A DNA stretch of 64,000 bases from Angustibacter luteus (GTDB taxonomy: Bacteria; Actinomycetota; Actinomycetes; Actinomycetales; Angustibacteraceae), in contig NZ_BAABFP010000004.1 of NCBI RefSeq assembly GCF_039541115.1, positions 310,001 to 374,000 of the forward strand. Direction: 5' to 3'. Within the stretch, counting starts at the first letter, position 1. Each line of letters begins with the position of its first letter. Below the pieces are notes generated by a model, which was given only the letters and a program-made list of their open reading frames with translations, was not told the DNA's origin and made no database searches. Shown here in pieces: positions 1-64,000 of this stretch. Made by a program: the position numbers and the translations under genes.

Positions 1-183
1 ATCGGCGAGGCGCGGGTCGGCGAGGCGCTGATGGGACTGCACCGGACCTGCCGCGAGGTCCGCTGGCTCGGGTCCTACCCGCGGGCCGACGCCAAGGCCA
101 TCACCGTCACGGTCTCGACCACCGACCAGGCCTTCGGCGACGCCGGCGACTGGCTCACCCGGCTCCGTTCCGGCGAGGCCTGA
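1..183 (+). CDS. pheA: prephenate dehydratase, C-terminal part (ACT domain), truncated by window edge
   Basis: Frame 1 reads IGEARVGEALMGLHRTCREVRWLGSYPRAD...; the (F/W)LGSYP motif is typical of the PheA C-terminus; pheA near serS is a common actinobacterial arrangement. Confidence 0.85.
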   Translation: MGEARVGEALMGLHRTCREVRWLGSYPRADAKAITVTVSTTDQAFGDAGDWLTRLRSGEA

Positions 184-197
184 CGCAAGGGTGGGGG

Positions 198-914
198 TTA
201 GGCGCGCTGCAGGGCCCGGCGTGCGATGAGCATGCAGATCAGCCCGTTCAGCATCCCGAAGGTCACGTCGGACGGGTGGTGCATGCCGCGGTAGAGCCGG
301 GCCGTCGCCACCGCGAACGGGATGATCGCGAAGCCGACCCCGAACAGCACCCGCAGCCACCGCCGCTCGAACTGCGTCGCGCAGATGATGGCGAGCCCGA
401 AGTACAGGGCGGACGACGCGCCGGTGTGCCCCGAGGGGAAGGACGACGTCGGGGGCGACTCGTCAAGCTTGGGGACGTCGGGGCGCTTGCGGTCGATCAT
501 GATCGTCACCAGCAGGAACACCAGCGCCTGCATCGAGACACCGACGATCAGCGCCACCGGCTCACGCAGCCGCCCGCTGAGCCGCCAGATGATGAACGCC
601 GAGACGAACATCCCGATGATGATCGTGCTGGTGTTGCCCAGGTGCGAGACGACGAGCGTGATGTCGTTCCAGCCCGGCGTCCGGTGCGAGGCGAACCAGC
701 GGTTGACGCCGTCCTCCCCCGAGATCGAGTCCTTCAGCTGGTGGCCGACGAGGTAGCCGACCCCGCAGAGGATGACGAACCAGCCGGCCACCGGCAGCAG
801 CACCTGGAGGGCGAGCACGGAGGCCAGCCGCCCGGCCGGGGGCAGCGAGCCGTCCGCCGGCTCGAGCCGGGGGTTGCGCGAACGCGTCGTCCCGGGGTCG
901 ACGAGTCCGGTCAT
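198..914 (-). CDS. PAP2-family membrane phosphatase
   Basis: RKRP...SSFPSGH...ARLYRGMHHPSDV catalytic motifs; hydrophobic helices. Confidence 0.9.
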   Translation of the reverse strand: MTGLVDPGTTRSRNPRLEPADGSLPPAGRLASVLALQVLLPVAGWFVILCGVGYLVGHQLKDSISGEDGVNRWFASHRTPGWNDITLVVSHLGNTSTIIIGMFVSAFIIWRLSGRLREPVALIVGVSMQALVFLLVTIMIDRKRPDVPKLDESPPTSSFPSGHTGASSALYFGLAIICATQFERRWLRVLFGVGFAIIPFAVATARLYRGMHHPSDVTFGMLNGLICMLIARRALQRA

Positions 915-926
915 GGGGGTGCTCCT

Positions 927-1673
927 TCAGTCGGTCTGATCTTCGACGGCGCGCTCGGCGCCGCGCAGGGCACGCTGCCGCAGAATCGGCCCGAACGCGA
1001 CCCAGGACGACGCCACGACCAGCCCGCCGACCAGGAACCCGGCGAGGACGTCGCTCGGGAAGTGCACGCCGAGCAGCAGCCGGTCGAAGCCGGTCGCCAG
1101 CACCAGCAGGGCGGCGACGGCCAGCAGGGCCGCCCGCCGGCGGCGCTTCTCGGCCGGTCGCCACAGCAGCACCACCAGCAGCGTGCAGCCGAGCATCGCG
1201 TTCAGCGCGTGCCCGGACGGGAAGCTGTACCCGCTCGCGGACGACACCGGGTGGTCGAGCACCGGCCGGGCCCGGGAGACGCCCAGCTTGATCAGCGCGC
1301 CGAGCAGCGTGCCGACGAGCATGGTGATCGCCGCCCACAGGGCCGCGGTCCGGGCGTCGCGGCGCCACAGCCAGATCGCGGCGAGCAGCACCGCGAACCG
1401 GAAGACGAAGGGGTGCAGCACGTAGCCGCCGATGTCCGCGGCATCGGCCAGCCACTCGTGCCGCAGCGCCCAGCCGGTCGTCGTCGTGACCACCCGCTGG
1501 TCGAACCGGACGACGGGTCCCGACGAGTCGCGCACGAGCAGGGCCAGCACGGTCACCAGGACGGCGCTCACGGCCATCGCCACCACCCCGGCGAGCAGTC
1601 GCGGCCGGGCCCGGCGGGTGTCGACCTCGACCGGGCTGGAGCTGCCGGCGTCGCCGGGACGACCAGCGGTCAC
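927..1673 (-). CDS. PAP2-family membrane phosphatase
   Basis: KLGVSRARP...SFPSGH...RLLLGVHFPSDV motifs; GTG start overlaps upstream stop (GTGA). Confidence 0.88.
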   Translation of the reverse strand: MTAGRPGDAGSSSPVEVDTRRARPRLLAGVVAMAVSAVLVTVLALLVRDSSGPVVRFDQRVVTTTTGWALRHEWLADAADIGGYVLHPFVFRFAVLLAAIWLWRRDARTAALWAAITMLVGTLLGALIKLGVSRARPVLDHPVSSASGYSFPSGHALNAMLGCTLLVVLLWRPAEKRRRRAALLAVAALLVLATGFDRLLLGVHFPSDVLAGFLVGGLVVASSWVAFGPILRQRALRGAERAVEDQTD

Positions 1674-2734
1674 GAGGAGAGGACCCGGTCCGCGGGCAGC
1701 CGGATCACCAGGGCACCCGGGTCGACCCGGGCCCGCAGCGCCCGCACCTGGCCGACGACGTCGCCGTCCAGCTGCGCCTCGGTCGGCCGGTCCACCCGCA
1801 CCGAGATCTCGTGGCAGCGCATCCGCTCCACCCGGTGGTGGCCGCGGCGGGTGAGCACCCGGACCGCGACGGTCGCCCAGCTGACCAGCCCCTTGGGGGT
1901 CAACGTGACCGCGTCGAGCCACCCGTCGTCCACCTCGGCGTCCGGGATGAGCCGGATGCCGCCGGTCAGGGTCCCGCAGTTGCCGACCAGCAGGGTGCTG
2001 ACCCGGCGGCTGAACTCGGGCTGGTCGTCGCGCACGATCGTCGCCTTGGCGCGCGGCGCCCGCAGGTGCTTGGCGCCCGAGACGGCGTAGGCGAGCCAGC
2101 CCACCTTGGCCTTCAGCTTCTCCGGCGCACCGGCCATCATCTGGGCGTCGAAGCCGAGCCCGGCCATGACCAGGAAGACCAGGGTCTGCGGGCGCTCGTC
2201 CTCACCGGACGGGTCGAACTCGACCAGCCCGACGTCGATCGCGTGGTCCTGGCCGGTCAGCGCCACGGCGAGCGCGTCGTCGATGCTGGACAGCGGCAGG
2301 TCGAGGTTGCGGGCCAGCAGGTTGCCGGTGCCACCGGGCAGCAGCCCGAGCGGCACCCCGGTGTGCACGAGGGCCTCGGCGACCTCCCGCACCGTGCCGT
2401 CGCCGCCGAGTGGGCAGACCAGGTCGACGCCGGCGTCCAGGGCCTGCCTCGCCTGGCCCTTGCCGTGGTCGTCCTCGGTCGTCTCCAGGAACATCGGGTC
2501 GGCCCACCCGTGCGTCCGGCAGACCCGCCTGACCTGGCTGCGCACGGCGTCCAGGTCGGAGAACTTGGTGGGGTTGATGATGATCGCGGCCTGCCGGATC
2601 GACCCGTCGTCCGGCGTGCTCGGCTCGAGCTCCTGCACCCGCGCGCGGTAGCGGTACAGCTGCACCGCGAGGCCGGTGAACGCGACGACGATCACGACGG
2701 CCGCGATGGCCAGGGCGATCGGGTGGACGGTCAT
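1670..2734 (-). CDS. diacylglycerol/lipid kinase family protein (YegS/DagK-like) with N-terminal TM helix
   Basis: [33 protein letters not shown] motifs. Confidence 0.9.
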
Positions 2735-2789
2735 GGTGCGCCAACATATCGGTGAGGTCGGCCATGCCGCGCGGGATAGGCTCGAGCGC

Positions 2790-4073
2790 GTGATCGATCT
2801 CAAGGTCCTCCGTGACGACCCCGACGCTGCTCGGGCCAGCCAGCGCGCCCGTGGCGAGGACGTCGAGCTGGTCGACGCCGTGCTGGCCGCCGACGAGGAG
2901 CGTCGCAGCAGCCTGGCCGAGTTCGAGCGGGCCCGAGCCGAGCAGAAGAGCTTCGGCAAGCAGGTGTCCACCGCCGCCAAGGAGGACAAGCCCGCGCTGA
3001 TCGCCCACGCCAAGACCCTCAGCGAGCGGGTCAAGGAGCTCGAGCAGCAGTCGGCCACCGCCGCCGACCACCTGAGCGGGCTGGTCCGCCGGGTCGGCAA
3101 CCTGATCGAGCCCGGGGTGCCGTCGGGCGGCGAGGACGACTTCGCGCTGCTGCACGAGGTCGGCGCCGCCCGCGACTTCGCCGCCGAGGGCTTCGAGCCG
3201 CGCGACCACGTCGAGCTCGGCGAGCTGCTCGGTGCCATCGACATCGCCCGTGGCGCCAAGGTCGGCGGCTCGCGCTTCTACTTCCTCACCGGCCAGGGCG
3301 CGCGGCTCGAGCTCGGCCTGCTCAACCTGGCGATGAGCCGGGCGATCGAGGCCGGCTTCAGCCCGATGATCGTGCCGACGCTGGTCAAGCCGGACGTCAT
3401 GGCCGGTGCCGGGTTCCTGGACGCGCACGCCAGCGAGGTCTACCGGCTCGCGGACGACGACCTGTACCTCACCGGGACGTCGGAGGTCGCGCTCGCCGGG
3501 TACCACGCCGACGAGATCGTCGACCTGAGCGACGGCCCGATCCGGTACGCCGGCTGGTCGACCTGCTACCGCCGTGAGGCGGGCTCGCACGGCAAGGACA
3601 CCCGCGGCATCATCCGGGTGCACCAGTTCCAGAAGATCGAGCTGTTCAGCTACTGCCCGGTCGAGGAGGCGGCCGCCGAGCACCAGCGGCTGCTGGCCTT
3701 CGAGCGCAGCCTGCTGGACGCCGTCGAGCTGCCCTACCGGGTGATCGACGTCGCCGCCGGCGACCTCGGCGGCCCCGCGGCCCGCAAGTACGACTGCGAG
3801 GCCTGGGTGCCGACCCAGGGCCGCTACCGCGAGCTGACCTCGACGTCCAACTGCACGACGTACCAGGCCCGCCGGCTCGGCACCCGCGAGCGCGACCCGG
3901 AGCGGGACGGCGCGACCCGGCCGGTCGCGACGCTCAACGGCACCGCGGCCACCACCCGGTGGTTGGTCGCGATCCTGGAGAACCACCAGCAGGCCGACGG
4001 CTCGGTCGTGGTCCCGCCGGCCCTGCGTCCCTTCGTCGGGCTGGACGTGCTCGAGCCGGTCCGGCGCGCGTGA
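2790..4073 (+). CDS. serS: serine--tRNA ligase
   Basis: MIDLKVLR start, [39 protein letters not shown] motifs. Confidence 0.98.
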
Positions 4074-4891
4074 GCGCTCCGACGCGGCCCCGCTGGCCGG
4101 TTGTCGCCCTCGACGTGGACGGCACGATCCTGGACCACGACGGCGGACTGACCGACCGGGTGCGGTCGGCGGTGCAGGCGGTGGCGGACTCCGGTCGCGA
4201 GGTGGTGCTGTCCACCGGGCGCTCGCTGATCGCCACCACCCCGGTGCTGGACCGGCTCAGCCTGACCCACGGGTACGCGGTGACCAGCAACGGCGCGGTG
4301 ACGCTGCGGCTGGACCCGAGCCTGGACGACGGCTACGAGCTCGCCGACGTGGTCACCTTCGACCCGCGGGACGCGCTCACCCTGCTGCGCGAGCACCTGC
4401 CGCAGGCCGTCTACGCGGTCGAGGACCTGGGCACCGGCTTCCGGCTCACCGCACCGTTCCCGGACGGCGAGCTGATCGGCACCATGTCCATCGTGCCGTT
4501 CGAGGACCTCTTCGAGCGGCCGGCCACCCGGGTGGTGGTCCGCAGCCCCGAGCACACCCCCGAGGACTTCCTCGAGCTGGTGGAGCGCCTCGGGCTGCAC
4601 GGCGGCAGCTACACCGTCGGCTGGACCGCCTGGCTGGACATCGCGCCCGAGGGCGTCAGCAAGGCGCACGGCCTGGCCTTCGCCGCGCAGTCCCTGGGGG
4701 TGGCCGCCGTCGACGTCCTCGCCGTGGGCGACGGTCGCAACGACCTCGAGATGTTCGCCTGGGCCGGCCGCTCGGTGGCCATGGGCCAGGCGCCGGCCGA
4801 GGTGCAGGACGCCGCCGACGAGGTGTGCGCCGACGTGTACGCGGACGGGCTCGCCGACGTCCTGGAACGCCTTGTCGCAGAGGGGAACTGA
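4070..4891 (+). CDS. Cof-type HAD-IIB hydrolase
   Basis: DVDGT, STGR, SNGA, GVSKA, GDGRND motifs; GTGA overlap with serS. Confidence 0.92.
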
Positions 4892-4895
4892 GCCG

Positions 4896-5822
4896 ATGGC
4901 CGGATCGACGGACGAGCTGGACCTGGACGGCTGGGCGCAACGGGCCTGGGCCTGCCTCGAGATGCTGCACGTGCCCGGCTACTTCTCCGCCGAGTGCCGC
5001 ACCCAGTACAAGGCGCTCGGCCTGCACCCCGGGCTGGCGTACTTCCCGGTGCGGGCCGCCGCGATGGGGCCGGTGCCGGCCGAGGTCGTCGAAGCCACGT
5101 TCTACGTGTTCGCGCCGCGCCGGGTCCGGATGATCGTGCCCGAGTGCTGGCAGCAGGCGTCGCCCGAGCAGGTGCTCGCCGCCCGGCACGAGGGCGTGCA
5201 GCAGACCTTGCACGCGATCCTGGACGAGACGCTCGCCGCCGCCCCCGAGGGCGCGCTGGACGAGGCGGTCGCGCTGGTCCGGCAGGCCTGCGAGGGACTG
5301 ACCGCACCCGGCCGGCCGCTGTACGCCGGGCACGCGTCGCTGCCCTGGCCGGACGACCCGCTGCTGCAGCTCTGGCACGCCGCCACCCTGCTGCGCGAGC
5401 ACCGCGGGGACGGCCACGTCGCCGCCCTGCTGACCGCGGGGCTGAGCCCGCTCGATGCCATGTGGACGTACGGGCTGGCTGACACGGGCGGGCCGACGCT
5501 GCACTTCCTGCAGCAGAGCCGGGGCTGGACCGAGGCCGAGTGGCAGGAGTCCGCCGACCGGCTCATGGAGCAGGACCTGATCGGGAACGCCGACGGTGCC
5601 GGTGAGGCCGCAGGCGGCGTGCAGGGCAGCGGTCTGGAGCTCACCGCATCCGGCCGCGAGCTGCGCACCGAGCTGGAGGAGACCACCCAGCTGTCCGCGC
5701 TGGACGGCTGGGCCCACCTCGGGCTGGACGGCACTCGACGCCTCGCCGAGCTGCTGAACCCGTTGCGCCGCAGCGTGATCGCGTCCGGCGTGCTGGCACC
5801 GACCCGCGCGACCGCGGCCTGA
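4896..5822 (+). CDS. conserved actinobacterial protein (SCO6745-like family)
   Basis: YFPVRAAAMG, GRPLYAGH, LWHAATLLREHRGDGHVAAL, SRGW motifs. Confidence 0.75.
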   Translation: MAGSTDELDLDGWAQRAWACLEMLHVPGYFSAECRTQYKALGLHPGLAYFPVRAAAMGPVPAEVVEATFYVFAPRRVRMIVPECWQQASPEQVLAARHEGVQQTLHAILDETLAAAPEGALDEAVALVRQACEGLTAPGRPLYAGHASLPWPDDPLLQLWHAATLLREHRGDGHVAALLTAGLSPLDAMWTYGLADTGGPTLHFLQQSRGWTEAEWQESADRLMEQDLIGNADGAGEAAGGVQGSGLELTASGRELRTELEETTQLSALDGWAHLGLDGTRRLAELLNPLRRSVIASGVLAPTRATAA

Positions 5823-5838
5823 GCCAGCAGGGCCTGAG

Positions 5839-6957
5839 CTAGACCGGCCGAGCGGTCTGCTCGACGGCGTCGCGGACGACGTCCGCCATCGTGACGTCCC
5901 CCGACAGCGCGCCGCGGTGAAGCACCGTGCGCTGCCGCACCGCGCCCGGCCCGCGGTGCAGGAGGTCGGCGACACCGTCCTGCACCTCGTCCAGATCTCC
6001 GCTGTCCGCCAACGCCGGCCGGACGTGCTCGACCAGGGAGGCGACGACCTCGCTGGCCCGACGCGGTCGCCAGGTGCCGGGGTCGACGAGGTTCTCGTCC
6101 AGTCCGGAGCGCCCGGCCCGCCAGGAGGCCAGGCGCAGCAATGCCGTCGGGACGTCGTCCGGTGGCCGCCCGTCCCGCCAGTCGCGGACGGCGGTCTCGA
6201 CCAGCGCCCGGCACAGCGCCGCGACCAGCACCGTGTCCTGCGCCAGCAGGCACACGTCGGCCACCCGCACCTCGACCGTCGGGTACTGCGCGGACAGCCG
6301 CGCGTCGAAGTAGAGCATCCCGGCATCCAGCGGCACGTCCGTGGCCAGGTGCTCGGCGACCAGGCGGTGGTAGGCGTCCGCGGATCCCAACAGCTCCAAC
6401 GGTCCTGCGGTCGGCCACCGGTTCCACAGCTGCGACCGGAAGCTCCCGTAGCCGGAGTCGACGCCGGACCAGAACGGCGAGTTCACGCTGAGTGCGATGA
6501 GCGTCGGCAGCCACACCCGGATCCGGTCCAGCGCGGCCACACCCTCGTCGTCCGACTCGACCCCGACGTGCACGTGCAACCCGCAGGTGAGCTGCTCGCT
6601 CTCGGTCAGCCCGAACCGTTCGGCCATGGTCAGGTAGCGCGCGGCCGGCGTCGTGCGGGGAGTTGTCGGCAGCGGGGACGTCGCCAGCGCGGCGATCTGC
6701 GCGCCTACTCTGCCAGCGGCTTCAGCGGCCCGGGCCCGGGCGGCGACCACGTCGTCGGCGAGCGCGGACAGGTCGGTCTGGGGGTGGGTGTCGACCTCGA
6801 CCTGCTGCAGCTGGAGCTCGCCCTCGAGGGTGCCCCCCGGTGCGCCCGCCCCGTCGTCGCGGCCGTCCAACGCGACGACCGCCGCGGCGAGGGCCAGGGC
6901 CTGGCCGGTTTCGGGGTCGACGACGAGCAGCTCCTCCTCCACCCCGACCGTGCGCAT
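5839..6957 (-). CDS. glutamate--cysteine ligase family 2 / carboxylate-amine ligase (YbdK-like)
   Basis: TVGVEEE, CGLHVHVG, NSPFW, YPTVEVRVADV motifs. Confidence 0.92.
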   Translation of the reverse strand: MRTVGVEEELLVVDPETGQALALAAAVVALDGRDDGAGAPGGTLEGELQLQQVEVDTHPQTDLSALADDVVAARARAAEAAGRVGAQIAALATSPLPTTPRTTPAARYLTMAERFGLTESEQLTCGLHVHVGVESDDEGVAALDRIRVWLPTLIALSVNSPFWSGVDSGYGSFRSQLWNRWPTAGPLELLGSADAYHRLVAEHLATDVPLDAGMLYFDARLSAQYPTVEVRVADVCLLAQDTVLVAALCRALVETAVRDWRDGRPPDDVPTALLRLASWRAGRSGLDENLVDPGTWRPRRASEVVASLVEHVRPALADSGDLDEVQDGVADLLHRGPGAVRQRTVLHRGALSGDVTMADVVRDAVEQTARPV

Positions 6958-6976
6958 GCGTCGAAGTGTGGCGTGC

Positions 6977-9268
6977 CTACTGCTCCGGGGCGACTTCGAA
7001 CCAGACCACCTTGCCCGCGACGTCGTCGGACACCCCCCAGGACGTGGAGAGCAGGTCGAGGATGTCCAGGCCGCGGCCGTCCAGCGCGTCGTCCTGGCGC
7101 TCGGCCCGCAGCGGGTGCCGGGAGTTGTCGTCGCCGACCTCCACCCGGATCCGGTCGGTTCGCATGATCAGCCGGAGCCGGGCCTCGCTGCGGCCGTGGA
7201 TGAACGCGTTCGTCACGGTCTCGCTGGTCAGCAGGACGACCGTCTCGGTCGTGGCGATCAGGTACCCGGCCTGCCGGCAGTGCTGCTGGACGAACGAGCG
7301 AGCGCGACGGACGGCCCCGACGTCCGGCGGCAGCACCAGGGACACGTCCGAGCGACGGGCCGGCGTCGGAGCCCGGAGCTCGCTGTCCGCGCGGTCCGCG
7401 CGGTCGTCGGGGGCGTCCACCGCGGACCGGACGAACGTCGGCAGCTCCCCCGAGTCGTCCACCGGGTTGCAGCGGATCGCCAGCAGCGCGACGTCGTCCT
7501 CGGCGTCCGTGGGCAGCTCGCCCAGCAGCGCGTCGCACAGCGAGCCCAGCGGCAGGTTGGCGAGGGCCTGCACCCGGTGCCGCAGCCACTCCAGCCCCTG
7601 GGTCAGGGACTCGCCGCGCCGCTCCACCAGGCCGTCGGTGTACAGCAGCAACGTCATCCCCGGCTCCATCACGAGCCGGTGGTCGGTGCGCGCGGTCCCG
7701 GGCAGCAGGCCCAGCAGCAGCTCGGGCTCACTGACCAGCAGCTCGCCCTGCCCGTCCGCCGTCAACAGGATCGGTGGCGGGTGCCCCGCGTTCGACCAGC
7801 GCAGCGACCGCGTCACCGTCGTCCGGTCGCCCTCGACCTCGGCCTGCAGGTCCCGCTCGACCCGAGCCAGCACCGCGGTGGCCAGCGCGTCGACGTCCAG
7901 GTCCCGCAGCGCGTGGTCCAGACCCGTGAGCACCTCGGCCGGCGAGCCGTCCAGGCTGTGGGCCACCCCGCGCAGGACACCGCGCACCTGGGCCATCGAG
8001 GCGGTGGCCAGCCGGTCGTGCCCGGCGACGTCCCCGATCACCAGCATCGTGTCGCCGTCCGGCAGCGCGAAGGAGTCGTACCAGTCCCCGCCCACGTAGG
8101 CCTCGCGGGCCGCCGGCAGGTAGCGGGCGACCAGCTGCAGGTGCGCGGGCTGCGCCGGGTCGGTGAGCAGGCTGCGCTGCAGCGACTCCGACAGCAGTCG
8201 GGACGACATCGTCGCCTCCCGCTCGGCCTGGCGCGCCTGGATCCGTTGCAGCGCCTGGGCGCACTGGGCCGCGAACGCCGCCAGCAGCTCCTTCTCGTCG
8301 AGGGTGAAGGCGCGGGGCTCCACCCAGCTGACGGTCAGTGACCCGAGCAGCCGACCCTCGGCCAGCAGCGGCAGGGAGGCCCACGCGTCGCAGCCGGACG
8401 TCGCGTAGACGAGCTGCATCTCCTCGCCCCAGGCCAGTCCCTCGTCCCGGTTGCCCAGGTAGATCGGCTCCGGCACCACTGCGGCCACCACCGACGGCAG
8501 ACGGGTCGACGTCGGCATCTCCTGGCGCAGCCGCTGACCCTCGCGGCGGGTGTCCGTGATGGTCAGCCGCACCACCTGGTCCTGGTCGTCGCGCACCGCC
8601 ACACCGCCGCCGTCGCAGCCCATCGCCGCGACGCCGCGGACCACGATGAGGTCGGTGAGCTCCTCGACGGAGTCCGCCGCGGCCAGCTCGAGGGCGACGA
8701 ACGCGAGGCCCTGCAGCCGCCGTCCGACCTGGGCCTCCGCCGCGCTGAGGACGGCCATCTCGCGCTGCTGGACCACCAGGTCCGACTCCAGCCGCTGCGC
8801 GTGCTCCAGGAGCTCGACCTCGCGGCGCTCGTGCACCCGGCGCCGCTCCTCGTCGTGCACCGTGGCGGTCACGTCCGCGACGGTGCTGAGGACCAACCGG
8901 GTGTCCTTCGTGTCCTCGAGCGGCGAGTTCGTGACCGACCACCAGCGCTCGACGAAGGTCCCCGAGTCGGCGGGCAGCTCGATGTCGTGCCGCATGCGGG
9001 GGACGACGTGCGTCGCTCCGCTGTGCAGGGCGCGGGCGACGGAGTCGGTCAGCGGGCCGCCGGGGCCGACGACGCCGGGCTGGTCCGGGTTGGTGGGGAA
9101 GCTGTCCGCCACCGGACGGCCGACCAGCTGGTCGCGGCTGCGCCCGGTGAGCGCCAGCAACGCGTCGCTGACGGCGACGACCACGAGCTGCTCGTCCAGC
9201 AGCCAGCAGGGCAGCGGGACCGCAGCCAGGACGGCCCGGTAGTCGAGGACGGCATGCTCGTCCGCCAC
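6977..9268 (-). CDS. PAS-GAF-SpoIIE(PP2C)-HATPase_c sigma-factor regulator
   Basis: VGGDWYD, IGDVAGH, NAGHPPP, YTDGLVE, DDVALL; C-terminal SETVTNA...GRGL; GGAGGGAGG RBS before GTG 9268. Confidence 0.9.
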   Translation of the reverse strand: MADEHAVLDYRAVLAAVPLPCWLLDEQLVVVAVSDALLALTGRSRDQLVGRPVADSFPTNPDQPGVVGPGGPLTDSVARALHSGATHVVPRMRHDIELPADSGTFVERWWSVTNSPLEDTKDTRLVLSTVADVTATVHDEERRRVHERREVELLEHAQRLESDLVVQQREMAVLSAAEAQVGRRLQGLAFVALELAAADSVEELTDLIVVRGVAAMGCDGGGVAVRDDQDQVVRLTITDTRREGQRLRQEMPTSTRLPSVVAAVVPEPIYLGNRDEGLAWGEEMQLVYATSGCDAWASLPLLAEGRLLGSLTVSWVEPRAFTLDEKELLAAFAAQCAQALQRIQARQAEREATMSSRLLSESLQRSLLTDPAQPAHLQLVARYLPAAREAYVGGDWYDSFALPDGDTMLVIGDVAGHDRLATASMAQVRGVLRGVAHSLDGSPAEVLTGLDHALRDLDVDALATAVLARVERDLQAEVEGDRTTVTRSLRWSNAGHPPPILLTADGQGELLVSEPELLLGLLPGTARTDHRLVMEPGMTLLLYTDGLVERRGESLTQGLEWLRHRVQALANLPLGSLCDALLGELPTDAEDDVALLAIRCNPVDDSGELPTFVRSAVDAPDDRADRADSELRAPTPARRSDVSLVLPPDVGAVRRARSFVQQHCRQAGYLIATTETVVLLTSETVTNAFIHGRSEARLRLIMRTDRIRVEVGDDNSRHPLRAERQDDALDGRGLDILDLLSTSWGVSDDVAGKVVWFEVAPEQ

Positions 9269-9521
9269 GGCCCTCCCTCCGCAGTCCTTGGCTGCCGCCA
9301 TTGGCCGCCCATCGATCCCCGCACCCTGCGTGCGTCCCCAGAGTCTCCACCAGGATGCGCTCCGAACGCGACGCATCGGACATGTCGCCGCCAATTCCAC
9401 CCCATCGGGCCTGTCCGCCTGGAGGGACGCGCCTTCCGTGCTCGCGCTCTGAGTGGCAGGGTCCGGCCTGGGGGGCTAGGTATGAACCTCACGACCCCGC
9501 ACGCGACTCGAGGAGGAACCC

Positions 9522-9803
9522 ATGAGCGACGACACCCAGGACCCGACCACGGAAGGCCCCGCCGACGGCGGTGCCAGCGGCACGCCCGGCCAGCACGACG
9601 GTGGTGCTGACGGTGGCGCGGATGGCGGTGCTGACGGTGGCGCTGACGGCGGTGCTGACGGTGGCGCCGATGGCGGTGCTGACGGTGGCGCCGATGGCGG
9701 TGCTGACGGTGGCGCTGACGGCGGCGCTGACGGTGGTGCTGACGGTGGTGCTGACGGTGGCGCTGACGGTGGCGCCGATGGCGGTGCTGACGGCAGCGCC
9801 TGA
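9522..9803 (+). CDS. 93-aa acidic Gly-rich repeat peptide: 25-aa leader + (DGGA)x16 + DGSA
   Basis: AGGAGG RBS at 9511-9516; repeat units differ almost only at synonymous third positions. Confidence 0.85.
   Translation: MSDDTQDPTTEGPADGGASGTPGQHDGGADGGADGGADGGADGGADGGADGGADGGADGGADGGADGGADGGADGGADGGADGGADGGADGSA
9597..9800 (+). repeat. 12-bp tandem repeat x17, GA(C/T)GG(T/C)GG(T/C)GCN, coding
   Basis: Counted directly in the sequence. Confidence 0.97.
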
Positions 9804-11057
9804 GTGCAACCCGCTCCGCCGGCGCAGGTGCCCGGGCTGACGCCCGGGCACCTCGCCCTGCCACGGTTGGTGTCCGCCGACCCGGACGCCTTCGCCCGCG
9901 AGGTCTGGGGTCACGAGGCCTGGCTCAGCCAGGCGGCTGACCTGCCCGGCGACGTCCACGACCTGCTGGACGCCGACGCCGTCGACGAGCTGGTCTCGTC
10001 GCGCGGGCTGCGCACCCCGTTCCTGCGGGTCGCCAAGAACGGCAGCACCCTGCCCGACCGGTCCTTCACCGCCGGCGGCGGCATCGGCGCCGCCGTGGGC
10101 GACCAGATCAGCGACGACAAGCTGCTGCGGCTGTTCGCGGACGGCGCGACGCTCGTCCTGCAGGGCCTGCACCGCACCTGGCCGCCGCTGGTCGCGTTCT
10201 GCCAGCAGCTCGCGGCCGAGCTCGGGCACCCGGTGCAGGCCAACGCGTACGTGACGCCGCCGCAGTCGCAGGGCTTCGACGACCACTACGACGTGCACGA
10301 CGTGTTCGTCCTGCAGGTCGAGGGTGAGAAGCGCTGGCGGATCCACGCCCCGGTGCACGAGGCGCCGCTGCGCGACCAGCCCTGGACGGACCGCCGCCAG
10401 GACGTCGCCCGGGCCGCCGCCACCGAGCCGCTGCTCGACGTTGTCCTCACCCCCGGTGACTGCCTCTACCTGCCGCGCGGCTTCCTGCACGCGGCGACCG
10501 CGCTCGGCGCGGTCAGCACCCACCTCACGCTCGGGGTGCACACCTGGACCCGGCACTCGCTGGCGCAGCAGGTCCTGGACCAGGCCCTCGCCAGCCTCGC
10601 CGCCGACCCTCAGGTGCGGCACTCGCTCGCCCTGGGCGCGGACGTCGCGGACCCCACGGCCATCGCCGACGACCTCGAGCTGATCCGCGGACGCCTGCTG
10701 GACGCCGTCCGGGACGTTGACGCGGCCGCGGTGGCCCAACGGCTGGCGGCGCACCGGCTGGCCGCTCAGCGCGCCGCGCCGGTCGCACCCCTCGCCCAGC
10801 TGCGCGAGGCGGCAGCGCTGACCGACGACGCTCCTCTACCAGCCGGGCTCGCGCTCCGTGCGCACCTGCTGCCGCAGCTGGTCGACGAACCCGACGGCGG
10901 AGCGGTCCTGCGCAGCCGGGCCGGCGACGTCCGGCTCCAGGCCGACCAGGTGGACTCCGTGCGCGAGCTCCTCAAGACCGGGCGCGCCGACGACCTCGGG
11001 TCTGCCCTGGCCCGCACCCTGCTGCTCACCGGGATCCTCGTAGCGCCGAACCGATGA
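9804..11057 (+). CDS. JmjC/cupin_4 Fe(II)/2-oxoglutarate oxygenase (ROX: NO66/MINA53/YcfD-like)
   Basis: ANAYVTPPQSQGFDDHYDVHDVFVLQVEGEKRW (HxD) and GDCLYLPRGFLH (distal His); start uncertain. Confidence 0.9.
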   Translation: MQPAPPAQVPGLTPGHLALPRLVSADPDAFAREVWGHEAWLSQAADLPGDVHDLLDADAVDELVSSRGLRTPFLRVAKNGSTLPDRSFTAGGGIGAAVGDQISDDKLLRLFADGATLVLQGLHRTWPPLVAFCQQLAAELGHPVQANAYVTPPQSQGFDDHYDVHDVFVLQVEGEKRWRIHAPVHEAPLRDQPWTDRRQDVARAAATEPLLDVVLTPGDCLYLPRGFLHAATALGAVSTHLTLGVHTWTRHSLAQQVLDQALASLAADPQVRHSLALGADVADPTAIADDLELIRGRLLDAVRDVDAAAVAQRLAAHRLAAQRAAPVAPLAQLREAAALTDDAPLPAGLALRAHLLPQLVDEPDGGAVLRSRAGDVRLQADQVDSVRELLKTGRADDLGSALARTLLLTGILVAPNR

Positions 11058-11998
11058 CCGACACGACCTTCCGCTGCGCCGACGCCGCTCGCGACCGGGA
11101 CGACCCGATGGTGGGGACGGCGGCCCCGGCGCGCCGCTGGCTGCTGATCGAGCACCCGGGGCCGTGGGCGCCGGAGGCGTTCGCGGAGTCCGGCATCGAG
11201 CGCGGCGTCCAGGAGCAGCTGCGCTCGGCGGCAGGGGCGTCCGGTGCCCGGATCCTGCTGGTGCGCCGTCCGGGGCGGGCGGACCCGCAGCGCGGTCCGC
11301 GGGCGTGGGCCGTGGTGGACCACGCGTCCGGCGTCCCCTCGGTGTGGGGCACGTGGACCGAGGACGGCGACCTGCTGGACGCTGCGCTCGCCCTGGATCC
11401 CGAGCGGGCGCCGGTCGGTCCGGTGCACGCCGCCGAGGAGCCCGTGCTGCTGGTGTGCACGCACGGCCGGCACGACACGTGCTGCGCGATCCGCGGTCGC
11501 CCGGTGGCGGCGGCGCTGGCGCAGCGCTGGCCGGACTGGACCTGGGAGTGCTCGCACGTCGGCGGCGACCGGTTCGCGGCCAACGTCGTGCTGCTCCCGG
11601 ACGGCGCGTACTACGGCTACCTGGACGCCGAGTCCGCGGTGCGGGTGGTCGAGCAGCACCTGGCCGGCCGGGTCGATGCCGACTTCCTGCGGGGGCTGTC
11701 CACCGAGCCGCCGGTGGTGCAGGCCGCCGTCGTGGAAGCGTTGCGGCAGTGGGGTCCTGTCGGTGCTCGGACGTTCCGCTCGGTGCACCTGGAGGCGTTG
11801 GACGACGGCGGCTGGCGGGTCGAGCTGGCCGGGCAGCCGGGGGCCGGCGTGCCGGACCGGGTGGGCCTCACGGTGCGACGAGCGACCCGCGCCGCCGCGC
11901 AGCTCACCTGCCGCGCCGGCGGCCCGGCCGCCTCGACGACGTACGAGGTGGTGGACGCGCGGGTGCTCGGGCCGACCTCGCCGGATGCGGCAGGATGA
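11054..11998 (+). CDS. sucrase/ferredoxin-like (thioredoxin-like 2Fe-2S, Apd1/Aim32 family) protein
   Basis: WLLIEHPGPW, VCTHGRHDTCCA, WECSHVGGDRFAAN, YYG motifs; ATGA overlap with the JmjC gene. Confidence 0.88.
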   Translation: MTDTTFRCADAARDRDDPMVGTAAPARRWLLIEHPGPWAPEAFAESGIERGVQEQLRSAAGASGARILLVRRPGRADPQRGPRAWAVVDHASGVPSVWGTWTEDGDLLDAALALDPERAPVGPVHAAEEPVLLVCTHGRHDTCCAIRGRPVAAALAQRWPDWTWECSHVGGDRFAANVVLLPDGAYYGYLDAESAVRVVEQHLAGRVDADFLRGLSTEPPVVQAAVVEALRQWGPVGARTFRSVHLEALDDGGWRVELAGQPGAGVPDRVGLTVRRATRAAAQLTCRAGGPAASTTYEVVDARVLGPTSPDAAG

Positions 11999-12002
11999 CC
12001 GC

Positions 12003-12800
12003 ATGCGGATGGTGGCGACCGACCTCGACGGCACGATCGTCGGAGCGGACGGCGCGGTCAGCGCTCGCACGGTCGCGGCCCTGCAGGCCTGCCAGGACGC
12101 CGGGGTGCTCGTCGTCTACGTGACCGGCCGGCCGGTCCGCTGGATGGCCGAGGTGGTGGAGCAGACCGGGCACAGCGGGATCGCCCTGTGCGGCAACGGC
12201 GCCGTGGTCTACGACCTCGCCGCCGAGCAGGTGGTCACGGCGCGCACGCTGTCACCGGAGGTGGCGGTGGAGGTGGCCGACCGGCTGCGCGCGTCCATGT
12301 CGGACGCCCAGTTCGCCGTCGAGACGCTGGCCGGGTTCCGGCTCGAGCCGGGCTTCCAGCCGCACTGGGACGACGCCTTCCGGCCGTTCCCCGAAGGTGA
12401 CCTCGGGCAGCTGCTGGCCGACGACCCTGGCCTGCTGAAGCTCTTGTGCCGCAGCGAGTCCCGGCTGGCCGACGACATGCTGGCCCGGGCGATCCAGGCG
12501 CTGGACGGGCTGGCCGCCCCCACCCACTCGAACCCGCGGGACTGCCTGCTGGAGGTCTCGGCGCTCGGCGTCGGCAAGGCGAGCGCGTTGGCCGAGCTGG
12601 CCGCCGAGCACGGCATCGACCCGGCGGATGTCGTCGCCTTCGGGGACATGCCGAACGACCTGGACATGCTCGCCTGGGCCGGCCGCGGCTACGCGATGGA
12701 CGGCGGGCACGCCGACGTCCTGGCTGTGGCCCAGCACGTCGCGCCGCCGATCCACGAGGACGGCGTCGCCCAGGTCCTGGAGTCCCTCCTCGCCCCCTGA
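12003..12800 (+). CDS. Cof-type HAD-IIB hydrolase
   Basis: ATDLDGT, VTGR, NGA, GVGKA, FGDMPNDLDML motifs. Confidence 0.92.
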   Translation: MRMVATDLDGTIVGADGAVSARTVAALQACQDAGVLVVYVTGRPVRWMAEVVEQTGHSGIALCGNGAVVYDLAAEQVVTARTLSPEVAVEVADRLRASMSDAQFAVETLAGFRLEPGFQPHWDDAFRPFPEGDLGQLLADDPGLLKLLCRSESRLADDMLARAIQALDGLAAPTHSNPRDCLLEVSALGVGKASALAELAAEHGIDPADVVAFGDMPNDLDMLAWAGRGYAMDGGHADVLAVAQHVAPPIHEDGVAQVLESLLAP

Positions 12801-12863
12801 CGCAGATAGGCCACTATCCGGGGTCATGGGGGCTCGAAAGGCCCGGATAGCGGGCTATTTGCG
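12801..12863. terminator. 22-bp imperfect inverted repeat between convergent genes (terminator or REP-like)
   Basis: CGCAGATAGGCCACTATCCGGG ... CCCGGATAGCGGGCTATTTGCG, 3 mismatches. Confidence 0.6.
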
Positions 12864-13463
12864 CTAGAGGTACTGGCCGGTGTTGGGGGGCTGCTGGCTG
12901 GGGTGCTGGGGCTGGCCAGGGTGCTGGGGATGGCCGGGCAGGCCGTCCGGGGGCATCGCGCCGGGCGGCAGGGCGCGGCGCATCTCCTCCAGCTGGGCGC
13001 GGGCGGCCATCTGCTGGGCCATCAAGGCGGTCTGGATGCCGTGGAACAGCCCCTCCAGCCACCCGACGAGCTGGGCCTGGGCGATCCGCAGCTCGGCGTC
13101 CGAGGGGGTCTGGTCACCGCTGAACGGCAAGGTGATCCGGCGCAGCTCGTCGACGAGCTCGGGGGCCAGACCCTGCTCGAGCTCGGTCAGCGAGCGCTCG
13201 TGGATCGCCGCGAGGCGGCTGCGCCCGGCGTCGTCCAGCGGCGCGGAGCGCACCTCCTCGAGCAGCTGCTTGATCATGCTGCCGATCCGCATGACCTTCG
13301 CGGGCTGCTCGATGAGGTCGGCCGGGTTGCGCTCGGCGTCCTCACCCTCCCCGGTGCCGTCTCCGGACCCGCTACCGGACGACGACACGCCCATCCCGTC
13401 CTGGGTGACCACCACGAAGCGGTCCTGCTCGGGTCCCGGGTTCGTCTCGTCAGGCTGGCTCAT
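12864..13463 (-). CDS. bpa: bacterial proteasome activator (Bpa/PafE)
   Basis: QPAKVMRIGSMIKQLLEEVR, ELRIAQAQLVGWLEGLFHGIQ and C-terminal GQYL motif. Confidence 0.95.
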   Translation of the reverse strand: MSQPDETNPGPEQDRFVVVTQDGMGVSSSGSGSGDGTGEGEDAERNPADLIEQPAKVMRIGSMIKQLLEEVRSAPLDDAGRSRLAAIHERSLTELEQGLAPELVDELRRITLPFSGDQTPSDAELRIAQAQLVGWLEGLFHGIQTALMAQQMAARAQLEEMRRALPPGAMPPDGLPGHPQHPGQPQHPSQQPPNTGQYL

Positions 13464-13481
13464 GCCCCCATCCTGCCCCCA

Positions 13482-16232
13482 TCACTGGCCCAACCGCCGG
13501 GTGAGCGGCAGCCGGGAGCGCACCCCCAGCCCGGCGGCGGCCGCCGCCAGCAGCGGGACGCCGATCCCGATCAGCGCCAGCATCAGCCACGGGATGGCGA
13601 TGATGGGCGTCCCCCAGACGTAGTTGCCGTTCGCGTCGTTGTGCTGGGCCGTGAGCGGCCACGCCACCGCGATCCCGGGCACGAGGCCGACGGCGATCCC
13701 GGCCAGGCTGCCGAGCAGCCCGATCACCACGGCCTGGGCGGCCGCCATGGTCCGGCGGGTGCGCGGGCGGGCGCCGATGGCGGCCAGGGTCGCGGCATCC
13801 GGTCGGCTGTCCACCAGCGCGAGCCCCGTGGCCGTCAACGTGCCGACGAGCACCGCCAGCGCGGCGACCGCGATCAGTCCGACCAGCGGCAGCGCGAAGG
13901 ACTCGTCGAAGCCGCGCTCGGTGTAGACCTCGGCGTACCGGGTGGTGCCGAGCAGGCTCTCCTGCAGCTTGTCCTGGGCACTCCGGCTCAGCGGGTTCGC
14001 CGACGGGGACAGGACCGCGCTGGTCTGCTGCCAGGCGATGCCGAGCTGCTTCGCAGTCGTCGGCGTCATGATCGCGCCGACGACCGTGAGCATCGTGCCC
14101 TGGCGCATCGGCGGCAGGGCGGCGGCGCGCACCCGGTGCACCTGGAGGTCACGGGTCTTGGCCGTGCCGCCGTAGTACACGTCGTACGTCATCAGGGTCG
14201 CGTGGCTGGTGCTGTCGATCAACGCGGGACTGGGTAGCAGCACACCGCCGGCGTCCAGCACAGCCTGCTGGTTGGCGTCGAGCTGGTACCCCAGTGCGGC
14301 GAGCGCCGCTCGGTCGGCCACCACGCTCGGCGTGCTGCTGTAGCTGTTGGGTCGGTCGTTCAGGCCCGCGGTCTGCCAGTTCAGGCAGTCGTCGGCGGGC
14401 TGGCTCGCCTCGCTCGCCAGCTCGATGGGCTCGGCCGGGCAACCCTTCGGCGGGACGTAGACGCTCGGGGACCAGCTCGACCCTGGGTCGGTCCGTCCCA
14501 GCGACCCGACCGGCAGCAGCTCACGCCCGGGAGCCAGCTGCTTCGCGGTGGTGTTCGCGGCGGTCCACCAGGCGTCGTCCACGCTGTCGGCAGTGATGGT
14601 CGTGACGCCGGCCGCCTGCCGCGGCTGGTAGTCCCGCCGGCTCTGCGCGAAGTCGCTGCTGGCGCCGATGGCCAGCGTGGTGACGCCGGCCACGGCAGCC
14701 ATCACCGCCGCGACGGCCGGGGCGGTGCGGCCGCGCTGGCGCGCGCTGTCCCGGGTGGCCAGCCGCAGGCCCAGGGGCAGGTGGCGGCCCAGCCGCCCGA
14801 TGCCGCCGACCACGGACGGCATGAGCGCGATGGCGCCGAGCACCATGACCAGCGTGCCGCCGGCCACCCAGTACTCACCGCCCTGCTTCGTGCCAAGCAC
14901 CAGGGCGGCCGCCGCACCGGCGCCGAGCAGCACCGCCCCGAGCACGGGCAGCCCGCGCCGTGACCGCACGGTCCCGCGCCGCCCCGCGAGCACGGCGACG
15001 ACGTCCTGACGGGCGGCGGCGCGGGCCGGGAAGTACGCCGCGGTCAGCGCCGCGACCGCCCCCAGCGCGGCCGCGACGAGCAAGGGGAGCCAGGCCACGT
15101 CGAACGGTCCGAGCACCGACTGCGGCCTGACCCGCGGCACGGCCCACACGATCAGGGCGCCCAGCGGGATGCCGAGCAGTGCGCCGGCCACCGCGGCGAG
15201 CGCACCGGTGGTGAGCGCCTGGGCCAGCACGATCCGGCGGACGTCGCGGGCCGTGCCGCCCGCGGCGGCGACGAGCGCGAGCTGGCGGCGCTGGCGGCGC
15301 ACCCCGACGGCGAACGCCGGCCCGGCCAGCAGAATCACCTCGAGCACGATGGAGAACACGACCAGGACGAGCACGGCCCGGTCGGCGTTGCTCGAGCCGT
15401 ACTCGGTGAACGCCTCGGGGTTCGTGAGGGTGGACTGCCAGTCGGCGGGCGGGTGCTGCACGACCGAGCGGGAGGTGACGGCCAGCCCGACCTTGTTGAG
15501 CTCGCGGACCCGCGCCCAGCTGACCGGGTCCGGGCCACGCAGCAGGTAGATGTGCTGGACGTCGTCCCCGCTGGGCTGGGCGAACGGGGCGTTCGGCAGT
15601 CCCAGCACCATCGCGTCGTCGTACACCGTGGGCACCACCCCGGTGCCGACGACGCGCGCCGTCCGGCCGGCGTCCGCGCTGTCGGCTCCGGCCGGCAGCA
15701 GCTCGATCGTGTGGCCCACGCCGAACCCGTGATCGGCGACCCACGGGGAGACCAGCACCTCGTCGTCCGTGCGGGGGTAGCGCCCCTCGCGCAGCGTGCT
15801 GAAGCCGGCGAGCTGCGGCGAGCCGGCGTCCGCGGCCACCACGTGCACGGGCAGCCGGCCGCGTTCAGTCCGCATCGTGCTGCTCGTGGACGTGATGTCG
15901 AGCAGGTCGCCGCCGACGGCCGTGCGCACCTTGTCCGGAGTCCACTCGCCGGCGTCCGAGCCCTGTTCCGAGAGCGTGCTCCAGTTCGAACCGTCCACGT
16001 TCTGGTCGATCGGGTCGCTGCCCGTGGGCGTGACGAGCGCCTGGGCCTGGCCGAGCTGCTGGTTGAGCTGCTCGACGGACGTCATGTCGTTGGTCTCGTA
16101 GACGGTGGCGAAGGTCGAGACGGCGAGCACGGGCAGACCGACCATCACGGCGACAAGGGCGTTGCGTCCCTTGTGCCGCACCAGGTCTCGTCGGGCGACC
16201 CGCAGTGCGGGTCGCCATCCGGCCAGGCTCAC
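13482..16232 (-). CDS. FtsX/MacB-like ABC transporter permease (two repeats)
   Basis: Multiple TM segments; RRQLALVAAAGG and ATLAAIGA motifs; coupled to the ATPase gene. Confidence 0.88.
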   Translation of the reverse strand: MSLAGWRPALRVARRDLVRHKGRNALVAVMVGLPVLAVSTFATVYETNDMTSVEQLNQQLGQAQALVTPTGSDPIDQNVDGSNWSTLSEQGSDAGEWTPDKVRTAVGGDLLDITSTSSTMRTERGRLPVHVVAADAGSPQLAGFSTLREGRYPRTDDEVLVSPWVADHGFGVGHTIELLPAGADSADAGRTARVVGTGVVPTVYDDAMVLGLPNAPFAQPSGDDVQHIYLLRGPDPVSWARVRELNKVGLAVTSRSVVQHPPADWQSTLTNPEAFTEYGSSNADRAVLVLVVFSIVLEVILLAGPAFAVGVRRQRRQLALVAAAGGTARDVRRIVLAQALTTGALAAVAGALLGIPLGALIVWAVPRVRPQSVLGPFDVAWLPLLVAAALGAVAALTAAYFPARAAARQDVVAVLAGRRGTVRSRRGLPVLGAVLLGAGAAAALVLGTKQGGEYWVAGGTLVMVLGAIALMPSVVGGIGRLGRHLPLGLRLATRDSARQRGRTAPAVAAVMAAVAGVTTLAIGASSDFAQSRRDYQPRQAAGVTTITADSVDDAWWTAANTTAKQLAPGRELLPVGSLGRTDPGSSWSPSVYVPPKGCPAEPIELASEASQPADDCLNWQTAGLNDRPNSYSSTPSVVADRAALAALGYQLDANQQAVLDAGGVLLPSPALIDSTSHATLMTYDVYYGGTAKTRDLQVHRVRAAALPPMRQGTMLTVVGAIMTPTTAKQLGIAWQQTSAVLSPSANPLSRSAQDKLQESLLGTTRYAEVYTERGFDESFALPLVGLIAVAALAVLVGTLTATGLALVDSRPDAATLAAIGARPRTRRTMAAAQAVVIGLLGSLAGIAVGLVPGIAVAWPLTAQHNDANGNYVWGTPIIAIPWLMLALIGIGVPLLAAAAAGLGVRSRLPLTRRLGQ

Positions 16233-17002
16233 GCCGTCCCCTCCTGGTTGTCGCGCAGCAGGACCTCGGCCTCGGGGGCGTCGCCGGTGGTGTCGACCAC
16301 GACGCCGTCGCGCAGGAAGACCACCCGGTCCGCCCAGGCGGCGTGCCGGGCCTCGTGGGTGACCAGCAACCCGGCGCAGCCGGCGTCCACCCGGGCGCGC
16401 AGCACGCGCAGCACGGCCTCACCGGTCTCGGAGTCCAGGGCGCCGGTGGGCTCGTCCGCGAGGACCAGACGGCGGTCGCCGACCAGCGCGCGGGCGATCG
16501 CGGTGCGCTGCTGCTGCCCGCCGGACATCTCGTCCGGGAACCGGTCCGCCAGGTCGGCGACGCCGACCTCGGCGAGTGCCTCGCGGGCCTGCTTGCGGGC
16601 GGTGCCCGACCGGACGCCGTCCAGCTCGAGCGGGAGCATGACGTTCTCGACCGCGGTGAGGGCGGGGATGAGGTTGAGGTCCTGGAACACGTACCCGAGG
16701 CTCCGCCGACGCAGCGCCGCGATCTCGCCGCGCTTCAGCTGGGACAGGGGCTGCAGCTCGACGTACACCTCGCCGGACGTCGGGGTGTCCAGGCCGCCGG
16801 CCAGGCTGAGCAGGGTGGACTTGCCGGAGCCGCTCGGCCCCATCACCGCGACCAGCTCACCGGGGCGGACGGTGAGGCTGACGTCGCGCAGCGCGTGCAC
16901 GGCCGTGTCGCCCTCGCCGTGCACGCGGGAGACGCCGCTCAGCTCGAGCACCGCGTTGGTGGTGCTGCCGGTGGACGTGCGCAGGCTCTCGGTGGCGGTC
17001 AT
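16229..17002 (-). CDS. ABC transporter ATP-binding protein (LolD/MacB-like)
   Basis: GPSGSGKS, MSGGQQQR, LADEPTGALD, VTH. Confidence 0.95.
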   Translation of the reverse strand: MTATESLRTSTGSTTNAVLELSGVSRVHGEGDTAVHALRDVSLTVRPGELVAVMGPSGSGKSTLLSLAGGLDTPTSGEVYVELQPLSQLKRGEIAALRRRSLGYVFQDLNLIPALTAVENVMLPLELDGVRSGTARKQAREALAEVGVADLADRFPDEMSGGQQQRTAIARALVGDRRLVLADEPTGALDSETGEAVLRVLRARVDAGCAGLLVTHEARHAAWADRVVFLRDGVVVDTTGDAPEAEVLLRDNQEGTA

Positions 17003-17622
17003 CGCTGCGCCCCCTGCGTCGGCGCCTGCGCAACGTCCGAGTCAAGGGCGGCTACAGGTGCGATCGGTTCGGACGTCGTGGGGGGTGGCGGGGTCTCGTG
17101 GGCGCGGCGCAGCAGGCGGGCCTCGACGTGGTCGAGCCAGCGGACCTCGGCCTCCGCGGCGAACACCAGGCTGTCCAGCACCAGCAGCCAGGCCAGGTCG
17201 TCGTTCTCGGTGGCCCGCTGCTTGAGCCGGGTCAGGTCACGCAGCGAGCGCATGGTCTGGGTGCGCTGGGACTGCACCACGGCGGGGACGTCGACCCCGG
17301 GCACGGTGACCGCGAGCGCCAGCTTGATGGCGAGCTCGTCACGCGGCCGGTCCTCGCGGTCGACCGGGGTGAGCCACCAGCGCTCGACGGTCCCCCGACC
17401 GTCCGTCGTCAGCCGGTAGGCGATGCGCCCCTCCTCGTCCGGCCCCCCTGCGGCCTCGACGAGTCCGTCGCGCTCGAGCCGGTTGAGCGTCGTGTAGACC
17501 TGCCCGACGTTCAGCGGCCATGTCCCGCCGGTGCGGGCCTCGAACTCGGACCGTAGCTGCGCCCCGTACATCGGCTGCTCCGCGAGCAGCGCCAGCAGCC
17601 CCTGCCGGATCGACATCGACAT
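16999..17622 (-). CDS. PadR-family transcriptional regulator
   Basis: LLALLAEQPMYGAQL...NVGQVYTTLNRLERDGLV...YRLT; AGAAGGGG RBS. Confidence 0.92.
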   Translation of the reverse strand: MSMSIRQGLLALLAEQPMYGAQLRSEFEARTGGTWPLNVGQVYTTLNRLERDGLVEAAGGPDEEGRIAYRLTTDGRGTVERWWLTPVDREDRPRDELAIKLALAVTVPGVDVPAVVQSQRTQTMRSLRDLTRLKQRATENDDLAWLLVLDSLVFAAEAEVRWLDHVEARLLRRAHETPPPPTTSEPIAPVAALDSDVAQAPTQGAQR

Positions 17623-17629
17623 CCCCTTC

Positions 17630-17674
17630 TGTATACCGAGTATTGCCTCGCTGAGCAGCATGTATACCCGGTAT
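17630..17674. promoter_or_regulatory. two palindromic ATAC-N3-GTAT boxes, probable PadR operators
   Basis: TGTATACCGAGTAT (17630-17643) and TGTATACCCGGTAT (17661-17674) just upstream of padR. Confidence 0.65.
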
Positions 17675-17710
17675 GTAGAGGGCAGTGCAAGCCCGCCGCA
17701 CGACTCCCAC

Positions 17711-17807
17711 CCCCCGCGGTGATCATGCACGTTCGCCCCGCTCACCCGGGGGCGGGCGCCCGCCGGACGTCGCCCGGCGGGGCGAACGTGCATGATCACC
17801 GCGGGGG
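17711..17807. repeat. intergenic inverted-repeat element, copy 1 (REP/MITE-like)
   Basis: Perfect 31-bp arms containing GTGATCATGCACGTTCGCCC, 35-bp spacer. Confidence 0.9.
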
Positions 17808-17821
17808 TGGTGGGGGCTGAG

Positions 17822-18799
17822 CTAGGTGGTGAGCAGCACCTTGCCGATGTGCTGAGAGTCCTCGAGCAGCTGGTGGGCGCGGCCCGCCTCGGCCAGCGGG
17901 AGCACCGTGTCGACCACGGGCCGCACCCGGCCGGCCTCCACGAGCGGCCAGACGTGCTCGCGCACCGCGGCCACGATGGCCGCCTTCTCGGCGACCGGAC
18001 GCGCCCGCAGCGACGTCGCGATCACCGCCGCGCGCTTGCGCATGAGCAGGCCCAGGTCGAGCTCGGCCTTCGTCCCGCCCTGCAGGCCGATGGTCACCTG
18101 CCGGCCGTTCACCGCCAGCGCCTCGACGTTGCGGGCCAGGTACTTCGCCCCCATGTTGTCCAGGATCACGTCCGCGCCGTGCCCGTCGGTCGCCGTCCGC
18201 ACCGCCTCGACGAAGTCGTCCTCGCGGTAGTTCACCAGGATGTCGGCCCCGAGCTCGCGGCAGCGCTCCAGCTTCGCGGCCGACCCGGCGGTCACCGCCA
18301 CCCGGGCGCCGACCTCCCGAGCCAGCTGGATCGCCATCGTGCCGATGCCGCTCGACCCGCCGTGCACGAGCAGCACCTCGCCCGGCCGCAGCCCCGCCGT
18401 CAGGAACACGTTGCTCCACACCGTGCACGCCACCTCGGGCAGCCCACCGGCCTCCACCAGCGTCACCCCGGACGGCGCCGGCAGCAGCTGCCCGGCCGGC
18501 ACCGCCACCAGCTCCGCGTACCCCCCACCGGCCAGCACCGCGCACACCGGCGCGCCGACGTCCCAGCCCTCGACGCCCTCACCGAGCGCCTCGACCGTGC
18601 CACTGCACTCCAGCCCCAGGTACTCCGACGCCCCCGCCGGCGGCGGGTAGTGCCCCTGGCGCTGCATCACGTCCGCGCGGTTCACCCCCGCCGCAACCAC
18701 CCGGACCAGCACCTCACCCGGCCCGGGCTCGGCGTCCGGGACCTCGGACAACGACAGGACGTCGGGCCCGCCGGGGCCACTCATCGTGATCGCGCGCAT
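17822..18799 (-). CDS. NAD(P)H-quinone oxidoreductase (PIG3/zeta-crystallin, MDR family)
   Basis: GVNRADVMQRQGHYPPP, LGLECSG, VHGGSSGIG, HIGKVLL. Confidence 0.93.
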   Translation of the reverse strand: MRAITMSGPGGPDVLSLSEVPDAEPGPGEVLVRVVAAGVNRADVMQRQGHYPPPAGASEYLGLECSGTVEALGEGVEGWDVGAPVCAVLAGGGYAELVAVPAGQLLPAPSGVTLVEAGGLPEVACTVWSNVFLTAGLRPGEVLLVHGGSSGIGTMAIQLAREVGARVAVTAGSAAKLERCRELGADILVNYREDDFVEAVRTATDGHGADVILDNMGAKYLARNVEALAVNGRQVTIGLQGGTKAELDLGLLMRKRAAVIATSLRARPVAEKAAIVAAVREHVWPLVEAGRVRPVVDTVLPLAEAGRAHQLLEDSQHIGKVLLTT

Positions 18800-18863
18800 G
18801 GCCCGACCCTAGGCAGGAAACCCGTGTGCGGCGACAGCGCCTCCGGGAGCACACTGGCCGATC

Positions 18864-20081
18864 ATGCGCACGCTGCTCTCCGACCCCCGCTACCGGGCCT
18901 TCTGGATCGGCCAGGCGACCAGCGTCATCGGCAACGGCATCACCCTGGTGGCGCTCGCGGCCCTCGTCATCCCGCACCGGGGTGGGCAGGCGTTCGGGCT
19001 GGCGCTGGCCGCCGAGTCGCTCACCATGGGCGTGCTGCTGCTCGGCGCGGGCGTGCTGGTCGACCGGTACTCCCGGACGGCGGTCATGGCGATCGCGGAC
19101 GTCGCCCGCGGGATCGGGGTGGTCGGGATCCTGCTGTTCGCGGCGTCCGGGCCGCTGGCCGGGCTGCTGGTCGCGTGCGCCTTCGTGGGCGCCGGCATCG
19201 CGCTGCACCAGCCCGCGCACCGGGCCGCCATCCCGCAGCTGGTCCGGCCCGACCAGCTGCAGGCCGCCAACGCGCTCGACTCCGCCACCATGCAGCTCGG
19301 TCTCGGCGCCGGCACCGCCCTCGGCGGCGTGCTGGTGTCGGTGTGGGGGCCGCGGCACGCCGTGCTCGTGGACCTCGCCACCTTCGCGGTCAGCCTGCTG
19401 ACCCTGCTCTGGCTGCGCCTGCCGCCGGTCGGCGAGCGGCCGGAGGGCACCGGGCTGCGGCACGCGCTGCACGAGGCGCACGAGGGCATCCGGGAGGTGC
19501 GCCGCCGGCCCTGGGTCGCCGTGGTCATGCTGCAGGGCACCGTGCAGGTGTTCTGCCTGTTCGCCCCGGCGTTCGCGCTGATCCCGGTCGTCGCCCTCGC
19601 GCGCTACGGCAACGGTGCCTACGGCTGGTACACCACGTGCGGCTTCGTCGGCACCGCCATCGGCGCCGCGCTGGTCGCCCGCACCCGCCCGCAGCGCCCA
19701 GGCTGGTCGGCGATGAACGCGGTCGCGCCGTGCGCGCTGCTGCCGCTCCTGCTGGTGGTGGACCTGCCGCTGTGGGCGTTCTGCCTGATCAACGCGGTGG
19801 CCTGGGCCGGCATCGGCTGGTTCGCGGTGCTCTGGTTCGGCGCCCTGCAGACCGAGTTCCCGGCCCAGGTGCAGGGACGCGTGTTCAGCCTGGAGAGCCT
19901 GGCGACCTTCGGGCTGCAACCACTCGGGCTGGCCATCGCTCCCGTCGTGGCCGCGGCCGTCGGCCTGACAACCGTGGCGGTGGTCGCCAGCCTCGTGATG
20001 ATCGTGACGACGTACGCCGTGTTCCTGGTGCCGGGAGTCGCCCGCTTCAGGTCCCCGGACCTGGTGCCGGCTCAGCCCTGA
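18864..20081 (+). CDS. MFS transporter (DHA3-like)
   Basis: About 12 TM helices; GVLVDRYSR motif A variant; QGRVFS. Confidence 0.88.
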   Translation: MRTLLSDPRYRAFWIGQATSVIGNGITLVALAALVIPHRGGQAFGLALAAESLTMGVLLLGAGVLVDRYSRTAVMAIADVARGIGVVGILLFAASGPLAGLLVACAFVGAGIALHQPAHRAAIPQLVRPDQLQAANALDSATMQLGLGAGTALGGVLVSVWGPRHAVLVDLATFAVSLLTLLWLRLPPVGERPEGTGLRHALHEAHEGIREVRRRPWVAVVMLQGTVQVFCLFAPAFALIPVVALARYGNGAYGWYTTCGFVGTAIGAALVARTRPQRPGWSAMNAVAPCALLPLLLVVDLPLWAFCLINAVAWAGIGWFAVLWFGALQTEFPAQVQGRVFSLESLATFGLQPLGLAIAPVVAAAVGLTTVAVVASLVMIVTTYAVFLVPGVARFRSPDLVPAQP

Positions 20082-20655
20082 CCTGCCGCCGCGCCCGGTC
20101 CAGGTCGGCCTCGGTGTCGACGTCCAGCAGCAGGGGCTCGGGCACGGCCACCTCGACGAGCGCCAGCCCGGCCAGCACGGAGCGCATCGAGCGCCCCACC
20201 GGGCTCGGCCCCACCGCGGCCCGCAGCGCCCCGGCCCGGTAGAGCGCCAGCAGCGGCTGCCGCCGGCCACCGTCGTCCACCGCGCACACCCCGTCGTCCT
20301 GCGCGGGCCACGCGGCCAGCAGCGCCGGCAGCGCCGCGCCCGCGAACGGCTGGTCACCGGCCAGCACTGCCAGGACCGCCTCGTCCGGCACCTCGTCGAG
20401 CGCCCGGGCCAGCCCGGCGACCGGCCCGCCCCCCGGCGGCTCCTCGCGCACCCACCGCACCGGCACGGACGTCGCCCGCCGGGCCCCCACCACCAGCACC
20501 GGGACGTCGGGCGCCGCCCCGCGGACGCCGGCGAGCAGCCGGTCGAGGACGCTCACGCCGTCCAGCCGCGCCGCGAGCTTGTCGTGGCCCAACCGCCGTG
20601 ATCCGCCGCCGGCGAGCACCACGACGACGTCCAGAATCCTCCGCTCAGCCGCCAC
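20047..20655 (-). CDS. MobA-like NTP-transferase
   Basis: VVLAGGGSRRLGHDK, GGPVAGL, LAGDQPF, QPLLALY, DVDT. Confidence 0.85.
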   Translation of the reverse strand: MAAERRILDVVVVLAGGGSRRLGHDKLAARLDGVSVLDRLLAGVRGAAPDVPVLVVGARRATSVPVRWVREEPPGGGPVAGLARALDEVPDEAVLAVLAGDQPFAGAALPALLAAWPAQDDGVCAVDDGGRRQPLLALYRAGALRAAVGPSPVGRSMRSVLAGLALVEVAVPEPLLLDVDTEADLDRARRQVRAEPAPGPGT

Positions 20656-20816
20656 GGACTCAGTATCGCGGTCGGCTGCAACTACTCAGGAACGCTCAGC
20701 CAGCCCACGGGACACGCCGAAACTAGGCCGAACGGGTGACTGGCGGGCCCGCCGCGTTCAATGTCCTCTCCCTGCACGCCGAAGAGCGATGGACCGGCGA
20801 CAGAGGGAAGGGCACC

Positions 20817-23800
20817 ATGCTGCGTAACCGAGGGATCAGGACCAAGCTACTTGCGGTCCTGGCACTACCGATCGTCGTGCTGATCATCGGTGCTGCCGTC
20901 ATCTCTGCCCAGGGATTCACCCGAGCAGCGCAGGCCGCGAAGGTCGAGAAGCTGGCCAACGGTGGCAGCGCGCTCGGTGACCTGATCACGCGCCTGCACC
21001 AGGAGCGCACGCTCGCCGTGCAGGTCGCCAACGGCACCGCCACGCCCGAGCAGGTGAAGCAGCTGAAGGGCGCGCAGGGCGGCACCGACAAGGCCGTGCT
21101 CGAGACCCGCAGCTTCGTGCAGAGCCTGAGCCTCAGCTCGCTGTCGCAGGAGGCCATCCAGGCCGTCGCGGCGTCCGAGGCCGGCCACATGCAGCTGCCC
21201 GCCGTCCGCGCGGACGTCGTCAGCGGCCACGGCCAGCCCGACCAGATCGCCGCCAAGTACGACGACATGATCGCGCTGGACGCCGAGCTGCCGGCCCGCA
21301 TCGGTGACTCGCTGACCGACCGCCGGATCGGCCGCAGCCTCGTCGCCTACGCCAACCTCGCCAACCTCGTCGAGAGCGCCAGCCAGGAGGCCGAGATCGG
21401 CGCCGTGGCCGTCGCGACCAAGGGCATCGACGCCCAGACCGCGGTCAAGCTCTCGCTGCTGCAGTCCGCGCAGAACCAGCAGGTCGAGGCCTTCCGCCTG
21501 AACGCCAACTCGCACCTCGCGAGCATGATGGACACCGCGCTGTACCAGCCCATCGAGTCCCGCGCCGCGTTCAACACCGAGCGCGCGGACATCATGGGCA
21601 GCCTGGGCGGCACGCCGACCGTCACCACCCAGCACGACTGGATCAAGAACGCCGGCCAGCGAGTGACGTCGCTCTCCGCGCTGCTGCAGCCGCTGGCCCA
21701 GCAGACCGCGAAGGACGCGTCCGCCGCGGCCGCCGACGCCCGCCGTTCGGCCGTCATCATCCTGGCCGCCAGCCTCATCATCGTCGCCTTCGTCATCGTG
21801 CTGGGTCTCTTCCTGGCTCGCGCCATGACCCGCCCGCTGCGCCGCCTGACCGTCACCGCTGGTGAGCTCGCCGACGAGCTGCCGAAGATGGTCGAGCGGA
21901 TGGCCACGCCGGGCGAGGGCCCGGGTGTCCAGCTGCCCGAGATCGAGGTCTACTCCGAGGACGAGGTCGGCCGCCTGGCCGAGGCGTTCCGGAACGTCAA
22001 CGAGACCACGGTCCGGGTCGCCGAGGAGCAGGCGGCACTGCGCGCCTCGATCGCGGAGATGTTCGTCAACGTCGCCCGGCGCAACCACGTCCTGCTCTCG
22101 CGCCAGCTGTCCTTCATCGACCAGCTGGAGCGCACCGAGGAGAACCCGGACACGCTGGACAACCTGTTCCGCCTGGACCACCTCGCCACCCGGATGCGTC
22201 GGAACGCCGAGTCGCTGATCGTCCTCGCGGGCCTGGACAGCGGTCGTCGTCTGCGTCGTTCCATGCCGCTGTCCGACGTGATCCGCACCGCCGTGTCCGA
22301 GATCGAGCGGTACGACCGCGTCGACCTCGCGCTGCAGGCGGACCCGCCGCTCGTCGGCCACGTCGCGCTGACCACGGCGCACATGATCGCCGAGCTGCTG
22401 GAGAACGCGACCCAGTTCTCCAACCCGGACACCCGCGTGGTGACCTCGACCGCCTTCAGCAGCACCGGCGTCCGCGTCACCATCACCGACCTCGGCCTGG
22501 GCATGACCTGGGACGAGATCACCGACGCCAACCAGCGCATCGCCAACCCGCCGGTCACCGACGTGGTCGGCTCGCAGCGCCTCGGCTTCTACGTGGTCGG
22601 CCGCCTGGCCCGCCGCCTGGACGCCACCGTCGCGCTGCGCCCGGGTCGCACCCAGGGCACGGTCGTCACCATCGACCTGCCCCCGGCGCTCTTCGTCCCG
22701 GGCACCGTCTCGGACCTGGCCGTCAGCGACCTGGAGGCCAGCGACCTGCCGGCCATCGAGTCGAGCTCGTCCGACCAGCCCGTGTCCGACTCGGCGCCGA
22801 TGCTGCCGAGCCTGCCCAGCCTGCCGGCCGCCCCCAGCGCGCCGGTCCCCGCCCCGGCCGGCTTCGACGTGCCCGTCGTCGCCTCCGACTCCGGAGTCGA
22901 CCTGCCGCGCCGCGGCCAGGTGGACGCCGTCGTGGACGCCGGTGCGGACGAGGCGCGGGTCGAGCCGCGGGTGCCGGTGCAGCCGGCCCCCGAGGCCTTC
23001 GTCGACGCGACCGGTGACGGCGCCTCGCTGCCCAAGCGCGGCACCGCCCCGATCGAGGCCGCTCCCGCGGTCGACGTCGCGGCCGCTCCGCCGCCGCCGC
23101 GGTCGGGCATGTTCAACAGCTTCCGCTCACGTCGCGACGTCGACGAGACGGTCGACACCACCGTCCCCGAGGTGCCCGCGCTGAGCACCCCGCTGGACGA
23201 CGGCACCGGCGAGGTCTTCGTCCCGGTCCTCGAGGAGGCCACGCCGGCTCTGCCGACCCGTGACGTCGCCGAGGTCGTCGAGGCTCCTGCGGCTGAGGTC
23301 GAGGAGGTCGAGGAGGTCGAGGCCACTGAGGCCGAGGTCGCCGAGGTCGCCGAGGTCGAGGTCGTGGAGGCCACGCCGGGTCCGCTGGACGCCGGCTGGG
23401 TCCCCGAGGCCGACGCCGAGTGGGTCCCCGAGGCCACGGAGGCTACGGAGACCGCGGAGGCCACGGAGACCGCTGAGGTCGAGGCCGTCGAGGTCGAGGC
23501 TGCTGAGGTCGAGGCCGTCGAGGTCACCGAGCCGTCGTTCGAGTTCGAGCCGGCTTTCGAGCCGGTCGCCGAGCTCGAGCCCGAGACCGCGTCGCTGGCC
23601 TTCGTCCCGGCACTGGAGCTCGAGCCGGTCGCCGAGGTCGAGCCCGTCGCCGAGGTCGAGGTCGAGGTCGAGGTCGAGCCCGAGGTCGAGCCCGAGGTCG
23701 AGCCGGTCAGCGCATCCGCTGCGCAGGACGGTCCGGACGCCCGCTCCACGCTCAGCGAGCTGGCCCGTGAGGCCCGCGCCGCTGGCGACGAGGCGCTGCA

Positions 23801-24617
23801 CGGACAGCCCGAGGACGTCGTCGAGGACGAGCCGCAGGTTCCCGCGGTCCCGGCGCTGCCGCCGGTCGGGGTGCCCGCGATGGACATCCTGCCCGCTCGT
23901 GGTGGCCGCGGCCGCCTCGGACGGCGCTCGCCGAAGCCCGCCCCGGCCCCCGCGCCGGTGCAGCAGGCGAAGTCGTGGCCGACGCCGTCGCCGATCCCGG
24001 CGGCCCGTCAGCCGGAGCCGTCGGCCCCGGTCACCCCGGTGGCACCGGTCGCTCCGGTCGCTCCGGCCGTGCCCGAGCCCGCCACCTCGGTGTTCGCTCC
24101 GGTTCCGGCTCCCGCGCCGGTGGAGTACCAGGAGCCGGTGCCTGCACCGTCCTCCTTGTTCGCCCCGGTCCAGCCGGCCGCACCGGTCGAGTACCAGGAG
24201 CCCGTGCCCGCGCCGTCCTCCCTGTTCGCCCCGGCGATCAGCGAGGCCGACGAGCCGGCCTTCCAGCCGTCGTTCGAGCCTGCTGTCCCGGCCCTCGCGG
24301 CCGCCGTCAGCCTGCGCGAGCGCTCCGCCATGGCCTCCGAGGCGCTCTCCGAGCTGTCTGCGCTGTCGACGTACAGCCCGCAGGCCGTGGAGGAGACCGC
24401 CCCGGCGTCCCTGACCCGACGCACGCCGTTGGCGACCGAGGCCGGCCAGATGGCCTCGCGACCCGCGGCGGATGAGCCCCTCGGCGCCCGCCGTGGAGCC
24501 CGCAACGCGGCAGACGTCCGCACCATGCTCAGCGGCTTCCGGGCCGGCGTGGAGCGTGGCCGTACGTCGCCGGCAAGTCACAGCAGCAACTCGGCTACCG
24601 AGGACGCAGACGCCTGA
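20817..24617 (+). CDS. conservon sensor histidine-kinase-like protein (CvnA-like; sensor-HAMP-HATPase plus long disordered tail)
   Basis: Two TM helices, HAMP (DEVGRLAEAF), FRLDHLATRMRRNAESL, ELLENATQFS, DLGLGM, LGFYVVGRLA. Confidence 0.9.
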   Translation: MLRNRGIRTKLLAVLALPIVVLIIGAAVISAQGFTRAAQAAKVEKLANGGSALGDLITRLHQERTLAVQVANGTATPEQVKQLKGAQGGTDKAVLETRSFVQSLSLSSLSQEAIQAVAASEAGHMQLPAVRADVVSGHGQPDQIAAKYDDMIALDAELPARIGDSLTDRRIGRSLVAYANLANLVESASQEAEIGAVAVATKGIDAQTAVKLSLLQSAQNQQVEAFRLNANSHLASMMDTALYQPIESRAAFNTERADIMGSLGGTPTVTTQHDWIKNAGQRVTSLSALLQPLAQQTAKDASAAAADARRSAVIILAASLIIVAFVIVLGLFLARAMTRPLRRLTVTAGELADELPKMVERMATPGEGPGVQLPEIEVYSEDEVGRLAEAFRNVNETTVRVAEEQAALRASIAEMFVNVARRNHVLLSRQLSFIDQLERTEENPDTLDNLFRLDHLATRMRRNAESLIVLAGLDSGRRLRRSMPLSDVIRTAVSEIERYDRVDLALQADPPLVGHVALTTAHMIAELLENATQFSNPDTRVVTSTAFSSTGVRVTITDLGLGMTWDEITDANQRIANPPVTDVVGSQRLGFYVVGRLARRLDATVALRPGRTQGTVVTIDLPPALFVPGTVSDLAVSDLEASDLPAIESSSSDQPVSDSAPMLPSLPSLPAAPSAPVPAPAGFDVPVVASDSGVDLPRRGQVDAVVDAGADEARVEPRVPVQPAPEAFVDATGDGASLPKRGTAPIEAAPAVDVAAAPPPPRSGMFNSFRSRRDVDETVDTTVPEVPALSTPLDDGTGEVFVPVLEEATPALPTRDVAEVVEAPAAEVEEVEEVEATEAEVAEVAEVEVVEATPGPLDAGWVPEADAEWVPEATEATETAEATETAEVEAVEVEAAEVEAVEVTEPSFEFEPAFEPVAELEPETASLAFVPALELEPVAEVEPVAEVEVEVEVEPEVEPEVEPVSASAAQDGPDARSTLSELAREARAAGDEALHGQPEDVVEDEPQVPAVPALPPVGVPAMDILPARGGRGRLGRRSPKPAPAPAPVQQAKSWPTPSPIPAARQPEPSAPVTPVAPVAPVAPAVPEPATSVFAPVPAPAPVEYQEPVPAPSSLFAPVQPAAPVEYQEPVPAPSSLFAPAISEADEPAFQPSFEPAVPALAAAVSLRERSAMASEALSELSALSTYSPQAVEETAPASLTRRTPLATEAGQMASRPAADEPLGARRGARNAADVRTMLSGFRAGVERGRTSPASHSSNSATEDADA
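24114..24234 (+). repeat. internal coding direct repeat, 66-bp period (APVEYQEPVPAPSSLFAP x2)
   Basis: Two near-identical copies differing at synonymous sites. Confidence 0.85.
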
Positions 24618-24729
24618 TCCTCGGCTACTGCCAGTGGGTGCACTTGCCCGCGACCGTTAAAGACCCGCACCACCCTGTCCGATCAACCAGCAAGCAACAG
24701 CAGCGCAATGCAGACGGAGGACCACCACC

Positions 24730-25182
24730 GTGACGACGATGAGCACCGAGGCAGCCAACTTCAGCTGGCTTCTCGACAACTTCGTGAAGAGCGTGCCCGG
24801 CGTGCGGCACACGCTCGTCGTGTCCGCCGACGGACTTCTGATGGCCATGTCAGACGATCTCGACCGCACCAGCGGTGACCAGCTGGCAGCGATCGTGTCG
24901 GGCATGGCCAGCCTCACCCGGGGGGCTGCTCGCCAGCTCCGCTCGGGCGAGGTTCGGCAGTCCATTGTCGAGATGGACACGCTGTTCCTGTTCACCATGA
25001 GCATCAGTGACGGCTCCGTGCTGTCGGTGATGGCAGACGCCACCTGCGACGTCGGCCTCATCGGGTACGAGATGGCCCTCCTGGTCAGCCGCACCGAGGC
25101 CACGCTCACCCCGCAGCTCGTGTCGGAGATGCGCTCGCGCCTCCCCGTCGCCGGCGCGCTGCGGGCCGTGGCAGGGGGGTGA
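24730..25182 (+). CDS. roadblock/LC7 domain protein (CvnB/MglB-like)
   Basis: WLLDNFV...VVSADGLLMA...LAAIVSG...GYEMALL; GGAGG RBS. Confidence 0.92.
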   Translation: MTTMSTEAANFSWLLDNFVKSVPGVRHTLVVSADGLLMAMSDDLDRTSGDQLAAIVSGMASLTRGAARQLRSGEVRQSIVEMDTLFLFTMSISDGSVLSVMADATCDVGLIGYEMALLVSRTEATLTPQLVSEMRSRLPVAGALRAVAGG

Positions 25183-25589
25183 TCCCGGTGGACCCCCTCG
25201 ACTACCCGTCCGACGTGACGGAGGACGAGGCGGACGAGGAGACCTACGCCGTCCGCCCCTACGCCGTCACCGGGGGTCGCACGCGGACCACGACGAACGA
25301 GCCGCTGCCTGTCGAGGCACTCGTCCAGTCCCTGCGCGGCCACGACGACATCGGCCTGACGCCCGAGCGTCGCAAGATCCTCGAGCTCACCCGCGACCAG
25401 TACCTGTCCGTGGCCGAGTTGTCGGCCCACGTCAAGCTCCCCGTCGGCATCATGCGCGTCCTGATCAGCGACATGTCCGACTCGGGAAACGTCCGGATCC
25501 ACGGAGCCGGCGCCTTCTCGTCCACCACAGCCCCCGCTACCAGCCTCAGCGTCCTGGAGAGTGTTCTCAATGGCATTTCCTCGCTCTGA
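25179..25589 (+). CDS. DUF742 winged-helix protein (CvnC-like)
   Basis: VRPYAVTGGRT, SVAELSA...P.G..RVL..D, LESVLNGI. Confidence 0.9.
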   Translation: MIPVDPLDYPSDVTEDEADEETYAVRPYAVTGGRTRTTTNEPLPVEALVQSLRGHDDIGLTPERRKILELTRDQYLSVAELSAHVKLPVGIMRVLISDMSDSGNVRIHGAGAFSSTTAPATSLSVLESVLNGISSL

Positions 25590-26208
25590 CGTCGCCCCGC
25601 AGGGCACGCCCGCGGGAGCCCCGGGCACGCCCACTGCTGCGGGTACCCCCGACGCGCCCCCCACTGTCGTCAAGATCGTCGTCGCCGGCGGGTTCTCCGT
25701 CGGCAAGACCACCTTCATCGGGTCCTTGTCGGACATCGAGCCGCTTCGCACCGAAGCGGCGATGACCGAGCACTCGATCGGCGTCGACGACGCCGGTCTG
25801 GTCTCGGACCGCAAGACCTCCACGACCGTCGCCATGGACTTCGGCCGCATCTCGCTGCCGGGCAACCTGTGGCTGTACCTGTTCGGCACGCCGGGCCAGG
25901 ACCGCTTCCTCTTCATGTGGGACGACCTGGTCAAGGGTGCGATCGGTGCGGTCGTCCTGGTCGACACCGACCGGCTCGACCAGTGCTTCCCGGCCGTGGA
26001 CTACTTCGAGGCTCGGCAGATCCCGTTCGTCGTCGCGGTCAACTGCTTCGACGGCGTGGCTCGCCACCAGCTCGAGGACGTCCGTGAGGCCCTCGCGGTC
26101 CCGGCGCACGTGCCGATGCTCTACACCGACGCCCGCACCCGGGCGGCGACCAAGCAGGCCCTGATCTCCGTCGTCCAGCTGGCGATGCAGCGCCTGACCG
26201 GGGCCTGA
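25570..26208 (+). CDS. small GTPase, ATP/GTP-binding (CvnD/MglA-like)
   Basis: KIVVAGGFSVGKTT, TTVAMDFG, LFGTPGQDRF, VNCFDG. Confidence 0.93.
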   Translation: MAFPRSDVAPQGTPAGAPGTPTAAGTPDAPPTVVKIVVAGGFSVGKTTFIGSLSDIEPLRTEAAMTEHSIGVDDAGLVSDRKTSTTVAMDFGRISLPGNLWLYLFGTPGQDRFLFMWDDLVKGAIGAVVLVDTDRLDQCFPAVDYFEARQIPFVVAVNCFDGVARHQLEDVREALAVPAHVPMLYTDARTRAATKQALISVVQLAMQRLTGA

Positions 26209-26235
26209 GCCGACCGCTCAGCCCCACCCCTGACC

Positions 26236-26274
26236 CGGCCGGTGTCGGTGCCCCTGAGGCACCGGCACCGGCCG
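26236..26274. terminator. GC-rich hairpin between convergent genes
   Basis: CGGCCGGTGTCGGTGCC-N5-GGCACCGGCACCGGCCG. Confidence 0.7.
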
Positions 26275-26294
26275 CGCCACGTTTGCGCGGGCCG

Positions 26295-26645
26295 TCAGCC
26301 GACGGTGGCCTTCGTGACCTTGCCGTCAGTGACGGTGAGGTTGATGCGGCTCGGGTTCAGGTCCATGGTGACGGCGAACTTCTCGCCGTCCCGCTCGACC
26401 ACCCGCGTCGTCCCGCCGGCGTCGGCGACCGCCTTGACGGCATCGTCCTCGGTCATCCCGACGACGGACGTGGCGAGCTGCTGGGCCTTGGCGTCGTCCA
26501 TGGTCGGCTCCTCCGCCGTCTGCTGCGTGGTGCTGCTGCTGCTGGCGGCCGGCGTGCCGTCGTCGCCGTTGCCGCATCCGGTGAGCAGCGCGGCTCCGGC
26601 GAGCACGGCTCCGGCCGCGACGATCCTGACGTGCTTCGTGATCAT
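26295..26645 (-). CDS. lipoprotein with I78/potato-inhibitor-I-like peptidase-inhibitor domain
   Basis: Lipobox LTGC; VVGM...RVV...VTMDLNPSRINL...G pattern. Confidence 0.7.
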   Translation of the reverse strand: MITKHVRIVAAGAVLAGAALLTGCGNGDDGTPAASSSSTTQQTAEEPTMDDAKAQQLATSVVGMTEDDAVKAVADAGGTTRVVERDGEKFAVTMDLNPSRINLTVTDGKVTKATVG

Positions 26646-26686
26646 GGTCGCCTCCCGGGTGGGAGCGTAGCGGCTGCTGCGTCGTC

Positions 26687-26744
26687 CGAGAGCAGAGAAG
26701 TGGGGCACCCGAACTGCCGTAGGTGCCCCACTTCTCTGTTCTCG
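26687..26744. terminator. long hairpin downstream of the USP gene (terminator or REP-like)
   Basis: Perfect 17-bp arms CAGAGAAGTGGGGCACC / GGTGCCCCACTTCTCTG, extendable to 23 bp. Confidence 0.7.
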
Positions 26745-26762
26745 CCGCGCTGAGGTCCCCGG

Positions 26763-27187
26763 TCAGCGGGACCGAGCGGACTCCTTCACCGCGAGCACGG
26801 GGCACGCCGCCTCGAGCAGCACCTGCTGGGCGGTGCTGCCCAACAGGAGCTTGCCCACCTGGCTGCGGTACCGGATGCCGATCACGATCAGCGTCGCGCG
26901 CTGCTCCTCGGCGACCCGCAGGATCTCCTCGGCCGCGTCCCGCCCGGCCGTGGGCTGCTGGACCTCGTGCTCGATCCCCGCGCTCGTGAGCTCGGCGTCG
27001 ATGGCGTCCAGGTCCTCGGCCGTGGCGAACGCCGCGTCCGAGTAGTTGCCGTGGTGCCCGGTGTTGACCACGACCAGACGCCCGCTACGACGTACCGCCT
27101 CGTCCTTGGCCCGCTCGAAGGCCGCGATCCCTTGCGGGCTCGGGATGTAGCCGACGACGATCCGCTCGGCCACGGCGGCACTTCCGG

Positions 27188-27191
<4 letters not shown>
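26763..27191 (-). CDS. universal stress protein
   Basis: IVVGY...LIVIGIRYRSQVGKLLLGSTAQQVLLEAACPVLAVK; GTGA overlap. Confidence 0.9.
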
Positions 27192-28023
<832 letters not shown>

Positions 28024-28027
<4 letters not shown>

Positions 28028-29046
28028 GCCTTGACCTTCCTGATCCACTGGTCGACCGCGACGGCCACGATCACCAGGACGCCGGTCGCGAGGACGCGCC
28101 ACTGCTGGTCGACGCCCATCTGGGACAGCCCGAACTGCAGGGTCTGGACGATGAGCGCACCGATGGCCGTGCCGATGAGGCGACCACGACCACCGAACAG
28201 GCTGGTGCCGCCGATGACCACCGCGGTGATGCTCTGCAGGTTGGCGTCCGGGACGGCGTTCGGCGTCGCAGCGCCGGCCCGCCCGATCAGGACCCACGCC
28301 GCGATGCCGTAGATCAGGCCGGCGACGGTGTAGACGCCGAGCAGGATCCGCTTGCTCGGCACACCGGACAGGCGCGCCGACTCGGGGTCGTCACCGACGG
28401 CGTACACGTACCGGCCCCAGGCGGTCTGGGCCAGCACGAAGCCGATCACGATGTAGACGATGACCACGACGACGATGCCCCAGGTGAGCCGGAAGTCGCC
28501 GATGCTGAACCCCTCGCCGAGGATGTTCAGGATCCGCGGCAGGTGCTCGGCCTGGATGCTCGAGCCGCCGGAGTACAGCAGCGCGATCGCCGTGAAGATG
28601 CTGAGCGTGCCCAGCGTGACGATGAACGGCGGCAGGTTGACCCGGGTGACCAGGAACCCGTTGAGGGCCCCGGCCGCCGTGGCGAGCACGAAGCCGAGGA
28701 GCAGGGCCAGGATGCCCGGCATCCCGCCGTCCTGGGCCAGCGACGCCATCACCATCATCGACAGCACCATGATCGCCCCGACCGACAGGTCGATGCCCGC
28801 CGTGAGGATGACCAGGGTCTGGCCGACTGCCAGGCAGGCGACGACGGCCGTCTGCTGGAGCAGGATGCCCATCGAGGTGGCGGTCAGGAACGTGGGCGTC
28901 GCGATGAAGAACGCCACGAACGCGACCAGCAGCAGGAACAGCGGGCTCAGCCAGGGTTTCCCGTGCAGCTGATGCTGGACCTTCTGCAGTGGGGAGTGCT
29001 GCCGCCGAGCGAACTCGGCGGCAGCGGACTCGACCGTGTCACTCAT
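28024..29046 (-). CDS. monosaccharide ABC transporter permease (RbsC/FrcC-like)
   Basis: ILTAGIDLSVG, PPFIVTLG, GRYVYAVG, AVVIGGTSLFGG. Confidence 0.93.
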
Positions 29047-29048
29047 GG

Positions 29049-30158
29049 TCAGTTGCCCCAGCAGATCTTCAGACCCTCGTCTGAGGTGATGCTCTTCACG
29101 CCCTCAGCGGGCTTGTCGGTGATCAGCGCGACCCCGGTGTTGAAGAAGTCGAGGCCGGACGTCGTCGCCGGCTTCTCGCCGCCACGGGCGACCTTGGCGA
29201 TGGCCTCCATGCCCAGCGTCGCCATCTTCAGCGGGTACTGCTGCGCCGTGGCACCGATGACGCCGCTCTTGACGCTGGAGACGCCGGCGCAGCCGCCGTC
29301 GACGGACACGATGGTGGCCGTCTTGCCAGCGGCCTTCAGCGCACCGTTGGCGCCGACCGCGGTCGGCTCGTTGATCGTGTAGACGAGGTTGATGTTCGGG
29401 TTCTTCGCCAGGCACTTCTCCATGGCGGTGCGGCCGCCGTCCTCGGCGCCCTGCCCGGCCTCGTTGCAGACGATGGTGTAGTCGCCACCCTGGCCGCCGG
29501 TGTACTTGCCGGTCTTGGCCTCGTCACCGTTCTTCTTCGGGTCGGCGACGTCGATGCCCATGCCCTCGAGGAAGCCCTGGTCGCGGTTGTAGTCGACCGA
29601 GACGATCTTGTCGTCGAACAGGTCCAGCAGGGCGATCGTGGCCGCCTTGCCGGCGAGGGTCGCCGCCGCCCACTGGCCGTCGAGCTTGCCGGCCTCGCGG
29701 TTGTCGGTGGCGAACGTGATGTCGACCGTGTTGGCCGGGTCGGGCGGGGTGTCCAGCGCGATGACGTACAGGCCGGCGTCCCGGGCCTTCTTGATGGCCG
29801 CGTTTACGCCGGTGCTCATCGGCGTGATCAGGATCCCCTTGTCGCCGCGGGCGATGGAGTCCTCGATCGCCGTGATCTGGCCGGCGTCGTCACCTTCCTG
29901 CTTGCCGGAGGCCACGGTGAGCTTGACGTTGTTCTTGGAGGCGTCCTCCTTCGCGCCCTTCTGCATGGCGACGAAGAACGGGTTGGTGGAGTCCTTCGTG
30001 ATGAGGCTGACGCCGACGGCCTTTTCGCCGCCCGAGCTGGAGCCCGAGCTGGAGTCGTCGCCGCGGCCACAGGCCGCGAGGCCCGCCACCGTGACGCAGG
30101 CCGCAGTGATGGCGATGGCCCGTCTCATGGACGGGCTGCTGAGAGTCATGCGAGTCAT
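29049..30158 (-). CDS. sugar ABC substrate-binding lipoprotein (FrcB/RbsB-like)
   Basis: Lipobox LAAC; ITKDSTNPFF, ALDTP, FATDN, INEP, SVDGGC, QQYP. Confidence 0.9.
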   Translation of the reverse strand: MTRMTLSSPSMRRAIAITAACVTVAGLAACGRGDDSSSGSSSGGEKAVGVSLITKDSTNPFFVAMQKGAKEDASKNNVKLTVASGKQEGDDAGQITAIEDSIARGDKGILITPMSTGVNAAIKKARDAGLYVIALDTPPDPANTVDITFATDNREAGKLDGQWAAATLAGKAATIALLDLFDDKIVSVDYNRDQGFLEGMGIDVADPKKNGDEAKTGKYTGGQGGDYTIVCNEAGQGAEDGGRTAMEKCLAKNPNINLVYTINEPTAVGANGALKAAGKTATIVSVDGGCAGVSSVKSGVIGATAQQYPLKMATLGMEAIAKVARGGEKPATTSGLDFFNTGVALITDKPAEGVKSITSDEGLKICWGN

Positions 30159-30192
30159 GGTCAGGGTGTCCCTCTCTTGGCGGAACTACTGC

Positions 30193-30285
30193 TTGACAAC
30201 GATGTCAAACATAGTGTGTAGTCCCAGTAGCCGAGAAAGTCAATGGTTTGCCCGGAAAGCAGGTGTGATCGTGACACCGTTGTCA
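30193..30285. promoter_or_regulatory. two LacI-type operators
   Basis: TTGACAACGATGTCAA (30193-30208) and TGACACCGTTGTCA (30272-30285), with central CG, between the divergent SBP and LacI genes. Confidence 0.75.
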
Positions 30286-31305
30286 TCAGGGGCACCGCGA
30301 CCGCGGGCGACAATGCGTGAAGTCGCCGCGTTGGCCGGCGTGAGCCTGAAGACGGTGTCCCGGGTGGTCAACCGCGAGGCCAGCGTCTCGCCCGAGGTCA
30401 CGGCCCGGGTCGAGAAGGCGGTTCGCCAGCTGGGGTACCGGCACAACCTGGCGGCGAGCAACCTGCGCCGGACGAACGCCCGCAGCGCCATGGTGGGCGC
30501 GCTGCTGCAGGACGTCAGCAACAGCTTCAGCGCGTCGCTGCTGCGCAGCCTCGAGGACGCCGCGCACAGCCGCGACATGCTGCTCTTCGCCTCCAGCCTG
30601 GACGAGGAGCCCGAGCGCGAGCGCAGCCTGGTGGAGAGCCTGGTCCGCCGCCGCGTCGACGGCCTGCTGCTGATGCCGGCCACGCAGCGGCAGGACTACC
30701 TCGTCGACGACGTGCGCAGCGGCCTGCCCGTCGTCTTCGTGGACCGGCGCCCGCACGGGCTGGATGCCGACTCGGTGACCGTCGACAACACCCTCGGCGC
30801 CCGGATGGCGGTGGAGCACCTGATCGCGCACGGTCACGCACGCATCGCGCTGATCGGTGACCTGCCCGGGATCCAGACGGCCGCCGACCGGCTCACGGGC
30901 TACCACCAGGCGATGCGGAAGGCCGGCCTGCAGCCGCTGCGCGAGCACGTGGTGATGGGCGTGCGCAAGGACCGGGCCGCCTACGAGGCGGCCCTGCGGC
31001 TGCTCGACCTGGACCGGCCACCCACCGCGATCTTCGCGGCCCGCAACGCCTTGGCGATCGGCACGATCCGGGCGCTGCGCCAGCGCGGCCTGGCCGGACG
31101 CATCGCGCTGGTCGGCTTCGACGACTTCCCGCTCGCCGACATCGTCGACCCGCCGCTGACCGTGATCCGGCAGAACGTCGCCCAGATCGGCGTCGAGGTG
31201 ACCCGCCTGCTCTTTGCGCGCATCGACGGCGACCACTCGGCGTCCCAGCACATCGTGCTCCACCCCGAGCTCGTGGCGCGAGGGTCCGGCGAGCTCCGGC
31301 CCTAG
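30271..31305 (+). CDS. LacI-family transcriptional regulator
   Basis: TMREVAALAGVSLKTVSRVVN HTH; ALVGFDD; alternative start at 30313. Confidence 0.95.
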   Translation: MTPLSSGAPRPRATMREVAALAGVSLKTVSRVVNREASVSPEVTARVEKAVRQLGYRHNLAASNLRRTNARSAMVGALLQDVSNSFSASLLRSLEDAAHSRDMLLFASSLDEEPERERSLVESLVRRRVDGLLLMPATQRQDYLVDDVRSGLPVVFVDRRPHGLDADSVTVDNTLGARMAVEHLIAHGHARIALIGDLPGIQTAADRLTGYHQAMRKAGLQPLREHVVMGVRKDRAAYEAALRLLDLDRPPTAIFAARNALAIGTIRALRQRGLAGRIALVGFDDFPLADIVDPPLTVIRQNVAQIGVEVTRLLFARIDGDHSASQHIVLHPELVARGSGELRP

Positions 31306-31336
31306 CCCGCCCCCCCGCCACCCCGCACACCCTCCG

Positions 31337-31420
31337 CGGTGATCATGCACGTTCGCCCCGCGGCGCCCTGGCCAGTCACGCGGGGAGGCAGCCCGGCGGG
31401 GCGAACGTGCATGATCACCG
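31337..31420. repeat. intergenic inverted-repeat element, copy 2
   Basis: Perfect 25-bp arms CGGTGATCATGCACGTTCGCCCCGC, 34-bp spacer. Confidence 0.9.
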
Positions 31421-31548
31421 GGGTGGGGTCTCGCGATGTGGACACTTGGTGTCCACGGGATGACTCGCGGCCGTGCGCGGTGTTCCCTGGGACGAGGGAC
31501 GTCACCCCCGGCGTCCCGTCGCGCCCAGAAGCATGAGGTGAGCTGCAC

Positions 31549-32481
31549 GTGAGCCGCATCTACGACGACGTCACCACGCTGATCGGCAACACGCCGCTGG
31601 TACGTCTGAACCGCATCACGGACGGCGCGGGGGCGACCGTCCTGGCCAAGCTGGAGTTCTACAACCCGGCCAACAGCGTCAAGGACCGGATCGGGGTCTC
31701 GATCATCGACGCCGCCGAGGCGTCCGGCGAGCTCAAGCCCGGCGGCACCATCGTCGAGGCCACCAGCGGCAACACCGGCATCGCGCTCGCGATGGTCGGC
31801 GCCGCCCGCGGCTACGACGTCGTGCTGACCATGCCCGAGACCATGAGCAAGGAGCGCCGCGCGCTGCTCCGGGCCTTCGGCGCCGAGCTGGTGCTGACGC
31901 CCGGCTCCGAGGGCATGAAGGGCGCCGTCAACAAGGCCGACGAGATCGCCAAGGACCGCGGCGCCGTCCTGGCCCGGCAGTTCGCCAACGAGGCCAACCC
32001 GGCGATCCACCGCAAGACCACGGCCGTCGAGATCTGGGACGACACCGACGGCGAGGTCGACATCGTGGTGGCCGGCATCGGCACCGGTGGCACGATCACC
32101 GGCGTCGGGCAGGTGCTCAAGGAGCGCAAGCCCGGCGTCCAGATGATCGCGGTCGAGCCCGAGGAGTCGCCGATCCTGAACGGCGGGACCCCTGGGCCGC
32201 ACAAGATCCAGGGCATCGGCGCGAACTTCGTCCCTGAGATCCTGGACACCGGCATCTACGACGAGGTCATCGACGTCAACGCCGAGACGGCGGTCACCTG
32301 GGCCCGTCGTGCGGCCGCCGAGGAGGGTCTGCTCGTCGGGCTGTCGTCGGGTGCTGCGATCAAGGCCGCGGTCGACGTCGCGCAGCGCCCGGAGAACGCG
32401 GGCAAGACGATCGTGGTCATCATCCCGAGCTTCGGCGAGCGCTACCTCTCGACGATCCTCTACAGCGACCTGCTCGACTGA
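31549..32481 (+). CDS. cysK: cysteine synthase A
   Basis: [17 protein letters not shown] (PLP Lys), [25 protein letters not shown]. Confidence 0.97.
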
Positions 32482-32491
32482 TCGGCTGCTG

Positions 32492-33130
32492 ATGCACGTG
32501 CGCCGTTCCACGTCGACCGCCCCGAGCCCTTCTCTGGCAACGGGTCTGGCCGCCATCCGGGAACGGCTGACGGAGGACCTCGACACGGCCGCGCGACGTG
32601 ATCCCGCGTCGCGCGGCCGGGCCGAGCTGTTGCTGTGCTACCCCGGTCTGCACGCCGTCTGGGTGCACCGGCTCGCGCACCAGATGTGGCAGCGGCCGGG
32701 GCTGAAGCTGTCGGCGCGGCTGCTGTCCCAGCTCAACCGGTCCGTCACCGGGGTCGAGATCCACCCCGGTGCGCAGATCGGCCGGCGGCTGTTCATCGAC
32801 CACGCCATGGGCGTGGTGATCGGTGAGACCGCCGAGATCGGCGACGACGTGATGCTCTACCACGGCGTCACGCTGGGCGGCCGGTCGATGGAGCGGATCA
32901 AGCGGCACCCCACCATCGAGGACGGCGTGACCATCGGCGCCGGCGCCCGCGTGCTCGGGCCCGTGGTGGTCGGCGCCGGCGCGCAGATCGGCGCCAACGC
33001 GGTCGTCGTCAAGGACGTGCCGCCGGGCTCGGTCGTGGTCGGCGTCCCGGGGCAGGTGCGGCAGCCGCCGTCCGACGTCCGGGTCGAGGACCCCTACGAC
33101 GTCTGGGCCGACCCGGCGATCTTCATCTAG
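32492..33130 (+). CDS. cysE: serine O-acetyltransferase
   Basis: [38 protein letters not shown]; follows cysK. Confidence 0.95.
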
Positions 33131-34125
33131 AGGCCGGGGTAGGTCAGCCCGATCTGGTCGCGGACCTGGTCCAGCGTCTCCATGATCGCCACGGTCTCGT
33201 CCAGCGGCATGGCCGGGCTCTCGGTCAGGCCCTCGCGCAGGCAGCGAGCGACCTCGGCCGCCTCGAAGCGCAGCCCCTTGTGCTCGTCCGGGGCCGGCTC
33301 CTCGGTCCACACCTCCGGCTCACCGACCCGCGGGCGGAAGACGAACGACGTCGGCGCGTACCAGGTCGTGTCGATCTCGATCCGGCCCTCGGTCCCCACG
33401 ATCGCGGCCTGGCAGGGCCCGGCGGCGCGCATCGTGGTCGACAGGACCGCGTGCGCCCCGCTCGCGTACTCGAAGATCATCGAGGTCTGCGCGTCCACGC
33501 CGGTCGGGCCGAAGTCGGCGCGCGCGGTGACCTGGGACGGCGTGCCCAGCAGCATGGAGGCGAACGAGACCGGGTAGACGCCCAGGTCGAGCAGCGCGCC
33601 ACCGCCGAGCTCGGGGGAGAACAGCCGGTGCTCCGGGTCGAAGGCGAACCACTGGTCGTGGTCGGCGGTCACCGTGGTGATCTCGCCGAGCGCGCCGGCG
33701 GCCACGAGCTCGCGGATCCGCAGGACGTGCGGGAGGAAGCGCGTCCACATGGCCTCCATGCAGAACACCCCGCGCGCCCGGGCCGCGTCGACGATCTCGC
33801 GCGCCTGGGCGGCGTTCATCGTGAACGGCTTCTCGATGAGCACGGCCTTGCCGGCCTCGATGGCCAGCAGCGCGGCGTCCAGGTGGCCCGGGTGCGGGGT
33901 CGCCACGTACACGGCGTCGACGTCCGGGTCGGCGACGAGGTCCGCGTAGCTGCCGTGCGCCCGCGGCACGCCGTGGGCGCCCGCGAAGCGTTCGGCCGAC
34001 GCCGCGCTGCGCGAGCCGACGGCCACGACCTCGACGTCCGGCAGCAGCGCGATGTCCGAGGTCATGACGGACGCGATGCCGCCGGTGCCGATCACGCCGA
34101 ACCGGGTGGTCGAGCTCGAGGTCAC
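33127..34125 (-). CDS. Gfo/Idh/MocA-family oxidoreductase
   Basis: [39 protein letters not shown]. Confidence 0.92.
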
Positions 34126-35657
34126 GGGGGCTCCAGGGGCAGGATGTGGGCGACGACGTACGCCGGGTCCCCGTTCTCGTCGTCCAGGGTGCTGGCCCAG
34201 ACCCTCGCCGGCACGGGTGCCCCGGTGGCGTGAAGGTACCGCTTCTCCACCTGCTGCGTCCTGGCGTGGTCATCGAGCAGCTCGATCAGGTTCGACGTGT
34301 CCGCCAGCTGGTCGTCGGGGTGGGTGAGGTCGGCCACGGTCTTGCCGATCACCTCGTCGGGCGAGTACCCGAGCATCGAGGCGAACGAGGTGTTGCTGCG
34401 CAGGATCACCCCGTCGAAGTCCGAGAGGGCCAGGCCGATCGGGGACTGGTCGAACGCCCAGCGCAGGGTCGCCTCGAGCGAGGCGAGCTGGTGCTCCGCC
34501 TCGACCTGCGGCGTGACGTCCCGGCTGGTCGACACCACCTGCAGTGGCTTGCCGGTCTCGTCGCGCACGAGCTGGGAGCGGGTGTTCAGCCAGCGATAGG
34601 AGCCGTCGCGGTGCCGGGCCCGGTGCACCCGCACCGAGGCCCGCTCGCCGACCTCGGGCTCGCGGGTCGCCATGATCTCGGGGGCCTCGTCGGGGTGCAG
34701 GTGGTCGGCGGCCGACGTCCCGATGACCTCCGACGGCGTGTACCCCAGGACGGCGAGCGCCCCCGGCGACGCGTAGAGCACCGTCGCGTCGGGGTCGGCG
34801 ATGGTGACGAGCTCCTCGGAGCCGATCTGGATGGGGGCCGGTAGGCGGACGTCCAGGGCGTGCTCGAGCGGGCCGGGCGGCGGGTGCAGCTCGGCGGTCA
34901 GGTCGGACGACGCGGGTTCGGGGCGGCCGAAGAACCAGCCCTGGGCGGTGTCGCAGCCGAGCGCGACGAGCTGGCGGGCCTGCTCGCGGGTCTCGACCCC
35001 CTCGCCGCACACGGACAGGCCGAGGCTGTGGGCGGTGTCGATGAGCAACCGCACGATGACGGCGTCCCGGGCGTTCTCGTGCACCCGGGCCACGAACGAG
35101 CGGTCGATCTTCATGATGTCGATGGGCAGCCGGCGCAGCAGGCTGAGCGGGGAGTGCCCGATGCCGAAGTCGTCCAGCGCGATCCGGACGCCGAGCGAGC
35201 GCAGGGCGTGCAGCCGGGCCGCGGCCTCGTTCATGTCGCCGAGCGCGGCGGACTCGGTGATCTCGAGCACCAGTCGGCGGGGGTCCAGGCCGGACTCCTC
35301 CAGGGCCGCCGCGACCTGCCAGACGAACGTGTCGTTGGCCAGCTGCAGCGGTGAGACGTTGACCGAGACCCTGGTCTGCGGGCGGACCCCGTTGCTCCAC
35401 GCCTGGGTCGCGCGGCAGGCGAGCTCGAGCACGTGGGCGCCGAGCGCGTGGATCAGGCCGCTGGACTCGGCGACCGGGATGAACGAGTCCGGCGGGACGT
35501 CGCCGAGGGTCTGGTCGCTCCACCGGGCGAGCGCCTCGACGGCCACGGGGCGGGCCGAGGGGAGGGTGACGATGGGCTGGTAGTGCAGACCGATCGCGCG
35601 CTGGCTCAGGGCGCGGCGGAGTCTCGCCTCGATCTCGGACGTCGGTTGAGCGCCCAC
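34122..35657 (-). CDS. EAL-domain c-di-GMP phosphodiesterase with two C-terminal PAS domains
   Basis: YQPIV, EALARW, SVNVS, LEITE, LDDFG, KIDRSF, EGVE, QGW; then two PAS folds (HPDE, HPDD); start uncertain. Confidence 0.88.
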   Translation of the reverse strand: MGAQPTSEIEARLRRALSQRAIGLHYQPIVTLPSARPVAVEALARWSDQTLGDVPPDSFIPVAESSGLIHALGAHVLELACRATQAWSNGVRPQTRVSVNVSPLQLANDTFVWQVAAALEESGLDPRRLVLEITESAALGDMNEAAARLHALRSLGVRIALDDFGIGHSPLSLLRRLPIDIMKIDRSFVARVHENARDAVIVRLLIDTAHSLGLSVCGEGVETREQARQLVALGCDTAQGWFFGRPEPASSDLTAELHPPPGPLEHALDVRLPAPIQIGSEELVTIADPDATVLYASPGALAVLGYTPSEVIGTSAADHLHPDEAPEIMATREPEVGERASVRVHRARHRDGSYRWLNTRSQLVRDETGKPLQVVSTSRDVTPQVEAEHQLASLEATLRWAFDQSPIGLALSDFDGVILRSNTSFASMLGYSPDEVIGKTVADLTHPDDQLADTSNLIELLDDHARTQQVEKRYLHATGAPVPARVWASTLDDENGDPAYVVAHILPLEPP

Positions 35658-35804
35658 CCTGTACCTGGCCTTCCCCTGGCGCCTCAGGACGCCGCATCCT
35701 GCACGACCACCCTCCCACGATCGGCGACGTTTCGTGGCGCTGGGTGACAAATGCCCCCGATCGGCGGAGCCGGAGCGGTGGTCTGCCAGAATTGGCGCCG
35801 CCCG

Positions 35805-35887
35805 GGAGGGTTCGCATAGTGGCCGAGTGCAGGCGCCTTGAAAGCGCCCGAGGGAAACCTCCGAGGGTTCGAATCCCTCACCCTCCG
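35805..35887 (+). tRNA. tRNA-Ser, anticodon TGA
   Basis: Acceptor stem GGAGGGT/ACCCTCC, anticodon arm GGCGC-CTTGAAA-GCGCC, long variable arm, GGTTCGAATCC T-loop, discriminator G; CCA not encoded. Confidence 0.93.
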
Positions 35888-36022
35888 CAGACGTGACAGA
35901 GATTGACGTTCGTCACAGCGTCAGCGAGACGATGCCGGGTTGTCACGTATCAGCCGGTAAACTCGTCCGCTGAGGCACCCGGCCTCCCGTCTGGTGGACG
36001 ACGACCGAGCTTGTGAGGGTAC

Positions 36023-37156
36023 GTGAGGCAATCGTTCGACCGCCGGACTCTGCTGCTGGGTGCGATCGGCGCCGCTGGTGCGGCCGTGGTCGCCGCGTGC
36101 TCGCACGACAAGCCGCAGGCGGCCCCCGCGTCCCCGTCGCCCAGCGCGACCCCGACGCCGTCGCCGACCCCCTCGGACCCCCGTCCGCGCTGGCCGTTGA
36201 CCGGCCGGGTCATGAAGAACCCGGCGGACGGGAAGCACACGGCTGTCGCCGTCAAGGTCCCGGACAACAAGAACGAGCACCCGCAGGTCGGCCTGGACAA
36301 GGCCGACATCGTGTTCGTGGAGCTCGACGGCTACCGCGACTCCAGCGGCTACAGCAGCACCCGGCTCGTCCCGGTCTTCCACTCCCGGTTGCCGGACGGC
36401 GTGGGCCCGGTCCGCTCGATCCGCCCGGTGGACATCGCCCTGCTGAGCCCGATCGGTGCGGTCATCGGCAACACCGGGGCGACCGGCTGGGTGCTGAACT
36501 ACGTCAAGCACTTCGCGAGGTTCATCGACGGCTCGCGCTCGTACATGGCGACCAAGGGGACGGGCTCGTACTCGATCGACCCGAACCGGGTGCGCACGTA
36601 CCAGGGCGTCACGTATTACGACCGCGCCGTCGTCTGCCACCCGAAGCAGCTGGCGAAGCAGACCAAGAAGTTCCGTGGTGGACCGCCGCACCTGTACCTG
36701 CCGTTCGCCACCGCGGTCGACGAGGTGAGCACGGACAAGGGCAAGCCAGCGCGGACGATCCACGTGCCGTGGAAGCAGGGCCACACCTACGACATGGGCT
36801 ACACGTACGACAAGAAGTCCGGCACGTACCTGCGCAGCATGCCGTGGGGGCCGCACGTGCTGGCCGACGGGACCCGCGTCGCGCCGGACAACGTCCTGGT
36901 GATCCGGGCCAAGCAGCACTACGCGAAGATCTTCCACGGCAGCGGGCACGACGAGCCGATCCACGACATCGTCAACGCCAAGGGCACGTTCGCCTACTTC
37001 CACGGCGGCAAGTACGTCGCCGGCACGTGGAAGAAGGGTCCCGTGAACGGGCTGTTCAGCTTCACGCTCAGCGACGGTACGCCGCTGAAGATGGCCCCCG
37101 GCCAGACCTACGTCGAGCTCCCGCAGAGCAACGCCAAGGTGCTGGTCAAGGCCTGA
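36023..37156 (+). CDS. Tat-exported lipoprotein, DUF3048 (YerB-like)
   Basis: DRRTLL twin-Arg plus VAAC lipobox; WPLTG, AVKVPDN, PQVGLDKADIVF, TRL, GPVRSIR motifs. Confidence 0.78.
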   Translation: MRQSFDRRTLLLGAIGAAGAAVVAACSHDKPQAAPASPSPSATPTPSPTPSDPRPRWPLTGRVMKNPADGKHTAVAVKVPDNKNEHPQVGLDKADIVFVELDGYRDSSGYSSTRLVPVFHSRLPDGVGPVRSIRPVDIALLSPIGAVIGNTGATGWVLNYVKHFARFIDGSRSYMATKGTGSYSIDPNRVRTYQGVTYYDRAVVCHPKQLAKQTKKFRGGPPHLYLPFATAVDEVSTDKGKPARTIHVPWKQGHTYDMGYTYDKKSGTYLRSMPWGPHVLADGTRVAPDNVLVIRAKQHYAKIFHGSGHDEPIHDIVNAKGTFAYFHGGKYVAGTWKKGPVNGLFSFTLSDGTPLKMAPGQTYVELPQSNAKVLVKA

Positions 37157-37162
37157 CCGCGC

Positions 37163-37654
37163 TCAGGCGCGGACGCGGCCGACCTTGAGCAGGGCGAGGC
37201 CGATCAGGATCACCGTGACGCCGATCCCGAACACGGCCAGTGCGACGCCGAACGCCACGACCGAGGTGAACAGGCTGGCGCGCAGGAACGACGCGGTCAT
37301 CACCGTCTCGCGCTTCGGGTCGTCCTGGTCGAGCTCGGCGTAGGTCTTGCCGCCGCCGATCTCGGTCGCGTGCTTCTCGATCACGTTCGCCTGGGCGTAG
37401 GCCGTCCACGGCTGGTCGACCTTCTGGCCCGCGAAGTGCGCGGCGTCCTCGGAGACCGTGATGCCCTCGTCGCCCAGGGTGGTGGAGATGACCACCCACG
37501 TACCCGCGCCGGCGACCACGAAGATCAGCCCGAGCACGATGACGATGGTCGCGAGCGCGCGGCCCGCCGGCTTCGGTCGGGCGGCGACAGGCGCCTCGGT
37601 GGCGACGGCGGGCTCGGTCGGCTGGGGGTCTGGCGTCGGATCGCTGTCGGACAT
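37163..37654 (-). CDS. conserved actinobacterial 2-TM membrane protein
   Basis: AYAQANVIEKH, GGKTYAEL, MTASFLRASLFTSVVAFGV. Confidence 0.8.
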   Translation of the reverse strand: MSDSDPTPDPQPTEPAVATEAPVAARPKPAGRALATIVIVLGLIFVVAGAGTWVVISTTLGDEGITVSEDAAHFAGQKVDQPWTAYAQANVIEKHATEIGGGKTYAELDQDDPKRETVMTASFLRASLFTSVVAFGVALAVFGIGVTVILIGLALLKVGRVRA

Positions 37655-37732
37655 CTCGGGCTCCTCTGGCAAGTCGGGCGCGGACCTCCACCATCGCAGC
37701 GCCGACCGGCCGCGACAAGATCATCCGCGATC

Positions 37733-38365
37733 TCAGCCCGAGGTCGTCTGCGGGGTCGGGGCGGGCCGGGCGATCAGCTCGCGGTAGTCCGAGCGGAGCA
37801 AGGGCTCGGCGGTCAAGGCGCCGCCGGGCAGCGGGACCTCGACGGGCTTGCCGTCCCGGACGATCTGCACCGAGCGAACTCCCGGCACCGTCGTCGCGGT
37901 GAGCACGATCTGACCGACCGCGAGCGGCAGCCGGTCCGCCGAGGGGTCCTTCGCCGCCGCCTGCACCTCGAGCGTCGCCAGGCCGTCGACCAGGTCGACC
38001 AGCGCGAGGTCCACCCCCGGCGTGAGCGCGGTGCTCAGCCCGGCGGCGCGCTGGCGGTCGGTGGGGCCGGCGGACAGCATCTTCAGCTGGACCGCCAGCT
38101 GCTCCCGAGGTTCCAGGGACGACGTGTCCACCGGGGTGGGGACGGCGACCAGCTGCTGGTCGGCGTCCAGCAGGTAGGTGCGCGGCTCCGCCTCGCGCAC
38201 CCGCAGGTCGGGCGACGCCGTGGCCGAGCCGTTCGGGCTCGGGCTGAGCAGCCCGTACGGGACGTCGCCGGACCTGATCGCGCGCGGGTCGCCGTCCGCG
38301 GGCAGCCCGCACCCACCGAGCGCGACCAGGCACAGCGCGGCGGCGGCGATCCGTCGGCCGGTCAC
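37733..38365 (-). CDS. GerMN-domain lipoprotein
   Basis: Lipobox LGGC; L.AGPT...GLSTAL...LAVGQIVLTAT..PGV; GTGA overlap with the kinase. Confidence 0.8.
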   Translation of the reverse strand: MTGRRIAAAALCLVALGGCGLPADGDPRAIRSGDVPYGLLSPSPNGSATASPDLRVREAEPRTYLLDADQQLVAVPTPVDTSSLEPREQLAVQLKMLSAGPTDRQRAAGLSTALTPGVDLALVDLVDGLATLEVQAAAKDPSADRLPLAVGQIVLTATTVPGVRSVQIVRDGKPVEVPLPGGALTAEPLLRSDYRELIARPAPTPQTTSG

Positions 38366-39753
38366 GACACGCCCGCCGGCTCCGCGACAGCGGCGCCCTC
38401 GGCGACGAGAGGGAGCCGCAGCACGAACCGCGCACCACCACCCGGCCGGTCGGTGCACCCCACGCCGCCGTGGAAGGCCCGCGCCGTCTCGGCCACCAGG
38501 CTCAGGCCCAGCCCGGTGCCTTGCCGGGAGCCGCGCGAACCGGCCCGCACGAACCGCTCGAAGATCCGGGTCCGCTCGGCGAGCGGCACGCCCGGTCCCT
38601 CGTCGTCCACGGTCACCAGCGCGTCGGGGCCGGACCGCTCGACCGCGACGGCCCGCAGCCCGCCGCCGTGCAGGTCGGCGTTGTCGAAGAGGTTGAACAG
38701 GGCCCGGCTCAGCTGGTTCTTGTCGACCCGGACGACGAGTGGCTCGGTCGGCAGGGTGGGAGTCGTCGCGCGGTGGCTGGCCTGCAGCGCGTGCCGGACG
38801 AGGTCGCCGAGGTCGACGTCGCTGAGCGCCTGGGTCGCCACGCCCGCGTCCAGCCGGCCGAGCTCGAGCAGGTCCTCGAGCGAGCGCTGGAACCGGTCGA
38901 GCTCGGTGGCGACGAGGTCGAGCGCCTGCTGCGAGCGGTCCGGCAGCTCGTCGCGGCGACGCTGCAGCACCGCCACGCTGGTGACGAGGGTGGTGAGCGG
39001 GGAGCGCAGCTCGTGGCTGATGTCCGCCGCGAACCGGGCGTCGCGCTGGATCCGCTCGTCGAGCGCCTCGACCATCGCGTTGAACGAGCCGACGATGGCG
39101 GCCAGGTCCGGGTCGTCCGTGCTGGGCAGCCGGGTGCTCAGCTCGCCGACGGAGATGCGGGCTGCCGCGGCGGCGACGTCGTCCAGGGGGGCGACCACCC
39201 GGCGGGCGGCGTACCGGCCGAGCAGGGCGCCCCCGATGGCGGTCAGCACGGCGAACCCGAACAGGACGAGCCGCAGGGTGCCGAGCGTGCCGCTGAGCTC
39301 GGTGGGGCTGCTGACCTCGTAGAACTCGGCGCCCACCGCGGGCAGCGGCACCCCGACGACCAGCTCGCGGCCGTTCGGTCCGGTGGCCCAGACCAGGGTC
39401 GCCCGCCCGTGCGCGACGGCCTGCTGCGCGCTGGCCGGGATCGCCCGCGCGTCCGCCTGCAGGGACGAGGAGAACCACCGGCCGCCGCGGTGCACCACGA
39501 TGTCGGTGTCGGACGGCGGGGCGACGTCGCCGAGCACGTCGCTGACCTGGGCCCCGGAGGTGAGCAGGCCGTCGCGCACGAAGGACGCGTCGGCGAACGC
39601 CTGCCGGGTCGCGGTGCGCTCACGCTGGTCGACGAGGTAGTGCCGGGCCACGAAGTAGGTGCCCGCGGCCAGCACCGCCGACAGGATCAGCGCCCCACCG
39701 GTGAACGCCACCGTGACGCTCGCGCGCAGCCCCCAGGGGCGTCGCCGTCTCAC
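38362..39753 (-). CDS. HAMP sensor histidine kinase
   Basis: ADISHELRSPL, NLFDNA, DDEGPG, GTGLGL. Confidence 0.95.
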   Translation of the reverse strand: MRRRRPWGLRASVTVAFTGGALILSAVLAAGTYFVARHYLVDQRERTATRQAFADASFVRDGLLTSGAQVSDVLGDVAPPSDTDIVVHRGGRWFSSSLQADARAIPASAQQAVAHGRATLVWATGPNGRELVVGVPLPAVGAEFYEVSSPTELSGTLGTLRLVLFGFAVLTAIGGALLGRYAARRVVAPLDDVAAAAARISVGELSTRLPSTDDPDLAAIVGSFNAMVEALDERIQRDARFAADISHELRSPLTTLVTSVAVLQRRRDELPDRSQQALDLVATELDRFQRSLEDLLELGRLDAGVATQALSDVDLGDLVRHALQASHRATTPTLPTEPLVVRVDKNQLSRALFNLFDNADLHGGGLRAVAVERSGPDALVTVDDEGPGVPLAERTRIFERFVRAGSRGSRQGTGLGLSLVAETARAFHGGVGCTDRPGGGARFVLRLPLVAEGAAVAEPAGVS

Positions 39754-39780
39754 GCTGGGCCTGGCTTCACGTCGCGCCCG

Positions 39781-40527
39781 TCATCGCGGGTCGAGTCGGT
39801 AGCCGAGGCCGCGCACGGTGACGACGAGCTCGGGTGCGCCGGCGTCGCGCTCGATCTTGGTGCGCAGTCGGCGGATGTGGACGTCGACGATGCGCTCGTC
39901 GCCGAAGAAGCCGCGGTCCCAGACCCGTTCCAGCAGCGTGCGCCGGCTCAGCACGTGACCGGGCGGCGAGGCGAGCTCGCAGAGCAGGCGGAACTCGGTG
40001 AGGGTCAGGTGCACCTGGGTCTGGCCGCGTCGCACCGCACCGGCGGCATGGTCCAGCGTCAGCCCGGTCTCGGCGTCCAGAACCATTGCGGCAGCGTGGT
40101 CCTCGGGTTGGTCCGCACCGGCTGGACCCGGCGCCTGCGCCGCCGCCTCGGCCGGGTCGGCGGCCGGCGGTCGGCGCAGCAGGGCGCGCAACCGGGCGCT
40201 GACCTCCTCGACCACGAAGGGCTTGGTGACGTAGTCGTCGGCGCCCGCCTCGAGGGCCGCGACGATGTCGTCGGTGCCGGCCCGGGCACTGAGCACGATG
40301 ATCGGCGCCTGGCTCATGGGGCGGGCCCGCCGGATGAACGTGAAGCCGTCCATGCCGCCGAGCATGAGGTCCACCAGCATCAGGTCGACCCGCTCGTCGG
40401 CCACCGTGGCCAGCGCGTGCTCGGCGTCGGCGTGCTCCAGGACCTCGTAGCCCTCGTCCTCCAGGGCCAGGGCCAGGGCGCTGCGGATCCCGTCGTCGTC
40501 CTCGAGCACGAGCAACCGGGTAGCCAC
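39781..40527 (-). CDS. OmpR-family response regulator
   Basis: LEDD, DLML, GADDYVTKPF, LTLTEFRLL, VDVHIRRLR, VRGLGY. Confidence 0.95.
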   Translation of the reverse strand: MATRLLVLEDDDGIRSALALALEDEGYEVLEHADAEHALATVADERVDLMLVDLMLGGMDGFTFIRRARPMSQAPIIVLSARAGTDDIVAALEAGADDYVTKPFVVEEVSARLRALLRRPPAADPAEAAAQAPGPAGADQPEDHAAAMVLDAETGLTLDHAAGAVRRGQTQVHLTLTEFRLLCELASPPGHVLSRRTLLERVWDRGFFGDERIVDVHIRRLRTKIERDAGAPELVVTVRGLGYRLDPR

Positions 40528-40641
40528 CGCTCCATGCTGCCAGGCGGTTCGGCCCCGGCTGCCCGTACCGGCGTGCTGGGCCTCGGTCGTCAACAAACCG
40601 CAAAGAAGCGACGCGCCCGATCGCAACGTTCGGGAGCCAGG

Positions 40642-40977
40642 ATGAATGACATGACCCAGACGAGCGAAGCGGTGCCGGTCGGACGCCGGGACGTGGTGGT
40701 CGTCCTGGACGACGACACGACCGCGCTCGCGCTGGCCGCGCTGCCGTCCCGGCTCGGTGAGGTGCTGAGCGCGGGCGACGCGCGGCTGGTGGTCGACGTC
40801 AGCGGGCTCGGCCGGTTGTCGTCCGGCGTGGTGGCGGCGTTGCTGTGGAGCAAGCGCCGGTGCCTGGCGCGCGGCGTCCCGATGTCGGTGCGCGGCGTCC
40901 GTGGTCCGCAGCTCGCCGAGCTACGGCGGACCGGGCTGGGTGCGGCGCTGGACGTCCCGCTGCGTGGGCGGCGATGA
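40642..40977 (+). CDS. STAS-domain (anti-anti-sigma-like) protein
   Basis: LVVDVSGLGRLSSGVVAAL...LRRTGL pattern. Confidence 0.7.
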   Translation: MNDMTQTSEAVPVGRRDVVVVLDDDTTALALAALPSRLGEVLSAGDARLVVDVSGLGRLSSGVVAALLWSKRRCLARGVPMSVRGVRGPQLAELRRTGLGAALDVPLRGRR

Positions 40978-41528
40978 CCATGTCGACCCAGGTGTGGGCA
41001 GGCGGCCTCGGGCGGCGCGAGCGGCTGGTCCGCGACCGGGTGTGGAGCGTGGCCACGGTGGCCGCCCGCCCGGGGGCGGTGCAGGTCGAGCGGACCGAGG
41101 ACGGCCTGCGGGTCGGGGTCGGCGACGAGCCAGGGTGGGGTGGGCGCAGGACGTGGGTCGTGCTGCGCCGGGACGGCAGCGTCAGCGTCGACGCGCCGTC
41201 CACCCCACCCGCTCTGCTCGTCTCCAGCACGGCCGCGCGCACCCTGCCGGCCGTGCCGGGGGTGCCGGAGCGGATCGGGATGGACCCGGGGGAGCGTCTT
41301 CTCGTACTCTCGTCCGACGCGCTCGACGTGCTCCCCGAGTCGGTCGTGTCCGTGCTGCAGTCGCTGCCGGATCGGGTGACCGGGAAGGATCCGGTCGATC
41401 TGCTTGCTGAGTTGTTCGAAGGGCTGCCGAGCGGCAGCGGTGTGATCGTGACCCGTCGACCGGCTCCGGTGCCGGTGGCGGGTTCGGACCAGGAGGAGGC
41501 GACATGGGGATCAGCGCAGCGTTCCTGA
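40974..41528 (+). CDS. hypothetical protein resembling a degenerate SpoIIE/PP2C C-terminal half
   Basis: ATGA coupling to the STAS gene; MDPGERLLVLSSDAL resembles L.PGD.LLLYTDG. Confidence 0.5.
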   Translation: MTMSTQVWAGGLGRRERLVRDRVWSVATVAARPGAVQVERTEDGLRVGVGDEPGWGGRRTWVVLRRDGSVSVDAPSTPPALLVSSTAARTLPAVPGVPERIGMDPGERLLVLSSDALDVLPESVVSVLQSLPDRVTGKDPVDLLAELFEGLPSGSGVIVTRRPAPVPVAGSDQEEATWGSAQRS

Positions 41529-41710
41529 ACGAGCTCAACGCCCAGCGGGCCAGCGCCGTGCACGACCTCGGTCTGGCCCAGGCGGCCGGCGACGAGGCTG
41601 CGGTCGCCGACGCGGTGGCCCGCCTGGAGGACCTCGACGAGCTGCTCTGCCGCAGCGGGAGCCACGACCTCGTGCTCGACCTGGACGCCGGCCTGACCCG
41701 CGCCGGCTGA
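41504..41710 (+). CDS. small hypothetical helical protein (68 aa)
   Basis: AGGAGGAGG RBS; GC3-rich codons. Confidence 0.65.
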   Translation: MGISAAFLNELNAQRASAVHDLGLAQAAGDEAAVADAVARLEDLDELLCRSGSHDLVLDLDAGLTRAG

Positions 41711-41712
41711 GC

Positions 41713-42210
41713 TCAGTCGACCCAGAACGTGTCGTGGTGGTCCATGAACGCCGCGCGCTCCGGGTCGGCCAGCGGTGGGCGCCGGTGCTGGGCGACGTCC
41801 GCGAGCGTCTCGAAGTAGCCCTCCCGCGGCGCGCCCGGGGTGAACAGGATGAGCATGGACGCCGGCTCGCCCGAGACGTTCTTGAACCCGTGCAGGCCGC
41901 CCTGCGGGACGTACAGGAAGTCGCCGGGCGCCGTGTCCACCCAGCGTGAGCCGTCGTACACCTGAACCGTGCCGGCCAGGATGTAGAACGACTCCGTGAT
42001 GGCCCGGTGGAAGTGCGGGTCGGGGCCGCTGCGCTGCGGCCCGAAGTCCCAGCGGTAGAGGCCCAGCTGGCCGCCGGTGGACTCCCCGGTGGCCAGGTAG
42101 TGGACGTCGTTGCCGGGCTGGTTGCTGAGCTCGGGTGCCGCGGTGGCGGGGCGGAACGAGGCGCTGACCTCACCGTTCTCGCCGTGGTAGACGGGCGGTG
42201 GGTACGACAT
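41713..42210 (-). CDS. cupin_2 domain protein
   Basis: PHFH...ESFYIL.G...PGDFLYVPQGGLHGF. Confidence 0.88.
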   Translation of the reverse strand: MSYPPPVYHGENGEVSASFRPATAAPELSNQPGNDVHYLATGESTGGQLGLYRWDFGPQRSGPDPHFHRAITESFYILAGTVQVYDGSRWVDTAPGDFLYVPQGGLHGFKNVSGEPASMLILFTPGAPREGYFETLADVAQHRRPPLADPERAAFMDHHDTFWVD

Positions 42211-42231
42211 GCGGTCGACGTTACGACGCGC

Positions 42232-44127
42232 TCAGCCGACGTGCACGTGCGGCCGGCGCTCCGGTTCGGCCACAGCCTGACGCAGGATCTCCCGGGTCAC
42301 CGGCGCGACCTCGCCCTGCCCGAGCACGAGGTAGCGCAGGAAGTGCCGCACCGGGTTGCCCTCGGTCCACTCGAAGTACAGGTGCGGCCGGTGGCCCGTC
42401 CGGTCGCGGACGTCGAGGGCGAGCGCGGCCAGGGCCGGCGGCACGGCTGAGGCCTGCATCGTCAGCACCCGGTACTGCCCGGCCCGCACCTCGCCGCACA
42501 CCTTCAGTCGGGTCTCGAACTCTGACGGGTCGGTGACCGTCACCTCGACGAACAGCACGTCACCGGGGCTGGGCAGATCGTGGTCGTGCATCGTCTGGCG
42601 GAGCTTCTCGCGGTACTCGTGCGCGTCCCGCTGATCGGGCTCGTTGGCCACCAGGCGCACGTTCGACCGCACGCTGTCCCGGACGAACATCTGCGCCTTG
42701 TGGTCCAGCTCGACCTCGGTGACCCGCAGGTCGAAGGCCCGGCGCACCCGCGAGACGGCGGACACGCCCACGATGCCGGCGATGAAGCAGGCGCCGATCT
42801 TCACGCCGTCCGGCCGTTCGATCACGTTCGCGATGGTCACGTAGACGAAGACCGCTGCGATGGCGGCGAAGCCCCAGGTCTTCGCGGTCTGCCGGGCCCG
42901 GCGGGCCGACAGGGTCACGGCGACCGCGGCGGAGGTGATCAGCACCAGGACGCCGGTCGCGTACGCGCCGCCCTGGGCGTCGACGTCCGCGTTGAACAGG
43001 ATCGTGACGAGGAACGCGATGGCGGTCAGCACCAGCACGAGCGGGCGGACGGCGCGGGCCCAGTCGGGCGCCATGCCGTATCGCGGCAGGTACCGGGGCA
43101 CGAGGTTCAGCAGCCCGGCCATCGCGGACGCGCCGGCGAACCACAGGATCGCGATGGTGGAGATGTCGTAGACCGTGCCGAAGCCGTTGCCCAGGTAGGT
43201 GTGCGCGAGGTGGGCCAGGGCGCGACCGTTGGCGGCGCCGCCGGGCTGGAACTCGCGCGCCGGGATCAGCAGGGTGGTCACGAAGCTGCTGAAGATGAGG
43301 AAGATGCTCATGATGACGGCGGCGCTGGTGAGCAGGCGGCGGGCACCGCGGATCCGCCCGGTGGGCCGCTGCTCGGTGTCGTCCGCGTCGCCCTCGATGT
43401 GCGGCATGACCGCCACGCCGGTCTCGAAGCCGGACAGGCCCAGCGCGAGCTTGGGGAAGACCAGCAGGGCGACGGCGATGATCATGAACGGGCTGCCGTG
43501 CGAGTCGGTGACCGCGGTGGTCCAGTGCGTCACCACGATCGGCTCGGTGACGATGTGCCACATGCTGTCGGCGATCACCACCACGTTCAGCGCCAGGTAG
43601 ACGCCGACCAGGACGACCGCGATGCCGACGGCCTCGGTGAAGCCCTTGAGGAACACGGCGCCCAGGGCGGCCAGCAGCACCAGCGTCACGATCACCTCGT
43701 GGCCGTGGAAGGCGCTGGGCCAGAACGGGTTCTCGTCGATGTGCGCGGTCGCGTCGGCCGCGGACAGGGTCATGGTGATCAGGAAGTCGGTCGCCGCGAA
43801 GCCGAGCAGCACCAGGACGAACAGCTTGCCCTTCCAGAACGACAGCAGCCGCTCCAGCATGGCGATCGAGCCCTCGCCGCGCGGGCTCTCGGCGGCCACC
43901 CGGCGGTAGACCGGGAGCGCACCGAACAGGGTGACGAGCACGAGCACCACGGTGGCGAGGGGCGACAGGACACCGGCTGCGAGCGCGGCGATGCCTGGCT
44001 GGTAGCCGAGGGTCGAGAAGTAGTCGACGCCGGTCAGGCACATGACGCGCCACCACGGGTCGCGGTGCGCCTCGCGGGTGCTCGGGTGGGCGTGCGGGCC
44101 GGGATGGCGGGCCGCGGGTTCGCTCAT
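42232..44127 (-). CDS. APC-superfamily permease (possible K+ or amino-acid transporter)
   Basis: Many TM helices; [24 protein letters not shown]-terminal soluble domain; adjacent to kdp; start uncertain. Confidence 0.8.
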
Positions 44128-44273
44128 CCCGCGCAGCAACCAGCCACGCACCTCCGTCCGGGTGGACGTCGACACCGAACCTCCTCGCGCACCGCCCGGC
44201 GTCATTCGCCGGGCCTCCAACCATCGTCCGGCCGGGTGCGCGGTGCATCCGCAAGGAAGTCGTTAGGGTTCCC

Positions 44274-44358
44274 CCCCAACCCCGCCGTGATCATGCACGT
44301 TCGCCCCGGTCGGCGACGCGCGCCCGGGCGAACGTGCATGATCACCGCGGGGTTGGGG
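44274..44358. repeat. intergenic inverted-repeat element, copy 3
   Basis: 33-bp arms with 1 mismatch containing GTGATCATGCACGTTCGCCC, 19-bp spacer. Confidence 0.9.
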
Positions 44359-44364
44359 TGGGGG

Positions 44365-45063
44365 TCAGGGGGAGGGTTGTGGCTCGAACCGGTAGCCCAG
44401 CCCGGGTTCGTTGAGCAGGTACCGCGGTCGCGCCGGGTCCGGCTCGAGCTTGCGCCGCAGCTGGGCCATGTAGACCCGCAGGTTGCCGTCGGCGTTCTCG
44501 TAGCCCGGGCCCCAGACCTCGGCGAGCAGCTGGCGGCGGGTCAGCAGCTTGCCGGGGTGGCGCAGCAGCACCTCGAGCAGGTGCCACTCGGTCGGGGTGA
44601 GCCGGACGTCGCGTGCCTGCCCCTCGTCGTCCGCGGTCACCCGGTGGGCGGGCAGGTCGACGGTGGTGCTGCCCAACCGGACGACCGGGAGCGCGTCACT
44701 GGGCGTCGAGCGCCGGGTGACGGCCCGCAGCCGGGCCAGCAGCTCGTCCACCGAGAAGGGCTTGGTCACGTAGTCGTCGGCGCCGGCGTCCAGCGCCTCG
44801 ACCTTGTCGATGCTGTCGCTGCGGCCGGACAGGATCACGATGGGCGCGGCGGTCCAGCCCCGCAGCCCGCGCACGACCTCGACGCCGTCCAGGTCCGGCA
44901 GGCCGAGGTCGAGCACCACCAGGTCCGGGTTGTGCCGCCCGGCCAGCGCGAGTGCGTCGGCGCCGGTCGCCGCGGTGAGCACCGTGTAGTGCCGGGCCCG
45001 CAGGTTGATCGCCAGCGCGCGCAGGATCTGCGGCTCGTCGTCCACGACCAGGACGGTGGTCAC
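44365..45063 (-). CDS. kdpE: KDP operon response regulator
   Basis: VVDDEPQI, LDLGLPD, LTPTEW, LRVYMAQLRRKLE; follows kdpD. Confidence 0.95.
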   Translation of the reverse strand: MTTVLVVDDEPQILRALAINLRARHYTVLTAATGADALALAGRHNPDLVVLDLGLPDLDGVEVVRGLRGWTAAPIVILSGRSDSIDKVEALDAGADDYVTKPFSVDELLARLRAVTRRSTPSDALPVVRLGSTTVDLPAHRVTADDEGQARDVRLTPTEWHLLEVLLRHPGKLLTRRQLLAEVWGPGYENADGNLRVYMAQLRRKLEPDPARPRYLLNEPGLGYRFEPQPSP

Positions 45064-47663
45064 GAGACCCCCTGCGCCGCAGCGGGATCGGCGCGTTCGC
45101 GGCGTCCCGGCTCGGCGTCGTGCGGGTCGTCCCGCGCCACGGGCAGGGCGATGACCATCGTCAGCCCGCCACCCGGTGTCTCCTCCGGCGTGAGCGTGCC
45201 GCCCATGGCCTCGGCGAGCCCGCGGGACAGCGCCAGCCCGAGGCCGACGCCGGTGGTGTTGTCGGTGTCGCCGAGCCGCTGGAACGGCACGAACACCGTG
45301 TCGAGCTTGTCGGCGGGGATGCCCGGCCCGCGGTCGACGACGCGCAGCTCGACCCGTTCGCCGAGGCTGCTGCCCGTGATCCGCACGGGGACGTCGGAGT
45401 CGTTGTACCGCAGCGCGTTCTGCACCACGTTGGCCACGACGCGCTCGAGCAGCCCGGGGTCGGCGTCCGCCTCCGGCAGGTCGTCCGGGACGTCGACGAG
45501 GACGCGCGCGCCGTCCGGTCCGAGGTCGTCGAGGGCGAGCGGCACCACCTCGTCAAGCGCCACCGCCCTCCGCTGGACCGTCATCGCCCCAGCGGTCAGC
45601 CGGCTCATGTCGAGCAGGTTGTCCACCAACCGGGCGAGCCGGTCCAGCGACTCGTCGGCGGTGAGCAGGAGCTCGTCGCGGTCGTCTGCGGACCACGCGA
45701 CGTCGGTGCTGCGCAGGCTGGTCACGGACGCCTTGGCCGAGGCCAGCGGGGTGCGCAGGTCGTGCCCGACGGCGGCGAGCAGCGCGGTGCGCATGCGGTC
45801 GGTGGCCGCCAGGGGCGCTGCCGCCGCGGCCTGCTCGGCCAGCCGCGATCGCTCCAGCAAGGCCCCGGCCTGCGCGGCGAACGCGCCGACCACGCGCTGG
45901 TCCTCGGCGCGCAGCGGGCGACCCCGCACCACCAGGACCAATTGCTCGCCGGCCGGGAACTCGGCGTCGGCCTGCTGCGGGCTCGGGCAGGCGTCCGCGC
46001 CTGCGGTGGCCGTGGCGGTCGCCACCACGGTGAACGTACCGCGGTCCGCCGGGCCGGAGCGCTCGAGCAGCGTCACGTCGTCCAGGCTGAAGGCCTCGCG
46101 CACCCGCTCCAGCAGGCCCGCGAGCCCCGTCTCGCCGCGCAGCACGCTGCCGGCCAGGGTGCCGAGCGTCTGGGACTCCGCCGAGGCGCGCGCCGCCTGC
46201 CGGGTGCGCCGCGCGGCCAGGTCGACCACCGAGCTGACGGACGCGGCCACGACCAGGAAGACCGTCAGGGCCAGCGCGTTGTTGGTCTCGCTGATGTTGA
46301 AGGTGTGCAGCGGCGGCGTGAAGTAGTAGTTCAGCAGCATCGAGCAGCTGACCGCCGCGAGCAGTGCCGGCAGCAGCCCGCCGACCAGCGCGACGCCGAC
46401 GACGACGAGCAGGTACAGCAGGACGTCGCTGATCAGGTTCAGCTGCGGGGGCGCTGGGACCAGCGCGAGCGTGAGCAGCGGCGGCGCCAGCACCGCCAGC
46501 AGGACGCCGTACACCCGACGTCGCACCGTGAGTGCGCCGCCGAGCTGGGGGAGCGCGCGACCGCGACCGGCCTGGGCGTGGGTGACGAGGTGGACGTCGA
46601 TGTCCCCCGAGCCGCGGATCGTGGCCGACCCGATCCCCGGCCCGCCGAGCAGCGCACCCCACCGCGAGCGCCGGCTGGCGCCGAGCACGAGCTGGGTGGC
46701 GTTCTCGGCCCGGGCGAACTCCAGCAGCGCGCGCGGGACGTCGTCCCCCACGACCTGGTGGTACGAGCCGCCGAGGGTCTCGACGAGCTGGCGCTGGGTG
46801 GCCAGGTCGGCCGGGCTCGCGCCGGTCAGCCCGTCCGAGCGGGCCACGTGCACGGCCAGCACGTCCCCGCCGGCGGACCGCGCCGCGATCCGCGCCGCGC
46901 GGCGGATCAGCGTCTCGCCCTCGGCGCCGCCGGTCAGCGCGACGACCACCCGCTCGCGGGTCTCCCAGGTGCCCTGGATTCCGTGCGCGGCGCGGTAGTC
47001 CTGCATCGACTCGTCGACCTTGTCGGCCACCCAGAGCAGGGCCAGCTCGCGCAGCGCGGTGAGGTTGCCGACCCGGAAGTAGTTGCCCAGCGCGGCGTCC
47101 ACCTTGTCGGCGGTGTAGACGTTGCCGTGCGCCATGCGGCGGCGCAGCGCCTCGGGGGCCATGTCGACGAGCTCGACCTGGTCGGCCGCCCGGACCACCG
47201 CGTCGGGCAGCCGCTCCTGCTGGCGCGCGCCGGTGATCTTCTCGACGACGTCGTTGACGGACTCCAGGTGCTGGACGTTGACGGTGGCGACCACGTCGAT
47301 GCCCGCAGCCAGCAGCTCCTCGACGTCCTGCCAGCGCTTGGCGTTCCGTGAACCCGGCACGTTGGTGTGGGCGAGCTCGTCGACCAGCGCGACCCGCGGG
47401 CGGCGGGCCAGCACGGCGTCGACGTCCATCTCGGTGAAGGTCCCGCCGCGGTGGGTCAGCTCGCGCCGGGGCACCACCTCGAGCCCCTCGACGAGGTCCG
47501 CGGTGTGCTGGCGGCCGTGCGTCTCGACCAGCCCGACGACGACGTCGGTGCCGCGCTCGACCCGTCGGTGGCCCTCGTCGAGCATGGCGAAGGTCTTGCC
47601 CACCCCGGGGGCGGCCCCGAGGTAGACGCGCAGCGTGCCGCGGCCCACGCGACCACCTCCCAT
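45060..47663 (-). CDS. kdpD: osmosensitive K+ sensor histidine kinase
   Basis: GAAPGVGKTFAML, DELAHTN, USP domain, 4 TM helices, HDLRTPL. Confidence 0.97.
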   Translation of the reverse strand: MGGGRVGRGTLRVYLGAAPGVGKTFAMLDEGHRRVERGTDVVVGLVETHGRQHTADLVEGLEVVPRRELTHRGGTFTEMDVDAVLARRPRVALVDELAHTNVPGSRNAKRWQDVEELLAAGIDVVATVNVQHLESVNDVVEKITGARQQERLPDAVVRAADQVELVDMAPEALRRRMAHGNVYTADKVDAALGNYFRVGNLTALRELALLWVADKVDESMQDYRAAHGIQGTWETRERVVVALTGGAEGETLIRRAARIAARSAGGDVLAVHVARSDGLTGASPADLATQRQLVETLGGSYHQVVGDDVPRALLEFARAENATQLVLGASRRSRWGALLGGPGIGSATIRGSGDIDVHLVTHAQAGRGRALPQLGGALTVRRRVYGVLLAVLAPPLLTLALVPAPPQLNLISDVLLYLLVVVGVALVGGLLPALLAAVSCSMLLNYYFTPPLHTFNISETNNALALTVFLVVAASVSSVVDLAARRTRQAARASAESQTLGTLAGSVLRGETGLAGLLERVREAFSLDDVTLLERSGPADRGTFTVVATATATAGADACPSPQQADAEFPAGEQLVLVVRGRPLRAEDQRVVGAFAAQAGALLERSRLAEQAAAAAPLAATDRMRTALLAAVGHDLRTPLASAKASVTSLRSTDVAWSADDRDELLLTADESLDRLARLVDNLLDMSRLTAGAMTVQRRAVALDEVVPLALDDLGPDGARVLVDVPDDLPEADADPGLLERVVANVVQNALRYNDSDVPVRITGSSLGERVELRVVDRGPGIPADKLDTVFVPFQRLGDTDNTTGVGLGLALSRGLAEAMGGTLTPEETPGGGLTMVIALPVARDDPHDAEPGRRERADPAAAQGVS

Positions 47664-47668
47664 CGGAC

Positions 47669-48277
47669 TCAGTCTGCCGCGTCGGTGGCGCGGTCGAGCG
47701 CCAGGTTCAGCTCGAGCACGTTCACCCGCGGCTCGCCGAGGAACCCGATCACCCGACCCTGGGTGTGCTGGGCGACCAGCCGCCGCACGGTCGCGACGTC
47801 CAGGCCGCGCTCGCGGGCCACCCGCGCGACCTGGATCCGGGCGTACGCCGGGCTGATGTGCGGGTCCAGACCCGAGCCGCTGGCCAGCAGCGCGTCCGGC
47901 GGGACGTCGCGCGGGGCGACGGCGTCGGACGCGGCCACCGCGGCCCGCCGCTGGGTGATCGCGGTGACCAGGTCCGCGTTCTCCGGTCCGAGGTTCGACG
48001 CGGACGACGCGAGCGCGTCGTAGCCGTCCTGGCCCGCCGCCGACGGCCGGCTCTGGAAGTAGCCGTCGTGGTCGGTGAACGACTGGCCGATCAGGCTCGA
48101 GCCGACGGTGCGGCCGCCGTGGCTCACCAGTGAGCCGTCGGCGTTGTGCCGCAACGTGATCTGGGCGATTGCGGTCATCCCCAGCGGGTAGGCCAGGCCG
48201 AGAATCACGGTCAGCACCACGAGGGTGCGGACGGCGGCGGCGTACTGGCGGAGGGCAGGTGCGGTGCGGGCAGACAT
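47669..48277 (-). CDS. kdpC: K+-transporting ATPase subunit C
   Basis: GSSLIGQSF, YFQSRPSA, SNLGP, SGSGLDPHIS, VNVLELNLALD. Confidence 0.97.
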   Translation of the reverse strand: MSARTAPALRQYAAAVRTLVVLTVILGLAYPLGMTAIAQITLRHNADGSLVSHGGRTVGSSLIGQSFTDHDGYFQSRPSAAGQDGYDALASSASNLGPENADLVTAITQRRAAVAASDAVAPRDVPPDALLASGSGLDPHISPAYARIQVARVARERGLDVATVRRLVAQHTQGRVIGFLGEPRVNVLELNLALDRATDAAD

Positions 48278-48289
48278 GGGGTTCCTTGG

Positions 48290-50314
48290 TCAGCCGATGC
48301 CGGGGATCTGGGACACCAGCAGGTCGATGAGCTTGATGCCGACGAACGGGGCGACGATGCCGCCGAGGCCGTAGACGGCGAGGTTGCGGCGCAGCATGTC
48401 CGCCGCGGACGACGGCCGGTACCGGACGCCGCGCAGGGCCAGCGGGATGAGGGCGACGATCACGAGGGCGTTGAACACGACCGCGGACAGGATGGCCGAG
48501 CGCGGGGTGGCCAGGCCCATCACGTTGAGCGTGCCCAGGCCGCCGTACACCCCGGCGAACATCGCGGGGATGATCGCGAAGTACTTGGCGATGTCGTTGG
48601 CGATGGAGAACGTCGTCAGCGACCCGCGGGTGATCAGCAGCTGCTTGCCGATCTCGACGATCTCGATGAGCTTGGTGGGGTTGGAGTCCAGGTCCACCAT
48701 GTTGCCGGCCTCCTTGGCGGCGGAGGTGCCGGAGTTCATCGCGACGCCGACGTCCGCCTGGGCCAGCGCGGGCGCGTCGTTGGTGCCGTCACCGGTCATC
48801 GCGACGAGCCGGCCGCCCTCCTGCTCGCGCTTGATCAGCGCCATCTTGTCCTCGGGCGTGGCCTCGGCGAGGAAGTCGTCGACGCCGGCTTCGTCCGCGA
48901 TCGCCTTGGCGGTCAACGGGTTGTCGCCGGTGATCATCACCGTGCGGATGCCCATCCGGCGCATCTCCTCGAAGCGCTCGCGCATGCCGGGCTTGACGAC
49001 GTCCTTGAGGGTGATGACGCCGAGCGCGCGGGCGGCGCCGCCCGCCGTCACGTCCGCCACCACCAGCGGGGTGCCGCCGGCGGTGGCCACCGCGTCGACG
49101 GCCACTGCGACGTCCGGGCCGACCTGACCGTGGTTCTCCCGCACCCAGGCCAGCACCGCGCCGGCCGCTCCCTTGCGGACCTGCCGCCCGCCGTCCAGGT
49201 CGACGCCGCTCATCCGCGTCTGCGCGGTGAACGGCACGAAGTGCGCCGACGTCAGCTCCCCCGCGGCGCGCTCACGCAGTCCGTAGGCGGTCTTGGCGAG
49301 CACCACGATCGACCGGCCCTCGGGTGTCTCGTCCGCCAGGCTGGACAGCTGCGCGGCGTCGGCCAGCTCGGCCGCGCTGACCCCGGCCGCCGGCAGCAGC
49401 TCGCTCGCCTGCCGGTTGCCGAGGGTGATCGTGCCGGTCTTGTCCAGCAGCAGGGTGTTGACGTCGCCGGCCGCCTCCACGGCGCGGCCCGACATGGCGA
49501 GCACGTTGTGCTGCACCAGCCGGTCCATGCCCGCAATGCCGATGGCGGACAGCAGGGCACCGATCGTGGTCGGGATCAGGCAGACGAGCAGGGCCACCAG
49601 GACGATCAGGGACTGCTCGGCGCCGCTGTAGACCGCGAACGGCTGCAGCGTGACGGTGGCCATCAGGAAGACCACGGTCAGGCTGGCCAGCAGGACGTTC
49701 AGGGCGATCTCGTTGGGCGTCTTCTGCCGCGCCGCGCCCTCCACCAGCGCGATCATCCGGTCGATGAAGCTCTCGCCGGGCCTGGCGGTGATCCGGACGA
49801 CGATCCGGTCCGACAGCACCCGGGTGCCGCCGGTGACCGAGCTGCGGTCGCCGCCGGACTCGCGGATCACCGGGGCGGACTCGCCGGTGATCGCCGACTC
49901 GTCCACGCTGGCCACGCCCTCGATGACGTCGCCGTCCCCGGGGACCAGCTCGCCGGCGTCCACCACGACGACGTCGCCGAGCCGGAGCTCCGCCGCCGGG
50001 ACGACGTCCTCAGCCGCGCCGTCCGCACCCAGCCGACGCGCCGTGGTCTGCGCCTGGGCGTTGCGCAGGGTCGCGGCCTGCGCCTTGCCACGGCCCTCGG
50101 CCACCGCCTCGGCGAGGTTGGCGAACAGCACGGTCGCCCACAGCCAGCCGACGACGGACCAGGCGAACACGTCCGGGTCGGTCACCGCCAGCGCGGTCGC
50201 CAGCACGGCGCCGACCTCGACGACGAACATCACCGGGTTGCGCACCATCGTGCGCGGGTCGAGCTTGCGGGCGGCATCGGGCAGTGCCGCGAGCAGCGTG
50301 CGGGCGGTGGTCAA
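48290..50314 (-). CDS. kdpB: K+-transporting P-type ATPase subunit B
   Basis: [36 protein letters not shown] start overlaps the kdpA stop. Confidence 0.97.
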
Positions 50315-51972
50315 CGCAGTCCCTCCGCGAGAGGTCCCAGCGCGAGCGCGGGGAAGAAAGTGAGACCGGCGACGACGATGACGACGCCGGCGAGCATGGT
50401 GACGAACAGGGGACGGTGGGTCGGCAGGGTGCCGGCCGTCTCCGGGACCGGGTGCTGGGCGGCCAGCGAACCGGCCAGCGCGAGGACGAGCAGCATCGGC
50501 AGGAAGCGGACGACGAGCATGACCACCCCGAGCGCGACGTTGTAGAACGGCGTGTTCGCGCCCAGCCCGGCGAACGCCGAGCCGTTGTTGTTCCCCGCCG
50601 ACAGGAACGCGTAGAGCACCTCGGACAGCCCGTGTGGGCCCGGGTTGAGGATCGAGTCCCGCCCCGCGGGCAACGCCATCGCGAGCCCGGCGCCGGCCAG
50701 CACGACCACCGGCATCACCAGGATGTACAGCGACACCAGCTTGATCTCGCGCGCGGTGATCTTCTTGCGCAGGTACTCCGGGGTGCGGCCCACCATCAGC
50801 CCGGCGACGAACACCGTGACGATCGCGAGGACGAGCATCCCGTAGAGCCCGGAACCCGTGCCGCCGGGCGAGACCTCTCCCAGCCCCATGCCGACCATCG
50901 CCAGCCCGCCGCCCAGCGCGGTGAAGCTGGAGTGGAACGAGTTCACCGCGCCCGTCGACGTCCCGGTCGTCGACGTCGCGAACAGCGCGGACGCGGCCTC
51001 GCCGAAGCGGGTCTCCTTGCCCTCCATCGACGCGCCGGCCAGCCGCAGCGCCGTGCCCGGGTGCGCGGCCTCCAGCGCCCACATCGCGGTGAGCACCAGT
51101 CCCCACAGGGCGGTCATCGCGGACAGCACCGCGTAGCCCTGCCGCCGGTCGTCCAGCATCCGGCCGAGCGTGTACGTCAGGCAGACCGGGATCAGCAGCA
51201 GCAGGAAGATCTCAAGCAGGTTGCTGAGCGCGTTGGGGTTCTCGAAGGGGTGCGCCGAGTTGGCGTTGAAGAAGCCACCGCCGTTGGTGCCGAGCTCCTT
51301 GATCGCCTCCTGCGACGCGACCGGCCCGCCCGGGAGGGTCTGGGTCGCGCCGCCCAGGGTGCGGGCCGCCGTCCCGCTCGACAGGTTCTGCACCGCGCCG
51401 AGCCCGATCAGCGCGAGCGCGGACAGCACGGACAGCGGCAGCAGGATGCGCAGGCAACCGCGCACCAGGTCGACCCAGAAGTTGCCGAGCCGGTCGGTGC
51501 GCGAGCGCACGAAGCCGCGGATCAACGCCACGGCGACGGCCATGCCGACCGCGGCGGACACGAAGTTCTGGACGGCGAGCCCGCCCATCTGGGTCAGGTG
51601 CCCCATCGCGGACTCACCCGAGTAGGACTGCCAGTTCGTGTTGGTCACGAACGAGGCCGCGGTGTTGAACGCCTGCTCCGGCGGGATACCGGGGAAGCCC
51701 AGGCTGAGCGGCAGGTGCGGCTGGAGGCGTTGCAGCGCATAGAGTCCGACGACGGAGACGGCCGAGAAGGCCAGCAGCGAGCGTGCGTACACGGGCCACC
51801 GCTGGTCGGCGGCGGAGTCGACGCCCATCACGCGGTAGAGCCCGCGTTCGACCCGCAGGTCGCGCTCGCTCGTGTAGACCCGGGCCATGTAGGCGCCGAG
51901 CGGTCGGTAGCAGACGGCGAGGGCCGCCAGCAGCAGTCCGAGCTGCAGCAGCCCGGCGGTGAGGTCGTTCAT
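50311..51972 (-). CDS. kdpA: K+-transporting ATPase subunit A
   Basis: [38 protein letters not shown]. Confidence 0.98.
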
Positions 51973-51974
51973 GG

Positions 51975-52064
51975 TCAGAAGCGCTCCGGGAAGATCAGGG
52001 CGGCCAGCAGGTAGCCGACCAGCAGCACGGCCGCGGCGAGGCCGACGGCGTTCTCGACGCTCAC
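51975..52064 (-). CDS. kdpF: KdpF subunit, 29 aa ([29 protein letters not shown]); not in the ORF track
   Basis: Manual translation; YL..AL..PERF signature; immediately upstream of kdpA. Confidence 0.93.
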
Positions 52065-52144
52065 AGCCGCTCGACCCCCTTGAGGGCCAGCGCGCTGAGC
52101 GCGAAGAAGGTCACGACGACGAGAAGCATCAGCAGATCGGTCAC
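52061..52144 (-). CDS. 27-aa single-TM peptide upstream of kdpF ([27 protein letters not shown]); not in the ORF track
   Basis: Manual translation; GTGA overlap with kdpF; hydrophobic. Confidence 0.75.
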
Positions 52145-52182
52145 GGCGTCAGTCTCGGCACCGGATCGGCCCGGTCGCGCCG

Positions 52183-52304
52183 TCCTCACGGGTTCCTAAC
52201 GGGTGCGCCGGTGTTCCATGCGCCGTCCATGCACGGGGTTCGGCGGCCGCGGTGTTGGGACGGCGTGAGGATCCGGTGCTGCGGTGTCAGGAAGGCGCAA
52301 GGGC
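52183..52304. promoter_or_regulatory. four pairs of 11-bp-period direct repeats, putative KdpE boxes
   Basis: For example TCCTCACGGGT-TCCTAACGGGT (52183-52204), with related pairs on both strands. Confidence 0.5.
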
Positions 52305-52342
52305 CGGGGTCGATCGGGCTGCGGCGGGCGCACGATCAGGGC

Positions 52343-52762
52343 ATGACCTGGACCGAGCTTCGACGAGGGTGGGACGGTGCGGCACCCGCGGTGCTGCTGG
52401 CGGCCGGGCTGCTCCTCGCGCCCGCGCTGCACGGTCAGGGCATCGGCGTCGCGACCGGTGTGGTCGGTGCCCTGTCGCTCGCCTGCTGCGTCGGTGTGCG
52501 GCTGCCCACGGCGGTGCTGGTCGCCGTCCTCGGCTGGCTGCTGGTCACCGGCTTCGACGGGCACCGCTGGGGTCAGCTCACCCCGGTGACCGGAACCGAC
52601 GTCGTCCGGCTGCTCGCGCTCACCGGGGGCTCGGTCGGCGCCGCCCTCGCGTCACGGCTGGTGCGACGTCACCGGGGGACCGCGTCCTGGACCAGCGCGA
52701 CGGTCGACGTCGACCGGGCGCCGAGGCGGGCGATCAACCACGGTGCGACATCGGTCCGGTAG
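52343..52762 (+). CDS. small membrane protein divergent from kdp (possibly DUF4118-like)
   Basis: About 4 hydrophobic segments; GWLLVTGF...GQL. Confidence 0.6.
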   Translation: MTWTELRRGWDGAAPAVLLAAGLLLAPALHGQGIGVATGVVGALSLACCVGVRLPTAVLVAVLGWLLVTGFDGHRWGQLTPVTGTDVVRLLALTGGSVGAALASRLVRRHRGTASWTSATVDVDRAPRRAINHGATSVR

Positions 52763-52928
52763 TCGTAGACGGAGGCCACCACCGGGTCGCTGACGCCCGT
52801 CCCCGACTCGCTCTGCGGGACGTCCGACCACGCTGGCCAGGGGCGCTGCCGTCCCAGTCCGTCCGGGTCCGCGCACGCGCACGGGCCAGCACACCCTAAC
52901 CGCGGGGGGCACGACTTGGGCGGGAATG

Positions 52929-53846
52929 TCAGAGGTTGTGCCCGGTGCGCGCGGGCGGGCGCCAGCCGAGGATCGACTCGGTCATCCGGGCCGCGTGCAC
53001 CGCGCCGGCGACGTCGTGCACGCGCAGGATCCGCGCGCCCTGCAGGATGCAGAACACGTGGGTGGCCGTGGTCCCGGCCAGGAGGCGCTCCTTGGGCAGG
53101 TCGAGGGTCTCCTGGATGAAGTCCTTGTTGGAGACCGCCGCCAGCAACGGGTAGCCCAGCGTGGCCAGCTCGCCGAGCCGCCGGGTGATCTCGAGCGAGT
53201 GGAAGGTGTTCTTGTTCAGGTCGTGCCCGGGGTCGACGACGATCCGCTCGGGTGCGAGCCCCTGCGCCAGGGCGAGCTGCACCCGGTCGGCGAGGACGCC
53301 GCGCACCTCGGTGACGACGTCCTCGTACTGCGGGCTGGGCAGCTTCGTCAGCGGCGCCGCCTTGCTGTGGCACACGATCAGCGTGCCGCCCTGCTCCTGC
53401 GCCAGCCGCGCCATCGTCGGGTCGTGCAGGCCGGAGGTGTCGTTGATCGCGTCCGCTCCGGCGCGGAGTGCCTCGCGCGCCACCGCGGCCCGGAACGTGT
53501 CGACCGAGATGACCGCGTCGGTGACGCCGCGGGTCGCCTCGACCAGCGGGACGACGCGCTCGACCTCCTCCTGCTCGCTGACCGGCCCGGCGATGGGGGA
53601 GAACGGCACCCCGCCGATGTCGACCCAGTCCGCGCCCTGCTCGACCGCTTCCTCGACGCGCCGAAGCGCCGGCCCGAAGTCGAAGGTGGACCCGTTGTCG
53701 TAGAAGGAGTCCCGGGTCCGGTTGACGATCGCCATGATCGCGACCTGGCGGCTGAAGTCGAAGGTGCGGGCGCCGATCGTGCGGACCGGCCCGGACGGCC
53801 CCAGGTCGGGGACGACGAGGGTCAGGTCCGGCGTGGGGGTGCTCAC
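52929..53846 (-). CDS. folP: dihydropteroate synthase-like protein, FolP2 type
   Basis: MAIVNRTRDSFYD, DIGG, SVDTFR, INDTSG, DPGHD, SNKDF, RVHDV. Confidence 0.85.
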   Translation of the reverse strand: MSTPTPDLTLVVPDLGPSGPVRTIGARTFDFSRQVAIMAIVNRTRDSFYDNGSTFDFGPALRRVEEAVEQGADWVDIGGVPFSPIAGPVSEQEEVERVVPLVEATRGVTDAVISVDTFRAAVAREALRAGADAINDTSGLHDPTMARLAQEQGGTLIVCHSKAAPLTKLPSPQYEDVVTEVRGVLADRVQLALAQGLAPERIVVDPGHDLNKNTFHSLEITRRLGELATLGYPLLAAVSNKDFIQETLDLPKERLLAGTTATHVFCILQGARILRVHDVAGAVHAARMTESILGWRPPARTGHNL

Positions 53847-53860
53847 CGCGTCATTCTGGC

Positions 53861-54991
53861 TCAGGCGTCGTAGTCGACGACGAGCCGGTCGGATGTCGGG
53901 ACGGACTGGCAGGCCAGCGCGAAGCCGTCGGCGATCTCGTCGGGCTCGAGCGCGAAGTTGCGGCTCATCTCGACGTCGCCCTCGACGACCTTGATCCGGC
54001 ACGTGCCGCAGACGCCGCCCTTGCAGGCGAACGGGGCGTCGGCGCGGACCGCAAGGGTCGCATCGAGCACCGAGCCCTCGTCCGGCATCGAGAAGGTGGT
54101 GGTGCGGCCGTCCAGGCGGACCGTCACCTGGCAACCGGCGTCCGTGCCCTCGGTGCGCGGTCGGGCCAGCCGCGGGGACTCGCCGTCCACGTGGAACAGC
54201 TCGAGGTGGATCGCCGCGTTCTCGACCCCGCGGTCGACCAGGGCGGCCCGGACCTGCTGCACCAGCTCGAACGGCCCGCACAGCAACCAGTCGTCGATGA
54301 CCTCGGGCGGCACGACGGAGGTGAGCAGCACGTCCAGCTTGGCGTCGTCGATCCGGCCGGTGAGCAGCTCGGCGTCCTGCGGCTCGCGGGAGAGGACGTG
54401 CACGAACTGCAGCCGGTCCGGGTAGCGGTCCTTCAGGTCGGCGAGCTCCTCGACGAACATCACGGACCCGCTGTCCCGGTTGCCGTAGACGAGGGTGAAC
54501 GTGCTCTGCGGCTCCGTCTCGAGCACGGCGGGCAGGATCGACATGACGGGCGTGATCCCGCTACCGGCGACGATCGCCGCGTACGCCTTGCGCTGCGTCG
54601 GGTCGAGCGGGACGCCGAACCGACCCGCGGGGGTCATCACGTCCAGGACGTCACCGACCGACAGGCCGGTGCGCGCGTGGCTGGAGAACGCCCCACCCTC
54701 CAACGACTTCACAGCCACCTGCAGCAGCCCGGACGACGGCGCCGCGCAGATCGAGTAGCTGCGCCGCACCTCCTCGCCGTCGATGGTGGTGCGCAGGGTC
54801 AGGTGCTGGCCCGGGGTGAACCGGTACGCCTCGCGCAGCGCGTCCGGGACGTCGAACGTCAACGTCACGGACGAGTTCGTCAGCTGGCCGATCCCCTTGA
54901 GCCGCAACGGGTTGAAGGACGCGTGGGTGCGCGCCGACACCTGCGGCGCAGTGCTGGTGGTGCCGAAGCCCGGCGCGGACTCGCTGGTCAT
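53861..54991 (-). CDS. paaE: phenylacetyl-CoA epoxidase reductase subunit
   Basis: PGQHLT, RRSYSIC, AGSGITP, CGP, CKGGVCGTC...C 2Fe-2S. Confidence 0.93.
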   Translation of the reverse strand: MTSESAPGFGTTSTAPQVSARTHASFNPLRLKGIGQLTNSSVTLTFDVPDALREAYRFTPGQHLTLRTTIDGEEVRRSYSICAAPSSGLLQVAVKSLEGGAFSSHARTGLSVGDVLDVMTPAGRFGVPLDPTQRKAYAAIVAGSGITPVMSILPAVLETEPQSTFTLVYGNRDSGSVMFVEELADLKDRYPDRLQFVHVLSREPQDAELLTGRIDDAKLDVLLTSVVPPEVIDDWLLCGPFELVQQVRAALVDRGVENAAIHLELFHVDGESPRLARPRTEGTDAGCQVTVRLDGRTTTFSMPDEGSVLDATLAVRADAPFACKGGVCGTCRIKVVEGDVEMSRNFALEPDEIADGFALACQSVPTSDRLVVDYDA

Positions 54992-55518
54992 CAGATCGCC
55001 TTGAAGTGGTCGAACGGCTCGCGGCAGGACTCGCACCGCCACAACGCCTTGCAGGACGTCGAGCCGAACCGGGTCAGCTCCGTGGTGCGCGTCGACCCGC
55101 ACTGCGGGCAGGCCACGACGTCCGGGCGCACGCCCAGGGTCAGCGCCACCGGGCCGCCGGGACGGGCGCCCGAGGTCGGGTTGGGGGGTGCGATGCCGTA
55201 CTCGCGCAGCTTGCGGCGGCCGTCCTCGCTCATCCAGTCCGTGCTCCACGCGGGGGACAGCACGGTGCGCACCCGGACCGTCGGGTGGCCGGCGTCGCGC
55301 AGCGCGGTGCAGACGTCGTCCTCGATGGTCTGCATGGCCGGGCAGCCCGAGTAGGTGGGGGTGATCGTGACGTCGACCGAGCCGTCGTCGCGGACCTGTA
55401 CCTCGCGCAGCACGCCGAGGTCCTCGATGGTGAGCACCGGGACCTCCGGGTCCAGCACCGCGGCCGCGGCGGCGTAGGCGGCGCGCTGGTCGAGGGCTGG
55501 GTCGAGCGTGCCGGTCAC
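54991..55518 (-). CDS. paaD: phenylacetyl-CoA epoxidase subunit D
   Basis: DPEVPVLTI, TPTYSGCPA, CPQC, FGSTSCKALWRC..C.EPFDHFK. Confidence 0.95.
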   Translation of the reverse strand: MTGTLDPALDQRAAYAAAAAVLDPEVPVLTIEDLGVLREVQVRDDGSVDVTITPTYSGCPAMQTIEDDVCTALRDAGHPTVRVRTVLSPAWSTDWMSEDGRRKLREYGIAPPNPTSGARPGGPVALTLGVRPDVVACPQCGSTRTTELTRFGSTSCKALWRCESCREPFDHFKAI

Positions 55519-56279
55519 CACGTCGCCCCCGGGTGCGCGCGGTGCAGGCCCTGCATCTCGTCGAGCAGCTTGGTGAGGGCGGGCGTGTGCTCGCCGCGTC
55601 GTCCGCGAGCGGTGTCCGGCGCCTGCACGGGCTCGGTCAGGGTCGCGCGGGTCAGCACGTCCAGAACCGTTGCGTGCCAGTCGTCCTGCAGCGTCGAGGG
55701 GTCGACGGCCACGCCGGCGGCGACCAGCTCGGGATCCACCGTGGAGGGGTCGAACAGCTCGGCGACGTACGGCCAGACCAGCTCGAGGCCCGCCTGCATC
55801 CGGCGGTGGCTCTCGTCGGTGCCGTCACCGAGCCGCAGCACCCACTCCGCCGCGTGGTCGACGTGGTACGTGACCTCCTTGACGGCCTTGGCCGCAACGC
55901 CCGCGATCGTCTCGTCGGCGCTGCCGGCCAGGCCGGTGTACAGCCCGAGCTGGTACGTGGAGAAGGCGAGCAGCCGAGCCATCGTGACGGCGAAGTCGCC
56001 GTTGTCGAGCTCGACGAGCCGGACGTTGCGGAACTCGTCGGCGTCGCGCCGGTAGGCCAGCTCGTCCTCACCGCGGCCCTCGCCCTCGAGCGAGCCCGCG
56101 TGCTCGAGGAGCGCCCGGCCCTGGCCGAGCAGGTCGAGCCCGATGTTGGCGAGGGCGACGTCCTCCTCGAGCTGTGGGGCGCGGGTGATCCACTGCCCGC
56201 AGCGCTGGGCCAGGACCAGGGCGTCGTCCCCCAGCGCCAGGGCGTAGCGGGCGACGTCGGCGTCGGTCGGCACGCTCAC
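55515..56279 (-). CDS. paaC: phenylacetyl-CoA epoxidase subunit C
   Basis: GDDALVLAQR, LEEDVALANIGLDLLGQ, KEVTYH, HPGATW. Confidence 0.95.
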   Translation of the reverse strand: MSVPTDADVARYALALGDDALVLAQRCGQWITRAPQLEEDVALANIGLDLLGQGRALLEHAGSLEGEGRGEDELAYRRDADEFRNVRLVELDNGDFAVTMARLLAFSTYQLGLYTGLAGSADETIAGVAAKAVKEVTYHVDHAAEWVLRLGDGTDESHRRMQAGLELVWPYVAELFDPSTVDPELVAAGVAVDPSTLQDDWHATVLDVLTRATLTEPVQAPDTARGRRGEHTPALTKLLDEMQGLHRAHPGATW

Positions 56280-56562
56280 AGGTGCTGCACCTCGTCCGGG
56301 ATGTCGTAGAACGTGGGGTGCCGGTAGACCTTGTCGGCGGCCGGGTCGAAGAAGGAGTCCTTCTCGTCCGGGCTGCTCGCGGTGATCGCCGTGCTCGGCA
56401 CGACCCAGATGCTGACGCCCTCACCCCGGCGGGTGTAGAGGTCACGGGCGTTGCGCAGGGCCATCTCGGCGTCCGGTGCGTGCAGCGACCCGACGTGCCC
56501 GTGCGAGAGCCCACGACGAGCCCGGACGAAGACCTCCCAGAGCGGCCACTCGCGACGGTCGC

Positions 56563-56566
<4 letters not shown>
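56276..56566 (-). CDS. paaB: phenylacetyl-CoA epoxidase subunit B
   Basis: [31 protein letters not shown]. Confidence 0.97.
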
Positions 56567-57510
<944 letters not shown>

Positions 57511-57528
57511 CGTTGACTGCTCCCTCGA

Positions 57529-57548
57529 AACCGACCGATCGGTCGGTT
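57529..57548. promoter_or_regulatory. perfect 20-bp palindrome, PaaR-type operator
   Basis: AACCGACCGATCGGTCGGTT, 18 bp upstream of paaA; contains ACCGA-N4-TCGGT. Confidence 0.8.
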
Positions 57549-57593
57549 CCAAGTATGCCCGGCCCGCCCCACCCCCGCAACCACGCGCGCCCA

Positions 57594-57664
57594 CCCCCGC
57601 ACCATTCGCGCTACACGTGCCTATGGGGCCCTGAAAACCACGTCGAGCGCGAATGGTGCGGGGG
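57594..57664. repeat. long inverted repeat in a divergent intergenic region
   Basis: Perfect 19-bp arms CCCCCGCACCATTCGCGCT / AGCGCGAATGGTGCGGGGG. Confidence 0.75.
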
Positions 57665-57707
57665 AGGCCGGCGATGAGTTGGTGGGGCGGGGGCCGTCTA
57701 CCGGGGC

Positions 57708-58463
57708 ATGACCGACAACGGAGCGCCTTGCTGGATGGACCTGCGATCTTCTGACACCGACCGGGCCCGGGAGTTCTACGGCCAGCTCTTCGGCTGGACG
57801 GCCCACACGACCGGACCCGAGTTCAACGACTACGTGAACTTCACGCTGGACGGCGACCTGGTCGCCGGCCTGGTCGCGAACGACCCCGCGAACGACCAGC
57901 CCGACGCCTGGACGACGTACCTGACCGCCTCGCACGCCGGCGCCACCGCGCGGGCGATCGTCGCGGCGGGAGGGCAGGTGCCTTTCGGTCCGCACCCGGT
58001 GGGGGAGATCGGCGTGCTGGCGGCAGCGATCGACGTCGCGGGCGCGCCGTTCGGGCTGTGGCAGGACGTCACCGGCAGCCGCGCGTGGGCCCAGGTGCGG
58101 CCCGGAGCGGCGAGCTACCACGAGCTGCACACCAACCGGTACGACGAGGTCGTCGCCTTCTACGCCTCGGTGTTCGGTCGCGAACCCAAGACGGTCGGCG
58201 ACACCGACGAGTTCCGCTACACCCAGCTGCTGGCGGACGACGGCACCCCGGTCGCGGGGATCATGGACTTCTCGTCGTGGTCGCCCGACCTGGCCGAGTG
58301 GTTCTGCTACTTCGGCAGCGCGGACGTCGACGCCACCGTCGAGCGGGTCGAGGAGCTCGGCGGCGCGGTGCTCGAGCCGGCGCAGGACACCCCGTACGGC
58401 CGGTTGGCCAAGGTCGCCGACCCGACCGGCGCGGTCTTCAAGCTCACCTCGCTACCCGGGTGA
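57708..58463 (+). CDS. two-domain VOC/glyoxalase protein (Cfp32-like)
   Basis: [31 protein letters not shown]. Confidence 0.9.
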
Positions 58464-59036
58464 GCGCAGGCCGTCGAACGCCTGGAACACCACGGCGTCA
58501 GCGAGAGCCGATGCGTCCAGCGCCGAGGACGCCTTCGGGTCGTACCACTCGACCAGCGAGTTGACCATGCCGAACAGCAGCCGCGAGACCAGCCCGGGGT
58601 CGACGTCCGCGCGCACGTCGCCCTCGACCGCCGCCTGGGCGACGAGGGCGGCGACGACGTGGTCGAACTCGCGCCGCCGGTCCAGCGCCCAGCGTTCGGT
58701 CTCGGAGTTCCCGCGCACCCGCAGCAGCAGCGTGACGTAGGGCAGCCGGTCCACGAGCACCTCGACCTCGCGCCGCACCACGTGCTCGAGCCGGTCGATC
58801 GCCCGCCCCGCAACGGACTCCGGCTCCTCGATGACCGCGAACAGCGGCTCGACGGCCCGGTCCAGCGCGAGCCGCAGCAGCTGCTCCTTGGACTCCACGT
58901 GGTGGTACAGCGAGGACTTCGACAGCCCGGCAGCCGCGGCCAGGTCGCCCATGCTGGTGCCGTCGAAGCCGCGCTCGGTGTAGACGCGGACGGCGACCTC
59001 GAGCAGCGACTCGAGGTCGTGGCGGCGCCGGGTCAC
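58452..59036 (-). CDS. TetR-family regulator, probable PaaR
   Basis: RGFDGTSMGDLAAAAGLSKSSLYHH..SKE HTH; LPYVTLLLRVRGN; near the paa operon. Confidence 0.85.
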   Translation of the reverse strand: MTRRRHDLESLLEVAVRVYTERGFDGTSMGDLAAAAGLSKSSLYHHVESKEQLLRLALDRAVEPLFAVIEEPESVAGRAIDRLEHVVRREVEVLVDRLPYVTLLLRVRGNSETERWALDRRREFDHVVAALVAQAAVEGDVRADVDPGLVSRLLFGMVNSLVEWYDPKASSALDASALADAVVFQAFDGLRSPG

Positions 59037-59040
59037 CGGC

Positions 59041-60045
59041 TCACCCCGGGTAGAGGCCGCGAGCACGGGCGGCGACCCGGGTGAGGCCGAGCAGGGCGTC
59101 CGTGGAGGGCGTGGGGACGTCGACGGCCTGGCCGAGCTCGCGGACCGCGCTCACCAGGGCGTCCAGCTCGATGGACCGGCCGGCCTCGGCGTCCTGCAGC
59201 ATCGACGTGCGCATCGGCCCCATCGAGCGGGTGATCTCGAGCCGCTGGTCGACGTCCTGCTCGACCGGGGTGCCGATCCGCGCGCCGATCTCGCGGGCCT
59301 CCAGCATCACCGCGCGCAGGAAGCCGACCACCAGCTCGTCCGCGACGATCTTGTCCATCGTGGTACCGGTCAGCACCGAGATCGGGTTCATCGTCATGTT
59401 GCCCCAGAGCTTGAACCAGACGTCGGTCTGGATGCGGTCCGAGGTGGTGATGTCGAAGCCGGCGGCCGTCAGCAGGCCGGCGACGTGGTCGAGCCGCTCG
59501 GTCCGCGCGCCGGACGGTTCACCCAGGATGAGCGAGTGCTTGGTGCCGTGCACGGTGACCCCGGGCGCGGACGTGCTCGCGCTGAGGTGCACGACGCAGC
59601 CCACCACGGACGTCGCGGGCAGCGAGGCTGCGATCGCGCCGTCCGGGTCGACACTGGTCAGCCGGCGGCCGTCCACCGGGCCACCCAGGCCCTCGCAGAA
59701 CCACCACGGCACCCCGTTCATCGCGGGCAGCACGACGGTGTGCGGGCCGATCAGCCCGGACAGCCGCGGCGCCAGCTCGGTGAGCGACTGCGCCTTCACG
59801 GCGAGGACGACGACGTCGGGCTGGCCGAGGTCCTCGGGGTCGTTGCTCGCCACGACCGGGCCGCTGATCAGGTCGCCGCCCTCGTGCAGCTGCCACCCGT
59901 TGTCCTGCAACGCTTCCAGCGTCGCACCACGGGCCAGCGCGGACGTCGTCGTGCCGGCTGCCGCCAGGCGCGCACCGATCATGCCGCCCACCGCCCCGGC
60001 GCCGACGACGCAGACCTCGGCCGGGGCTCTCGTCGTTCCGCTCAC
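59041..60045 (-). CDS. ketopantoate reductase-family (PanE/ApbA) oxidoreductase
   Basis: VGAGAVGG, LAVKA, MNG, WFKLWGN, TSMLQD, ELDAL. Confidence 0.88.
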   Translation of the reverse strand: MSGTTRAPAEVCVVGAGAVGGMIGARLAAAGTTTSALARGATLEALQDNGWQLHEGGDLISGPVVASNDPEDLGQPDVVVLAVKAQSLTELAPRLSGLIGPHTVVLPAMNGVPWWFCEGLGGPVDGRRLTSVDPDGAIAASLPATSVVGCVVHLSASTSAPGVTVHGTKHSLILGEPSGARTERLDHVAGLLTAAGFDITTSDRIQTDVWFKLWGNMTMNPISVLTGTTMDKIVADELVVGFLRAVMLEAREIGARIGTPVEQDVDQRLEITRSMGPMRTSMLQDAEAGRSIELDALVSAVRELGQAVDVPTPSTDALLGLTRVAARARGLYPG

Positions 60046-60172
60046 CAGGGGAGGCTATCTCCCAGGCTCGGCTGACGCCGTCGACCGCGGGCTGCCCCGA
60101 GGATCTCGGACCGACCAGGCGTCCGACCGCACCCGGTGACCACGATCAACACGGCGCCGGCACCCTGCTGGA

Positions 60173-61666
60173 CTAGCGAGGGTGTCCGCCCGCCTCAGAG
60201 GTCTCGGATGGGTCCGTCCGGTCGATGAACCGCAGGTGCGGCGGCACGTACTGCTCGATCAGTGCCTGCGCTCGATGACCGTCCTTGAACCAGACCGGGT
60301 CGAACGGAACGTGTCCACCGTCGTACGAGAGGACGTCAAGCGACTCGCCGTCCTGCTCGTAGGCGAGGCCAACGACGTCGTCCCAGAGCACAGTGTTCGG
60401 TCCCTCGGGGTCGGTCACCGTGATGCCTCGCTCGCCGATGATCGCTCGAGTGCCGCGGGGGACGCCGAATCGGAACCCCGCCAGGTGGCTGCGGCCGAAG
60501 CTCGTGCCCTCGACCACATCAGCGCTGTCGTTGGACCGGACCGGCGGAACCACACCGGCTAGCTCCGTATCAGCGGGCATTCCCACGACGAGCGTGGTCT
60601 CAACCCGCCGCAGCACCGATCGGCAGTCCTCGGCCGTCAACGCGTCCCTCAGGGCGAGCCGTGCACTGACGTCGACGATCTGCCGGCCGCGCAGGTGTGC
60701 TGCGGCGCACTCGGAGAGCGACTCGGAGAGGCCGCGCGGATCCTGAAGGTGCTGGTGCGCAGCTTCGCGGTCTGCCGCGAGCTCCTCCGATGTTGGCCCC
60801 CGGTCGGCGAGGTCGCGCAAGATCCGGAGCAGCCCGTCGCGCACGTCGCACGCGTGCGCCGCAGGCGGGTCCGCACGAAAGCAGGCAATGGCGTCATCGG
60901 ACGGCCCGACGATCTGGAAGTCGACGTCGTACAGCCAGCCACGCTGGTGCCGGAGCTCATCCTCCGCTCGCTCGAGGGCGATGCGCAGCACCGTGAGAGC
61001 AGCCTCGCGCTCGGCTGGCTCCTGAGCCACGAGCCCGAACGAGACACTGACCTCGGGGCCCTCGCTCTCGAACGTCCAGGGTGCGGTGGCCAGCGGGACG
61101 TCGATGGGCACCGGAAGCAACCGCCCGGGCGGGAGCGCCAGGTCGAAGTCGGCGGGTGGCTCGCTCGTCAGCACGAGGACACAGTTCTGCTGGGTGAAAC
61201 CGGAGGCGGCGTAGTCGCGCACCTGCTCCGGCTCGACCTGGTCCAGGGCGGGCGGGCTCACGAGCGCCAGCCCGACGCCGCGCAGACCGTAGCGGTGAAA
61301 CAGGTGCTCGGCGATGCTCGGGTGCATCGTCGATCCACCCTCGGCCTCCAGGACCTTGACTTCGGTCTCGAGCCGCTGCAGCGGCAGGGCCATCAATGAC
61401 GCGCACACGTCCGTGACGAAGCCGAGCACCTGCTCCTTGGTGCCGGTGGCGGTGAACTCGGTCATCGTGAGATCCACCGAGGCGTTGTGCTCGAACCGAC
61501 GACGCTTCAGGCCGCCCATAGCCAGGTGTTCCACGAGATGAGTCAACCCGGCGTTGCGGAAGGTCTCGTCGCGGACGCCGACTCGAAACAGGAGGCTAGC
61601 CGTGACGGGGCCGGGGGCTTGCGCCCAGAACACCGGCACACCGCTGGGGAGCAAGGTCAGGTGCAC
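60173..61666 (-). CDS. M16 (insulinase)-like metallopeptidase
   Basis: FRVGVRDE...GLTHLVEHL (HxxEH)...HNAS. Confidence 0.72.
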   Translation of the reverse strand: MHLTLLPSGVPVFWAQAPGPVTASLLFRVGVRDETFRNAGLTHLVEHLAMGGLKRRRFEHNASVDLTMTEFTATGTKEQVLGFVTDVCASLMALPLQRLETEVKVLEAEGGSTMHPSIAEHLFHRYGLRGVGLALVSPPALDQVEPEQVRDYAASGFTQQNCVLVLTSEPPADFDLALPPGRLLPVPIDVPLATAPWTFESEGPEVSVSFGLVAQEPAEREAALTVLRIALERAEDELRHQRGWLYDVDFQIVGPSDDAIACFRADPPAAHACDVRDGLLRILRDLADRGPTSEELAADREAAHQHLQDPRGLSESLSECAAAHLRGRQIVDVSARLALRDALTAEDCRSVLRRVETTLVVGMPADTELAGVVPPVRSNDSADVVEGTSFGRSHLAGFRFGVPRGTRAIIGERGITVTDPEGPNTVLWDDVVGLAYEQDGESLDVLSYDGGHVPFDPVWFKDGHRAQALIEQYVPPHLRFIDRTDPSETSEAGGHPR

Positions 61667-61731
61667 GATTGCATAGCGTAGCGGCGGGTTGCTCTGTGTG
61701 CACACGCTTGATGGGACAGCCATCCGGGCGG

Positions 61732-62061
61732 CTAGGGGCCGCCGAGCAGCCCGTAGCTCACGATGCGAGCCCCGTCCTTGGCGTACAGGCCGGTCGGCAA
61801 GCCCGACGTCTCGTAGGCGTACAGCTCCGCGCCGCCCGGGTCGTGGCCCACCAGGTGCACCCCCGCCGGCAAGGTCGTGAGCGTCTCGCCGACCGTGTAG
61901 CTGCGCTGCTGCACCATGATCTTCTCCGGGATGGCCCGCGGCTGCAGCCGCCACTCCCAGGTCCGGTCGTGCACCCAGACCAGCCGCAGCGCGAGGCAGC
62001 AGACGAGCACCGAAAGCAGGGTCAGCGCGAGCGGCTTGCGGTACCGCCACACCACGGTCAT
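61732..62061 (-). CDS. hypothetical protein with N-terminal TM/signal
   Basis: GC3-rich ORF filling the gap; C-terminal YGLLGGP. Confidence 0.6.
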   Translation of the reverse strand: MTVVWRYRKPLALTLLSVLVCCLALRLVWVHDRTWEWRLQPRAIPEKIMVQQRSYTVGETLTTLPAGVHLVGHDPGGAELYAYETSGLPTGLYAKDGARIVSYGLLGGP

Positions 62062-62086
62062 GGCGGGAGTGTGCCAGGCCAACCGG

Positions 62087-63043
62087 TCAGCCGGTGGTGA
62101 CCACGTCCGAGAGCAGGCTGCTGACGGACTCGCCGCGGTTGATCCGGCCGATGGCGTCGGCGAACAGCGGTGCGATGGAGCGCACCTCGAGGTTGGGCAA
62201 CCCGTAGTGGTCGCCCTGCGGCACCGTGTTGGTGGTGACGATCTCGGCGATGTCCTTGCGGGCCGAGAGTCGCTCGATGGCCTTGCCGGTGAACAGCCCG
62301 TGCGTGCAGGCCAGAGACACCTTGCGGACGCCGTGCGCCTTCAGCACGTCGAGCAGCTCGCACACCGACCCGCCGGTGGCGATCTCGTCGTCCAGCACGA
62401 TCACGTCCTTGCCGTCGACGTCCCCGACGATCGCGTCGATCACGACCGTGTCGTCGGCCAGCCGCTGCTTGCTGCCGGCCGCGACCGGGACGCCCAGCAG
62501 CCGCGCGAAGCGGGTCGCCGGCTTGGCGTTGCCCAGGTCCGGCGAGACGACGACCGTGTTCGACAGGTCGGTCTGCTTGTAGTGCATGGCGATCTCGTCG
62601 ATGGCCGACAGGTGGTCGACGGGCACCGAGAAGAAGCCGTGCACCTGCGGCGCGTGCAGCGCCATCGTGAGCACCCGGTCGGCGCCCGCGGTCGCGATCA
62701 GGTCCGCCACCAGCCGGCCGCCGATCGAGATGCGCGGCGCGTCCTTCTTGTCCGAGCGGGCGTACGCGTAGTGCGGGATCACGGCGGTGATCTGCGCGGC
62801 GGAGGCCCCGCGGGCGGCGTCCAGCATGAGCAGGAGCTCGACCAGGTTGTCCTGCACCGGGGTGACCAGCGGCTGCACGATGTACACGTCGCGCTGGCGG
62901 CAGTTCTCGCGCAGCTGGACCTGGATGCAGTCGTTGCTGAACCGGGTGATGTTCGTGGGGGCGAGGTCGACGCCGAGATCGGAGCAGATCTCCTCGGCGA
63001 GCTCGACGTGGGCGCTACCGGTGAAGACGACGATGTCGCCCAT
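62087..63043 (-). CDS. prs: ribose-phosphate pyrophosphokinase
   Basis: RFSND, PHYAYARSDKK, LHAPQVHGFF, VVSPDLG, LDDEIATGGS, THG. Confidence 0.93.
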   Translation of the reverse strand: MGDIVVFTGSAHVELAEEICSDLGVDLAPTNITRFSNDCIQVQLRENCRQRDVYIVQPLVTPVQDNLVELLLMLDAARGASAAQITAVIPHYAYARSDKKDAPRISIGGRLVADLIATAGADRVLTMALHAPQVHGFFSVPVDHLSAIDEIAMHYKQTDLSNTVVVSPDLGNAKPATRFARLLGVPVAAGSKQRLADDTVVIDAIVGDVDGKDVIVLDDEIATGGSVCELLDVLKAHGVRKVSLACTHGLFTGKAIERLSARKDIAEIVTTNTVPQGDHYGLPNLEVRSIAPLFADAIGRINRGESVSSLLSDVVTTG

Positions 63044-63085
63044 GCCGCTCCTCGCGGGTCGGGTGCTGATCAGGCCGCCCTCAGA

Positions 63086-63715
63086 CTATGCGCTGCCCGA
63101 TCGGTCGCCGACCTCCGGCGTCGCCGTCTGAGCAGCGGACCGCGGCCGGGCCCGCACGTGCGCCCGCTCGCCCTGCGGACCGAACAGGCTCAGGAACTCC
63201 GTCGGACGACGGTCCGCGCTGCCGAACCAGTGCGGCGTCCGGGTGTCGAACTCGGCCGCCTCACCGGCCTTGAGCACCAGGTCGTGCTCACCCAGGACCA
63301 CCCGTAGGCGACCCGAGAGCACGTACAGCCACTCGTAGCCCTCGTGGGTGCGCAGGGCCGGCTCGGCGTCCGAGGTGCTCGCCGCGATCAGGTGCTTGAA
63401 CGCCTGCAGCCCGCCGGGGTTGTTGCTCAGCGGCACGATCGTCTGGCCACCGCGGGTCACCGGCCGGCCGTGCACCCGCGGGTCGTCGGTCTGCGGGGCC
63501 CCGACCAGCTCGTCCAAGGGCACCCGGTGCGCGGCCGCCAGCGGCAGCAGCAGCTCGAGCGTCGGTTTGCGACCCCCCGACTCGAGCCGGGACAGCGTGC
63601 TCACCGAGATGCCGGTCCGCTCGGACAGTGCGGCGAGGGTCAGTCCACCGTCCTGGCGCAGCGCGCGCAGGCGTGGGCCGACCCCGCGCAGGACGTCATC
63701 GTTGCTGGTCGTCAC
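63086..63715 (-). CDS. XRE-family HTH plus cupin regulator
   Basis: [33 protein letters not shown]. Confidence 0.9.
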
Positions 63716-63768
63716 CCAGCCAGTATCGGGTGGCTCGGCGCGCCTGCGACCTGGTAGACACGTCGCCC

Positions 63769-64000
63769 GTGACCGACACCCGCATCGACCCCCCACTCGT
63801 CGGCCCGGAACGTGAGTCGCTGCGCGCGTGGCTGGACTGGCACCGCGGCACCCTCGAGCACAAGTGCGCCGGGCTGACCGACGAGCAGCTTCGACTCCAG
63901 GCGGCCGTCCCGTCCCGACTGTCGCTGCTCGGGCTCGTGCGGCACCTGGCCGAGGTGGAGCGCACCTGGTTCCGCCGGGTCTTCGCCGGCGAGGCCGTGC
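63769..64000 (+). CDS. DinB/DUF664-family protein, N-terminal part (truncated by window edge)
   Basis: Manual translation: [28 protein letters not shown]...[17 protein letters not shown]. Confidence 0.85.

Follow-up and report, generated by a model that had tools for sequence, protein, structure and literature searches.

An acidic repeat peptide gene conserved beside a ROX-type JmjC oxygenase gene across the Actinomycetota, a candidate RiPP-like module

This study focused on a locus of Angustibacter luteus at which the gene for a JmjC oxygenase directly follows that of a small, acidic peptide built largely of aspartate-rich repeats, and on the question this raises of whether the peptide is the enzyme's substrate. 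The locus lies in a stretch of 64,000 nucleotides (here called the window), where positions 9522–12800 hold a three-gene module for the peptide, the JmjC enzyme and a Suc_Fer-like protein, followed by a HAD gene (Table 1). The layout given in the original prediction (a 93-aa ORF with a ribosome-binding site, a leader and 17 repeat units, no gap before the JmjC gene, an ATGA overlap and a 4-bp gap) was confirmed by the ORF coordinates. TGA at 9801–9803 ends the peptide, and the 417-aa JmjC ORF follows in frame from the GTG at 9804; this start is assumed, with GTG 9828 as a second candidate. The JmjC ORF runs to 11057 and the gene after it starts at 11054, giving the ATGA overlap, while the stop codon of the Suc_Fer-like gene (11996–11998) is 4 nt from the ATG of the HAD gene at 12003. 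The peptide, JmjC and Suc_Fer-like genes are each single-copy in the genome. Upstream, the words GAGTGGCAGG ... TAGGTAT recur in relatives L002, L003, L006 and L011. Consensus scans of 9200–13000 found neither a sigma-70 promoter nor an intrinsic terminator, Rfam returned just two sub-threshold chance matches on the minus strand of 9200–9900, and no convincing site emerged when 88 upstream regions were compared with four short consensus boxes (IdeR, Zur, Fur and LexA), the best IdeR candidate having 8 mismatches of 19.

Table 1. Features of the peptide/JmjC/Suc_Fer-like locus, in window coordinates.
Feature	Position	Strand	Remarks
Possible promoter region, GAGTGGCAGG ... TAGGTAT	9451..9483	+	Common to closest relatives; low confidence
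Ribosome-binding site GAGGAGG	9510..9516	+	5 nt 5′ of ATG 9522
Precursor-like peptide gene, 93 aa	9522..9803	+	Acidic leader, one conserved module, DGGA expansion
JmjC Fe(II)/2-oxoglutarate oxygenase gene, ROX-type, 417 aa	9804..11057	+	Pfam PF08007
GC-rich RNA hairpin, 12-bp stem, 4-nt loop	9826..9853	+	Within JmjC codons 8–17
Suc_Fer-like gene, predicted thioredoxin-like [2Fe-2S] ferredoxin domain, 314 aa	11054..11998	+	Pfam PF06999
HAD gene (Cof-type, Hydrolase_3)	12003..12800	+	Pfam PF08282, E 1.8e-42

An acidic ORF of Asp-rich repeats lies just upstream of the JmjC homolog at 79 of 80 named actinobacterial loci, the sole exception having 40 nt of upstream sequence. It also precedes JmjC at 19 of 21 loci from relatives; of the other two, one has 83 nt of upstream sequence and one an acidic, non-repeat ORF. 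Within the order to which Angustibacter belongs, every JmjC_2 homolog found carries the peptide ORF where upstream DNA is available. A phylum-wide sample of 401 genomes yielded JmjC homologs in 76, and among 40 loci picked by the analyst from these, 38 have an acidic repeat ORF upstream, the two without one being more distant homologs (G350 and G192). The expectation that JmjC homologs elsewhere would be preceded by a repeat ORF was therefore upheld, and so was the proposal that the ferredoxin gene belongs to the unit, since a Suc_Fer-like gene lies directly 3′ of JmjC at 72 of the 80 loci and in 63 of the 76 genomes. The eight loci that lack it show that the module need not have its third member in cis. 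The HAD gene, which had been thought a possible member, has a homolog downstream at just one of the 80 loci; judged by these neighbourhoods, it is a neighbour outside the conserved unit, possibly co-transcribed. Genes flanking the module are clade-specific, and clustering of all ORFs at the 80 loci revealed no conserved protease, exporter or other family besides JmjC and Suc_Fer-like, nor a recognised RiPP recognition element conserved nearby. This agrees with the earlier statement that the unit includes no signal peptide, protease or exporter, as does the N-terminus of the peptide, which is not hydrophobic.

The spacing of the genes points to close coupling. A 4-base overlap between the peptide stop and the JmjC start is the commonest arrangement (39 of 75 scored loci), and in relatives the JmjC–Suc_Fer gap is −4 or about 10 nt. 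A read-through fusion of peptide and JmjC, which in A. luteus share a frame with a single TGA between them, was considered and rejected because in most relatives the two ORFs lie in different frames and share 4 bases. A search for fused proteins gave 14 matches among longer proteins, none with JmjC_2, a result that counts for little, as the match list is crowded with long low-complexity proteins. One Streptomyces lineage (P0060) has a CDF transporter ORF that continues into the peptide ORF, an arrangement absent from all 80 loci.

The A. luteus peptide consists of an acidic leader (residues 1–14), then one DGGA, the sequence SGTPGQH, and 68 residues of repeats that form 17 tandem four-residue units, 16 DGGA and a final DGSA. 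It has no K or R, 22 D+E, and no match to a Pfam family; the precursor family as a whole is covered by neither Pfam nor NCBIfam. At the DNA level, Tandem Repeats Finder reported 9597–9793 with a period of 12 (16.4 copies, 78% matches, score 240) and of 24 (8.2 copies, 89% matches, score 284). Elsewhere in the 4.16-Mb genome, scanned in all six frames, there is no run of at least three tandem D[GS]GA units, so the repeat is more than a chance occurrence. In relatives, the conserved unit is a 23-aa module, EGPADGGA-x-G-x-PG-x-x-DGGADGGA, present in 1–5 copies in 77 of 86 peptides (0 to 5 copies overall, in peptides of 50–150 aa), and by this comparison the (DGGA)17 run is a local expansion. More distant peptides carry other repeats, the types seen being DGGA, DADGTD/DGDATD, DADSTD and GSDPAG, with DADAAD also among the distant ones. 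Ahead of the repeats, 24 of 34 automatically detected distant peptides, and those of the Amycolatopsis type, have the leader motif L-x-D-[DE]-[DE]-I-x-T-[TV], of which the leader in A. luteus is only a degenerate version. A scan for His-rich ORFs matched mostly antisense frames of the repeats.

The oxygenase belongs to Pfam JmjC_2 (PF08007; E 2.4e-29, 101.9 bits against a cut-off of 22). By sequence its best match in the PDB is NO66 (E 2e-22), followed by MINA53 (E 4.7e-18), YxbC and YcfD. Its AF2 model (pLDDT 93.5) matches full-length NO66 with E 2.6e-25 and TM 0.62 over 464 columns, at ~24% identity, so that the ROX-type assignment of the original prediction stands on both sequence and fold. 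Residues H161, D163 and H229, together with K176, which we take to be the 2OG-binding Lys, and N147, are invariant in 81 sequences, and the HxD...H triad, Lys and Asn align with those of NO66 (HYD, H and the Lys of GRK). By its model the protein is a full three-domain ROX enzyme (JmjC, dimerisation helices and winged helix) closest to NO66, and with triad, Lys, Asn and fold intact it looks catalytically competent. A WHD_ROXA domain is found in a share of the Atlas cluster members. The enzyme is acidic overall (pI 5.4), a property that does not by itself favour the binding of a polyanion. A predicted complex of JmjC with peptide residues 1–50 and Fe (score 0.02, mark 0.32) speaks neither for nor against such binding. 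The ROX enzymes NO66, MINA53 and YcfD share with it the JmjC_2 family, triad, Lys and Asn, but are not known to have a dedicated partner gene, whereas the clade of the A. luteus enzyme is fixed beside genes for an acidic peptide and an iron–sulfur-type protein. The targets of all characterised ROX enzymes are, to our knowledge, His or Arg residues of ribosomal proteins, not Asp. The selectivity of NO66 and MINA53 is narrow (PMC9994133).

As the same trio recurs across the phylum, the peptide is probably the oxygenase's own substrate. That the three genes form a minimal RiPP-like system, with the peptide hydroxylated by JmjC and C-3 of Asp as the likeliest site, is given a slightly better than even chance. 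The choice of site follows from two points: ROX enzymes hydroxylate C-3 of the target residue, according to the available text of PMC9994133, and Asp is the only beta-methylene side chain common to every repeat type seen. The same substrate might instead undergo hydroxylation at Pro (in EGP or xPG), at the His/Gln position or at Ala, or a desaturation, but such chemistry appears unlikely. The prolines of the module are nearly constant, P3 in 180/180 copies, where the search pattern fixes it, and P12, which the pattern does not fix, in 178/180; NO66 and MINA53, moreover, are described as His hydroxylases in the text available (PMC9994133), and position 15 is His in 110 of the 180 modules. However, that position is Q (61), S (6) or R (3) in the remaining 70, so His is not conserved, and both Pro and His are missing in many distant repeats, such as DADSTD and DADAAD, where Asp persists.

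Lantibiotic-type operons carry a hairpin after the structural gene and ahead of the modification gene, and a comparably placed stable stem-loop directly follows the peptide gene in A. luteus, beginning 23 nt after its stop codon. The region 9796–9875 has an MFE of −47.3 kcal/mol (z −3.62; 0/200 dinucleotide shuffles fold as well), and the equivalent position reaches z < −2 at 72/88 loci against 0/88 control windows, with stems that differ in sequence between lineages. In distant classes it is not general (9/34 loci, 3/34 controls). Unlike the lantibiotic-type hairpin, the stem lies within the first enzyme codons and has no U-tract on its 3′ side. It probably holds enzyme output well below that of the peptide, as one would expect if the peptide is what the enzyme acts on.

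This bears on a second, similarly improbable alternative, that JmjC hydroxylates a ribosomal protein, as YcfD and NO66 do, and that the peptide, rather than being its substrate, is a co-made regulator gating the enzyme as a competitive inhibitor, a chaperone or a polyanionic mimic. The nearest relatives in sequence and fold are indeed ribosomal oxygenases, public clusters of the enzyme are automatically named 'Ribosomal protein L16 Arg81 hydroxylase', and translational coupling would fix the stoichiometry of the two products. A generic polyanion, however, needs no 23-aa module kept residue by residue across orders, the variable number of modules per peptide resembles that of multi-core precursors, and the predicted excess of peptide, like the constancy of the ORF beside the JmjC_2 homologs of this order, argues against a regulator. 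That the small ORF encodes no functional protein, and is a regulatory uORF or a repeat DNA/RNA element controlling JmjC expression, is very improbable: the peptide frame has a GC3 of 0.61 and frame 2 one of 0.91, none of the three forward frames is closed, the DNA is a 12/24-bp tandem repeat and structured RNA directly follows, but relatives do not conserve the alternative frames, a GGAG-type ribosome-binding site precedes the start in nearly all relatives listed, and other classes keep the ORF, with its leader motif, over entirely different repeat DNA. At the module positions left free by the search pattern, A4 and G10 are retained in 180/180 copies and P12 and G13 in 178/180, each with 3–4 synonymous codons, and such rich synonymous variation over a fixed module shows that the frame is translated. 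The low GC3, which on composition alone counts against the peptide frame, is overridden by this comparative evidence, and the frame is evidently under selection.

The Suc_Fer-like protein (PF06999; E 4.8e-22, 79.4 bits against a cut-off of 34.9) has C135-X8-C144, H168-X3-D172, Cys8 and Cys286 invariant (the second motif in 73 sequences), while C166, two residues before the His, is conserved in at least 90%. Residues 127–221 of its model superimpose on an Aquifex ferredoxin (1f37_A; Z 7.4, rmsd 2.7, 95 residues), and Foldseek matched the model to a thioredoxin-like ferredoxin with E 1.1e-3 and TM 0.66–0.70 by target. Extra N- and C-terminal beta domains had no clear structural relative in model comparisons, with Z at most 5.7 for the C-terminal one in VIA-align. 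The cluster ligands of Apd1/Aim32-type [2Fe-2S] ferredoxins are given as CX8C ... HX3H in the part of PMC8482512 that was available. The original description of the protein as an Apd1-like ferredoxin therefore holds for family, CX8C and predicted thioredoxin-like fold, but not for a plain Apd1 type, as the invariant HX3D in place of HX3H predicts a ligand variant rather than a bis-His cluster; Cys166, Cys8, Cys286 and the terminal beta domains are further differences.

A working scheme for the module, with the peptide as substrate, can be proposed. The small gene would supply an unstructured, strongly acidic peptide with a short leader and Asp-rich repeats, and the translationally coupled ROX-type enzyme, with Fe(II), 2-oxoglutarate and O2, would hydroxylate it many times over. 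The thioredoxin-like iron–sulfur protein probably gives electrons, for example by re-reducing the enzyme's iron, and the product would probably stay uncleaved in the cytoplasm. More speculatively, and with perhaps one chance in several, an intracellular poly(beta-hydroxy-aspartate) might buffer or bind a metal such as iron or calcium, with a variant [2Fe-2S] protein and a hairpin-set excess of peptide, as a class found throughout the phylum. In the original prediction such a polymer could bind, store or mineralise metal, with the ferredoxin as redox partner.

RiPP tailoring by an Fe/2OG hydroxylase has a precedent in CinX of cinnamycin biosynthesis. Among JmjC enzymes, BipG is an Orn hydroxylase acting on a ribosomal peptide in the biphenomycin pathway (PMC12707348), and CzlI of curacozole acts on CzlA, its closest structure being YxbC, not NO66 (PMC11575548), as far as the available text of each source goes. 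In both, the oxygenase gene sits beside that of the small peptide it hydroxylates, a parallel to the arrangement here, and a small precursor gene that adjoins, and is conserved with, the gene of a modifying enzyme is a feature of RiPP systems that this module shares. Those clusters, however, are large, with cyclases, proteases and transporters, and are described as acting once on a short core, whereas the present system has three genes, a peptide of tandem Asp-rich repeats and, at the 80 loci, no conserved leader protease or exporter.

In the literature searched, with subscription journals and supplements outside its scope, no description of the peptide/JmjC/Suc_Fer-like system was found, nor the motif strings DGGADGGA, GPADGGA or ADGGADGG, nor a ribosomal oxygenase JmjC in actinobacteria; for repeat hydroxyaspartate RiPPs made by 2-oxoglutarate enzymes only unrelated work appeared, and the work located on JmjC enzymes and RiPP precursor peptides dealt with different systems. 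Should the peptide be the substrate, it would be the first non-ribosomal, dedicated bacterial substrate for the ROX branch of JmjC oxygenases, would correct a widespread automatic annotation, and would define a new precursor family across the Actinomycetota. The pairing of an Fe/2OG enzyme with a dedicated iron–sulfur protein would, if true, bear on how bacteria keep such enzymes reduced, and metal-binding biopolymers would gain a new kind in a genetically encoded poly(hydroxy-Asp).

The arrangement of an acidic repeat peptide gene followed by genes for a JmjC protein and a Suc_Fer-like protein is shared by many actinobacteria, and this conservation strongly supports a dedicated peptide–oxygenase–ferredoxin unit, the core of the original prediction. 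The predicted ORF, ribosome-binding site, repeats and gene order of the window were matched point by point (see table), and the proposed neighbourhood search upstream of JmjC homologs was carried out in three sets of genomes. Among 61 related genomes, 21 had a match, and in 19 of these an acidic, Asp-rich repeat ORF ended at the JmjC start or shortly ahead of it; of the two exceptions, one had just 83 nt of upstream sequence and the other an acidic, non-repeat ORF. The second set, drawn from GTDB with one genome per species, comprised the best 80 of 119 relatives, all named actinobacteria, and 79 carried such an ORF, the exception having just 40 nt of upstream sequence. In a phylum-wide sample of 401 genomes, 76 had a JmjC match at E ≤ 1e-10; 40 loci were picked from these, leaving out three unpublished genomes (G323, G147 and G107), and 38 had the acidic ORF. 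Both exceptions come from genomes (G350 and G192) whose JmjC homologs rank with the most distant. Almost all relatives have a GGAG-type ribosome-binding site ahead of the peptide start.

Features of the peptide–oxygenase–ferredoxin unit and its surroundings in the window
Feature	Position	Strand	Details
SpoIIE/PAS/GAF/HATPase_c_2 gene	6977–9400	-	upstream of the unit; Pfam
Acidic repeat peptide ORF, 93 aa	9522–9803	+	RBS GAGGAGG at 9510–9516
JmjC_2 protein, 417 aa	9804–11057	+	GTG start right after peptide TGA; Pfam E 2.4e-29
GC hairpin, 12-bp stem and 4-nt loop	9826–9853	+	23 nt past peptide stop
Suc_Fer-like protein, 314 aa	11054–11998	+	ATG overlaps JmjC stop; Pfam E 4.8e-22
Cof-type HAD gene	12003–12800	+	starts four bases after Suc_Fer-like stop; Pfam
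Proteasome-activator (Bpa) gene	12864–13463	-	downstream of the unit; Pfam

When all ORFs around the best 80 of 119 relatives were clustered, the JmjC and Suc_Fer-like families were the only ones common to several clades. The Suc_Fer-like gene lies directly downstream of JmjC in 72 of these 80 loci and in 63 of the 76 phylum genomes with a JmjC homolog (60/73 without the three unpublished genomes); in six of the other 13 it is found elsewhere in the genome. A HAD homolog lies downstream in just 1/80 loci, and the HAD gene, originally counted as a possible member, is excluded from the unit. The remaining neighbours are clade-specific, for example an SDR gene in Streptomyces and SpoIIE/HATPase_c_2/STAS genes in Nocardioides. 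Between JmjC and Suc_Fer-like genes the spacing is -4 or about 10 nt, and between peptide and JmjC a 4-base overlap is commonest (39/75 scored loci, a soft figure as starts were picked by script). In the window, the peptide and JmjC ORFs share one reading frame (9522–11057) with a single TGA (9801–9803) between them, but a read-through fusion was rejected since in most relatives the two genes overlap by 4 bases and lie in different frames, and the shared frame looks coincidental.

Two of the flanking genes have features of their own. The SpoIIE phosphatase adjoining the unit is fused to an anti-sigma-kinase-like HATPase_c_2 domain as well as PAS and GAF domains, and its equivalent in Nocardioides loci has STAS instead. 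Homologs of the window's gene occur at 6/80 loci (best 80 of 119 relatives), and it is a possible stress-signalling neighbour. The gene for the bacterial proteasome activator homolog contains an 18-bp tandem repeat (2.6 copies, 12893–12938, minus strand), coding for a Pro/Gln/His-rich C-terminal tail.

Judged by composition alone, the peptide ORF looks doubtful as a gene: GC3 is 0.61 in its frame and 0.91 in frame 2, GGT makes up 19 of 38 Gly codons (12% in neighbouring genes) and GCT 12 of 19 Ala codons (5% in neighbours). Comparison among relatives settles the question in favour of a real gene. A 23-aa module, E-G-P-A-D-G-G-A-[AES]-G-[TV]-P-G-[VQ]-[HQ]-D-G-G-A-D-G-G-A, is present in 77 of 86 distinct peptides, with one to five copies each, and of the 206 modules found 180 have a length of exactly 23 aa. 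Where the search pattern left a position free, the residue is kept almost without exception (A4 and G10 in 180/180, P12 and G13 in 178/180) and is encoded by three or four synonymous codons, indicating that the peptide frame is under purifying selection. The other two frames are also open, yet unconserved between relatives.

The window's peptide has a 14-residue acidic leader, then one DGGA, SGTPGQH and 17 tandem four-residue units, with 22 acidic and no basic residues in all. As the conserved unit in relatives is the 23-aa module, the (DGGA)17 run is a module tail that has expanded locally. By Tandem Repeats Finder, the DNA at 9597–9793 repeats with period 12 (16.4 copies) and with period 24 at 89% matches, and this 24-bp period, together with the odd GGT and GCT usage, suggests that a single DNA unit expanded recently by slippage, not that the codons were selected. 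Nowhere else in the 4.16-Mb genome is the tandem D[GS]GA pattern found, and JmjC and Suc_Fer-like are each single copy. In some metagenome-assembled genomes (loci L051, L054 and L065) the frame shifts within the repeat and continues as Val/Ala/Leu/Thr-rich text, probably through assembly errors. Peptides of other actinobacterial classes (loci L109–L138) carry repeats of a different kind (DADGTD, DGDATD, DADAAD) and have in common an N-terminal motif, L-x-D-[DE]-[DE]-I-x-T-[TV], matched in 24 of 34 automatically detected peptides and visible by eye in further ones; it could serve as a leader for recognition by the enzyme. Nine peptides were compared with Pfam and NCBIfam, and none matched a family there; public records name them 'hypothetical protein' or, once, 'BatC protein'.

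The closest solved structures to the JmjC protein by sequence are the ribosomal oxygenases (ROX) NO66 (E 2e-22) and MINA53 (E 4.7e-18), then YxbC (E 2.5e-8) and YcfD (E 1.6e-7). Its AlphaFold model (pLDDT 93.5) aligns with NO66 chains over their full length (464 columns, E 2.6e-25, TM 0.62), so it has a JmjC, a dimerisation and a winged-helix part. The protein is a full ROX-type oxygenase. Residues H161, D163, H229, K176 and N147, invariant in 81 sequences, line up with the iron and 2OG ligands of NO66, and the enzyme looks catalytically competent.

In the model of the Suc_Fer-like protein (pLDDT 92.5), residues 127–221 match thioredoxin-like [2Fe-2S] ferredoxins (VIA-align to 1f37_A, 95 residues at rmsd 2.7, Z 7.4; Foldseek E 1.1e-3). 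The Apd1/Aim32 signature is CX8C...HX3H (PMC8482512). The CX8C is shared (C135, C144), but HX3H is replaced by H168-X3-D172, invariant in 73 sequences, and the protein is read as a member of that family with variant ligands and as a putative [2Fe-2S] protein. At least 90% of the same 73 sequences have C166, and C8 and C286, both outside the ferredoxin domain, are invariant. The C-terminal four-stranded beta domain (about residues 224–309) had no clear structural relative.

ROX enzymes place the hydroxyl group on C-3 of the side chain that they target (PMC9994133). Asp is the sole residue with a beta-methylene that every repeat type in the phylum contains, the other constants being Gly and Ala, so our best guess is hydroxylation at Asp C-3 of the peptide. 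The window's peptide has a His that looks conserved, but it was rejected as target because its module position varies in relatives (H 110, Q 61, S 6, R 3). Hints of a metal role are scattered and none is conserved; the upstream regions showed no box of the IdeR, Zur or Fur kind. His-rich proteins lie near the unit in a few loci. In one genome only (locus L106, genome G210), a 62-aa ORF, mostly His, Glu and Asp with His at about one residue in four, lies directly upstream of the peptide gene, about 100 nt away on the same strand, a possible metal-related neighbour. In a single lineage of Streptomyces (P0060, with 7 member sequences), an ORF for cation efflux (PF01545, CDF) runs without a stop into the peptide ORF, which could be a gene-call artefact or a true adjacency; such a run-on was seen in none of the best 80 of 119 relatives.

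The original prediction did not include the GC hairpin that follows the peptide stop. An 80-nt stretch containing it has a folding energy of -47.3 kcal/mol (z -3.62), which was equalled by none of 200 dinucleotide shuffles. A survey of 88 distinct loci, using mononucleotide shuffles, gave z < -2 at the equivalent position in 72, against 0/88 matched control windows located 400 nt downstream within the JmjC gene, with mean folding energies of -45.3 and -27.4 kcal/mol, respectively. Stems are 10–18 bp long, and their sequence differs between lineages while the pairing stays perfect. The hairpins fall within the first 5–25 codons of the JmjC ORF, where the amino acids are unconserved, and at most loci no later in-frame start occurs before the conserved JmjC N-terminus. 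No U-tract was found after the hairpin in the window. Distant classes have no general hairpin (9/34 loci versus 3/34 controls).

The strongest rival explanation is that the JmjC enzyme hydroxylates a ribosomal protein and that the peptide is a co-made regulator or competitor, which would suit the enzyme's relatives, the automatic names of public clusters and a competition idea found in PMC9994133; however, the residue-level conservation of the module, its variable number and the hairpin argue against it. That the small ORF is a pure RNA element or uORF is very unlikely given the synonymous variation over kept residues. JmjC enzymes do occur in RiPP pathways, as described for BipG (PMC12707348) and CzlI (PMC11575548), and the literature searched yielded no account of the trio or of the peptide family. 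Returning to the peptide as the enzyme's substrate, we infer that the hairpin limits transcription into, or translation initiation of, the JmjC gene, so that the peptide would be made in excess. Such an excess over the enzyme would suit a substrate more than a partner needed in stoichiometric amounts.
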